A stretch of 39,427 bases of DNA. Origin: a virus. Its lineage: Duplodnaviria > Caudoviricetes. A model generated the notes under the pieces. That model was not told the origin of the DNA, ran no database searches, and worked only from the letters and a program-made list of their open reading frames with translations. A program made the position numbers and the translations under genes. The DNA lies in IMG/VR virus record IMGVR_UViG_3300017700_000374, positions 1 to 39,427 of that record; one strand, 5' to 3'. Below are positions 1 through 39,427 of the stretch, in pieces (position 1 is the first letter of the stretch; every line of letters starts with the position of its first letter).

Positions 1-123
1 ACGCGACCATCCACAGCTTGTGCCTCAGCTCGCTCGCTTCCTGCTGGGCGGCCTCAACCGCCGCCAAGATCGCAGCCACAGCCGCCTTCTCGCCGTGGCG
101 CTCAAGCGCCCCACGATCACCGG
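1..123. repeat. Terminal direct repeat (identical to 39305-39427); circular-assembly overlap
   Basis: The first 123 nt (acgcgaccatcc...cacgatcaccgg) match the last 123 nt exactly, and a minus-strand ORF reads through the junction. Confidence 0.95.
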
Positions 124-169
124 GCTGGCAATGGTCAAGGAACAGCGCGCGTGCTTGCTCTGCGTTCAC
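1..169 (-). CDS. 5' part of a hypothetical protein spanning the circular junction (continues to 39153)
   Basis: GTG at 169 overlaps the upstream stop (GTGA) and follows GGAG; MNAEQARALFLDHCQPGDRGALERHGEKAAVAAILAAVE... is in frame with ORF 39153..39383. Confidence 0.75.
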   Translation of the reverse strand, partial: MNAEQARALFLDHCQPGDRGALERHGEKAAVAAILAAVEAAQQEASELRHKLWMVA

Positions 170-378
170 AATACATCTCCCTGCGATTCAACAGCCCACC
201 GAGCCTCCTGCTTGGCACGCTCGCGAGCATCGTGCTCAGTGAACGAAGCCAGCGCACGATCGCGGTTGGCGCGGTAGTCAGCTTCACGCGCGTTGAAGCG
301 CTCGGCCGTCGCAACCAGATCGCCGGCTATGTCGATCAGGATGCGCTCGAAGACGTCGGGGCGGTCGATGTGGCTCAC
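166..378 (-). CDS. Hypothetical protein (70 aa)
   Basis: GTG start overlaps the stop of 375..509; C-terminal part of track ORF 166..585. Confidence 0.65.
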   Translation of the reverse strand: MSHIDRPDVFERILIDIAGDLVATAERFNAREADYRANRDRALASFTEHDARERAKQEARWAVESQGDVL

Positions 379-509
379 TTCCGCGGCCCTCCAATTGCGT
401 AGATCGCCGCCGCCAGCTCGGCAGTGGTGCGCGAGTACAGCGCGTTGTTCGGCTGCGCTGCGGTCTCTGCCATCTTCTGGCACTCGTCGCGGGTGAGGTC
501 TCGGGTCAT
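375..509 (-). CDS. Small hypothetical protein (44 aa), first gene of the leftward accessory arm
   Basis: ATG at 509 preceded by GGAG; MTRDLTRDECQKMAETAAQ... Confidence 0.6.
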   Translation of the reverse strand: MTRDLTRDECQKMAETAAQPNNALYSRTTAELAAAIYAIGGPRK

Positions 510-619
510 GCGCTGTCTCCGGGTTGCGCTTCGTTGGGAGAGGTATGGGGGAGGATTTATCGTTTGGCAATCGTCTTTTTTGCATTGACCGACATTTTCT
601 TTTGCACTACCGATTGGGA
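510..619. promoter_or_regulatory. Divergent early control region
   Basis: AT-rich gap between divergent operons; + strand TTGACC-N17-TACCGA ends 6 nt before ATG 620 (possibly leaderless); TTTTGCA occurs twice. Confidence 0.55.
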
Positions 620-814
620 ATGGAAAAACAGCAAGCCATTGCGGCAATCCGAGAGCGGGCCAACGGGGTCCGCATTCCCATCTACAAGCTGTGTGAGAGC
701 GTGAAGGTTTCGCCCGCCACGTTCACCAGGTGGAACAGCAATCCTGAGTCCGCCCGGTGGTCTGTCATCGGGCGGCTGGAAAAGAAGCTCACCGAAATGG
801 AGGCAGAAGCATGA
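620..814 (+). CDS. Cro-like XRE helix-turn-helix protein (64 aa)
   Basis: IYKLCESVKVSPATFTRW HTH signature; first gene after the divergent promoter region. Confidence 0.75.
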   Translation: MEKQQAIAAIRERANGVRIPIYKLCESVKVSPATFTRWNSNPESARWSVIGRLEKKLTEMEAEA

Positions 815-1518
815 AGCGCCCTATCCAAGAACCCGAACGCGATATGGTCAAGTTTGCCGGTAACGATATGGTCGAACGCCAGCGGCACCCTGCTTTCGCG
901 CAGATCGGCGTAAGTCGCACGTCAGGAGGTCACACTCCGCTCTACGGCAGCGACTTCAACCACAATGCCTACATGGTAATCCGAATCGCTCACAGCGAAC
1001 TACAGCGCGGGCTTTCGCATGACTGGCCGGGCGAGCGTCGAACATTCGTAGAGGTCGCGCTATCCGAAGCGCAGTGGGCGACGTTCGTGTCCAGCCCCAA
1101 CATGGGTAACGGCGTCCAATGTACATTGCAGAGCCTACAGGGCGAGATGATGCCCGGCCTGCCTGACCCGAGCAGTCGCGCGGAACAGTTCGCAGGCGAA
1201 GCGCGTGATCGTCTGGATCGTGCAACGCAGCGGATGGATGAGGTTCTAGCGCAGATCGACGCGCTTGGCTTGCCGAAGGGCAAGGCTGAAACGCTGAAGT
1301 CGGAAATCCGCATGGCAAGGCAGGATCTCGCATCGAACCTGCCGTTCGTTGCCAAGTCCTTCGAAGAGCATACCGAGCGCGTCACTGAATCCGCCAAGGC
1401 CGAAATTCACGGCTACATGACAGGTGTCATGATGCGTGCTGGTGTTTCCGCACTTTCCGGCACTTCGGTGCCCCTGCCCCTTTCTCTTGCAGCTCCCACA
1501 CAGGACCCAACATCATGA
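811..1518 (+). CDS. Hypothetical phage protein (235 aa)
   Basis: ATGA-coupled long ORF, helical C-terminal half. Confidence 0.8.
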   Translation: MKRPIQEPERDMVKFAGNDMVERQRHPAFAQIGVSRTSGGHTPLYGSDFNHNAYMVIRIAHSELQRGLSHDWPGERRTFVEVALSEAQWATFVSSPNMGNGVQCTLQSLQGEMMPGLPDPSSRAEQFAGEARDRLDRATQRMDEVLAQIDALGLPKGKAETLKSEIRMARQDLASNLPFVAKSFEEHTERVTESAKAEIHGYMTGVMMRAGVSALSGTSVPLPLSLAAPTQDPTS

Positions 1519-1679
1519 GCCTCCTAATCAACGCCCCCACGATCGCCCATAACCGCACCGGCAGCTATGATACCGTGGTGGCATCCCGCGAGCTGTTGCG
1601 CCGGCAGCTAGCCTACAAGCAGCACCAGATTACGTGTCCGGTGCGTTTTCGGGATTTGGTTGAGGGGTTGGGGGTATGA
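1515..1679 (+). CDS. Small hypothetical protein (54 aa)
   Basis: Manual translation MSLLINAPTIAHNRTGSYDTVVASRELLRRQLAY...; ATGA overlaps at both ends. Confidence 0.65.
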   Translation: MSLLINAPTIAHNRTGSYDTVVASRELLRRQLAYKQHQITCPVRFRDLVEGLGV

Positions 1680-1951
1680 GCGGGTGGCAGCCGATTGAGA
1701 CGCTGAGATCGACTAGGCAAGTGTGTCATAATCAGATCGTGCTTAGCCGCTTTTATCAGCCGATAGACGATGACGGTGAAGCTGCCGGCGAGATGGAAAT
1801 TGCGTGGGCACATGTCGCTTATCCGACTCATTCGGGCTGGCGTGTAGGCACTGGTGGCTTTGTCGGCGTGCATGGCTTCGCTTCCTTTCCGCTAAGCGAC
1901 GCCACTCATTGGATGTACCTCCCCACACCCCCAGCCGGAGACCCAGCATGA
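1676..1951 (+). CDS. DUF551-like protein
   Basis: WQPIET N-terminus and THWMYLPTPP C-terminus, typical of this phage family. Confidence 0.75.
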   Translation: MSGWQPIETLRSTRQVCHNQIVLSRFYQPIDDDGEAAGEMEIAWAHVAYPTHSGWRVGTGGFVGVHGFASFPLSDATHWMYLPTPPAGDPA

Positions 1952-2538
1952 ACCCCCTAACCTTCACCCCCGAACAGCGCGAAGACATCCGGGCGCGGAT
2001 TGCAGACGGGCAGGACTCGGTACGCATAGCAGCCGCAATGGGCTGCAACCGCAAGACAATCCTCAACGTAGCACTTAACCACAAGCTCGGGCCATGGCTA
2101 TCGAAGCCGGCGGCCGTTGCACGGTTCCCTATCCCCGATGACTTCGTGACGTTCGCGCCAGGCAAGACTCAGCAGCAGCTTGCGACGCACTACGGTGTCA
2201 GCCGGACGCTCGCAGCTCGTTGGCAGCGTCGTGCCGGGGTCACGCCTAATCCGACCACCAGAGCCACGCCAGTGCCTCCAAAGGCCCCCGCCCCCGCCAA
2301 GCCCGCGCAGTTCGTCCGAAACTACAGCGCGGCGCCTGTGGATCGACCGCAACGTGATATGTCGCCCGCTGGTCTGGCGCAGGAGATCCTGCAGCGTGAT
2401 CGGTGGACGGTGTTTCGGTGTAATGCCGAGGGACGCGCGGATGTTGCGGGGCGGTTCTGGTTGTGTGGTCGGGTTATCTGCACGGATGACGAACTCATTG
2501 AGCGGGCGGATAGGGCAGCGAGAAGGATGGCGGCATGA
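1948..2538 (+). CDS. Double helix-turn-helix DNA-binding protein (N-terminus GcrA-N-like)
   Basis: FTPEQREDIRARIADGQDSVRIAAAMGCNRKTI and a second HTH, TQQQLATHYGVSRTLAARW; ATG at 1948 coupled to the upstream stop. Confidence 0.65.
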   Translation: MNPLTFTPEQREDIRARIADGQDSVRIAAAMGCNRKTILNVALNHKLGPWLSKPAAVARFPIPDDFVTFAPGKTQQQLATHYGVSRTLAARWQRRAGVTPNPTTRATPVPPKAPAPAKPAQFVRNYSAAPVDRPQRDMSPAGLAQEILQRDRWTVFRCNAEGRADVAGRFWLCGRVICTDDELIERADRAARRMAA

Positions 2539-3242
2539 CGTATCATCGGAAAGAGGTTATCGGTAACGCTACGTTGTACCTTGGTGATTGCCGCAGTCAC
2601 GACGCGCTCGACGTGATGTTTAATGCGCAGCCAGTCGCCGTCTTGAGTGACCCGCCTTTTGGCATCGGCTACAAAAGCGGATACGCAACTGATGACCTGT
2701 GGGTGGGGGGTCGCGCTATCGCCAACGATGAGAATTGCGACGTGCGCGACGCAATCGCCAACGTGTTTTCGCATCTGCCATGCCTGATGTTCGGGTCGCG
2801 CAAAGCCTCGCTTCCTCCGCATCATCGCATGACCCTGATTTGGGACAAAGGCCCTGCGCTCGGCATGGGCGATCTACGGCTGCCTTGGAAGCCAACGACC
2901 GAAGAGATCTACGCCATGGGCAACGCCGCCGGGTTCGTTGGCAGCCGAGATAAGGGCGCGGTGGTCTATCATCCACCGGTCCAGTCGATGGCGAAGAATG
3001 GGCGACAGCATCCAAACGAAAAGCCGGTCGGTGTGCTTCGCATCCTGCTGCAAAGCTTACCCGCGGGCACGATTTGCGACCCGTTCATGGGCTCGGGCAG
3101 CACCGGTGTTGCCTGCATGCAGGAAGGTCGCGCCTTTGTCGGCGCTGAGATCGACCCTGCCTATTTCGACATCGCCTGCAAGCGGATCGAGGACGCCCAG
3201 CGCCAAGGCAACCTGTTTGGAGACGCAGCATGCAACCCCTAG
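2535..3242 (+). CDS. Orphan amino (N6A/N4C) DNA methyltransferase, beta class
   Basis: LYLGDC, catalytic SDPPF, HPNEKP and SAM-binding DPFMGSGSTG motifs in beta order. Confidence 0.92.
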   Translation: MTYHRKEVIGNATLYLGDCRSHDALDVMFNAQPVAVLSDPPFGIGYKSGYATDDLWVGGRAIANDENCDVRDAIANVFSHLPCLMFGSRKASLPPHHRMTLIWDKGPALGMGDLRLPWKPTTEEIYAMGNAAGFVGSRDKGAVVYHPPVQSMAKNGRQHPNEKPVGVLRILLQSLPAGTICDPFMGSGSTGVACMQEGRAFVGAEIDPAYFDIACKRIEDAQRQGNLFGDAACNP

Positions 3243-3433
3243 ACACCTCCACCCTAGGCGCCATCCGCGCCTACACCAACGCAGACACGGTGAAAGCCCA
3301 GGTCGTCCGCGATGCTATCCTCGCGATGGCGGACACCACCACCAACCACCGCGTTCTCACCGCCGCCATGCAGCTTGTTGCGCATATGTCGGATGAGGAG
3401 GCGCGGAAGTTGGGGAGGTTACTTCGAACCTAG
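3230..3433 (+). CDS. Hypothetical protein (67 aa)
   Basis: GGAG upstream; last gene of the rightward early operon. Confidence 0.6.
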   Translation: MQPLDTSTLGAIRAYTNADTVKAQVVRDAILAMADTTTNHRVLTAAMQLVAHMSDEEARKLGRLLRT

Positions 3434-3658
3434 ACGCCAAACGCGAATCATTTCAGCCTCTACATAAGGGCGGATCTTCGGGGGAACCCTCTGAAGTTCC
3501 GCCCTTCTCTGTTCCTTGGTATCAAGCGCAAGGACGTCACAAGCGCCTTGGTGGATGGGGAAGCGTGCCCAGGATTGCACCGAGGCCGGCGCGTCCTGCA
3601 TATCGATCTGCCCAGAAAGGATGAGCTGCAGCCATTGGGAGGGGTGGCGGAAGGTCAC
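3419..3658 (-). CDS. Hypothetical protein (79 aa)
   Basis: GTG start overlapping the stop of the VRR-NUC gene. Confidence 0.65.
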   Translation of the reverse strand: MTFRHPSQWLQLILSGQIDMQDAPASVQSWARFPIHQGACDVLALDTKEQRRAELQRVPPKIRPYVEAEMIRVWRLGSK

Positions 3659-4068
3659 AGCTTCAAGCGCCACGCCTCGAATGCCTCCCATGCCCCTACA
3701 GCACCCAAGGCTACACAGGCGAATGCGCCGGCCTCCGCAGACGCGAGCAAGTAATCCTCCTGCTTATCTTGCCATGCTGAGAGCGTATGATCTCGGCGTT
3801 TCATTTCGCATACGAAACTGGTGGCGGCTGGGATAATAATATCCGACGCGCCGGCAGTCATGCCCTCTGCTTTATGCTTTATGACGGTTGAGAACTGGCC
3901 CTTTTCTTTCAATCCCTCGTTACGGGGATGCAACGCAAGAATACCCCAGCTAGCGGGGTACTCTGCACGCAGCTTGTTGAAGAATGAGACCTGTTCAACG
4001 TCCTCTTTCGGGCACTTACCCCTAAACGAAATGTCGCCATAAACAGGAATTAGCGGGTTAAACTTCAT
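3655..4068 (-). CDS. VRR-NUC family nuclease (Holliday-junction resolvase-like)
   Basis: HPRNEG...EGMTAGASDIII...FVCEMKR...Q PD-(D/E)XK pattern. Confidence 0.85.
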   Translation of the reverse strand: MKFNPLIPVYGDISFRGKCPKEDVEQVSFFNKLRAEYPASWGILALHPRNEGLKEKGQFSTVIKHKAEGMTAGASDIIIPAATSFVCEMKRRDHTLSAWQDKQEDYLLASAEAGAFACVALGAVGAWEAFEAWRLKL

Positions 4069-5864
4069 ATCGCATCAGCCTCCATGTCGTACGCGAGCGG
4101 GCGGTAGAAAGACGAATCTACCTCTTTGACGTAGGATATTGTCTTGGGAGCGACTTCGCCATTAGCGGTCGCGGCGGCGAACCTTGCCCATTGTTCCTGA
4201 GCCTTACGCGACTGCGACTCTGGCGTGTACCAGATCGAGAACTGACGGTACGGCGTTTTCCAATCTGCCCGAACCGTTCGGTTACCACGTTGCGATATGC
4301 CGTCTCGCACCTCCATCGACAGCACCTCATCTGTCTGCGGCGTGGTCGGATCGCGCTTCATCGCTTTAAAGTCCGACGCCAACTTCTCATTCGGGTCGAC
4401 GATCTCGCCCTTGCATGAAAAGCAATAGCGCGCGGCAATGTCATTCTTCTCGGCACAGTGCGGGCAGGCCTTGCCGGTCCACCGATAGCCGCAACGTTCG
4501 TGGCTCGGACCAACCTTCACCATACCCCAGCATCGCCGGCCGTAGTGACCTGACATAGGGCCAAAGTCGGTCTCCACACGCGCGCCGAATACGTCCAGGC
4601 AATAGCCGTGTTGGTCTAGCTCGTAGCCCTCAGCGTCTTTGTGGCGGGTGAACTGGTTGCCGTGTCCGCATTGGGGGCACTCCGCCTCTACCGCGCCTGA
4701 ACCCTCGACAGCCGATCCCGCCTTAATCGTCGGATTGTATATGTCGCCATCAGGGAAATGGCGCTCGACGTTGCCGGCGTAATCCAGAAGAAGGGAATCG
4801 GGTTTGCCGTCCGCTAGTCTCCAGGCACGCCCAAGGATCTGCTGCAGCAGCGCCGCCGACTCGGTATAGCGCAGGATGGCGATCGTTTCGGTATGCTCGA
4901 CGTCAAACCCCGTGGTTAGCGTGCCGATCGAAACCAAGTGGCGAACCTGCCGGGCGCGGTAGGCGGCGATGACCTTGCGGCGCTCAGCCGCCTTCATGTC
5001 GCCCGTGACCATCGCCGCCGTTCCGTTTTGCGGAAGGCTCGCCATAATTTCAGCGGCATGCTGACGGGTGGCGGCGAAGTACATCACCCCGCCGCGCCGC
5101 GGTTGAGCCTGTGCCAAAATGTCCGCAACGATCGCCGCGGTCTTTCGGCCATGTCCTTCAAAAGCGCGCTCTACAGTCGCGTCGTCAAGGTGTCCATTGG
5201 GGAGAAGGCGAATGCCTGACGTGTCATACTCGGTCGCGTTGATGGCGCCGACAACCATAGGCGTGATGAACCCGGCTTCCAGCATCTCACGCGCCGACAC
5301 ACGGTAGACGCACTTCGTAAAGTACGGATCGCGGGCCTTCGTATCGTCGTTTACAGCCCCGTCAGGCCATTGGCGGTAGATATATCCACCACCAAGTCTG
5401 AAGGGTGTGCCGGAAAGCCCCAGCACCCGCAGGCGCGGGTTCTTGGCCCGCATGGCGTCAATAATGGCGCGGATTGTCGGCGTCAGCCCGTGGCATTCGT
5501 CGATGATGACGGCGCAGAACTCATCAGGGTTCGAGAATCTTGAGATGGCGTTCTTGACCGTCATCGGTGTAGCGAACACGACGTGGTAGCGTGTGGATTT
5601 GGCGCCGGCCGATGCCGAAAAGATCGACGCTTTCGCGCCCGTCAGCAGGAATTTGCCGTGGTTCTGCGTCACCAGCTCGGCACTGGGGGCCAGGCACAGT
5701 ACTTTCTTGCCGCCACTGATCATATGCAGCGCATCCGCAATCGCCGCTATCATGAACGACTTGCCGGCGGCCGGGGCGGCGTCGATCAGGGCGGGGTCGG
5801 TGCTGGTGCGGAGGAAGGCTAGGGCTGCATCGACAGCGGCGGTCTGGTATGGCCGCAGGATCAT
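4065..5864 (-). CDS. SF2 DEAD/DEAH helicase, RadD/YejH-like, with C-terminal zinc ribbons
   Basis: LRPYQ Q-motif, APAAGKS Walker A, IDECH, LTTGFD, QILGR, CPQC/CPHC/CFSC motifs. Confidence 0.92.
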   Translation of the reverse strand: MILRPYQTAAVDAALAFLRTSTDPALIDAAPAAGKSFMIAAIADALHMISGGKKVLCLAPSAELVTQNHGKFLLTGAKASIFSASAGAKSTRYHVVFATPMTVKNAISRFSNPDEFCAVIIDECHGLTPTIRAIIDAMRAKNPRLRVLGLSGTPFRLGGGYIYRQWPDGAVNDDTKARDPYFTKCVYRVSAREMLEAGFITPMVVGAINATEYDTSGIRLLPNGHLDDATVERAFEGHGRKTAAIVADILAQAQPRRGGVMYFAATRQHAAEIMASLPQNGTAAMVTGDMKAAERRKVIAAYRARQVRHLVSIGTLTTGFDVEHTETIAILRYTESAALLQQILGRAWRLADGKPDSLLLDYAGNVERHFPDGDIYNPTIKAGSAVEGSGAVEAECPQCGHGNQFTRHKDAEGYELDQHGYCLDVFGARVETDFGPMSGHYGRRCWGMVKVGPSHERCGYRWTGKACPHCAEKNDIAARYCFSCKGEIVDPNEKLASDFKAMKRDPTTPQTDEVLSMEVRDGISQRGNRTVRADWKTPYRQFSIWYTPESQSRKAQEQWARFAAATANGEVAPKTISYVKEVDSSFYRPLAYDMEADAI

Positions 5865-6730
5865 TTCAGACCCCAATATTCGCTCGGCTTCCCCGTCCAC
5901 TTCGTCAGGTCAGCACCCGGTGCCAGTTCCTTCACGGCCTTCGCATAAGACACGCTTCCGGCCTTCTTCGTCAGGGTCAGCTTCCTACCGCCGAACGTAG
6001 CATTCCGCTGCCCCGCTATCGCGACCATTTCCGCCAGCAAGTCCTTGCGGCGCTCTGTGGCGCGCTCCAACGCTTCCGTTAGCTGGTCGTATTCCGCGAC
6101 CATCTTGGCGGCGTCGGGGGTGTCTATGGTGATGCGCTTGTCAGTCATATGCTCTTCTGAGTTATTCGCGAGTTCTTCCAAAAACTCGCAATGAAACTGG
6201 CGGAGAGCCGGAATATTTGTCGCCAGCCAGTCGTAATCCCGTGCCACGACTTCATGCGCGGTGCCGTGCGGCGTCCACTGCCAGAAGTGGAGTTCCGCCC
6301 ACCCACAGCAATACATCTCGACCATGACCTGCGCGCGGTAATGCGGCTGGTCGTCCAAGGTCTTGAACACAGGCGCGGGATCGTTACGGATATAAAACGG
6401 GCACTTGACCTCCAGGCCGCGACCGTCTGATACGCTGGCATCTGGCGATGCGCCTAGCCAATCTTCAAACTCGACGAACGGCATAGCCTCCGTCCGCAGG
6501 CCTGTCTCCATCTCAAACTCTTGGATAGCGCCGGCTTCGTTGTACGCACCCCAATCGGTAGCGACATTGCCGGCGAACTCGGTGGGGGCGTCAAGGGAAG
6601 CGCGGACCATGCTCCGCATGGCGTCGGCCCGCGTCATATACGGCGATAGCCCCAATATGGCGCCGACGATTGAGCCGGTGACGCGGCCTTTGCGAGCCTC
6701 GAACCATTCGGGGGTGCGTTGTTCGATCAT
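5861..6730 (-). CDS. YqaJ/lambda-exonuclease-family recombination nuclease
   Basis: EQRTPEWFEARKGRVTGS, LGASPD, LEVKCP, HYRAQV motifs. Confidence 0.92.
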   Translation of the reverse strand: MIEQRTPEWFEARKGRVTGSIVGAILGLSPYMTRADAMRSMVRASLDAPTEFAGNVATDWGAYNEAGAIQEFEMETGLRTEAMPFVEFEDWLGASPDASVSDGRGLEVKCPFYIRNDPAPVFKTLDDQPHYRAQVMVEMYCCGWAELHFWQWTPHGTAHEVVARDYDWLATNIPALRQFHCEFLEELANNSEEHMTDKRITIDTPDAAKMVAEYDQLTEALERATERRKDLLAEMVAIAGQRNATFGGRKLTLTKKAGSVSYAKAVKELAPGADLTKWTGKPSEYWGLK

Positions 6731-6897
6731 GGCCGGTTCTTCCAATCGCAAGCTTTTTGGGCTTCAGCTTTGCTGGCGTACCACCCATCACAAATATGGG
6801 TTCGCATGCCGTCGCTAGTGTGGGTCCATTCAATGATGAACCAAGGGTGGATGCCCCCGTTTTCCATTTTGGCGACTCTACAGCTTTCCTGTGCCAT
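6727..6897 (-). CDS. Small hypothetical protein (56 aa)
   Basis: Manual translation MAQESCRVAKMENGGIHPWFIIEW...; coupled at both ends. Confidence 0.6.
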   Translation of the reverse strand: MAQESCRVAKMENGGIHPWFIIEWTHTSDGMRTHICDGWYASKAEAQKACDWKNRP

Positions 6898-7196
6898 CAC
6901 CCATGCTCCCTGACTGCGACCATGGCATCGGCTAATAAATATGCATTGCGCGCTACTTGCAGCGCGCTCTCGAATTCATGCGTGCCAGATGCGAATTGCC
7001 CACCAATGACAGACAGAGACGCTTTGGCAAAATCATCTCGAAGGTTCGATATAGGCTGCTCGGCGTAAAGTGGTGTGATACCCCCTCGCATGAGGCGCGC
7101 CTGATCTCGCGCAGCAGTTTCGTCATCATGGCAATGCACGTACATGCTCTTGCCTTTGGTCCATTTGACCATCCAAGCTATCGGTAAGTTCTTCAT
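6897..7196 (-). CDS. Hypothetical protein (99 aa)
   Basis: LRDDFAKASL...ARNAYLLADAMVAVR motif common in small phage proteins; purine-rich RBS. Confidence 0.7.
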   Translation of the reverse strand: MKNLPIAWMVKWTKGKSMYVHCHDDETAARDQARLMRGGITPLYAEQPISNLRDDFAKASLSVIGGQFASGTHEFESALQVARNAYLLADAMVAVREHG

Positions 7197-7221
7197 CTTC
7201 TCTCTCCACTTCTCATCCTCG

Positions 7222-7247
7222 CCCCGGCCTCTTGTAGAGAGCCGGGG
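7222..7247. other. GC-rich stem-loop downstream of ssb (terminator or processing site?)
   Basis: CCCCGGC-CTCT-TGT-AGAG-A-GCCGGGG; no clear U-tract. Confidence 0.35.
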
Positions 7248-7263
7248 TCCGGTCAGGGGTGGC

Positions 7264-7857
7264 TCAAAATGGTACCGAGTCGTCCAGATCATCGTCCGCA
7301 AACGCCGGCTTCTTCGGCTGCGCCTTCGTCACCGGCCCCGGCGACACTTCGGAAGACCGCGGCTTCGATGCCATAAGCCAGTTACCCCCGGGCACCTTCT
7401 TGCCGTCTTCCTCTTTGTCCCAGACGCCCAAGGTCGCCACGAACTGCGCGCCCACCAGCGCCACGCCCAGATGATCGTTGGTCGGGCGCTCCTGCAGCTT
7501 CGCCAGTTTGCCCTTGGCGTTGGCGTCGATCGCCATCAGCATGCGCTTGTGCTTGTCGCGTTTCGTGACCGCCTTGCCGCGGTCAAACGCCCCGTTCGTC
7601 TTCACACCCGGATCCAGCTCGTCGATCCACAGCTTGAAGAACAGAACGCGGTTGGCGTAGCCTTCCGGCTTCATCACGCGGACCTTCAGGTTCACGAACT
7701 CTTCCGAGATCTGATAGCCCTCTTTCCAGATGGCGTCCTCGACCATCACGAGGACATTGGTGCCCTTGGGGATGACGTCGAAGTCACCGCCGCCTGCGCT
7801 GAATTCCTTGTCGTCGCTGACGGCGCTCGAACCATCGTCTAGTGTCCAGAATGACAT
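7264..7857 (-). CDS. ssb: Phage single-stranded DNA-binding protein (DUF669-like)
   Basis: FDVIPKG N-terminal motif, acidic tail DDDLDDSVPF, adjacent to a Sak4-like ATPase. Confidence 0.8.
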   Translation of the reverse strand: MSFWTLDDGSSAVSDDKEFSAGGGDFDVIPKGTNVLVMVEDAIWKEGYQISEEFVNLKVRVMKPEGYANRVLFFKLWIDELDPGVKTNGAFDRGKAVTKRDKHKRMLMAIDANAKGKLAKLQERPTNDHLGVALVGAQFVATLGVWDKEEDGKKVPGGNWLMASKPRSSEVSPGPVTKAQPKKPAFADDDLDDSVPF

Positions 7858-7858
7858 A

Positions 7859-8725
7859 TTATGCTTCCTTCTCTTCTGTGATTTCTTCTTCGATCGTATC
7901 CGGCTGATCGTCGACCGGCTCCGGCTTTGCGCGCTTCGGCTTCGGTGCAGCGCCCAGGCCAATCCACTCCGCCAGCGGGTTCTCACCCTTCACGACGTCC
8001 AAGTCTTCCGTGATGCCGTAGCGGTTCTTGGACGCCATTGCGGGAGTGAGATATGTCACCAGAACGCGATCGCCCGACGTGATAGCCCGGCCCGGCTTGG
8101 CTCCGCGTTCGCCCTTTGCCTCTGTTGCCCCGCGAACGATGCGGTCCTGCTTCAGGAAGCCGACGCAGTCGACACTGTCGAGATACGGAGCCAAGGATTT
8201 CTTGGGCAGGCGGAGCGAGTACGACGAATAGGGATCGCCGTCCGGCGGGGAAACATCGACGATTTCGGCGTGCGCCAGAAAGATGATGTTCATGCCCTTC
8301 TGCTTTCGCAGCATTTCGGCGCCCTTGCGGACTCGCATATGCGCCGCCGACACCATGCTAGCGCCGTTGCCGTACCCGCCGTGGCTCTGGTTCAGGCCAC
8401 GCGCGTTCGGATCCGCCGCAAGAACGTCCTGCGTGAACAGGATGTCGAGGCCGGTCACGGTATCGAAGGCCAGCGTCTTGAACCCGTGGTCTTCGCGCAA
8501 AAGCGCCTTGATCGCATCCCAGACTTCCGCCGCGGTTTCGACTTCGAGCAGCGTGGGGGTCTGGTGCTTGGGGATGTCCCGTGGGGGCTTTTCGCCCTGC
8601 GTGCGGATCATGATCACGTCGGGGAATGTGCAGGCCAGCGTGGATTTGCCTGTTCCCTGTACGCCGACAATCGTGCCGACAAAGGGCTCGGGCTCCGGCT
8701 TGGAGGCCCGGTCGAGGATACTCAT
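7859..8725 (-). CDS. AAA_24 / Sak4-like ATPase (single-strand annealing recombinase)
   Basis: GVQGTGKST Walker A, TLAFDTVT Walker B, GGYGNG, IIFLAH, SKNRY motifs. Confidence 0.88.
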   Translation of the reverse strand: MSILDRASKPEPEPFVGTIVGVQGTGKSTLACTFPDVIMIRTQGEKPPRDIPKHQTPTLLEVETAAEVWDAIKALLREDHGFKTLAFDTVTGLDILFTQDVLAADPNARGLNQSHGGYGNGASMVSAAHMRVRKGAEMLRKQKGMNIIFLAHAEIVDVSPPDGDPYSSYSLRLPKKSLAPYLDSVDCVGFLKQDRIVRGATEAKGERGAKPGRAITSGDRVLVTYLTPAMASKNRYGITEDLDVVKGENPLAEWIGLGAAPKPKRAKPEPVDDQPDTIEEEITEEKEA

Positions 8726-8755
8726 GCTTTCTTCCTTCTCTCTTTGCTTCCGTCG

Positions 8756-8787
8756 TTGACAGTATGCCGTGCCTAACGTACGGTCAA
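8756..8787. promoter_or_regulatory. Overlapping divergent sigma70-type promoters
   Basis: + strand TTGACA(8756-61)-N17-TACGGT(8779-84); - strand TTGACC(8787-82)-N17-TACTGT(8764-59). Confidence 0.75.
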
Positions 8788-8814
8788 GCCACATTCTGAT
8801 ACGCCGGAGGAAAA

Positions 8815-8985
8815 ATGCTTACCTTGCCTGAAATCGTTGAGAAACTGCGGGACCGCCGTCCCACTATGGTTGCCGAGGTTTGCGGCGTGCGTGTCGCTAC
8901 CGTCATCGACATTCGTGAGGGACGGACGCGCAATCCGTCCTATGAAACCGTCAAGGCGTTATCCGACTACCTAAAGGGCGAGTGA
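8815..8985 (+). CDS. Small Cro-like HTH regulator (56 aa)
   Basis: Manual translation MLTLPEIVEKLRDRRPTMVAEVCGVRVATVIDIREGRTRNPSYETVKALSDYLKGE; GGAGG RBS. Confidence 0.85.
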   Translation: MLTLPEIVEKLRDRRPTMVAEVCGVRVATVIDIREGRTRNPSYETVKALSDYLKGE

Positions 8986-9644
8986 TGCAGCCAACGCGGG
9001 CAAAGGCGAAGGCCGCAGGCGACACCCGTTATTTCACGGGAAAGCCGTGTAAGAGGGGGCATATATCCCCGCGCCAAGCCGTTAATGGAATGTGCGTGTC
9101 ATGCGGCGCCGAGAATACAGCGCGGTATTATGCCGACGAAGAAAAACGAAAAAAGATGCTGGCCCATGGCAAAAGGTGGAAAGCCGAAAATGCCGAGAAG
9201 CTAGCCGAGCAGCGTAAGGAGCGCTGGCAGGATCCGGAATTCCGACAAAAGTGCGCGGAATATCTGGACAAAAACCGACAAAAATATCTCGAGTATTATT
9301 GGGTCGCCAACATGGCCCCGGAGAAAGTCGCGGCGCGGCGCGCTCAAAGAAGGGCGTCTCCCAACAACAACGCGCAAGCCGCGAACCGGCGCGCGCTAGT
9401 TCGCGGCGCTGAAGGGCGCCACACAAGAGCGGACGTCGACCGGATTTTCAAGCAGCAGGGCGGCAAATGCGCTTGGTGCAAAATCCGCCTCACTGAAAAA
9501 TATCACGTTGATCATATCATGCCACTGTCGAAAGGCGGATCTAACTGGCCCCGCAATCTGCAATGTCTCTGCGAGACGTGCAACGTGCGGAAAAGTGCCA
9601 AGCACCCGATCGACTGGGCTCGCCAAAATGGAAGGCTATTATAA
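8985..9644 (+). CDS. HNH endonuclease (probable homing endonuclease)
   Basis: CAWC...HVDHIMPLSKGGSN...NLQCLCETCNVRK; N-terminal RYFTGKPCKRGH; A-rich relative to neighbours. Confidence 0.9.
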   Translation: MQPTRAKAKAAGDTRYFTGKPCKRGHISPRQAVNGMCVSCGAENTARYYADEEKRKKMLAHGKRWKAENAEKLAEQRKERWQDPEFRQKCAEYLDKNRQKYLEYYWVANMAPEKVAARRAQRRASPNNNAQAANRRALVRGAEGRHTRADVDRIFKQQGGKCAWCKIRLTEKYHVDHIMPLSKGGSNWPRNLQCLCETCNVRKSAKHPIDWARQNGRLL

Positions 9645-11785
9645 TGAAAGGCTACGATTTCGAGGCCATCAAGCAGAACTTCCCGCTTGATGAGGTGATC
9701 GGCCGCACGCTGAAAATCCGCAAAGCCGCGGGCTGGTACGAGGCGCTGTGCCCGTTCCATCACGAAACTACCCCCAGCCTGAAGTTCAAGGAGAACGATG
9801 AAAGCTGGCACTGTTTTGGGTGCGGCGAGCATGGTGACGTGATTGACTTCGTTGCCAAGATGGAGAACGTCACGACACAGGAGGCCATCGCGCGTCTGAC
9901 CGGCGGCAAGGCTATCGAGCTTTCCCCGGAGGACCGCGAACGGCGTCAGGCGTGGCTGCAGGCGGAAGAACTTAAGAACCAGGCGGAACGCGCCGCTGCC
10001 ATAGCCCAGGCTAACCGTCGCTGGGACAAGGCAACACCGATCGATGGCGCCAACGCCTATCTGGACCGCAAGCAGGTAGCCCCTTGGGGCACGCGTGCCG
10101 AGGGCGCTAGCCTACTGGTGCCGATGTGGGATTCCGAGGGCGAATTGGTCAACGTGCAGACCATCCCGGCCAAGGACGGCGAGAAGAAGCTGTTTCAGAA
10201 GGGCTCCCCAACGGTCGGCGCGCGTTTCTACATTGGCATCGGTTTCGGGCGCGTAATTATCTGCGAGGGGTTCGCAACCGGCGCCTCGATATTTGAGGCC
10301 ACCGCCGACAAGGTGGTGATCGCCTTTAGCCAGGGGCAGGTCGCCAACATCGCCAAGGAAATGATGTCGGCTGGCGTGTCGGTCGTCATCGCCGCGGATC
10401 GCAAGGCGCTGGACGCCATGCAGCGGCTTGGAGCCGAGCTGGACGTGCCGGTGATCGCGCCCCCAGTGCTGGAGAAGGGCGACGACTTCAACGACCAGAT
10501 GATAGAGCAGGGTGTGGACGCGGTAGCCGCGACGTTCCGCCAGGGGTTGATCGACTACAACAACCGCCCCGAACCCGCGCCCGAGGCGCCTACGTGTGCC
10601 ATATCCTTTGTCGACGCGATGGACTTCAAGGAGGCAGATATTCCCCTGCGGCCGTGGATCGTGCCTGGGGCCTTGCTGGCGGGTTCGACGCATATCCTTG
10701 CGGCGCCGGGCGGCACGGGAAAGTCGGTGTTCACCCTGCAGCTCGCGCTGATGCTGGCGTCAGGTCGAGAATGGGCAAAATGGAAACCCAAGCGCAAGTG
10801 CCGCGTGCTGGTCATCAACGCCGAGGACGATATTCACGAACAGCGCCGCCGTATGGTGGCCGCGCAAACCGTGATGGGGTTCGGTGCGGAACGCGGGCAG
10901 GTGCTGCTGGCGGACGCCCCCGAGAGCATTCTGATGTCCACCAGCGATCCGGTGAAGAAGTCTTTGATTGCAACGCCGCTTGTCGACCAGCTCGTGCAGG
11001 TCATCAAGCATTACAAGATTGACGTCGTGATCGTGGATCCCTTCGCCGAGACGTTTGACGGTGACGAGAATTCCAACGGTGATACCAAGTGGGCAATGAA
11101 AATCTGGCGCGACAAGATCGCCAGGCCAACGGGCGCCGCGGTCTATCTGGTACATCACACGACCAAGGGTTCCGAGGATAAGGCGGGGTCGGCGGATGTC
11201 ATTCGCGGCGGCGGCGCGATCGTCAATTCGGCGCGACTGGCAGCCACCTTGTTCGTGATGTCGAAGGGGGAAGCGTCCGCGCTGAACGTCAACGAGGATC
11301 AGCGGTTTCGGTACGTTCGCTATGACGATGCCAAGTCCAATAACTCTCTGATCGGCGCCCGTTCATGGTTCGAAAAGATATCCGTTGTTTTGCAGAATGG
11401 CCATGCCGGGGATAGCGACGGCGGTGATGAAGTCGGCGCGCTGAAGCCCTGGCAACCCGAGGGACTTGGTGCGTACGAACCGGCACAGATCATGAAGCTG
11501 CTGGCAGCTATCGAGGATGGCTTTGTGGACGAGGATGGCGTTGCCACTGATTTGCCGTTTGGCCGGTCCAAGGCCGGGGGCTCCAAACGCTGGATTGGGC
11601 ACCTCACTGCCGATGTCATGGGTGTGGAAGAGGACGAGGCACGTAAGCTTCTCGGCATGCTGTTGGAGGGTAAGCTGGTCGTTGAAGAGACCTTCCACAA
11701 CCCCATCAAGGGGCGCGACGAGAAGGGGCTGAAGCCCGATTTCGAGGTCGCAAACAAGGCTCTTGGGCTTTCCCCAATTGGGTAG
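9644..11785 (+). CDS. Primase-helicase (CHC2 zinc finger, TOPRIM, AAA_25/RepA-like helicase)
   Basis: CPFHHETTPS...WHCFGCG; ICEGFATG, AAD, GDDFND; APGGTGKS, NAED, VIVDP, LVHHTTK. Confidence 0.92.
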   Translation: MKGYDFEAIKQNFPLDEVIGRTLKIRKAAGWYEALCPFHHETTPSLKFKENDESWHCFGCGEHGDVIDFVAKMENVTTQEAIARLTGGKAIELSPEDRERRQAWLQAEELKNQAERAAAIAQANRRWDKATPIDGANAYLDRKQVAPWGTRAEGASLLVPMWDSEGELVNVQTIPAKDGEKKLFQKGSPTVGARFYIGIGFGRVIICEGFATGASIFEATADKVVIAFSQGQVANIAKEMMSAGVSVVIAADRKALDAMQRLGAELDVPVIAPPVLEKGDDFNDQMIEQGVDAVAATFRQGLIDYNNRPEPAPEAPTCAISFVDAMDFKEADIPLRPWIVPGALLAGSTHILAAPGGTGKSVFTLQLALMLASGREWAKWKPKRKCRVLVINAEDDIHEQRRRMVAAQTVMGFGAERGQVLLADAPESILMSTSDPVKKSLIATPLVDQLVQVIKHYKIDVVIVDPFAETFDGDENSNGDTKWAMKIWRDKIARPTGAAVYLVHHTTKGSEDKAGSADVIRGGGAIVNSARLAATLFVMSKGEASALNVNEDQRFRYVRYDDAKSNNSLIGARSWFEKISVVLQNGHAGDSDGGDEVGALKPWQPEGLGAYEPAQIMKLLAAIEDGFVDEDGVATDLPFGRSKAGGSKRWIGHLTADVMGVEEDEARKLLGMLLEGKLVVEETFHNPIKGRDEKGLKPDFEVANKALGLSPIG

Positions 11786-11940
11786 AATAATTGGGGATTG
11801 TTTTGGGAAATTGGATTTAACAATGGCGGAAAACCGCCAATCCCCAATTCCCCAAAACACTCCCCCCTAAAGGGGGGGGAGTATGTTTGGGGAGAAAATT
11901 GGGGAGGATGGCTGGTTTTCCAGATGGGGATTGGGGAAGT
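11770..11940. repeat. Putative replication origin: TTGGGGA iteron-like repeats around a central palindrome
   Basis: About 9 exact or near copies of TTGGGGA/TCCCCAA in both orientations; ACTCCCCCC-TAAA-GGGGGGGGAGT and TGGCGG-AAAA-CCGCCA hairpins; directly after the primase-helicase. Confidence 0.7.
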
Positions 11941-11981
11941 CTCATGACCACGCAGCCGGTTATCTCAGGATGCAGCGGGGT

Positions 11982-12027
11982 AGGTAGCGTCATAGCGCTT
12001 GACAGGTAGCGTGGTGGCGCGTATTGG
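11982..12027 (+). promoter_or_regulatory. Promoter for the rightward middle/late operon with a direct repeat
   Basis: TTGACA(11999-12004)-N17-TATTGG; AGGTAGCGT at 11982 and 12004. Confidence 0.55.
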
Positions 12028-12044
12028 GAGGGGGAAGGAGATTG

Positions 12045-12374
12045 ATGATGAGCTTCGGAACACAGATCATGGGGCACCGCGCTAGGCCCTACATCGAAAA
12101 CCTGCGCAACGACGCACGCACGCGCCAGCTCATGGATAGCTGGACGGTGCAGGCAATGATGGAGGTTGAGGCACGTCGCGGGCACCCGGCGGACGAACAC
12201 GACTCCAAGCGTTTCGCTCATGAGGTCGCACAGCGGGCGGTCGCGATTGCCATGAGCTTCGTCCTCGACAACGATGGCGAATACCAGATGGTTTGCCAGG
12301 AGCGGGACGGTATCCTGCAGGCGCACATCGACGCTGCTGGGATGCGGACCACTGTCATGCAGGTGGTGTCATGA
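12045..12374 (+). CDS. Hypothetical protein
   Basis: AAGGAG RBS before ATG 12045/12048. Confidence 0.7.
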   Translation: MMSFGTQIMGHRARPYIENLRNDARTRQLMDSWTVQAMMEVEARRGHPADEHDSKRFAHEVAQRAVAIAMSFVLDNDGEYQMVCQERDGILQAHIDAAGMRTTVMQVVS

Positions 12375-12553
12375 GCCAGACAGTCGCAGAAGCCGCAGCC
12401 GCGTATCGTAAGCGGCGGGGGGAGAAGATGGCGAGGTATGAGGCGGCGCTCAAACGCATTGCCGCGCGCGATCCCGTCGAGGCTATGATTGATCCTCAGT
12501 GGTTCGCAGTCATCGCCCGCAACGCTCTCAACCCGGAGACGAATGATGGTTGA
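12371..12553 (+). CDS. Hypothetical protein (60 aa)
   Basis: ATGA-coupled; YEAALKRIA...IARNAL motif. Confidence 0.65.
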   Translation: MSQTVAEAAAAYRKRRGEKMARYEAALKRIAARDPVEAMIDPQWFAVIARNALNPETNDG

Positions 12554-13118
12554 TGTTCAGTGGGGGCCGGAGATACCGGTTGATGGGAAGCGGCCGGAGT
12601 GGCTGCGGGATGAGGACGAGTTCCAGTGGGCTGATAACCATCACCTAGACTTTTCGTGGTGGCGTGATGACTGCACGACAGGGAGTAGTTTTAATCCTAC
12701 CCAGTGGCACACACTGACTGCCATACGCCTACCCACCTCACACCCCCATTACGCCGCCTCACAGCCCCTCCAGGCATCGAAAGGCGCTTCCGGGTACGAT
12801 GAAGGCCTGATTGAGCGGATGGTGGCCCTGGTTCGCCAATACGGCACGGACGATAACTCCATCCAGCAGCGTGGGGATGGTGAGTACCGTTCTCCATGCG
12901 CTGAAGCCCGCGCGATCGTCGCTGAGATGGAGCCGGCGGTGGATGGGGATCTGGTCGAGGCTCGCGATGTTGCTGCAAGCGTGTACGACACCGCCGGCAA
13001 CACGCTGTCCGCTGAAAATATACGGCTCGGCTTACGCGATGAGGGCATGGATGTTTGCACAGCCCTAGCCGCCATCCGCCGCGGCAGAGAACTCGAACGC
13101 AATGCAGGAGGGAAGTGA
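12543..13118 (+). CDS. Hypothetical two-domain protein
   Basis: GGAG RBS; C-terminal half is paralogous to 13416..13748. Confidence 0.7.
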   Translation: MMVDVQWGPEIPVDGKRPEWLRDEDEFQWADNHHLDFSWWRDDCTTGSSFNPTQWHTLTAIRLPTSHPHYAASQPLQASKGASGYDEGLIERMVALVRQYGTDDNSIQQRGDGEYRSPCAEARAIVAEMEPAVDGDLVEARDVAASVYDTAGNTLSAENIRLGLRDEGMDVCTALAAIRRGRELERNAGGK

Positions 13119-13119
13119 G

Positions 13120-13419
13120 ATGAGCGAGGAGTTTCAAGTCGGCGATGTGGTGGTGTGCGTGGATGCAGACACGCCAGCGCGCCCGGGATATTTCAGCCCA
13201 GACCAGATCCGCAATGGTGACCTCTACCGGTTGAGCGACACGTTCATCGACGAATGGGGCGACTGCATCAAGGTCGCAGGAATCGTGGCCCATACGGTGA
13301 ACGGGGGATTTCTCGCTGCCCGCTTCCGCAAGCTCCCCCGCGCTGATGAAGAGTTCACCCGCCAGATCCGTGCCTGCAAGCCGCAGCGCACCCCTGCCCA
13401 TTCGGGAGCACCCCAATGA
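13120..13419 (+). CDS. Hypothetical protein (SH3/KOW-like FQVGDVVVCVD start)
   Basis: GGAGG RBS; AARFRKL motif. Confidence 0.7.
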   Translation: MSEEFQVGDVVVCVDADTPARPGYFSPDQIRNGDLYRLSDTFIDEWGDCIKVAGIVAHTVNGGFLAARFRKLPRADEEFTRQIRACKPQRTPAHSGAPQ

Positions 13420-13748
13420 CTGAGAACGTATCGCCGGAGATGGTGGAGCGGATGGCTATCGCGATCCGCCGGCATTGCGCGGGCTTCACCAATATCCGCC
13501 AAGGGTATACGGTTGAGGCTGAGTTCCGCGCCATCGCAGCCGAGTTGCCCGCGCCGGTTGATCCGGATCTGGCATTCGCGCGTGAAATCATAGCCGATGC
13601 GGTTGCCTATGGCGCCGGGTCCGCTGCCGATCGCGAACGCAAGCAGGCCTCTGACTTCCGCGATGGGGACTGTGACGCCGGCAATCTCATTGATCGCGTC
13701 GTAAAGGCTCTGCGCGGCCGCACCCTCGCCACCCAAGGAGACCGCTAA
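13416..13748 (+). CDS. Hypothetical protein
   Basis: ATGA-coupled; paralogue of the C-terminus of 12543..13118. Confidence 0.7.
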   Translation: MTENVSPEMVERMAIAIRRHCAGFTNIRQGYTVEAEFRAIAAELPAPVDPDLAFAREIIADAVAYGAGSAADRERKQASDFRDGDCDAGNLIDRVVKALRGRTLATQGDR

Positions 13749-13963
13749 TGTGCAGCGACGGCGACTACGACGCGTATGGGGATCGAAGCCGACTGTGGCA
13801 CGTCTACAGCGCCGATATAGACACGGAGAAGGCATTGATGCCAACTGCAACGCTCATGCGCCTACAGGGCCTTAAATCGCCCCTATCCCGACGCAAACGC
13901 CTATACCGCCGCCTCGGGCAGATGTTCCTGCGGTGGGCTGAGACTGATGGAGGGAAGTGGTGA
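13748..13963 (+). CDS. Hypothetical protein (71 aa)
   Basis: AAGGAG RBS, TAATG coupling. Confidence 0.6.
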   Translation: MCSDGDYDAYGDRSRLWHVYSADIDTEKALMPTATLMRLQGLKSPLSRRKRLYRRLGQMFLRWAETDGGKW

Positions 13964-14100
13964 TGGCGAGGTTTCTAGTGCGCATGTTCCTCGGGCCAAT
14001 CATCCGCCGCGATTACCGTTTGCGCGCGCAGGGCAAGCGGCCCGATCGGTGGCATTGGGCGGACAAGATCGCCGTCAGGTTCGGGAACTTCGAATGCTGA
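13963..14100 (+). CDS. Small basic hypothetical protein (45 aa)
   Basis: Manual translation MARFLVRMFLGPIIRRDYRLRAQGKRPDRWHWADKIAVRFGNFEC; TGATG coupling. Confidence 0.5.
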   Translation: MARFLVRMFLGPIIRRDYRLRAQGKRPDRWHWADKIAVRFGNFEC

Positions 14101-14183
14101 TCTTCCGCTGGTTCTCCCACGGCTTCTGGCACGGTCTCGGGGGTGCCTTGTCTCGGCGGTTGGTTCGGGCTATATTCGGGTGA
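14094..14183 (+). CDS. Very small amphipathic peptide (29 aa)
   Basis: MLIFRWFSHGFWHGLGGALSRRLVRAIFG fills the gap between coupled genes. Confidence 0.4.
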   Translation: MLIFRWFSHGFWHGLGGALSRRLVRAIFG

Positions 14184-14305
14184 TGGAAAAGGCCCAGCAA
14201 ATTGAAGCACTAGAGCGCAAGCTGGCCGCATCCGAGCAAATGGGTGCAGGCTATGCTGATCGCTGCTCCGCCATTCGCATTCAAATCGAGAAGCTGAAGC
14301 AATGA
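14183..14305 (+). CDS. Small coiled-coil protein (40 aa)
   Basis: MEKAQQIEALERKLAASEQMGAGYADRCSAIRIQIEKLKQ; TGATG and ATGA coupling. Confidence 0.55.
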   Translation: MEKAQQIEALERKLAASEQMGAGYADRCSAIRIQIEKLKQ

Positions 14306-14685
14306 CCGCAGGTCGACCAACGGGTTACGATTCCAGCCATTGCGAGGGCGTGATCAAGTTCCTGGCGGATGGGTACTCGCTCGCAGCGTTTGCCGGTTCC
14401 ATCGGAGTTTCGCGTTCCACAGTGTACCGATGGATCGACGAGTACGAAGAATTCCGGGACGCCGTAAAAGTAGGGCAGGCTGGATCGGTGCTTTGGTGGG
14501 AGAAGGCGAACCGCGCTCTCGCCCTTAGCGGACAAGGAAATGCGACCGCGATTGTGTTTGGCTTGAAGAACCGCGCAGCAGATGAATGGCGCGATGTCAA
14601 GACGACGGAGCTTAGCGGCCCTAACGGTGCTCCTGTAACGATTGCTGAGATTCAGCGCGTTATCGTTGATCCGCGCGAGGTTTAG
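14302..14685 (+). CDS. terS: Terminase small subunit
   Basis: AGRPTGY, HTH (VSRSTVYRW), FGLKNR..WRD, ELSGPNGAPV; directly before terL. Confidence 0.88.
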   Translation: MTAGRPTGYDSSHCEGVIKFLADGYSLAAFAGSIGVSRSTVYRWIDEYEEFRDAVKVGQAGSVLWWEKANRALALSGQGNATAIVFGLKNRAADEWRDVKTTELSGPNGAPVTIAEIQRVIVDPREV

Positions 14686-16025
14686 TGACCGGCGTAACGC
14701 TTCAGATCAAGACCCCGCGATGGGCTTTGCCGTTCCTTAAACCCGCACGCTACAAGGCTGCGTATGGCGGTCGGGGTAGCGGCAAGTCTCATTTCTTCGC
14801 TGAATTGCTGGTTGAACGCTGCATGATGGCGAAGACGCGCGCTGTTTGCATTCGCGAGGTGCAGAATAGTTTGCGCGAGTCTGTTCGCCAGTTGATAGTC
14901 GACAAGATCATGGCGTTGGGCTTGTCGGACCACTTCGAAGTCCTAGAGGCAGAGATTCGGGCACCGCACGGCGGTTTGATCATCTTTCGCGGTATGCAAG
15001 CCTACAATGCCGAGACGATTAAATCACTGGAAGGCTATGACATCGCGTTCATTGAGGAGGCTCAGACATTATCCGCCACCTCCCTGCGGATGCTGCGCCC
15101 TACCATTCGAGCGCCTGGCAGTGAAATTTGGGCCGCGTGGAATCCTCGCAACGACACCGACCCGATAGACAATTTCTTCCGTGGCGATGCGCCGCCGTCT
15201 AACTCGGTAATCGAGCGTGTAAACTGGTCCGAAAACCCGTTCTTCCCCGACGAGCTGCGGCAAGAGATGGAAGACGACCGCAAGCGTGATCCTGAGATGG
15301 CAAGCCACGTCTGGGATGGTGGTTATGAGATCGTAACCGAGGGCGCCTATTACGCCGTCTTGCTGGCACAGGCCGAAGCGGAGGAGCGCATCGGCGACTT
15401 CCCCTATGACCCGACGCTCCCGGTCAACACGGCTTGGGACATCGGGGTGGACGACTACACCGCGATATGGTTCTTTCAGGAAAACGGTAAGCAGGTGCGT
15501 TTCATCGACTACTACGAGGCCAGCGGCGAAGGCGTGGAGTCGATCGTACAGCAGGCGTTGCCTGAGCTTGTGCCACCGGATCAGCGCATGTCGGACCGCA
15601 CGTTGGTCTATCGCTATGGCCGGCATTACCTGCCCCATGACGTTCGGGTGCGCGAGTGGGGCGCTGGTCGATCGCGCATCACGACGCTTCAGGAGTTCGG
15701 GGTAAAGCCGATCAATATCGGCGTGGCCAACGGACCACCAGAGCGCATCAACGCCAGCCGCGCGCTGCTGCCCATGTGCTACTTCAACAAAGCCACCACG
15801 AACGTCGGTATCAAACGCCTGCGCGGATACTCACGGCGGTTCAACAAATCCATGGAAACATTCTCAGGTCCACTGCATGACAGCAACAGTCACGGGGCAG
15901 ACGCTTTCGGCGAGGCAGCGCTAAATTGTCGCTTGACGATTGCTCGCAAGCCAGAACTAGCTTTGAACCCCAAAGACCGGTATACACGCGCCAAGCAACC
16001 GGAAGGTGTATCGCCGTGGGGATGA
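14685..16025 (+). CDS. terL: Terminase large subunit (PBSX/Terminase_3 type)
   Basis: YGGRGSGKS Walker A, FIEEA Walker B, WDIGVDDYT and HDSNSHGADAF nuclease motifs. Confidence 0.95.
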   Translation: MTGVTLQIKTPRWALPFLKPARYKAAYGGRGSGKSHFFAELLVERCMMAKTRAVCIREVQNSLRESVRQLIVDKIMALGLSDHFEVLEAEIRAPHGGLIIFRGMQAYNAETIKSLEGYDIAFIEEAQTLSATSLRMLRPTIRAPGSEIWAAWNPRNDTDPIDNFFRGDAPPSNSVIERVNWSENPFFPDELRQEMEDDRKRDPEMASHVWDGGYEIVTEGAYYAVLLAQAEAEERIGDFPYDPTLPVNTAWDIGVDDYTAIWFFQENGKQVRFIDYYEASGEGVESIVQQALPELVPPDQRMSDRTLVYRYGRHYLPHDVRVREWGAGRSRITTLQEFGVKPINIGVANGPPERINASRALLPMCYFNKATTNVGIKRLRGYSRRFNKSMETFSGPLHDSNSHGADAFGEAALNCRLTIARKPELALNPKDRYTRAKQPEGVSPWG

Positions 16026-16032
16026 TTGATCA

Positions 16033-18054
16033 ATGATGAACGGCGCTGAAGCACCGATGCGGTTGCCCCATGCCGTGGTACCGCACGGACAGATGCCGGG
16101 AGACGATGGGCACGCCGTAGTGCCGCCGGGGGATGTTGCCGACGAAGAGTTGCCGCCTCCGAACGTGGAGCAGCTTCGTCGCATGTTCGACGAGTCCCGC
16201 GACAACACCGACCCCGCGCGTACCGAGCAGCAGAAGGACTGCGACTATTACGACGGTCCCGGGCAGGCTAGCCCGGAGGTGCGCGCCACTCTGAAGGCCC
16301 GCGGTCAGCCGCTGGTGATCGACAACCGCATTGCGCCCGCGATCGACGGTATCCTGGGCGTGCTTGAGGCGGGCAAGACCGATCCCCGTGCCTTCCCGCG
16401 CAACCCTGAGGACCAGAAGTCGTCAGAGGTCGCAACCAAGACGCTGCGGTACATCGCCGACACCACCAAATGGTCCGTCAAGAAGATGGACTGTGCAGAG
16501 GACTACCTCAAGCAGGGCATCGCCGCTGCCATCGTCGAGTTTGACGGGCGCGACATCAAGCTTGAACAGATACGGTGGGAGACGTTTTTCTACGATCCCA
16601 AGAGCCGTAAGGCCGACTTCTCGGACGCGAAGTTCCTGGGCATTGCCAAGTGGATGTACGCGGACGAGGTGCAGCTTCTGTATGGCGATCGCTATCAGGC
16701 GTTGGGTGGCGACATCACGTCGGTTGCTGAAGGAACGGCGGTTGATAACACATGGGATGACCGCCCGAACGACTCGCTGCGCTGGGTAGACCGGCGCCGC
16801 AACCGCGCGATGGTGGTGGAGATCTACTACCGCCACGCCAAGGTAGGCTGGATGCGCTGTGTGTTCTGCGCGGCCGGCTGGCTGGAGTATGGCGCATCAC
16901 CTTACAAGAACATGATCACTGGCGAGACGCGCTGCCCGATCGAGGCGCAGTCGTTCAAGGTCGATCGCGAGAACAACCGCTACGGTCCAATCCGTAACAT
17001 GCGGTCGATGCAGGACGAGGTTAATGCGCGTCGTTCGCGTGGCCTGCACCTCGTCAACAACATGCAGATCCAGCAGACCGATCCGATGGCGCCGCCTGTC
17101 GATGCGGACATTGCGCGCAAGGAAGCAGCGCGAGCTGACGGCGTTATTCCCGGCGGTTGGCAGAAGGTGCCGACCAACGACATGGCGTCGGGTAACCTGG
17201 CGATGCTGCAGGAGGCTAAGGACAGCCTTGGGCGTATGGTGCCGGTGGCGTTGGCGCAGGATCTAAGCGAAGGTACCGCGGCATCCGGGCGCGCGCGTCA
17301 GGTGGCACAGCAGGCAGGTCTGACGCAGTTCGGACGCGGGTTCGGGCGATTCGAGGACTTCGAAGAGCGCATCTATCAGCAAATGTGGTTCTGCGCGCAG
17401 CAGTTCTGGACTGCTCCGATGTTCATCCGCGTCACCGATAACCCGCGCGCCCCTGAGTTCCTGCAGATCAACGAGCCGGTCATGGGCATGGTGATGCAGG
17501 AGCAGCCTGTGGTTGATCCAGCGACGGGACAGCCGGCAGTCGATCCGATGACAGGCCAGCCGATGATGCAGCAGGTCCAGGCCATGGGTCAGGTCGACGT
17601 CGAGAAGCGCATCGCCACGATGGACATGGATATCATCATCTCCGCAACGCCCGACACGGTGGCGCTGGAGCAGGAGGTGTACGAGTCCGTCATGGAGCTG
17701 GTGCGTTCGGGCGTGGATCCGTTCTCCCCTGTGTTCCAGATCATGCTGGAGCTGGCTCCGCTGCCCGACAAGACGCGGTTGCTGGAGCGTATCGAGGCGA
17801 TCAAGCAGGAGGTGTCAAGCGCACAACAGGCGACCGCGCAGGCTGAGCAGGCGCAGAAGCAGGCTGACCTTGAAGAGCAGTCGGCTAAGACCGCCGGTCT
17901 GCTGGCATCGGCGCACAAGACGGCTGTGGATGCTGACAACGCACAAGTTCAGCTGTTCGCGTCGGTTGGGTTGAACCCGTTGCTGGCGCTGGCGGATAAT
18001 GAGCCGATGCAGGGGATGCAGGCCGAGCAGCCGCAGATGATGCCGGGGATGTAA
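16033..18054 (+). CDS. Portal protein (P22-like)
   Basis: Position after terL; DYYDG, NRIAPAID, YGPIRNMRSMQDEVNARRS, SGRA; Q-rich helical C-terminal barrel. Confidence 0.9.
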   Translation: MMNGAEAPMRLPHAVVPHGQMPGDDGHAVVPPGDVADEELPPPNVEQLRRMFDESRDNTDPARTEQQKDCDYYDGPGQASPEVRATLKARGQPLVIDNRIAPAIDGILGVLEAGKTDPRAFPRNPEDQKSSEVATKTLRYIADTTKWSVKKMDCAEDYLKQGIAAAIVEFDGRDIKLEQIRWETFFYDPKSRKADFSDAKFLGIAKWMYADEVQLLYGDRYQALGGDITSVAEGTAVDNTWDDRPNDSLRWVDRRRNRAMVVEIYYRHAKVGWMRCVFCAAGWLEYGASPYKNMITGETRCPIEAQSFKVDRENNRYGPIRNMRSMQDEVNARRSRGLHLVNNMQIQQTDPMAPPVDADIARKEAARADGVIPGGWQKVPTNDMASGNLAMLQEAKDSLGRMVPVALAQDLSEGTAASGRARQVAQQAGLTQFGRGFGRFEDFEERIYQQMWFCAQQFWTAPMFIRVTDNPRAPEFLQINEPVMGMVMQEQPVVDPATGQPAVDPMTGQPMMQQVQAMGQVDVEKRIATMDMDIIISATPDTVALEQEVYESVMELVRSGVDPFSPVFQIMLELAPLPDKTRLLERIEAIKQEVSSAQQATAQAEQAQKQADLEEQSAKTAGLLASAHKTAVDADNAQVQLFASVGLNPLLALADNEPMQGMQAEQPQMMPGM

Positions 18055-18156
18055 AAGGCCTAGGAGAGTTTTGCACCAGCCCCTTCTGGTATCGAACCTT
18101 GGGGTTGCAGAATCGAACTGCGCTGCACTCTCTGGACACCCTGCCCAACCGAGCCT
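18053..18156 (-). ncRNA. Candidate structured ncRNA with two tRNA-like T-loops
   Basis: Minus strand folds by eye into nested stems with GCAG-TTCGATT-CTGC and GG-TTCGATA-CC loops; G-U pairs favour the minus strand; upstream TTGACT (18187-82); ends in TTTT. Confidence 0.5.
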
Positions 18157-18192
18157 GTTTGATGGCAAATTGCATGCTTGCAGTCAACAGCC

Positions 18193-18221
18193 TTGTCGGG
18201 TATTTAGGTACCTGCTAGTCC
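18193..18221 (+). promoter_or_regulatory. Possible promoter for the scaffold/capsid genes
   Basis: TTGTCG-N17-TAGTCC (GCTAGTCC resembles an alphaproteobacterial -10). Confidence 0.35.
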
Positions 18222-18240
18222 ACCACAGACACAGCTTCCG

Positions 18241-18336
18241 CCGCCGGGGATAACGGGCGATAGGTTGGCAGACCGTAACACTGCACAGGCCGCCGCTGTA
18301 ACGGGCGCTGCGTATGTCGGTCACGAGACGACCGAG
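18241..18336 (+). promoter_or_regulatory. Structured scaffold-gene leader with repeated CCGCCG..TAACGGGCG hairpins
   Basis: Copies at 18241-18259 and 18290-18307, plus GCAG..CTGC and TCGGTC..GACCGA hairpins before the RBS. Confidence 0.55.
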
Positions 18337-18347
18337 TAGGAGTCATA

Positions 18348-19118
18348 ATGGCGGACGAACTGGACGATATCTTTGCGGTTCCACTAGAGGCTCAAGAGCC
18401 TGCACCGGACATCGTAGCCGATCCAGTACCGGAACCCGTAGCAGAGGCAGTAACGCCCGAGCCGGTCACACCCGAGGTCCAGACGGCACCAGAAGAGCCG
18501 CGTAACGGATACGTCCCGATCGCAGCGATGATGGACGAGCGAGACCAGAAGAAGGAAGAGCGCGCTAAGCGGATTGCCGCGGAAGAGCGTCTTGCAGAAC
18601 TTGAACGGTCCCGTCAGCCGCATTCCATCCCAGACCCCTACGATGACCCCGAAGGCAATACCGCGTATCTGCAGGGCCAGCTATCCGAAGCTCTTCAAAA
18701 GCAGAAGATGGAGCTAAGTCATTACTGGGCCGTGGACAAACACGGTAAGGATAATGTCGAAGCGGCTCGTACTTGGGCACTCGAAAAGGCGCAGACCGAT
18801 CCCGGTTTCCGCGCCAAGCTCGAAGCTGAGATGCCGATGCAGGCAATGCCGTTCGAATGGGTCGTCCAGCAGCACAAGCGCGATGGCCTTATCTCGCAGT
18901 TGCCCACGGATGTCACTTCGCTTGACGAGTTGATCGAACGGGAAATTGCGAAACGAAGCCAGAGCGCTCCCGCACCGGCCGCGCAAGCGGTCATTCCACA
19001 GCAGGCGTCCCCGCCTGTGAAGGTGCCGCGGAGTCTGGCGTCTCAGGGGTCCGCACCTAGCGACCTTCGCCACACTGCTACCGGCGCACTCTCAGGGGTC
19101 GACGCTCTCTTCAACTAA
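18348..19118 (+). CDS. Capsid scaffolding protein
   Basis: Acidic/Pro-rich N-terminus, VPIAAMMDER coiled coil, PDPYDDPEG, PRSLAS C-terminus; lies between portal and capsid. Confidence 0.85.
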   Translation: MADELDDIFAVPLEAQEPAPDIVADPVPEPVAEAVTPEPVTPEVQTAPEEPRNGYVPIAAMMDERDQKKEERAKRIAAEERLAELERSRQPHSIPDPYDDPEGNTAYLQGQLSEALQKQKMELSHYWAVDKHGKDNVEAARTWALEKAQTDPGFRAKLEAEMPMQAMPFEWVVQQHKRDGLISQLPTDVTSLDELIEREIAKRSQSAPAPAAQAVIPQQASPPVKVPRSLASQGSAPSDLRHTATGALSGVDALFN

Positions 19119-19127
19119 GAGGGCCAC

Positions 19128-20261
19128 ATGGCAGAAGTTCAACTTGCAAGCATCAGCGAGAAGGCGGTTTGGGTCACTGACTACCTGAAGTCCTACACTC
19201 GTGCATCCGGTTACGCGCCCTACATGGGCCGTTCGGCGTCGTCGATAATCCGCATTCGTTCGGAGCTGCAGACCAGCGCCGGCTCGGTGATCAACATTCC
19301 TCTCATTCTCGAACTGCGCGGGCGCGGTGTCGAGGGCTCCGAAATCCTCGAAGGCAACGAAGAGGAAATGGAGAACTACGGCGACCAGGTGCGTATCAAC
19401 TGGCTCCGTAATGGTGTCGTCGTGCCGAAGTCGACCAGCTTCCGCACCGAGATCGACCTCCTGAACGCGGCGCGCGAGCGTCTGGTTACGTGGTCCAAGG
19501 TGAAGATGCGCGACAGCATCATCAACGCGTTCCAGTCGATCATCATCCCGGGCGTCGTGGACGCAGACGGCTCGCCGCTTGGCGATACGGCTGTCCTGTA
19601 CGGCACCTCGACGGCTGCACAGCGCAACACTTACCTCACCAACAACGCCGACCGCATGCTGTTCGGCAGCGATCTGGCCAACGGCGTCTCGAACAACTGG
19701 GCAACGTCGCTCGGCAACGTCGACACCACGGCTGACAAGATGTCGGCTCAGGTTATCGACATCGCCAAGTCGCTGGCCAAGCGCACGACCAACAACGCTG
19801 CCGGCATGGCGATCAACCCGTACCAGTCGGACGCAACGGCTGGCCGCGAGTGGTTCGTCATGTTCATGGACTCGTTTGCATTCTCGCAGGCAAGCCGTGA
19901 TCCGATCATCGCACAGGCAGACCGTGACGCGCGCGAGCGTGGTGTGGACAGCAACCCGGTGTTCCAGGGCGGCGACCGCATTTACAACGGTGTCATCCTG
20001 CGCGAGATCCCCGAGCTGAACCCGCTGGTCGGTGTCGGCGCAGCGGGCGCCAACGTCAGCCGCTCGTTCCTGTGCGGCGCTGGTGCGCTGGCTATCGCAT
20101 GGGGCCAGGATCCCACGCCGAAGACGGACCGCGATCGTGACTATGGGTTCCGCCCGGGCGTCGCAATCGAGGAACTTCGTGGTCAGAAGAAAACCTCGTT
20201 CCTGGGCACCAACTACGGCTTGGTCGAGGTGTTCACCGCGTCCACCCCGATCGGCTCGTAA
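19128..20261 (+). CDS. Major capsid protein (N4-gp56/DUF4043-like)
   Basis: YMG..SSII, GVEGSEILEGNEE, ARERGVDSNPVFQG, FLCGAGAL; strongly biased codon usage. Confidence 0.9.
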   Translation: MAEVQLASISEKAVWVTDYLKSYTRASGYAPYMGRSASSIIRIRSELQTSAGSVINIPLILELRGRGVEGSEILEGNEEEMENYGDQVRINWLRNGVVVPKSTSFRTEIDLLNAARERLVTWSKVKMRDSIINAFQSIIIPGVVDADGSPLGDTAVLYGTSTAAQRNTYLTNNADRMLFGSDLANGVSNNWATSLGNVDTTADKMSAQVIDIAKSLAKRTTNNAAGMAINPYQSDATAGREWFVMFMDSFAFSQASRDPIIAQADRDARERGVDSNPVFQGGDRIYNGVILREIPELNPLVGVGAAGANVSRSFLCGAGALAIAWGQDPTPKTDRDRDYGFRPGVAIEELRGQKKTSFLGTNYGLVEVFTASTPIGS

Positions 20262-20274
20262 GGGAGTATAGCAG

Positions 20275-20763
20275 ATGGCAACGTATCAGAGCCTTCAGAT
20301 GGCAGTTCCCCGGTTCCCAGTTTCGGGGCCGGGTATCGGCGGGCGCTCGGTTAAGGTCGAGCGCGCCGTCGTGGACTTCTCGGTCCTCAGCGGCGGCAAC
20401 GCGCAGTCGGTCGCAATCGGCGACGTGATCCAGCTGTTCAAGCTGCACCCCAAGTTCCGCGTGATGCGCGGTTTCGTTAAGGTGGAGACGGCAGCGGCTG
20501 CATCGTCGACGTATACGATCGGCGACGCTGGCGTTGGCGGCGCTGCAGCGGATCCGGCGCGGTTCTTCGCATCGGCATCGGCTGCGGCAGCTGGCACCAA
20601 CCAGGCGCTGGCGGAAACGGGGCGTGACTTCATCTCGTCGCCGAACACGCCGGGTGGCAAGGGGCAGTACACCACGGTCAACATGACCTGGGGCGGCGCT
20701 GCTTCGGGCACGACGGGGCGTATCATCGTCGTGCTTGAGGGCTACATCGAGGAGCCGGCATAA
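20275..20763 (+). CDS. Capsid decoration/cement-like protein
   Basis: Follows MCP; GDVIQLFKL, TIGDAG...DPARF beta-rich pattern. Confidence 0.65.
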   Translation: MATYQSLQMAVPRFPVSGPGIGGRSVKVERAVVDFSVLSGGNAQSVAIGDVIQLFKLHPKFRVMRGFVKVETAAAASSTYTIGDAGVGGAAADPARFFASASAAAAGTNQALAETGRDFISSPNTPGGKGQYTTVNMTWGGAASGTTGRIIVVLEGYIEEPA

Positions 20764-21080
20764 TGGGTGGCACCCTCACCTGGCTGGGGGATAGCGACCC
20801 CACCGCAACCGACGTCACCACGCATGGCATGACGTTCGTCAAGGGCGAGGCCGTGGCGGTCAAGGATAAGGACGTTTTCGAGCGCCTGTCCAAAAACCCC
20901 ATGTTCTCGTCCGAGAAGGACGCCAAGCCGGTTGACGCTGTCGAGCCGGCACCTGTGGATGTAGAGGAAGGCACCGAAAAGGGCGCCATCAAGGATCGTC
21001 TGCGGGCTCTCGGCATTTCGGTGCAGGGTAACCCTTCGCTCGAAACGCTTCGCGGCAAGCTCGCGGACGCGACGAAGTAA
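20763..21080 (+). CDS. Head-associated hypothetical protein (C-terminal HeH/LEM-like helices)
   Basis: Synteny; RLSKNPMF; LRALGISVQGNPSLETLRGKL. Confidence 0.65.
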   Translation: MGGTLTWLGDSDPTATDVTTHGMTFVKGEAVAVKDKDVFERLSKNPMFSSEKDAKPVDAVEPAPVDVEEGTEKGAIKDRLRALGISVQGNPSLETLRGKLADATK

Positions 21081-21766
21081 TGGCAACCGCGCGTTCCGTC
21101 TGCAATCTCGCTCTCCGCAAGCTTGGTGTGCTTGGTGGTGGGCGGGACGCGCGGCCAGCCGATATCAACGACACGCTCGATGCGCTCCGGTCGATGTACA
21201 CCGCATGGGTGTCATCCGGAGCGTTCGGGCGTTTGCGCGATGTAGTGCCGACTGGCACGACGTACATGACAGCGGGCAACGAGCGGATCCTGCGGGAGTC
21301 TGCCGAAACGCTGACAGTAACCCTTCCCGAGCTGGTGTCGCACGCATGGCACGATGATTACGGTAACGAGCCGGTTCGATACTACGGCACGAATGTAATC
21401 GTCTCCACGGTCGATAACCAGACCAATATTACGGTCGAACCGTCGCAGCCTGTCGGTTACGCAGTCCCGCCGCGCGATGGTTCTGCAGTGGTGATCACCG
21501 ACATTGAAGGTGGACAGACGGTCACATGGGTCTACGATGGCCATATCAAGCGCTGGCAATGCGTAGAGCTGTTGCAGTTGGACGATGAAGCGCCGCGGTC
21601 TGTAGCAGACCAGCAGGGCCTTGCTGCGTGTCTGGCAATCGAGGTTTCAGACCAGTTCGGTTCCGATGTCGCCGCGCAGACCGTTGCCGCTGCATCGCGT
21701 TACAAGATCGCGCTGACGTCGCGTTTTGGTATGCGGCGTGAAGAGTCTTATGGAGTGTACATGTAA
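21080..21766 (+). CDS. Head-to-tail adaptor (P22 gp4-like)
   Basis: MATARSVCNLALRKLGVLGGG...DALRSMYTAW and LAACLAIEVSDQFG pattern. Confidence 0.75.
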   Translation: MATARSVCNLALRKLGVLGGGRDARPADINDTLDALRSMYTAWVSSGAFGRLRDVVPTGTTYMTAGNERILRESAETLTVTLPELVSHAWHDDYGNEPVRYYGTNVIVSTVDNQTNITVEPSQPVGYAVPPRDGSAVVITDIEGGQTVTWVYDGHIKRWQCVELLQLDDEAPRSVADQQGLAACLAIEVSDQFGSDVAAQTVAAASRYKIALTSRFGMRREESYGVYM

Positions 21767-22122
21767 TGCCGGGTTCGCGTGTTCGTTCTTCCAGCGCCAT
21801 GCCAGTCTGGCTGGCTGATGATGATTTAAACCCCGTCACCTTGGGTGTGGCGCCGGCGAACGCAGTTTCCAGCGCTCTATCTGGCACCATCGCAACAAGC
21901 GGTGGCACTGCCGCCATCCCGTTCGTCAACACGGCGCGTCAAGAGGTCCTGAACCCGTCTGCTGCCACCCTGTGGGCATCGTGGGGCACTCCTGCTGTCA
22001 ACGGGGCTGGCTCATTCCCGATCGCGCCTGGCGGCACGTTTTCAACCGATCGCACGGCTGGTACGCTGACGTTGCTGTCGACGGCGGCGACGCAGCCGTA
22101 CACCGTTAATCGGTACTCCTGA
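21766..22122 (+). CDS. Virion structural protein, hypothetical
   Basis: Coupled ORF; beta-rich NPSAATLWASWG..A..AGSFPIAPGG. Confidence 0.7.
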   Translation: MPGSRVRSSSAMPVWLADDDLNPVTLGVAPANAVSSALSGTIATSGGTAAIPFVNTARQEVLNPSAATLWASWGTPAVNGAGSFPIAPGGTFSTDRTAGTLTLLSTAATQPYTVNRYS

Positions 22123-22592
22123 TGCCTGACGGTCTCTACAACCCCGGCACGACGCAGGCGCAGCTTGACGCGGTTGCCGCGGCTATGCCGCAGCCTGCCA
22201 CCACGCAGCCGCCCGGTGTGAGCGATTCCGGTGCGCTTGGCACGGACGCTAAATACGCCTTGGCGAACCATACCCACGCCAGCCGCGTTCGCAAGCGCAT
22301 CATCACGATGGGTTCTGCAGCGTCCACCTATGCATGGACGTTCTCGGACAAGGATGGCAATGCGCTGCCTTTCCCGAGCGGAGTTACACCTGTCGTAAGC
22401 TGCATCGTTCAGGTTGCTAACGGCAATACCGATCTGTTTAACGTGCAGGTAATGGGGGCGCCGACCAATACCGGGTGCGTGTTCCAGATCAACCGCGTGT
22501 CGGCCGGGCTTCTGGCGCTGCTGACAGGCGCGCTGTCGATCAACCCAACGCCTGTCGCTGCTACGCTTCACATGATTGCTCTTGAACCGTGA
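22122..22592 (+). CDS. Virion structural/fibre-associated protein
   Basis: GALGTDAKYALANHTH fibre-type repeat; coupled ORF. Confidence 0.65.
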   Translation: MPDGLYNPGTTQAQLDAVAAAMPQPATTQPPGVSDSGALGTDAKYALANHTHASRVRKRIITMGSAASTYAWTFSDKDGNALPFPSGVTPVVSCIVQVANGNTDLFNVQVMGAPTNTGCVFQINRVSAGLLALLTGALSINPTPVAATLHMIALEP

Positions 22593-23620
22593 CCACGCAA
22601 ATCACCCGCGGTGGTTCCAACATCACTGTCGAGGTGGACAGCCGTGGCATCGATACCGCACAGGTCAACGAGGCCGGGCATCTCGTAATCGTCTACACGG
22701 ACGGCACAACTGTCGACGCGGGACTGGTTGTCGGGACCGGTGAGACCGGTCCACAGGGGCCTCAAGGCCCACAAGGGCCGGCGGGGGTTGACGTATGGGG
22801 CGCCATCACTGGTGCCCTTTCTGATCAGACGGACCTGAACACTGCGCTAAGTGGCAAGGCGACGAAGGCTGCCAACCTGTCCGATCTGGCAAACGCTGCT
22901 ACGGCTCGGACCAACCTGGGGCTGGGCACACTCGCAACGCAGTCGGGTACGTTCTCTGGCACCTCCAGCGGGACCAATACCGGCGATCAGACCGACATTA
23001 CCGGCAACAGTGGCACAGCGACAGCTCTGCAGACGGCGCGCACAATCAATGGCGTATCGTTCAACGGTACATCCAATATCACCGTCAACGCCGTGGACTC
23101 TACCGCTCGTGTGCCAGAGACGCGGGCGGTCTCCACGACGGCCCCTCTGGCGGGCGGCGGAACGCTTACTAGCAATCGAACCCTCACTATCAACGCAGCG
23201 ACTACGAGCGCGGCGGGTTCGATGTCGGCGGCTGATAAGACCAAGCTAGATGGTATAAGTACTACCGCCTGGACAACATACACGCCAACTGTGACGGCTG
23301 CGTCTGGCACGTTCACGACTGTAACAGCATTCGGCCGTTACAAGCAGATCGGTAAGACTGTATTTATACAGATCACCGTGCAGATCGGGGCTAACGGTAC
23401 GGCGGCTGGTTCGGTTGATGTAACGCTCCCCTTTACGTCCGCTGCGGTGTCGTTTGCTCAGTGGGTTTTGGCTGGACGCGAGGGCGCAATTGCCGGTAAG
23501 ATGCTGCAGGGTTCCATCAACAGCTCGTCAACCACCTGTGTGATCGGCAACTACGACAACAGCTACCCGGGCAACACCGGGGCGCTATTGAACCTGTCCG
23601 GCGTGTATGAGGTTTCCTGA
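22589..23620 (+). CDS. Fibre protein with a short collagen-like segment
   Basis: GETGPQGPQGPQGPAG; WGAITGALSDQTDL, NLSDLANAATARTNLGLG, ATALQTARTINGVSFNGT, AGSMSAADKTKLDGI fibre motifs; C-terminal receptor-binding-type domain. Confidence 0.85.
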   Translation: MTTQITRGGSNITVEVDSRGIDTAQVNEAGHLVIVYTDGTTVDAGLVVGTGETGPQGPQGPQGPAGVDVWGAITGALSDQTDLNTALSGKATKAANLSDLANAATARTNLGLGTLATQSGTFSGTSSGTNTGDQTDITGNSGTATALQTARTINGVSFNGTSNITVNAVDSTARVPETRAVSTTAPLAGGGTLTSNRTLTINAATTSAAGSMSAADKTKLDGISTTAWTTYTPTVTAASGTFTTVTAFGRYKQIGKTVFIQITVQIGANGTAAGSVDVTLPFTSAAVSFAQWVLAGREGAIAGKMLQGSINSSSTTCVIGNYDNSYPGNTGALLNLSGVYEVS

Positions 23621-23622
23621 TA

Positions 23623-24954
23623 ATGCCGATCGTACCTTTAGGGCTTAAGAGTTACCAGCGCGCTGACGGTTTCGTGCCTGAGGTGCAGCTGCGTAATTTT
23701 TACGTCGAGAAGGACGAAAGCGGCATCTCGCCCGATAGCACGTTGCGTATACAGCGGCCGGGCATGGCGCCGTTGCGGACTCTTGGCACTGGCCCCATCC
23801 GAGGCATGGATTATGCTGTCTCGACCGACGAAGAGCTAACCGTTTCGGGTACGGAACTGTTCTCGGGTCTGACCGCAAAGGCAACGATCGCCGGCACCGG
23901 AATCACTCCGATGGTAGGTACGACGTTCGTCTATGCTATTCTGGGGGGAAGCACGGTCTATCTCTACACTTCTGCTGAGACTACGGTTCTGGCGCTTCCC
24001 GACGATGCCGGCGAGGTGATCGACATCGAGCAGATCAACCAGTATGTGCTGCTGCTCACCCGCACCGGCAAGTTCTACTGGATGGTGCCCGGCGAAACCA
24101 CTGTAGATCCGCTCAACTTTGCAACGGCAGAATCCTCGCCCGACAAGGCTGTAGCTGTTTGTCGTGTCGGCGACGAGTTCTGGATCTTCTCGGAAGACGG
24201 TATCGAGCCGTGGCAGTCGACTGGCGATGTCGATGCACCGTTCCAGCGCGTCACCGGACGCATCTACGAACGCGGGTGCCTGGCACGGGATAGCGTAATT
24301 CGGTTTGACAATTCCGTCATGTGGGTATCTGATGATGGTCAGGTCTGCCGCGGTGGCGCAGTTCCGCAAGTCGTCAGCGACAACGGTATCGCTGAACGCA
24401 TACGGTTGAGAGGGGGTGATCTATCCGCCTGGGTATTCGGTCTCGACGGTCACGAGTTCTACATCCTCAACATCCCGGGACAGGGGTCTTTTGCCTACGA
24501 CGCATCGACCCAAGCATGGTCCGAGTTCGCTACGTTCGGTCGCGACACATGGGCCGCTCGCGTCGGGTATGACCGGCGCGGTACTATCGTTTGCGGCGAT
24601 TCACAGTCAGGAAAGACTTGGACGCTTACGCCAGCTCGTGGCGACGATGACGGCTTGCTGATAGAGCGGGTCATTACCGGCACTGTCGCATTGTTCGGCA
24701 AGCCCCAGCGCAACGACAACATTTCGGTCGGCGTTGGCGCATCCGGTGACACGCAAATCCGCATCCGCTGGGCAGATGGGCAGGCCGGCTATCCCGACTA
24801 TTACGACGTGCTTGAAGTCCGCGCACCTTTCGACGTGGCTTCGCTGTATCGGTTGGGGCGCCCTGAGCAGCCTTATCGGTCCGTGGAAATCTCTTGCGTT
24901 GCGCCTGAGCGCATCCGCCTTGCTGGTGCGGGAGCGAACCAGGCATGGCGATAG
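23623..24954 (+). CDS. Tail hub / DNA stabilisation protein (P22 gp10-like)
   Basis: LNFATAESSPD, IEPWQSTG..APFQR, ERGC, GHEFYIL..YDASTQAW motifs. Confidence 0.88.
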   Translation: MPIVPLGLKSYQRADGFVPEVQLRNFYVEKDESGISPDSTLRIQRPGMAPLRTLGTGPIRGMDYAVSTDEELTVSGTELFSGLTAKATIAGTGITPMVGTTFVYAILGGSTVYLYTSAETTVLALPDDAGEVIDIEQINQYVLLLTRTGKFYWMVPGETTVDPLNFATAESSPDKAVAVCRVGDEFWIFSEDGIEPWQSTGDVDAPFQRVTGRIYERGCLARDSVIRFDNSVMWVSDDGQVCRGGAVPQVVSDNGIAERIRLRGGDLSAWVFGLDGHEFYILNIPGQGSFAYDASTQAWSEFATFGRDTWAARVGYDRRGTIVCGDSQSGKTWTLTPARGDDDGLLIERVITGTVALFGKPQRNDNISVGVGASGDTQIRIRWADGQAGYPDYYDVLEVRAPFDVASLYRLGRPEQPYRSVEISCVAPERIRLAGAGANQAWR

Positions 24955-25589
24955 CACCAATCCGCATCCCGACGCTGACGCAAGCACAGCCGATCGTGGA
25001 CACAGAGCGCAAGGCAACTAACGAGTTCCTGCGGACGATGAACGGTGTGCTTGGCCAGATCGGGTACGCGCTCAACCAGATCCTTATCTTGCCGATCATC
25101 CAGCAGGCGATCGAAGATCTGGGCGACGCGACCGCGGCGGCACAGGCTGCGGCCGATGCTGCATCTGCTGCCGCTGAGGCCGCTAATGCCGCTGCAGCAG
25201 GCGCCGCCAGCAACGCGGCGGCGAACGCCCGCGAAGCAGCCCTGCAGAGCAGCTACATCGATCCCAACAGTGTTCTGACAGCCACGCCGGACACCATCAC
25301 GATAGCCGCACACACGCGCAGATATTCGGATGGCACGTCCGTCGCGGTGTCTGGCGGCACGATCGCGGCGACCGCGCCAGACGACGTGGATTACATCTAC
25401 TACGACGACCCCACGCGGGCGGGCGGATCTGTTACGTTCCAGGTATCGACCACGCAGCCGATTCAGACCGGGGATAGGCATGTGGTAGAGGCGATCCTTA
25501 TTCCTCCGACAGGCACGGCCGAAGGTGGGGGCGGGCCTCGCCCACCCGGCTATGTCATCAACAAGTTTGCGGTAGAGCCAGAGGTATGA
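24945..25589 (+). CDS. Tail needle/plug-like protein (gp26 position)
   Basis: Follows the gp10-like gene; Ala-rich coiled coil then a beta domain. Confidence 0.6.
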   Translation: MAIAPIRIPTLTQAQPIVDTERKATNEFLRTMNGVLGQIGYALNQILILPIIQQAIEDLGDATAAAQAAADAASAAAEAANAAAAGAASNAAANAREAALQSSYIDPNSVLTATPDTITIAAHTRRYSDGTSVAVSGGTIAATAPDDVDYIYYDDPTRAGGSVTFQVSTTQPIQTGDRHVVEAILIPPTGTAEGGGGPRPPGYVINKFAVEPEV

Positions 25590-26008
25590 TTCGTGAAGCA
25601 ACCGCCGGAGAGGTGAACGCCATCGCGAACCATCCCGACGTCTATGATATGCTGTTGCTGGGTGCGATCCACCCGCAATGCGCTATGGACTATGAGGATA
25701 CGCTGGACAGCCCGCTCGTCACATCGTTCATCGACGGCGGGTTTGCCGCGATATTCCAGTGGACATCGCCTGGCGTGTACGAATGCCATGTAATGGCGAC
25801 GAAAGCCGCGCGCGGACGACAGATGATGCGCTCGAGTCGCGAGATGTTGGCAGAGATGAAGAGGCGTGGTGCCAAACGAGTATGGGGCCAGCCTTCGGTG
25901 TATAACCCAGCTGCGGTTTCGTTTGTCAAATTGATGGGTCTAAGGTATCAGGGTACCGGTCATCACCCTATCGTGGGTGATGTGGTTTATTATGAAGTGG
26001 AGCTGTAG
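25586..26008 (+). CDS. GNAT-fold virion assembly protein (P22 gp14/DUF2824-like)
   Basis: ANHPDV, YECHVM...RGR, N.AA..F..LMGLRYQG; conserved position before the ejection genes. Confidence 0.7.
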   Translation: MIREATAGEVNAIANHPDVYDMLLLGAIHPQCAMDYEDTLDSPLVTSFIDGGFAAIFQWTSPGVYECHVMATKAARGRQMMRSSREMLAEMKRRGAKRVWGQPSVYNPAAVSFVKLMGLRYQGTGHHPIVGDVVYYEVEL

Positions 26009-26728
26009 ATGCCTCCCGTAGTTATTGCAGCAGGCGTTGCCGGCGCAGCCGCGATCGGGGGCGCAGCCATCCAGTCGAGCGCTGCGAAGAACGCCGCGAA
26101 GAAGCAGGCGGCACAGGCGCAGTCGGAACAGGCAAGGTTGCAGGCTAACCAGGAATACATCACCGGGCTTAACCAGCCGGCGATCGACCGTGGCAATCTG
26201 GCTGGTTCCTTGCAGGGGAACTTCCTTGGCCTGTCCGGCGGTGACGCGGCGCAACAGGCGCTGCAGACCTATCGCGGTTCGACGGGCTATCAGGATCTGC
26301 TCAACACCGGGTTAGGCGCTGTTAACTCCAACGCTTACGCGCGTGGGCTGGGGGCCTCTGGGGCAACCTTGAAGGCGCTACAGGCCAAGGGTATGGCGAT
26401 TGCAGACCAGTCGTCCGGCACTTGGATGAACGGGCTTCAGGGCCTGTCCAATCAGGGGCAGAACGCCATTGGGCAGGTCGCGGGTGCGGCAACGAACACC
26501 GTGAACAACATCAACCAGTCGACCGGGCAGGCTGCGGATGCGGCATCGAATGCCTCTCTTGCCGGTGGCGCAGCATGGACGGGAGCGCTGCAGAACCTGG
26601 CCAACATTGGCGGTGCGGTCGCTGGTAGCGGGATGCAGTCGAGCTACGGCAGCATGCTTCGCCAGCCGGCCTACGGGCAGCAGGGCAGCAACATGAACTT
26701 CCTTGCCAGCAACGGGTATATGGGCTGA
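26009..26728 (+). CDS. DNA ejection/pilot protein (P22 gp7-like)
   Basis: Hydrophobic Ala/Gly N-terminus, AAKKQA, STGYQ...G..AV...A.ARGL..SGATLKALQ. Confidence 0.8.
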   Translation: MPPVVIAAGVAGAAAIGGAAIQSSAAKNAAKKQAAQAQSEQARLQANQEYITGLNQPAIDRGNLAGSLQGNFLGLSGGDAAQQALQTYRGSTGYQDLLNTGLGAVNSNAYARGLGASGATLKALQAKGMAIADQSSGTWMNGLQGLSNQGQNAIGQVAGAATNTVNNINQSTGQAADAASNASLAGGAAWTGALQNLANIGGAVAGSGMQSSYGSMLRQPAYGQQGSNMNFLASNGYMG

Positions 26729-27465
26729 TGGCCGTCGATTGGTCCCTGCAGGGTCGCGGATTCAATGCGATGGAGGCGTTGCAGTCGTTCGGGCAGGCTC
26801 AGCAGCAGGGTTTGCAGCGTCAGCAGATGGCGTTGGCTCAGCAGCAGCGGGAGCGCGAGGCACAGGCACAGCAACAGGCCATGGCGGCTCGCCAGCAGGC
26901 GTCGCAGCGACTGGCGGTCGGCGACGCTCAGGGCGCGGCTCAGACGGCTGCTGCAGGCGGTGATTTCGACTATGCGCGCTTTGCCGCCACGGCTTCCGAG
27001 GTAGGCCACAAGCAGGCCATGCAGCAGATCGACGAGCTTGGGCAGTTGGCGCTTCTGGCTGACACGCCGGAGAAGTGGGACGCCTACGCCACGCAGTACG
27101 TGCAGCAAGGCCATCCGGAGGCGGCGCGTTTCATCGGCAAGTATTCCCCGGAAACGCGCGCAGCGATCATTGCTCAGGCTGGCAAGGCCAAGGAATTTCT
27201 TGACCAGCAGTCGGTAGACTACAAGGTCATCCCGCCTGGTGGATATCTGCAGGGGTTCGACTCGCGGGGCATTCCGCTTGGTGGCGCGCAGACCACCCCG
27301 CCTGTCGAGCAGATGGCGCCACAGCAAGGAGTCGCTACGTCGAGCGACCTAATGGCCAAGGCGCAGGCAGCTATCGCGGCTGGTGCGGATCCCGCGGCTG
27401 TGATGGCGCGACTGCAACAGATGCAGGGAGGGGCGCCCTCGCAAGGGGGCGCGACGTTTCCGTGA
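26728..27465 (+). CDS. DNA ejection protein (gp20 position)
   Basis: Q/A-rich helical protein between the gp7-like and gp16-like genes. Confidence 0.75.
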
Positions 27466-27712
27466 TCCGCTGCGGGCTCCGGGTACTTTGACAAGCGGTC
27501 GCCGCACCGTTGCCGGGAATCGTGCGGTCGGTGGCGTGCCGACTTCGCATCACCTCACCGGCGATGGTGTCGACTACGCGGGCACTTCGGTTGCGGCTCT
27601 ACGGGGGTATTTCGGCGACAAGGCGCGATATCTGGACGAGGGCGATCACGTACACGTTACGCTACCTGGCTACGGCAAGGTGCCATATTACGGACGCAGG
27701 GGCAGTAAATGA
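27461..27712 (+). CDS. Peptidase M15 (Zn D-Ala-D-Ala peptidase-like) domain, probably expressed as a +1 frameshift extension of the upstream ejection protein
   Basis: TSGRR..N.AVGG...[10 protein letters not shown]...EGDHVHV motifs; only a TTG without SD is available as its own start. Confidence 0.7.
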
Positions 27713-30396
27713 CGCCGCAAGACAATCCTTTCGCAGATTTGATCCCGGCTCAGGCGCAAGGCCAGCAGCCTGTGCAACAGCAGGCACCCGCGCGCATCTA
27801 CGGTGGTCCCAAGCCTGTGGATCCGATGGAGCAGGCTCGCTTCCAGCTTTCGGTCAATTCGGACTCGCGCGCTGCTGATGCGGCGGCACGTGCTGCGGAG
27901 GCCAATGACCGGGCGGCTGCGGCTGCCGAACGGCAGGCTGCGTTAGATGCGCGTAAGCTGACGACTGACGCACGCCTGACGGAAACAGAAGCCAAGACCA
28001 CAGCATTCTATAACCGCGCGCTTGGCGCCAATCGCGACTTCGAAAGCAGCGGCGTCGCAACCGAACCGCGTGGTGTTATCGGGCAGGCTGCTGCAGACAT
28101 CTTGCCTACCGGCATCGTCAACACCTTTACCAGCCCGGAGCGCCAGAAGGCAGAACAGTCCAAGCGTGACTTCATCGCGGCCAGCCTTCGCTACGAATCG
28201 GGCGCGGCCATCTCGCCTGCGGAGTTCGACAAGCAGGATGCCATCTTCTTTCCGCAGCCTGGCGACAGCCCTGATGTGATCTCGCAGAAGCGTCAGGCTC
28301 GCCAGCGCGTTATCGAAAGTTTTGGCATCGGCGCTGGCACTGGTGCGGCTAAGGTCAACGCTATCCGGGGGCCTGAAGGGGCTGCCACGTTCAACGACCA
28401 ACTTGCCCCGACGCAGGCTGGCGTTAACCGCCTCAACCCAGCACAGGACGCCGACTACAAGGCGTTCCTGCTGACGCGGCCTACGCCCGAAGCAATCCGC
28501 CAGCGTTACGCGCTATACGGGGCTGGCGAGCTGTCTCAGGAGAACGCGACCAAGCTGGCTGAGTATTACGCTGCGGGTGGTACCGGCTATGGCGTGGACT
28601 ATAGCGGCATCGAGGCAAAGCCGGTGGACCCCGGCGACGGTACGGCCGGCGCGATCGTTCGCGGCGCCGCCAATGCGGGCTCGCTGGGCCTCGTCAACCG
28701 TATCGGTGCTGCCGTCGACACGATCGGCGGAGATGGCACCTATAACGAAAACCTCAACCGCCGCAGGGGCTATGACCTATATGACCAGGAAAACAACGCT
28801 GCTGCTCGGCTTGGGGGACAGGTTCTCGGTGGTCTCGCCGTGCCGCTTATCGGCGGAACCAGCGCCGCCAACCTTGCCTTCAACGGCGCAGGTATCGGAG
28901 CGCTTTACGGCTATAACGATAGCTATGGTGATACCACTTCTCGCCTTGCTTCGGCAGGTGCTAGCGCTGTAGCAGGTGGCGCCCTTGGTTACGCCGGGGG
29001 ACGCGCTGCGGAATGGCTTGGCGCACGTGGCGGTGGTACTCCGCCGCCTCCGGGCCCGGGACAACAGCTTATGGAGGCCGCAGGGCGCCAGGGTGTGGAC
29101 CCGCTGCCTGCTGACGTAGGTGGGCCTATGACCCGTCGCTTCACGGCAGGCGCTGCGCAGGCGCCGCTGTCGTCGGGGCCGATTATCCGCGGTGGTCAGC
29201 GTGTTTCCGACCAGATCGGCGCCGCGCGGGATCGTGTGGCGGCTGGAGTAGGCGCGATAGAGCAGCCGGTTGCGGCCGGCGAGACGGCGCAGCGTGGCGC
29301 GGGGACGTATATCCGCCAATCGCGCGAACAGGTTGGCGGGCTGTACGATGCGGCACGTTCGGCGGCTGGTGACGCTCGCCCTGTGCCTGAGCGCGCTATC
29401 GCCGCGGTGCAGACCAACCTGCGGGAATTGGCAGAGACGCCTAACACCAGCGCTCCTGTAACAGCCGCCTTGCAAAGCCTTGGCGAGGATCTACAGGCGC
29501 CTGGCGGGCTGTCGATCGATGCATTGCGCCGCCTTCGCACCAACGTTCGTGGGATCGCACAAACCGACCAGCTTCGTGGCACTGATTTCCAGCGGCGTGC
29601 AGGGCAGGTTCTGGACGCCATCTCGGAAGACATCGCCGCCGGGTTGCAGCCGGAAGCCCGCGCTCGCTTCCTTGCCGCTGACCGCGCCCACCGTGAACGC
29701 GTCGAAACGATAGACGAGGTGATCAAGCCCATCATCGGCGGGCGCAACGAAAAGGCGTTCGCACCCGAGCGCGTGTATCAGAACCTGCAGAATGCAAGCC
29801 GTAGTGATTCCGCGCGGCTACGTCGGTTCATGGACACCTTGCCGGCGGAAGACCAGGCGAGCGTTCGGGCAACTGTTATCAGCCAGCTCGGGCGAGCAAC
29901 CAACGGCGCACAGAATGCAGAGGGCACGGCATTCTCTCCGGCGGCATTCCTGACGCAGTGGAACCAAATGACGCCGCGCGCGAAGGATGTGCTGTTTCGT
30001 GGTGAGGCAAGGGATGCATTGAACGATCTGGCGCGCATCACCGAGGGCACCAAGCAGGCTGCAGGCTACGCCAACCGATCAAACACCGCGGGCGCCGCTG
30101 CAACCAACGTCGGTGCGCTTATCGGTATCGGTTCGTTGTCTCCACAGGCTGCCATTGCGGGCGCTGTAGGGCAGATGATCACCGGTCGCCTGCTTGCATC
30201 GCCGCGTTTCGCTCGGTGGCTGGCACGACCCGCTGCAGGTCCTGAAGGTCTCGCCACGGCAGCACGTCGCCTATCTGGCATTGCCGCGCGTGAACCGGCT
30301 ATCGCAAACGACATTCTTCCGATCCAGCGCGCGTTGCAGGAGACGCTACCAACCCGTGCTGCGGCGGAAGATAAGAAACAAAAACGCCGGCAGTAG
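27709..30396 (+). CDS. Large DNA ejection/internal virion protein (gp16 position)
   Basis: 895-aa Ala/Gly-rich; NPFADLIP start, [27 protein letters not shown] motifs. Confidence 0.82.
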
Positions 30397-30444
30397 CCAG
30401 TACATGAAGAACAGGCCAACTGACCATTTGATGAAAGACCGCAT
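30346..30444 (-). CDS. Small antisense membrane protein (32 aa), superinfection-exclusion candidate
   Basis: [32 protein letters not shown]; own promoter directly upstream. Confidence 0.55.
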   Translation of the reverse strand: MRSFIKWSVGLFFMYWLLPAFLFLIFRRSTGW

Positions 30445-30451
30445 TGTGGTT

Positions 30452-30480
30452 ATGGTATCAGAATACCCGAGGGGAAGCAA
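30452..30480 (-). promoter_or_regulatory. Sigma70-type promoter for a leaderless antisense ORF
   Basis: TTGCTT-N17-TACCAT with extended -10 TG, 7 nt before ATG 30444. Confidence 0.55.
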
Positions 30481-31917
30481 ATGAGCATCGTCAACATCGA
30501 ATTTCCCGGCAACCTGGCGCAGGTCGATACTGCGCCGGAGTTGCGGCGGGTACCAGTCGGCGTTCTTAACTCCAGTGTTTTGGCCCTTGTGGTGGCATTG
30601 GAAGGAATGTTTAAATACGACTCCGGTTCTTTTGCTGCTGACGATGGCACAACCGTTCTAAAACCAGACGGCGTTACGACGCTGCAGGCGGGACGATGGG
30701 TCAAGTCTACCAGTGCGTTCGGCCGGGGCCCCCAAGGACTCCCCGGCGAGGGTATTGGGACTACGATTCAGACGAATGTGCCGGGAGGTAACGGCGGCCA
30801 GGGGTTCAGCTCTCGCCTGATGGTCTTTGAGGATAATCGAGATGCTACGGCAGATGGCGCCGGTAAATCGGATGCTCTACAGATCGTCCACAGCTTTGGG
30901 GGCTCTTTAACCAAAGGCGGTCGTCACGCGATCGAAACGTTCTGCGTGCAGATTGCGCCGACGCCCTTGTCCAACCCGGACCAGAACTACGTCGGCGGCG
31001 CGTTCACTGGCTTTGCACAGAGTCATGATAACGGCACGGCAGAAGCCTCGCGCGGCGGCATGTTTGGCATCAATGGTGTGGGGCGCCTTGGCGCAAATGC
31101 CACCTTTTATCACAACGTCACCGGCGCGGAGTTCAACACCGAGGTTGTTGAGGGCGCATCGGTTCATTACAAGTCGCTGATCCAGCTTACGGGGTTTGCA
31201 ACCGATGCCGTGCGCGGGACTGACTATGACGCGATGATCTCGATGTCCCGGCAGGCTGGCGGTGTGTCGTTCAAGGACGGCATCCTGTTCTCCGAGGCTA
31301 ACGGGCAATCCCCCATGGGGGCTGACAGCTCGTTGATGCGCACGCAGGGTGTAGCGCAGTGCCTGAACGGTATCGATCTCAGCAGCTATATTTTCACGGG
31401 GTATGGCCTTCGTATCGGCAACGCACCTGAAGGCCAGCGGGCCGGTGTGGGTATCAGGCAGTTTGCGAACGGCACCGTTGGTTTGCACTTCCAGCGCTTC
31501 ACCGACACGGCGCCTACCGGCAACATTTTCCAGCTTGTGAACTCGACCAACTCAGCCGTGATCACGCAACTGACTGCGACCGGAGTTTTCACCACCGAGA
31601 ACGTTATCTCCGGGGCAATGACGGCGAATACGCTGACGGTCGGTGTTGGGGGCCTTGATACGCCGGTTGCTCGTATAGGTGCAGGCGGCGTCGTCACCCC
31701 CACCGTCGACAACGGGTTGAACGGCGTTCTGGCGGTTGGCGGTGTCGGAGCCGCAGCGGAAATCCAAATCCGCAAACCCCTGGTCACCAGCGGCACGACG
31801 ACCCCGGTAACGCTGGCATCGACCGGCGGTGCGGGTCCGACGACTGCTGCCCAAAATAGCTGGGTGCGTTTTCTTGATTCGACGGGCGTTCCTTTTTGGG
31901 TGCCGGCTTGGAAGTGA
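30481..31917 (+). CDS. Tailspike / receptor-binding protein
   Basis: GMFKYDSGSFAADDGTTV...GRWVK N-terminal tailspike motif; Gly-rich beta body; position after the ejection genes as for P22 gene 9. Confidence 0.8.
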   Translation: MSIVNIEFPGNLAQVDTAPELRRVPVGVLNSSVLALVVALEGMFKYDSGSFAADDGTTVLKPDGVTTLQAGRWVKSTSAFGRGPQGLPGEGIGTTIQTNVPGGNGGQGFSSRLMVFEDNRDATADGAGKSDALQIVHSFGGSLTKGGRHAIETFCVQIAPTPLSNPDQNYVGGAFTGFAQSHDNGTAEASRGGMFGINGVGRLGANATFYHNVTGAEFNTEVVEGASVHYKSLIQLTGFATDAVRGTDYDAMISMSRQAGGVSFKDGILFSEANGQSPMGADSSLMRTQGVAQCLNGIDLSSYIFTGYGLRIGNAPEGQRAGVGIRQFANGTVGLHFQRFTDTAPTGNIFQLVNSTNSAVITQLTATGVFTTENVISGAMTANTLTVGVGGLDTPVARIGAGGVVTPTVDNGLNGVLAVGGVGAAAEIQIRKPLVTSGTTTPVTLASTGGAGPTTAAQNSWVRFLDSTGVPFWVPAWK

Positions 31918-31925
31918 GGCGAGAT

Positions 31926-32216
31926 ATGTTCAACGAAATTGAATCGACGATTATCGTACAGGCGCAGATGATCACGAAGTTGCATGCGGCGGCGGTTCAG
32001 CTACAACAGATCGTGGCACAAGCCCAACAGGAGACGAACATGAAGAAGGCCCATCTCGACCGCGACACGGCGCGCGCGCTGTGTGAAGCGGGGTATATGA
32101 CCAACGAGGCGTATACGCGGTTCTGCAAGGAACATGACGGCGGGGTTTCGACCCAGAGCGACAGCGGTGGTGGTGGCCACACGAATCCTCCGCCGCCCGA
32201 GACCCCGGAGGACTGA
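31926..32216 (+). CDS. Hypothetical protein: coiled-coil N-part plus internal start (32040) giving a 58-aa Gly/Pro-tailed peptide
   Basis: ATG 31926 after GAGG; second ATG at 32040 after CAGGAG; ends SDSGGGGHTNPPPPETPED. Confidence 0.6.
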   Translation: MFNEIESTIIVQAQMITKLHAAAVQLQQIVAQAQQETNMKKAHLDRDTARALCEAGYMTNEAYTRFCKEHDGGVSTQSDSGGGGHTNPPPPETPED

Positions 32217-32219
32217 TCG

Positions 32220-32732
32220 TTGGCGCCGTTGATTATCTTCGGCGTATTGTGTGCCGCGGCCTTATTGGTCGCGGCATGCTCTTATCAGGACCGTAGCTGC
32301 CTTATCGTGGCGGCGTTGCTGGTGTGCGTGAATTGGCTGACGTTCGCGATGCCGTGGATATATAATCCGGCGTCCTTTGCACACCTTTTGGTAGCAGCAG
32401 GTATTCCAGCCCATCACGAAGATGTCTGGTCAGTTATGGATCTTGTTTGCCTCGTTACGGTAATTGTTGTGTGCCGGCACACATGGTGGGCGCCCGTATT
32501 GTGGGCACCATACCTGATCATGCTTGCAATGCTAGCGGTAGCATGGGCGAACGATTTAGAATATGTAGCATACAAGGACGTTCTGGACGCTGCTTTGATT
32601 GTCCAGCTCGCGACGTTGTTCGTGGTAGGAGGTGGCGGCTGTGCCGATCGTGTGTTTGATTGTTGCCGTCGCCTTCGTGGGATGGGCGGCAGTGCCAGCG
32701 AGCTGGCTAGACGTTCGGAGGTGGCGCGGTGA
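32220..32732 (+). CDS. Polytopic membrane protein (about 5 TM)
   Basis: GGAGGA RBS with TTG start; several hydrophobic segments; lower GC than neighbours. Confidence 0.75.
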   Translation: MAPLIIFGVLCAAALLVAACSYQDRSCLIVAALLVCVNWLTFAMPWIYNPASFAHLLVAAGIPAHHEDVWSVMDLVCLVTVIVVCRHTWWAPVLWAPYLIMLAMLAVAWANDLEYVAYKDVLDAALIVQLATLFVVGGGGCADRVFDCCRRLRGMGGSASELARRSEVAR

Positions 32733-33043
32733 TCAATGACAGCGATATGCGCCATATCTGGATGTTCATGTCCGCATTGGCCGGCGCTGTCACCGCCCTG
32801 GCTCAGATGACCTATAAAGAGATGAGTTGGGCTGACATAGCACTGACGCTCTTTTCCGGTTTTGGTTTCGCAGTGTTTTTCATGCCATCAGTCGCCCAAT
32901 GGATGGGTGTCGACGAAAATAACATCAGGGCCACGAACGCCATCGTTTATATCGGTGGCACGGGCTGGAATATTCTTATGCCGTTCGCCATCCAGCGCGC
33001 GAAAGCAGGCCTCGCCATCTTCGGCGGAAAGGATCCGGCATGA
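32729..33043 (+). CDS. Holin-like membrane protein
   Basis: Three hydrophobic segments; upstream of the endolysin. Confidence 0.6.
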   Translation: MINDSDMRHIWMFMSALAGAVTALAQMTYKEMSWADIALTLFSGFGFAVFFMPSVAQWMGVDENNIRATNAIVYIGGTGWNILMPFAIQRAKAGLAIFGGKDPA

Positions 33044-33363
33044 CCGTGTTCGACTTTCTGAACGTCACCGGGCGCTTACTGCTGGTCGGCATCGTGGTGT
33101 TCAAGCTGACACAGTTCCGCGAGATGGCGAACGTCGCCGAACGGTTCGGGCTTGGGTTGATGGGTGCGGGTTCGTTCCTGACCATTCCCGTCATCCTGTT
33201 CAAAAACCAGAATCCGTTTGAGGGGTGGGCTGTGTCGCTGCTGACGTACGGCGTGATCCTGTTCCTGTCGGGCCGTACGTGGCGGGATTACAAGCATGCG
33301 CGTGCCAACCGGCAAATGGTGCGGCAGGGTGAAGTTTGGAGAGCACAGAGAGGTAAGCCATGA
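33040..33363 (+). CDS. Membrane protein (3 TM, basic C-tail), holin/antiholin candidate
   Basis: Hydrophobic segments; coupled to the endolysin. Confidence 0.6.
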   Translation: MTVFDFLNVTGRLLLVGIVVFKLTQFREMANVAERFGLGLMGAGSFLTIPVILFKNQNPFEGWAVSLLTYGVILFLSGRTWRDYKHARANRQMVRQGEVWRAQRGKP

Positions 33364-33944
33364 GAACACAGATCTTCGAAGCGATCCGGGCAGCGCGCAC
33401 TGACAAGACGTTCGACATGGACGAAGTGGCAGCGATCGACGCCATGCTCGATAAACTGGGGGTGCCGCGGGTCGAGGGTGGCAATGACTGGCTTCCGTTC
33501 GCGCTGTCGTTGATTAAGCAGTTCGAGGGTTGCAAGCTGACTGCGTACCCAGATCCTGGGACTGGCGGAAAGCCCTTCACGATTGGTTGGGGGTCCACGA
33601 CGGACGGTCAGGGCGCGGCGATCGCGCCGGGCACGAAATGGACGCAGCCGCAGGCTGACCAGCGCCTCGCCAGCCACGTCGCTGAGTTTGCCAGGGGCGT
33701 GGACAAGCTGCTCGGTGGCGCGGCTACTACAGCGGCTCAGAAGGGTGCGCTGGTGTCTCTGGCCTATAATATCGGCCTAGGCAACCTTGGGTCTTCCACG
33801 CTGCTCAGGAAGCATAACGCCGCCGACTATGACGGTGCCGCCGCGCAGTTCGCTGTGTGGAACAAGGCCGCGGGTAAGGTGATGCAGGGGCTGGTGAATC
33901 GGCGGACTGCTGAGGCCCGGGTTTATAAGGGGCTGCCGGCATGA
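33360..33944 (+). CDS. Endolysin, GH24 phage lysozyme
   Basis: IKQFEGCKLTAYPDPGTGGKPFTIGWGST catalytic E-D-T, LVSLAYNIG, SSTLLRK, GLVNRRTAE. Confidence 0.95.
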   Translation: MRTQIFEAIRAARTDKTFDMDEVAAIDAMLDKLGVPRVEGGNDWLPFALSLIKQFEGCKLTAYPDPGTGGKPFTIGWGSTTDGQGAAIAPGTKWTQPQADQRLASHVAEFARGVDKLLGGAATTAAQKGALVSLAYNIGLGNLGSSTLLRKHNAADYDGAAAQFAVWNKAAGKVMQGLVNRRTAEARVYKGLPA

Positions 33945-34195
33945 GCATCAACGTCGTTCCCCTCCGCGAGGTATCCGCCAACGACATCGCCGCACAGTTC
34001 CGCCGCATGGCTGACGAAATAGACAGCGGCGAGATCGAGCATATCGAAAGCATGGTCGCCGTTGCGGAGATTGACGGGCAGATAGTGCTGTACGGCTGGG
34101 GCAATATCGACGGGATGCGTGCTACTGGCATGCTGTCGCTAGGTTCGGCACAGCTCACCCGTCAGACCCTAGAGACCATGGAGGCGCAGTCGTGA
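33941..34195 (+). CDS. Hypothetical protein (84 aa)
   Basis: ATGA-coupled ORF. Confidence 0.65.
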   Translation: MSINVVPLREVSANDIAAQFRRMADEIDSGEIEHIESMVAVAEIDGQIVLYGWGNIDGMRATGMLSLGSAQLTRQTLETMEAQS

Positions 34196-34464
34196 TCAAC
34201 ACCGCATCAATCCCGAACCTCCGCATCGTCGTAGGCATGTGCCTAGCAGCGATTGCAGGATACGCGCTGTTCAGCATCTACGTCGTGGTGGTCCTGCGAG
34301 ACGCTACGATGACCGGCGACACCGTTGGCACGTGGAAGTCGTTTGCCGTGCTGGCGTTCGGTTTCTGGCTCGGGTCTAGCTCGGGCAGCAAAGCCAAGTC
34401 CGATCCTCCAACGCCATCCGGCACGCCGGCAGATCCCATCGCAGTCACGGAGACGCAGCCATGA
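34192..34464 (+). CDS. Two-TM membrane protein, holin-like (FWLGSS motif)
   Basis: GGAGG RBS; two TM segments then GFWLGSSSGSKAK. Confidence 0.7.
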   Translation: MINTASIPNLRIVVGMCLAAIAGYALFSIYVVVVLRDATMTGDTVGTWKSFAVLAFGFWLGSSSGSKAKSDPPTPSGTPADPIAVTETQP

Positions 34465-34637
34465 GCCTATTCGGAAAGATCCTCTCCACGGTCGCCCGCA
34501 AGGTCCTAATTCCAGCGGTCGCCAAGATCGCCGCAAACCCGAAAGCACCCCTGACGCTCGATGCGGCCAAGGGTGCTTTGATTAGCGCTGCGGGTGATGA
34601 GGTGGCGCGGCAGGGTAGGAAGAGGTTGGGGGTTTAA
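34461..34637 (+). CDS. Cationic amphipathic peptide (58 aa), outer-membrane disruptor candidate
   Basis: Manual translation MSLFGKILSTVARKVLIPAVAKIAANPKAPLTLDAAKGALISAAGDEVARQGRKRLGV; GGAG RBS, ATGA coupling. Confidence 0.65.
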   Translation: MSLFGKILSTVARKVLIPAVAKIAANPKAPLTLDAAKGALISAAGDEVARQGRKRLGV

Positions 34638-34783
34638 CGAGGGGCGGCGACACGCTGTTCGCAATTGACCTTCGCGCATGGTCTATAGCCATCGGACAGG
34701 CCGACTACATACGCTAAAAACAGCGCGAAAACCGCAGCCAAGCCCAAAGCAATCCCGAATATAACGTCGCTGACTTTCATCAT
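34634..34783 (-). CDS. Small single-TM protein
   Basis: MMKVSDVIFGIALGLAAVFALFLAYVVGLSDG...; last gene of the leftward arm. Confidence 0.6.
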   Translation of the reverse strand: MMKVSDVIFGIALGLAAVFALFLAYVVGLSDGYRPCAKVNCEQRVAAPR

Positions 34784-34784
34784 C

Positions 34785-35144
34785 CTATCCTCTATCATCC
34801 GCGGTGGGGTCGCAAGGGGTGGCCAGGGTGCGGCGCCGGCGATCCTTGATGATGTGCTCGTGAAGTCGGATCTCGGTGTGGTAAGCGTTCCGCGCGATCG
34901 TCTCAAAATAGACCGGCTCGCCCAGCCCAGCCTTGGTGCTCGACAGTCGGACGATCGCGGCATAGCCCTCGCCGTCCGTCGAGTAGACCGCTGCCTTGCC
35001 GTCGCCCGTTTCTAGCGCCTTATCGACGGCATCCCGTAGCGCGATCAGTCCGTCCCGCGTGCCGGTCAGGATCGCCTCACCGTGTTCGGCAAACTGGCTC
35101 GTAATGTGGAGCCAAGGCGCTTTGTGTAGGTCCGACATACTCAT
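34785..35144 (-). CDS. Hypothetical protein
   Basis: GGAGG RBS; AILTGTRDGLIALRDAVDKAL...DGEGY. Confidence 0.7.
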   Translation of the reverse strand: MSMSDLHKAPWLHITSQFAEHGEAILTGTRDGLIALRDAVDKALETGDGKAAVYSTDGEGYAAIVRLSSTKAGLGEPVYFETIARNAYHTEIRLHEHIIKDRRRRTLATPCDPTADDRG

Positions 35145-35413
35145 GCCTCCTGTGATGCGAGGGCGGGTGTAGCTTTCCAGCAAATCTGCACCGCGTAGGA
35201 TGACGATACGCGTTCAACCCGCCCAGCCCTTTCGAGCGCGAACAGGCGCCGTCGGATGAACGGCGTGCCTAGATTCTTGTATGCCGGTCGCCTTGCCTCG
35301 TGGCCTGCTGGATGCGACGCGAGGATATTGCGGACTACGTAGGTCATGATGCGTGGACGCTGGCGGACCACCTCCATAATCTGCTCGTTGGTCGGCTTTG
35401 CTTCCTTCGTCAC
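35141..35413 (-). CDS. Winged-helix-like hypothetical protein
   Basis: TYVVRNIL...IRRRLFALERAGRVERV; AGGAG RBS. Confidence 0.65.
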   Translation of the reverse strand: MTKEAKPTNEQIMEVVRQRPRIMTYVVRNILASHPAGHEARRPAYKNLGTPFIRRRLFALERAGRVERVSSSYAVQICWKATPALASQEA

Positions 35414-35458
35414 AATCTCATCTCCTATCGCCGAAAGCGGGGGTGGGGTTAGGCGGGG

Positions 35459-35602
35459 TCAGGTAGCCGGCCAAAAGACCGAGCCGTCCGTCTCGTCACG
35501 CTCTCCCGGCATCCCGCACTTGGTGCAGCGAACATCGGTGTGGTTCTCATTGGAGAACATGCTTTCGAGTTCCTGCCACTCGTGTTCGCAGTTCGCGTCC
35601 AT
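35459..35602 (-). CDS. Small zinc-ribbon protein (47 aa)
   Basis: Manual translation MDANCEHEW...VRCTKCGMPGERD... Confidence 0.6.
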   Translation of the reverse strand: MDANCEHEWQELESMFSNENHTDVRCTKCGMPGERDETDGSVFWPAT

Positions 35603-35841
35603 CACCCCACCCTCCCTTGCTCAAGCACCGCGATCTCGGATTCGATTGAGGGGGTGGCGGCAAGCGGGTTTGGCATACCCTGCCAGGTGCCGGCATGGTT
35701 GACGTAGTGCCATTCCCCGGTCGCTGGGTTCACCGCGAACAGCGACGCGCCTTGCGGCAGCGGCGGGACGTAGCGGTTCGGCACATGCCCGTTGTAGTCT
35801 GCCACCGGCGCCCGCATCTCATTCCCTGCTTCGTTCATCAT
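35602..35841 (-). CDS. Hypothetical protein
   Basis: Coupled ORF. Confidence 0.55.
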   Translation of the reverse strand: MMNEAGNEMRAPVADYNGHVPNRYVPPLPQGASLFAVNPATGEWHYVNHAGTWQGMPNPLAATPSIESEIAVLEQGRVG

Positions 35842-36071
35842 CCTGCTCCTGTTCCAGCCTGCTTCGTGTGGGGTGATACGCCATCTTCTCCCCTCCTGTC
35901 ACCGACACGGGAGGCATGGGCGCGCACTTGGATGCACTTGACATCGAGACCGTTGTTGCCTCCGCCCCACATGGACTTGTGCGCAGCCAGCACGCGCCTA
36001 CAGTCGCGCTCGGTGAGGTTGGGCACGCTCATCATAGCGTGCGGCATGTAGAGAAGTGCAATCCACATCAT
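35838..36071 (-). CDS. Hypothetical protein
   Basis: Coupled ORF. Confidence 0.5.
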   Translation of the reverse strand: MMWIALLYMPHAMMSVPNLTERDCRRVLAAHKSMWGGGNNGLDVKCIQVRAHASRVGDRRGEDGVSPHTKQAGTGAG

Positions 36072-36310
36072 GTCGCGCTCTCCCAGCCCGCATGGATTTC
36101 CTCGTCAGCCATGTCGTGTGCCGCGTCCTCGCTCCAATCGTATTGAGGATCGCCGAACGCAGACCCGTCCATGTCCTCGAAGGCTTCAAGGCATCCGGCT
36201 GCCATCTCGACAGCATCGTCGCGCTCCAACGGGGGGACATGGCGCTCCTGGAAGCGGTCAGCGATCCAGCCGATGAACGCCACCCGCTCTACTTCCGCGA
36301 TGTCGCTCAT
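36068..36310 (-). CDS. Acidic hypothetical protein (80 aa)
   Basis: GGAGG RBS; D/E-rich. Confidence 0.7.
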   Translation of the reverse strand: MSDIAEVERVAFIGWIADRFQERHVPPLERDDAVEMAAGCLEAFEDMDGSAFGDPQYDWSEDAAHDMADEEIHAGWESAT

Positions 36311-36564
36311 GCTGCCGTCCCTCCGTTCGCGATGGTGCGGATGGCGGCTTCAAGCTCAGCAACCTTCGCGCGCAATTTGGCGTTTTCGTCGGCGTATCCA
36401 CTCATCGCGTCTTCGGCGCGTGTGATGTCGTAGCCGCTTACCGGAATGGTCTGACCACCACGGTCACGAGCCAGCCCGATTGCGTAGATCAGCGTGTCCC
36501 TGTGGATGTCAGGATGTTCACGGGCGCTGACCGAGATTTCCTCGGCGCTCGGTGCTTCGCTCAT
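36307..36564 (-). CDS. Hypothetical protein with C-terminal coiled coil
   Basis: Coupled ORF. Confidence 0.7.
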   Translation of the reverse strand: MSEAPSAEEISVSAREHPDIHRDTLIYAIGLARDRGGQTIPVSGYDITRAEDAMSGYADENAKLRAKVAELEAAIRTIANGGTAA

Positions 36565-37190
36565 GACGTTGCCACCTTAGCGGCTGACCGGAATCGCTCG
36601 GCAAGCAACCGGCATGTGGCACGCCTTCCGTGTAGCGCGGCTTCGGGATGAAACCGATCATGCTGCTCGTCCGCGATCTTCGCCGCTTCCTCCAGCCCCG
36701 CGATCCGTCCTTCCGCATGACGGTCGGTGGGGGTGGTGGGAACAAGCTTCCGAATCATCGCGGCGATGCTTTCGGCGACCTCGCAATCGGCATGAGCGTT
36801 CGCATCGGCTTCTTCTGCTGCGTCGACCACAGCCTGCCGGTATCCTTCCGCATACCCGTCCTGCTCTGGGGGGATGGCGGCGGCGAGGGCATGTAGGCGG
36901 TTCCACCAGTCAGCGACGTTGTACGCCCACCCGCCTAGCCGTTCCTGCCCAATCATGCAGCCGGTGTGTGGCCGGAACTTGCGGCTGTTCTCGCAGGTGA
37001 TGTAATATCCCGCGCCAATGCCGGCATCGGAGATGACAGCTTTGCCCCCACACAACTTGCAGGGAATGCATGTCGTCGCGGCGTCAATCATCTGCTCGTA
37101 ATCGCTTAGACGGTTGCGCGCCGCCCGCAGCGTTTCGGTTGGCTCTCCCATCACCCTTCTCCGTGCGGCGTTATCGGTTGGCGCGGTCAA
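36561..37190 (-). CDS. Lar-like (restriction-alleviation-type) zinc-finger domain protein
   Basis: PCKLCGGKA...YYITC...C...WWNR pattern; start may be TTG 37190 or ATG 37151. Confidence 0.55.
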   Translation of the reverse strand: MTAPTDNAARRRVMGEPTETLRAARNRLSDYEQMIDAATTCIPCKLCGGKAVISDAGIGAGYYITCENSRKFRPHTGCMIGQERLGGWAYNVADWWNRLHALAAAIPPEQDGYAEGYRQAVVDAAEEADANAHADCEVAESIAAMIRKLVPTTPTDRHAEGRIAGLEEAAKIADEQHDRFHPEAALHGRRATCRLLAERFRSAAKVATS

Positions 37191-37660
37191 CGGCCCACAC
37201 CATAGGCTGGAGTGCGCGGGTCAAGGCCCGAACCCTCTTCTGCATCGTCAAAGCCGGCGAACCACTGACGTGCGCGGGCGGCCTCCTTTTCCAGATCACA
37301 CGGATTGCTATCTCGCGGCTCGTCAGAATTGAAGGCGCGCACACCATCCTTGTATGCCCACGTTGTCTTGTCGATGGCGGGCTCGGCCATCAGGTTAGCA
37401 GAGTCACGGAGAGCCTTTACGAGCTTCTCGTGGCCGGGACCGTCATATTGCACTGCCAGCGAACGCAAACGATCCCATAGGCCCTCGGCAGCAGCGTAAC
37501 GGGCGCTGTGCGGGTCTGCGTGTTCGGTAAAGCCGCGCTTCGTCAGGATCGACAACACATCGGAAAGCGCCTCGCTGTATCCTCGACTCCAACTTTCGCC
37601 TTCCGCTGGCATGCCGGTGCCGCCAAGGGCGTCAATCTCGCGGAAAAGGGTGACGGTCAT
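37187..37660 (-). CDS. Hypothetical protein
   Basis: GGAG RBS; AYKDGVRAF...NPC...QWFAGFD motif. Confidence 0.7.
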   Translation of the reverse strand: MTVTLFREIDALGGTGMPAEGESWSRGYSEALSDVLSILTKRGFTEHADPHSARYAAAEGLWDRLRSLAVQYDGPGHEKLVKALRDSANLMAEPAIDKTTWAYKDGVRAFNSDEPRDSNPCDLEKEAARARQWFAGFDDAEEGSGLDPRTPAYGVGR

Positions 37661-38667
37661 GCGCTGCACTCCGGGCAAGGCTCTTCGTGCGACGAAGGGC
37701 TGATATCATTGGGAAACGGGCGATCCTCGACGTTGATCGTGCCTTCGCCATTGCAGCGCTCGCAGGCCCCTGCGTCGTGAATCTTGGGCGTGTAGGCAAT
37801 CACATCACCGCCTAGGCCGACATGGCCCCACCGATGGCGATGACATAAAGTTCCGATGGAAAGGCAGCCGTCACGGAACAACACTGAACCGCCATCCCAA
37901 TCGTCCGGGGCAAGCTCGGCACCATGCCACGGCTTCATGCCTTCGGGGATCGCATCCCCCTCTTCGACATAACCGCTGTAATCCGCGTCGTCAGACCCGA
38001 TCGGTGCGGCGTCGGGGGTGGCGAGAGCGGCGACGATTGCAAGCCAGTCGCTACCGTGGATTACGACCGATCCGCCGCGCCGTTCCGCATTCTTGCCGGC
38101 TCCAACGACGGCCTCTCGCAGCTTCCCACCCCCCTCCCCGCTTGGTGGGTAGTTCGGCACCTTGAAGCTACGTATGCACGTCGCGCAGTAGCCCGCAGAT
38201 GTTGCGCCAAACCAACTCTTACAAACTCCGCACTGGGTGCCGCGCGGGTCCGTCACAGGGGCAGATTGAACCGCGCCGATTAATTCCCGCATCTTCTCCC
38301 CCTCCCCGCTGGTCGCAGGGACGGGCGGGGTGGCGGCGAGCGCTGCTACGGCGCGATGATACAGGGTTGACGGGTAGCTGCCGTACTTGCTGCGAGTGGC
38401 ACAAGACCCGCGCTTACCAACCGTGGTCGCTGCCACAATTGCCGCCAGTACGTCCCGCGCCTCCACCCCCACCAATCTGTCCGTGGTGAGGCGGGCGCGC
38501 TCGGCGAGGGCGTCAATCGCGCCCAAACGAGCAGCCTGATAGATGATCGCATAGCGCTGCGGCGAACTGCCCGGCTTGCGGCTGCCATGGCACCGCTCGG
38601 CCACGTTCTTCGCGATTGCTTCCGCCTGCTCCACAGCGACGGGTTGAGGTGTTTGTGTGTCGGTCAT
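37657..38667 (-). CDS. Mosaic multi-module protein with zinc-finger motifs
   Basis: CGVC..CATC, PEGMKPWHG..APDDWDGG module, CERCNGEG..CPEC. Confidence 0.75.
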   Translation of the reverse strand: MTDTQTPQPVAVEQAEAIAKNVAERCHGSRKPGSSPQRYAIIYQAARLGAIDALAERARLTTDRLVGVEARDVLAAIVAATTVGKRGSCATRSKYGSYPSTLYHRAVAALAATPPVPATSGEGEKMRELIGAVQSAPVTDPRGTQCGVCKSWFGATSAGYCATCIRSFKVPNYPPSGEGGGKLREAVVGAGKNAERRGGSVVIHGSDWLAIVAALATPDAAPIGSDDADYSGYVEEGDAIPEGMKPWHGAELAPDDWDGGSVLFRDGCLSIGTLCHRHRWGHVGLGGDVIAYTPKIHDAGACERCNGEGTINVEDRPFPNDISPSSHEEPCPECSA

Positions 38668-38677
38668 ATCAAATATC

Positions 38678-38836
38678 CTATGCAAAAATGAGGGCTACGA
38701 CGACAAACACGCCGACCATCGCAAGCCACAGCAACAGGGACACCAGCCAACGCTCGCCGGCATGATCAACGGCAAGCGGCATGGCGGCAATCTCGCGGTC
38801 TCGGGTGTGGAGGGAGGAGGGGCGCTGGGTGATCAT
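38678..38836 (-). CDS. Small protein with a C-terminal TM helix (52 aa)
   Basis: Manual translation ending WLVSLLLWLAMVGVFVVALIFA; ATGA coupling. Confidence 0.6.
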   Translation of the reverse strand: MITQRPSSLHTRDREIAAMPLAVDHAGERWLVSLLLWLAMVGVFVVVALIFA

Positions 38837-39156
38837 CGTGCGGGCTCCTGGGTGGCGAGGGCGATGGCAGCTTCCGCAGCGGGGAGCAGGTGATCAGCGC
38901 CGGGGCAGTGCTTGTTGAGGAACCGGACGCAGCTTTCGAGGCTGTCGAGCAGATCAGGCGCGGCGGCGATCAGGCGGGCGTTGGCCTTGGCCTCTCCGGG
39001 ATATTCCTCCATTAAATCGTCTATCTTAGCGACATTCCACTCGCCCTTGATGCCGAACCTGTTGCAAGGCCACGTCGGCTTTCCGACAATCGAAAGCTCA
39101 TAGTCGTCACGCTCTTCATCAAGGCGCCAAGGCCCCGGCGTATGTTGCGCGCTCAT
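38833..39156 (-). CDS. HTPGPW-family phage hypothetical protein
   Basis: MSAQHTPGPW...ANARLIAAAPDLL...AAIALA signature. Confidence 0.85.
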   Translation of the reverse strand: MSAQHTPGPWRLDEERDDYELSIVGKPTWPCNRFGIKGEWNVAKIDDLMEEYPGEAKANARLIAAAPDLLDSLESCVRFLNKHCPGADHLLPAAEAAIALATQEPAR

Positions 39157-39427
39157 CGTCCGTTCTCCGAAGTATGTGAGGGGGTGGCGGCGTCCTTGCC
39201 CGCTTGGTAAATCCGGTTGCGGACTGCGGTGATCTGCACGCAGATCGCGTTGACGGGGCGGTCGACGCCTTCGATCTCTGGAATGCCGCCGCCGGTAGCG
39301 TGGCACGCGACCATCCACAGCTTGTGCCTCAGCTCGCTCGCTTCCTGCTGGGCGGCCTCAACCGCCGCCAAGATCGCAGCCACAGCCGCCTTCTCGCCGT
39401 GGCGCTCAAGCGCCCCACGATCACCGG
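39153..39427 (-). CDS. 3' part of the junction-spanning hypothetical protein (starts at 169)
   Basis: In frame across the terminal overlap; stop is coupled to the next ATG. Confidence 0.75.
   Translation of the reverse strand, partial: GDRGALERHGEKAAVAAILAAVEAAQQEASELRHKLWMVACHATGGGIPEIEGVDRPVNAICVQITAVRNRIYQAGKDAATPSHTSENGR
39305..39427. repeat. Terminal direct repeat (copy of 1-123)
   Basis: Exact match to the window start. Confidence 0.95.

Follow-up and report, generated by a model that had tools for sequence, protein, structure and literature searches.

The window analysed here is one complete virus record of 39,427 nt (39.4 kb). It encodes a P22-like portal, a phrog_334 capsid and a head-closure protein upstream of three ejection genes. 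The first of these (26009..26728, + strand) encodes a P22 gp7-like protein of 239 aa that matches phrog_598 'DNA ejection' with an E-value of 4.9e-17. The second (26728..27465, + strand) is an open reading frame (ORF) with a zero-frame product of 245 aa, which would be gp20-like by position, being the middle one of the three ejection genes that follow the head-closure gene, as gp20 is in P22. Searches of Pfam and PHROG with the 245-aa protein and 34 relatives gave no sequence match to Inj_translocase or to a gp20 PHROG. The protein has an ESM Atlas lead of 0.85 to Inj_translocase, which is under the acceptance bar, and a tblastn match to the Pan3 'ejection protein' (E 5e-8). The large third gene (27709..30396, + strand) is an ORF of 895 aa that is gp16-like by position, and its ESM lead to Phage_P22_gp16 (0.83) is also under the acceptance bar. 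Elsewhere in the window, four small late genes between the capsid gene and a tail-fibre-like gene (20275-22592) have no Pfam match, and a 478-aa product (30481-31917) matches neither Pfam nor PHROG.

The second ejection gene ends in a composite element on the + strand. The element opens with an internal Shine-Dalgarno (SD)-like hexamer, GGAGGG (27427..27432; GGAGG at 27427-31, then G), which is GGAGGU in most relatives. Its pairing with the anti-SD is worth -11.1 kcal/mol, the strongest among 16 sites tested, and the anti-SD is canonical in all four candidate host genomes. An 8-bp hairpin, GCGCCCTC-GCAA-GGGGGCGC (27433..27452), adjoins the SD and is assigned from folding and from covariation in relatives. 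It has a free energy of -16.1 kcal/mol and makes up 97% of the ensemble, with z-scores of -4.07 as a 20-mer, -1.87 as a 51-mer and 0.05 as a 101-mer. The geometry then gives a 4-nt single-stranded spacer, GACG (27453..27456), which includes the E-site codon ACG. The predicted +1 shift site UUU_C follows at 27457..27460 (TTT at 27457-59, then CCG), where tRNA-Phe would move from UUU to UUC. The zero-frame stop TGA (27463..27465) lies one codon past the shift site, and 88 of 107 relatives with a +1 arrangement have a stop at the same place. The preliminary description had placed the GGAGG, stem-loop, TTT and TGA correctly throughout.

Synonymous recoding of 11 codons with the codon usage of the phage (20,000 recodings) yielded a fold as good as that of the window in 0.5% of cases, kept GGAGG in 7.9% and TTT in 15%, and kept all three features in none. 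A second copy was not found in the window, where an RNA model of the element matches only the junction site, and weakly (E 0.75), because the model was built on a 7-bp register. A loose pattern has 4 matches in the window against 3.45 expected. An Rfam search of 27300-27800 returned no family, and its single match (E 9.4) is at chance level.

The +1 frame is open from 27404 to 27712, as had been reported, and from the shift site onward (27458..27712, + strand) it encodes 83 aa beyond the Phe, a compact zinc-peptidase domain of the M15/LAS type. The fusion would have 327 aa (244+83), the length given at the outset. The frame matches Peptidase_M15_3 (PF08291) with 32.7 bits against a cutoff of 23.2. 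Zinc ligands of M15/LAS enzymes lie in H-x6-D and H-x-H motifs. The extension has both, with predicted ligands at His 27551, Asp 27572 and the His-x-His of 27647-27655, and they are invariant in 18 aligned relatives. The best sequence match in the PDB is the Zn DD-peptidase 1lbu (E 0.009). It is also the best fold match (probability 0.99, TM 0.54, E 0.05), which is not significant alone and was made with a model of pLDDT 66; Hedgehog and ChiX rank below it. The extension is a predicted cell-wall peptidase with a predicted location in the virion. It is not the endolysin, since the window has a separate lysis cassette (32729-33944) with a holin-like gene at 32729 and a lysozyme gene at 33360. 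Apart from that lysozyme, no other muralytic domain was recognized in the 17 to 29 ORFs scanned, in agreement with the preliminary description. The host of the window phage is likely a sphingomonad, since 18 of 21 genome-collection loci with an M15 domain are assigned to Sphingomonas, Sphingobium, Rhizorhapis or Sphingomonadales.

The hydrolase stop and the start codon of the third, large ejection gene overlap (ATGA, 27709-27712), and the large ORF starts -4 to +4 nt from the hydrolase stop in 164 of 189 loci. A role for the slip rate in controlling the next gene through coupling was considered but is not needed, since the next gene has its own SD (median -6.0 kcal/mol; -5 or better in 115 of 164).

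Loci L003-L206 came from protein searches that used both the M15 frame and an alignment of it (A1). These gave 125 junctions after duplicate removal, and 5 more were re-anchored; 8 distant matches below 75 bits and 8 weak matches without an anchor were left out, and 122 distinct junctions were kept, among them the window's own record (L106). The element was called as an SD-like word 20-35 nt before TTTC followed by the best hairpin, and it was found in 121 of the 122. The hydrolase is in the +1 frame in 107 junctions, in frame in 8 and in the -1 frame in 6, while one has no signal. From TTC to the domain, the +1 frame is stop-free in all 107 +1 loci. Their linkers are 11 codons as standard, and 6 to 118 codons in 26 of them. 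Two loci have CGAGGT (Arg-Gly) in place of GGAGGT. Because of kinship, the relatives count as fewer independent events than the number of loci. In the sole member without the element (L155) the upstream ORF stops and an ATG lies shortly before the M15 domain; its hydrolase is possibly a separately translated form.

An assembly error, or a decayed pseudogene of an in-frame fusion, could produce the same arrangement, and in-frame fusions do exist one base away from the +1 form. However, the check for an indel that the preliminary description had proposed found none in two runs, at the level of contigs without raw reads: the junction is identical in one contig of the likely source run (~80x), and a contig from another study that is ~89% alike has no indel there. 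The phase is also the same in 202 distinct elements, which come from assemblies of viruses, metagenomes and isolates and keep their catalytic residues. An artifact or pseudogene is almost certainly not the explanation.

The alignment of homologous loci gave the expected compensatory stem changes together with a +1-frame hydrolase. Covariation was scored in 68 protein-found elements that had been sorted into a 7-bp register by pairing, with 22 elements of the 8-bp register, including the window, left out. In this set 89.1% of cells are paired, a value that leans towards structure because the 68 elements were picked by pairing. All seven stem pairs have changes on both sides, and C-G, G-C and A-U pairs occur in the same column. 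None of 500 shuffles reached the covariation score, and slid controls pair in 35-46% of cells. Stem compensation in these alignments is real despite the register sorting. A lower stem that would pair the SD with the E-site and shift-site bases was rejected, as the register tested does not covary (62.5% paired, against 62.1% in shuffles). Other, slid registers of this lower stem pair in 84-91% and lie between near-invariant columns, which makes them uninformative.

The geometry of the signal is nearly fixed. The stem begins directly after the SD hexamer in 103 of 106 +1 loci (L171 left out of the count), and a single-stranded spacer of 4-6 nt follows stems of 5 to 9 bp in 105 of 106. SD-to-UUU distances of 27, 30 and 33 nt go with stems of 5-6, 6-8 and 8-9 bp, respectively. 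The hexamer is not a by-product of a Gly-Gly pair, because its sixth base is U in 159 of 171 elements and only 19 of 568 other Gly-Gly pairs in the carrier genes are GGA-GGT. The GNRA loop, which had been described as part of the signal, is incidental: loop sequence is free, with GNRA in 25 of 164 distinct +1 spacers.

Scans of DNA alone reached the same arrangement. Two DNA patterns gave 151 distinct matches, of which 126 passed a filter that asked for a hairpin at least as stable as -8.5 kcal/mol and for the TTT to be in frame with a long ORF. In 117 of the 126 the zero frame stops within 15 codons and the +1 frame runs for at least 70 aa; the rest are 4 in-frame and 5 other matches. Among matches with weak hairpins, 2 of 20 pass the same test of stop and +1 frame. 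A control scan of half of the collection fixed only the SD and the stem edges, with no 3' constraint, and gave 96 distinct matches, 79 with a full stem. TTT lies exactly at +30 in 77 of the 79, but in none of the 17 without a full stem. The base directly after TTT in these 77 is C in 75 and T in 2 and is never a purine, which fits a slip of tRNA-Phe since this tRNA must re-pair in the +1 frame. The two T variants (TTT-TAA) are the only cases with a stop directly after UUU.

The extensions recovered by these DNA-only scans form 11 clusters. Among their 11 representatives, M15 domains comprise three with a PF08291 match (or close kin with a match) and two more that match endolysin PHROGs; four are SLT transglycosylases, two are domains that match phrog_873 'endolysin', and one has no match. 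The carrier proteins are also varied (167 in 16 clusters), and the largest cluster bears M15, SLT and other extensions. As judged from the sequences, the cassette is portable, and several unrelated hydrolase families (M15, SLT and lysozyme-like) appear to have been swapped behind one signal. An unnamed domain of ~95 aa that starts with GNIDL was also seen behind the cassette (L033, L052, L063, L349, L278 and P0036), alone or in tandem with M15 or SLT. It has no Pfam or PHROG match in L349 and is possibly another wall-acting or binding domain.

The pattern was also found in 11 of 401 Sphingomonadales genomes, with 13 matches, 5 of them to the phage element itself. The remaining matches were dismissed as chance or as an unrelated gene with TTC in frame (L403, L404 and L407, with a hairpin present), and use of the signal by a host chromosome was not found in the 401 genomes searched. 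A whole-genome search with the RNA model is insensitive, as it missed 2 of 5 known elements.

A conserved arrangement of an SD, a hairpin and UUU_C could also bring about initiation. The hairpin may act as in T4 genes 38 and 25, where it shortens the SD spacing (from 22 to 5 nt in gene 38, the same geometry; PMC3014915), so that a split ribosome-binding site or re-initiation would produce the hydrolase as a separate small protein. The proposed starts are the TTG at 27488, an ATG a few codons in, or the Phe codon. ATG, GTG, TTG or CTG is present at the position of TTG 27488 in 94 of 104 loci, and 36 of 77 have an ATG at codon 5. In the T4 genes an AUG is positioned for initiation, whereas the phage hairpin points to a Phe codon that is read in frame within an ORF. 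At the distance suited to initiation there is always UUU or UUC and never a start codon, and initiation would give no reason for the first U of UUU_C. In addition, no ATG, GTG or TTG precedes the first catalytic residue in 31 of 186 loci (21 of 44 SLT and 10 of 142 M15 loci; 16 of the 202 elements have no family assignment).

The protein encoded upstream of the TTG is itself conserved. In 77 standard loci the motif D-P-x-x-A-P-G is near-invariant as protein, with codon positions 1 and 2 of D, P, A, P and G fixed and position 3 free (third-position variation of 1.0-1.9 bits). Natural fusions with an N-terminal part of at least 120 aa make up 99 of the best 120 of 180 longer homologs. Met is found at the TTG position in 82 of these 99 fused proteins, where no start is needed and where it is equally common, and a GG-x7-10-F motif before the domain is kept in 73. 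Nine in-frame fusions also retain an intact element. The SD before the NTG is weak (median -2.95 kcal/mol). In the window, TTG 27488 had been called the only start and without an SD; it is the first start only, since GTG 27536 also precedes the zinc ligands, and its anti-SD pairing is weak and not absent (-4.4 kcal/mol, like some real starts here). A separate hydrolase made from its own start is very unlikely.

The exact site of the slip is constrained by the codons that follow. A slip at the next codon, while tRNA-Pro occupies the P site and a stop the A site, or a short hop, would give the fusion with a different junction residue; it is suggested by the commonest context, TTT CCC TGA, and by CCC_UGA +1 sites known in Listeria phages and pheL (PMC5009743). 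However, the second codon is CGC, CGT, CCG, CTC, TAA or TCG in more than half of the loci, where the tRNA cannot re-pair, and the stop is lacking in 19 of 107; the invariant part is UUU_Y alone. This possibility is extremely unlikely. The slip could also be made by RNA polymerase, with the hairpin driving the loss of one base and producing the same fusion, as in the Roseiflexus IS630 T5C5 case. A nascent hairpin beside a slip motif is known to give transcripts that are one base short (PMC5009743), and the hairpin, 5 nt and TTTC would span 9 nt, the length of the RNA-DNA hybrid. Yet the run is only T3, and its varied neighbours (CCC, CGC, CGT and TAA) leave no register for re-pairing. Nothing would explain the conserved SD, a C or T as fourth base would be needless for a base deletion, and the -1 form of the element has an in-phase, tRNA-compatible heptamer. 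Polymerase slippage is therefore highly improbable.

The conserved SD-hairpin-UUU_C signal very probably drives a programmed +1 ribosomal frameshift that would fuse the predicted hydrolase to a fraction of the ejection subunits. The slip of tRNA-Phe put forward in the preliminary description is supported, at the level that comparison of sequences allows, by the phase, covariation, geometry and restriction of the fourth base to C or U, and it fits the coding conservation upstream of the TTG, the start-less relatives and the natural in-frame fusions. The 16S anti-SD would pair with GGAGGN as the hexamer exits the ribosome. The covariation and fixed geometry suggest that the next 17-23 nt then refold as a hairpin flush against the SD helix, with 4-6 nt between its end and the P-site codon, so that the SD may stay paired, or re-pair, ~8 codons back. 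With peptidyl-tRNA-Phe on UUU, strain from the SD and hairpin beside the E site would shift the tRNA to UUC, possibly aided in most relatives by the stop one codon on. The +1 frame is open from there into the hydrolase. The short and long forms might then be packaged together and reach the periplasm on ejection, where the few subunits that bear a hydrolase would open the peptidoglycan.

The A-site codons at the shift sites (CCC, CGC, CCA and CCG) are not evidently rare. UUUC gives a +1 shift of 4-13% in an alphaproteobacterial integrative element (ICE; PMC4755241), and synthetic 5' hairpins stimulate +1 shifts on 70S ribosomes, an effect that needed a stalled ribosome without RF2 (PMC6321510). 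SD hybrids have been deduced to last only 5-7 nt of travel (PMC5009743); the role of the SD at the present spacing is proposed to be new. P22 gp20 assembles into a 12-mer with a barrel that spans the peptidoglycan (preprint 10.64898/2026.09.03.749273), so that a hydrolase at the C-terminus of a few subunits is plausible. If the rate were the 4-13% of msi172, simple arithmetic would put the hydrolase on about one subunit in twelve. A low share of hydrolase is not required everywhere, since many in-frame fusions exist.

Sister forms of the element differ in frame. Six of the 8 protein-found in-frame loci are intact; in one (L132) the stem has decayed, and another (L052) has TTT-T. Stems of -11 to -17 kcal/mol are retained in nine distinct in-frame loci, where the +1 frame reaches a stop within 3-10 codons. 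A slip in the in-frame form would truncate the protein, and both forms would still be made. Alternatively, the one-base conversion may be too recent for the signal to have decayed. The in-frame fusion with a decayed hairpin (L132:2440-2500) is likely a loss of the signal after the frames were joined.

The -1 form (L536-L541 and L152) has its own consensus, with a stem of 3-4 bp (-3 to -6 kcal/mol) and C_CCU_UUC. A scan with the -1 pattern gave six matches, all with the hydrolase in the -1 frame; one is an SLT, and both M15 and SLT are represented. CCC precedes TTT in all six protein-found -1 loci, against 4 of 202 +1 elements, and an in-phase X_XXY_YYZ heptamer (C_CCU_UUC) is present in the six and in L538; L095, of the -1 class, is the same contig as L536. 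Known -1 sites have an SD 9-14 nt upstream (PMC5009743), and looping out of the weak stem would bring the SD of the -1 form near that distance. According to a quick, unfinished tree with few columns, built from 118 M15 domains, the -1 label changed at least 4 times; the tree does not order events. In a broader proposal, to which we give an even chance, elongating ribosomes hold the SD helix ~8 codons back by extruding the stacked hairpin. Stem strength and register would then set the direction (6-9 bp with UUU_Y for +1; 3-4 bp with C_CCU_UUC for -1), and the cassette would be a plug-in dial that caps the number of hydrolase-bearing subunits.

Several known systems share parts of this arrangement. 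The RF2 gene prfB also has a +1 slip in the P site, close to a UGA stop and preceded by an internal SD, and the preliminary comparison with it stands for the presence of the SD but fails for the spacing. The prfB SD is 3 nt from CUU_UGA without a hairpin (PMC5009743), whereas the SD of the phage element is 21-27 nt away across loci (25 nt linear in the window, and 4-6 nt with the hairpin looped out), with a covarying stem between it and UUU_Y and with the stop outside the A site at the slip; a sense CNN codon follows UUU in all 107 +1 loci. The msi172-msi171 (FseA) site of Mesorhizobium ICEs is alike in its UUUC, its move of tRNA-Phe from UUU to UUC, its alphaproteobacterial mobile element, its G-rich upstream region and its single-ORF and two-ORF variants. 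It differs in that the product is a regulator and not a virion protein, the available text names no hairpin, and there is no swapping of downstream domains (PMC4755241). The SARS-CoV 5' attenuator and synthetic hairpins resemble the phage hairpin in that a hairpin placed ~4 nt upstream of the site raises +1 and lowers -1 shifting, also on 70S ribosomes for the synthetic ones. As described, however, the +1 stimulation was synthetic only, with SD and hairpin as alternatives, while the phage has a natural tandem (PMC5009743, PMC6321510).

Addition of a C-terminal domain to a share of virion subunits is known from the Ig-like domains of T3, A2, A118 and PSA, by +1, -1 or in-frame decoding. Each of those signals is thought to have arisen by chance after the domain landed (PMC5009743), whereas the cassette reuses one conserved signal, on an internal ejection protein and with enzymes. 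Podovirus ejection proteins such as T7 gp16 and K1E gp35 also bear a mobile wall hydrolase, but in frame on every copy (PMC8954989), and frameshifting is not mentioned in the available text of that article or of the P22 channel preprint (10.64898/2026.09.03.749273). The SD-hairpin-UUU_C layout was not found in Rfam or in the literature searched, which covered few subscription papers; within this scope the composite 5' signal appears undescribed, as had been supposed from the window.

In bacteria, the known stimulators of +1 shifting are an SD at close spacing or stalling at the A site. The present signal is common to about two hundred related bacterial viruses. If the proposed reading is true, it would be a natural, widely conserved 5' stimulator of 34 nt, for which nature supplies covarying variants by the hundred and versions in the +1, 0 and -1 frames, and how the mRNA behind the ribosome sets the direction of a slip would become open to direct tests. 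The location of the entry hydrolase in these P22-like phages would also be explained, and a limited copy number in the ejection tube suggested. Annotations would be corrected as well, such as that of Pam1 gp15, which was called as a fragment of 49 aa.

Cultured phages provide one example of the element. In Pseudanabaena phage Pam1 (ON014753.1, L409:11173-11515) it ends gp14 with UUU_U (model E 6e-4), and the +1 frame runs to 11515. The annotated gp15, which starts at 11366, is the last part of this frame, the C-terminal half of the domain without the first zinc ligand. The word 'frameshift' is absent from the available text of PMC9382816 and from its text supplement. The element was not found in the examined stretches of Pan3, Pam5, CBW1004C-Prop1 and KLEP18-1. 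Sphingopyxis phage VSN-002 has an M15-like domain in frame inside a gp20-like protein, and no element was seen by eye before it. The stretches of Pam1, Pan3 and Pam5 (L408-L410 and L413) have 54-64% G+C and their ejection genes resemble those of sphingomonad phages; as a speculation, the true host of these three phages might be a co-cultured heterotroph.
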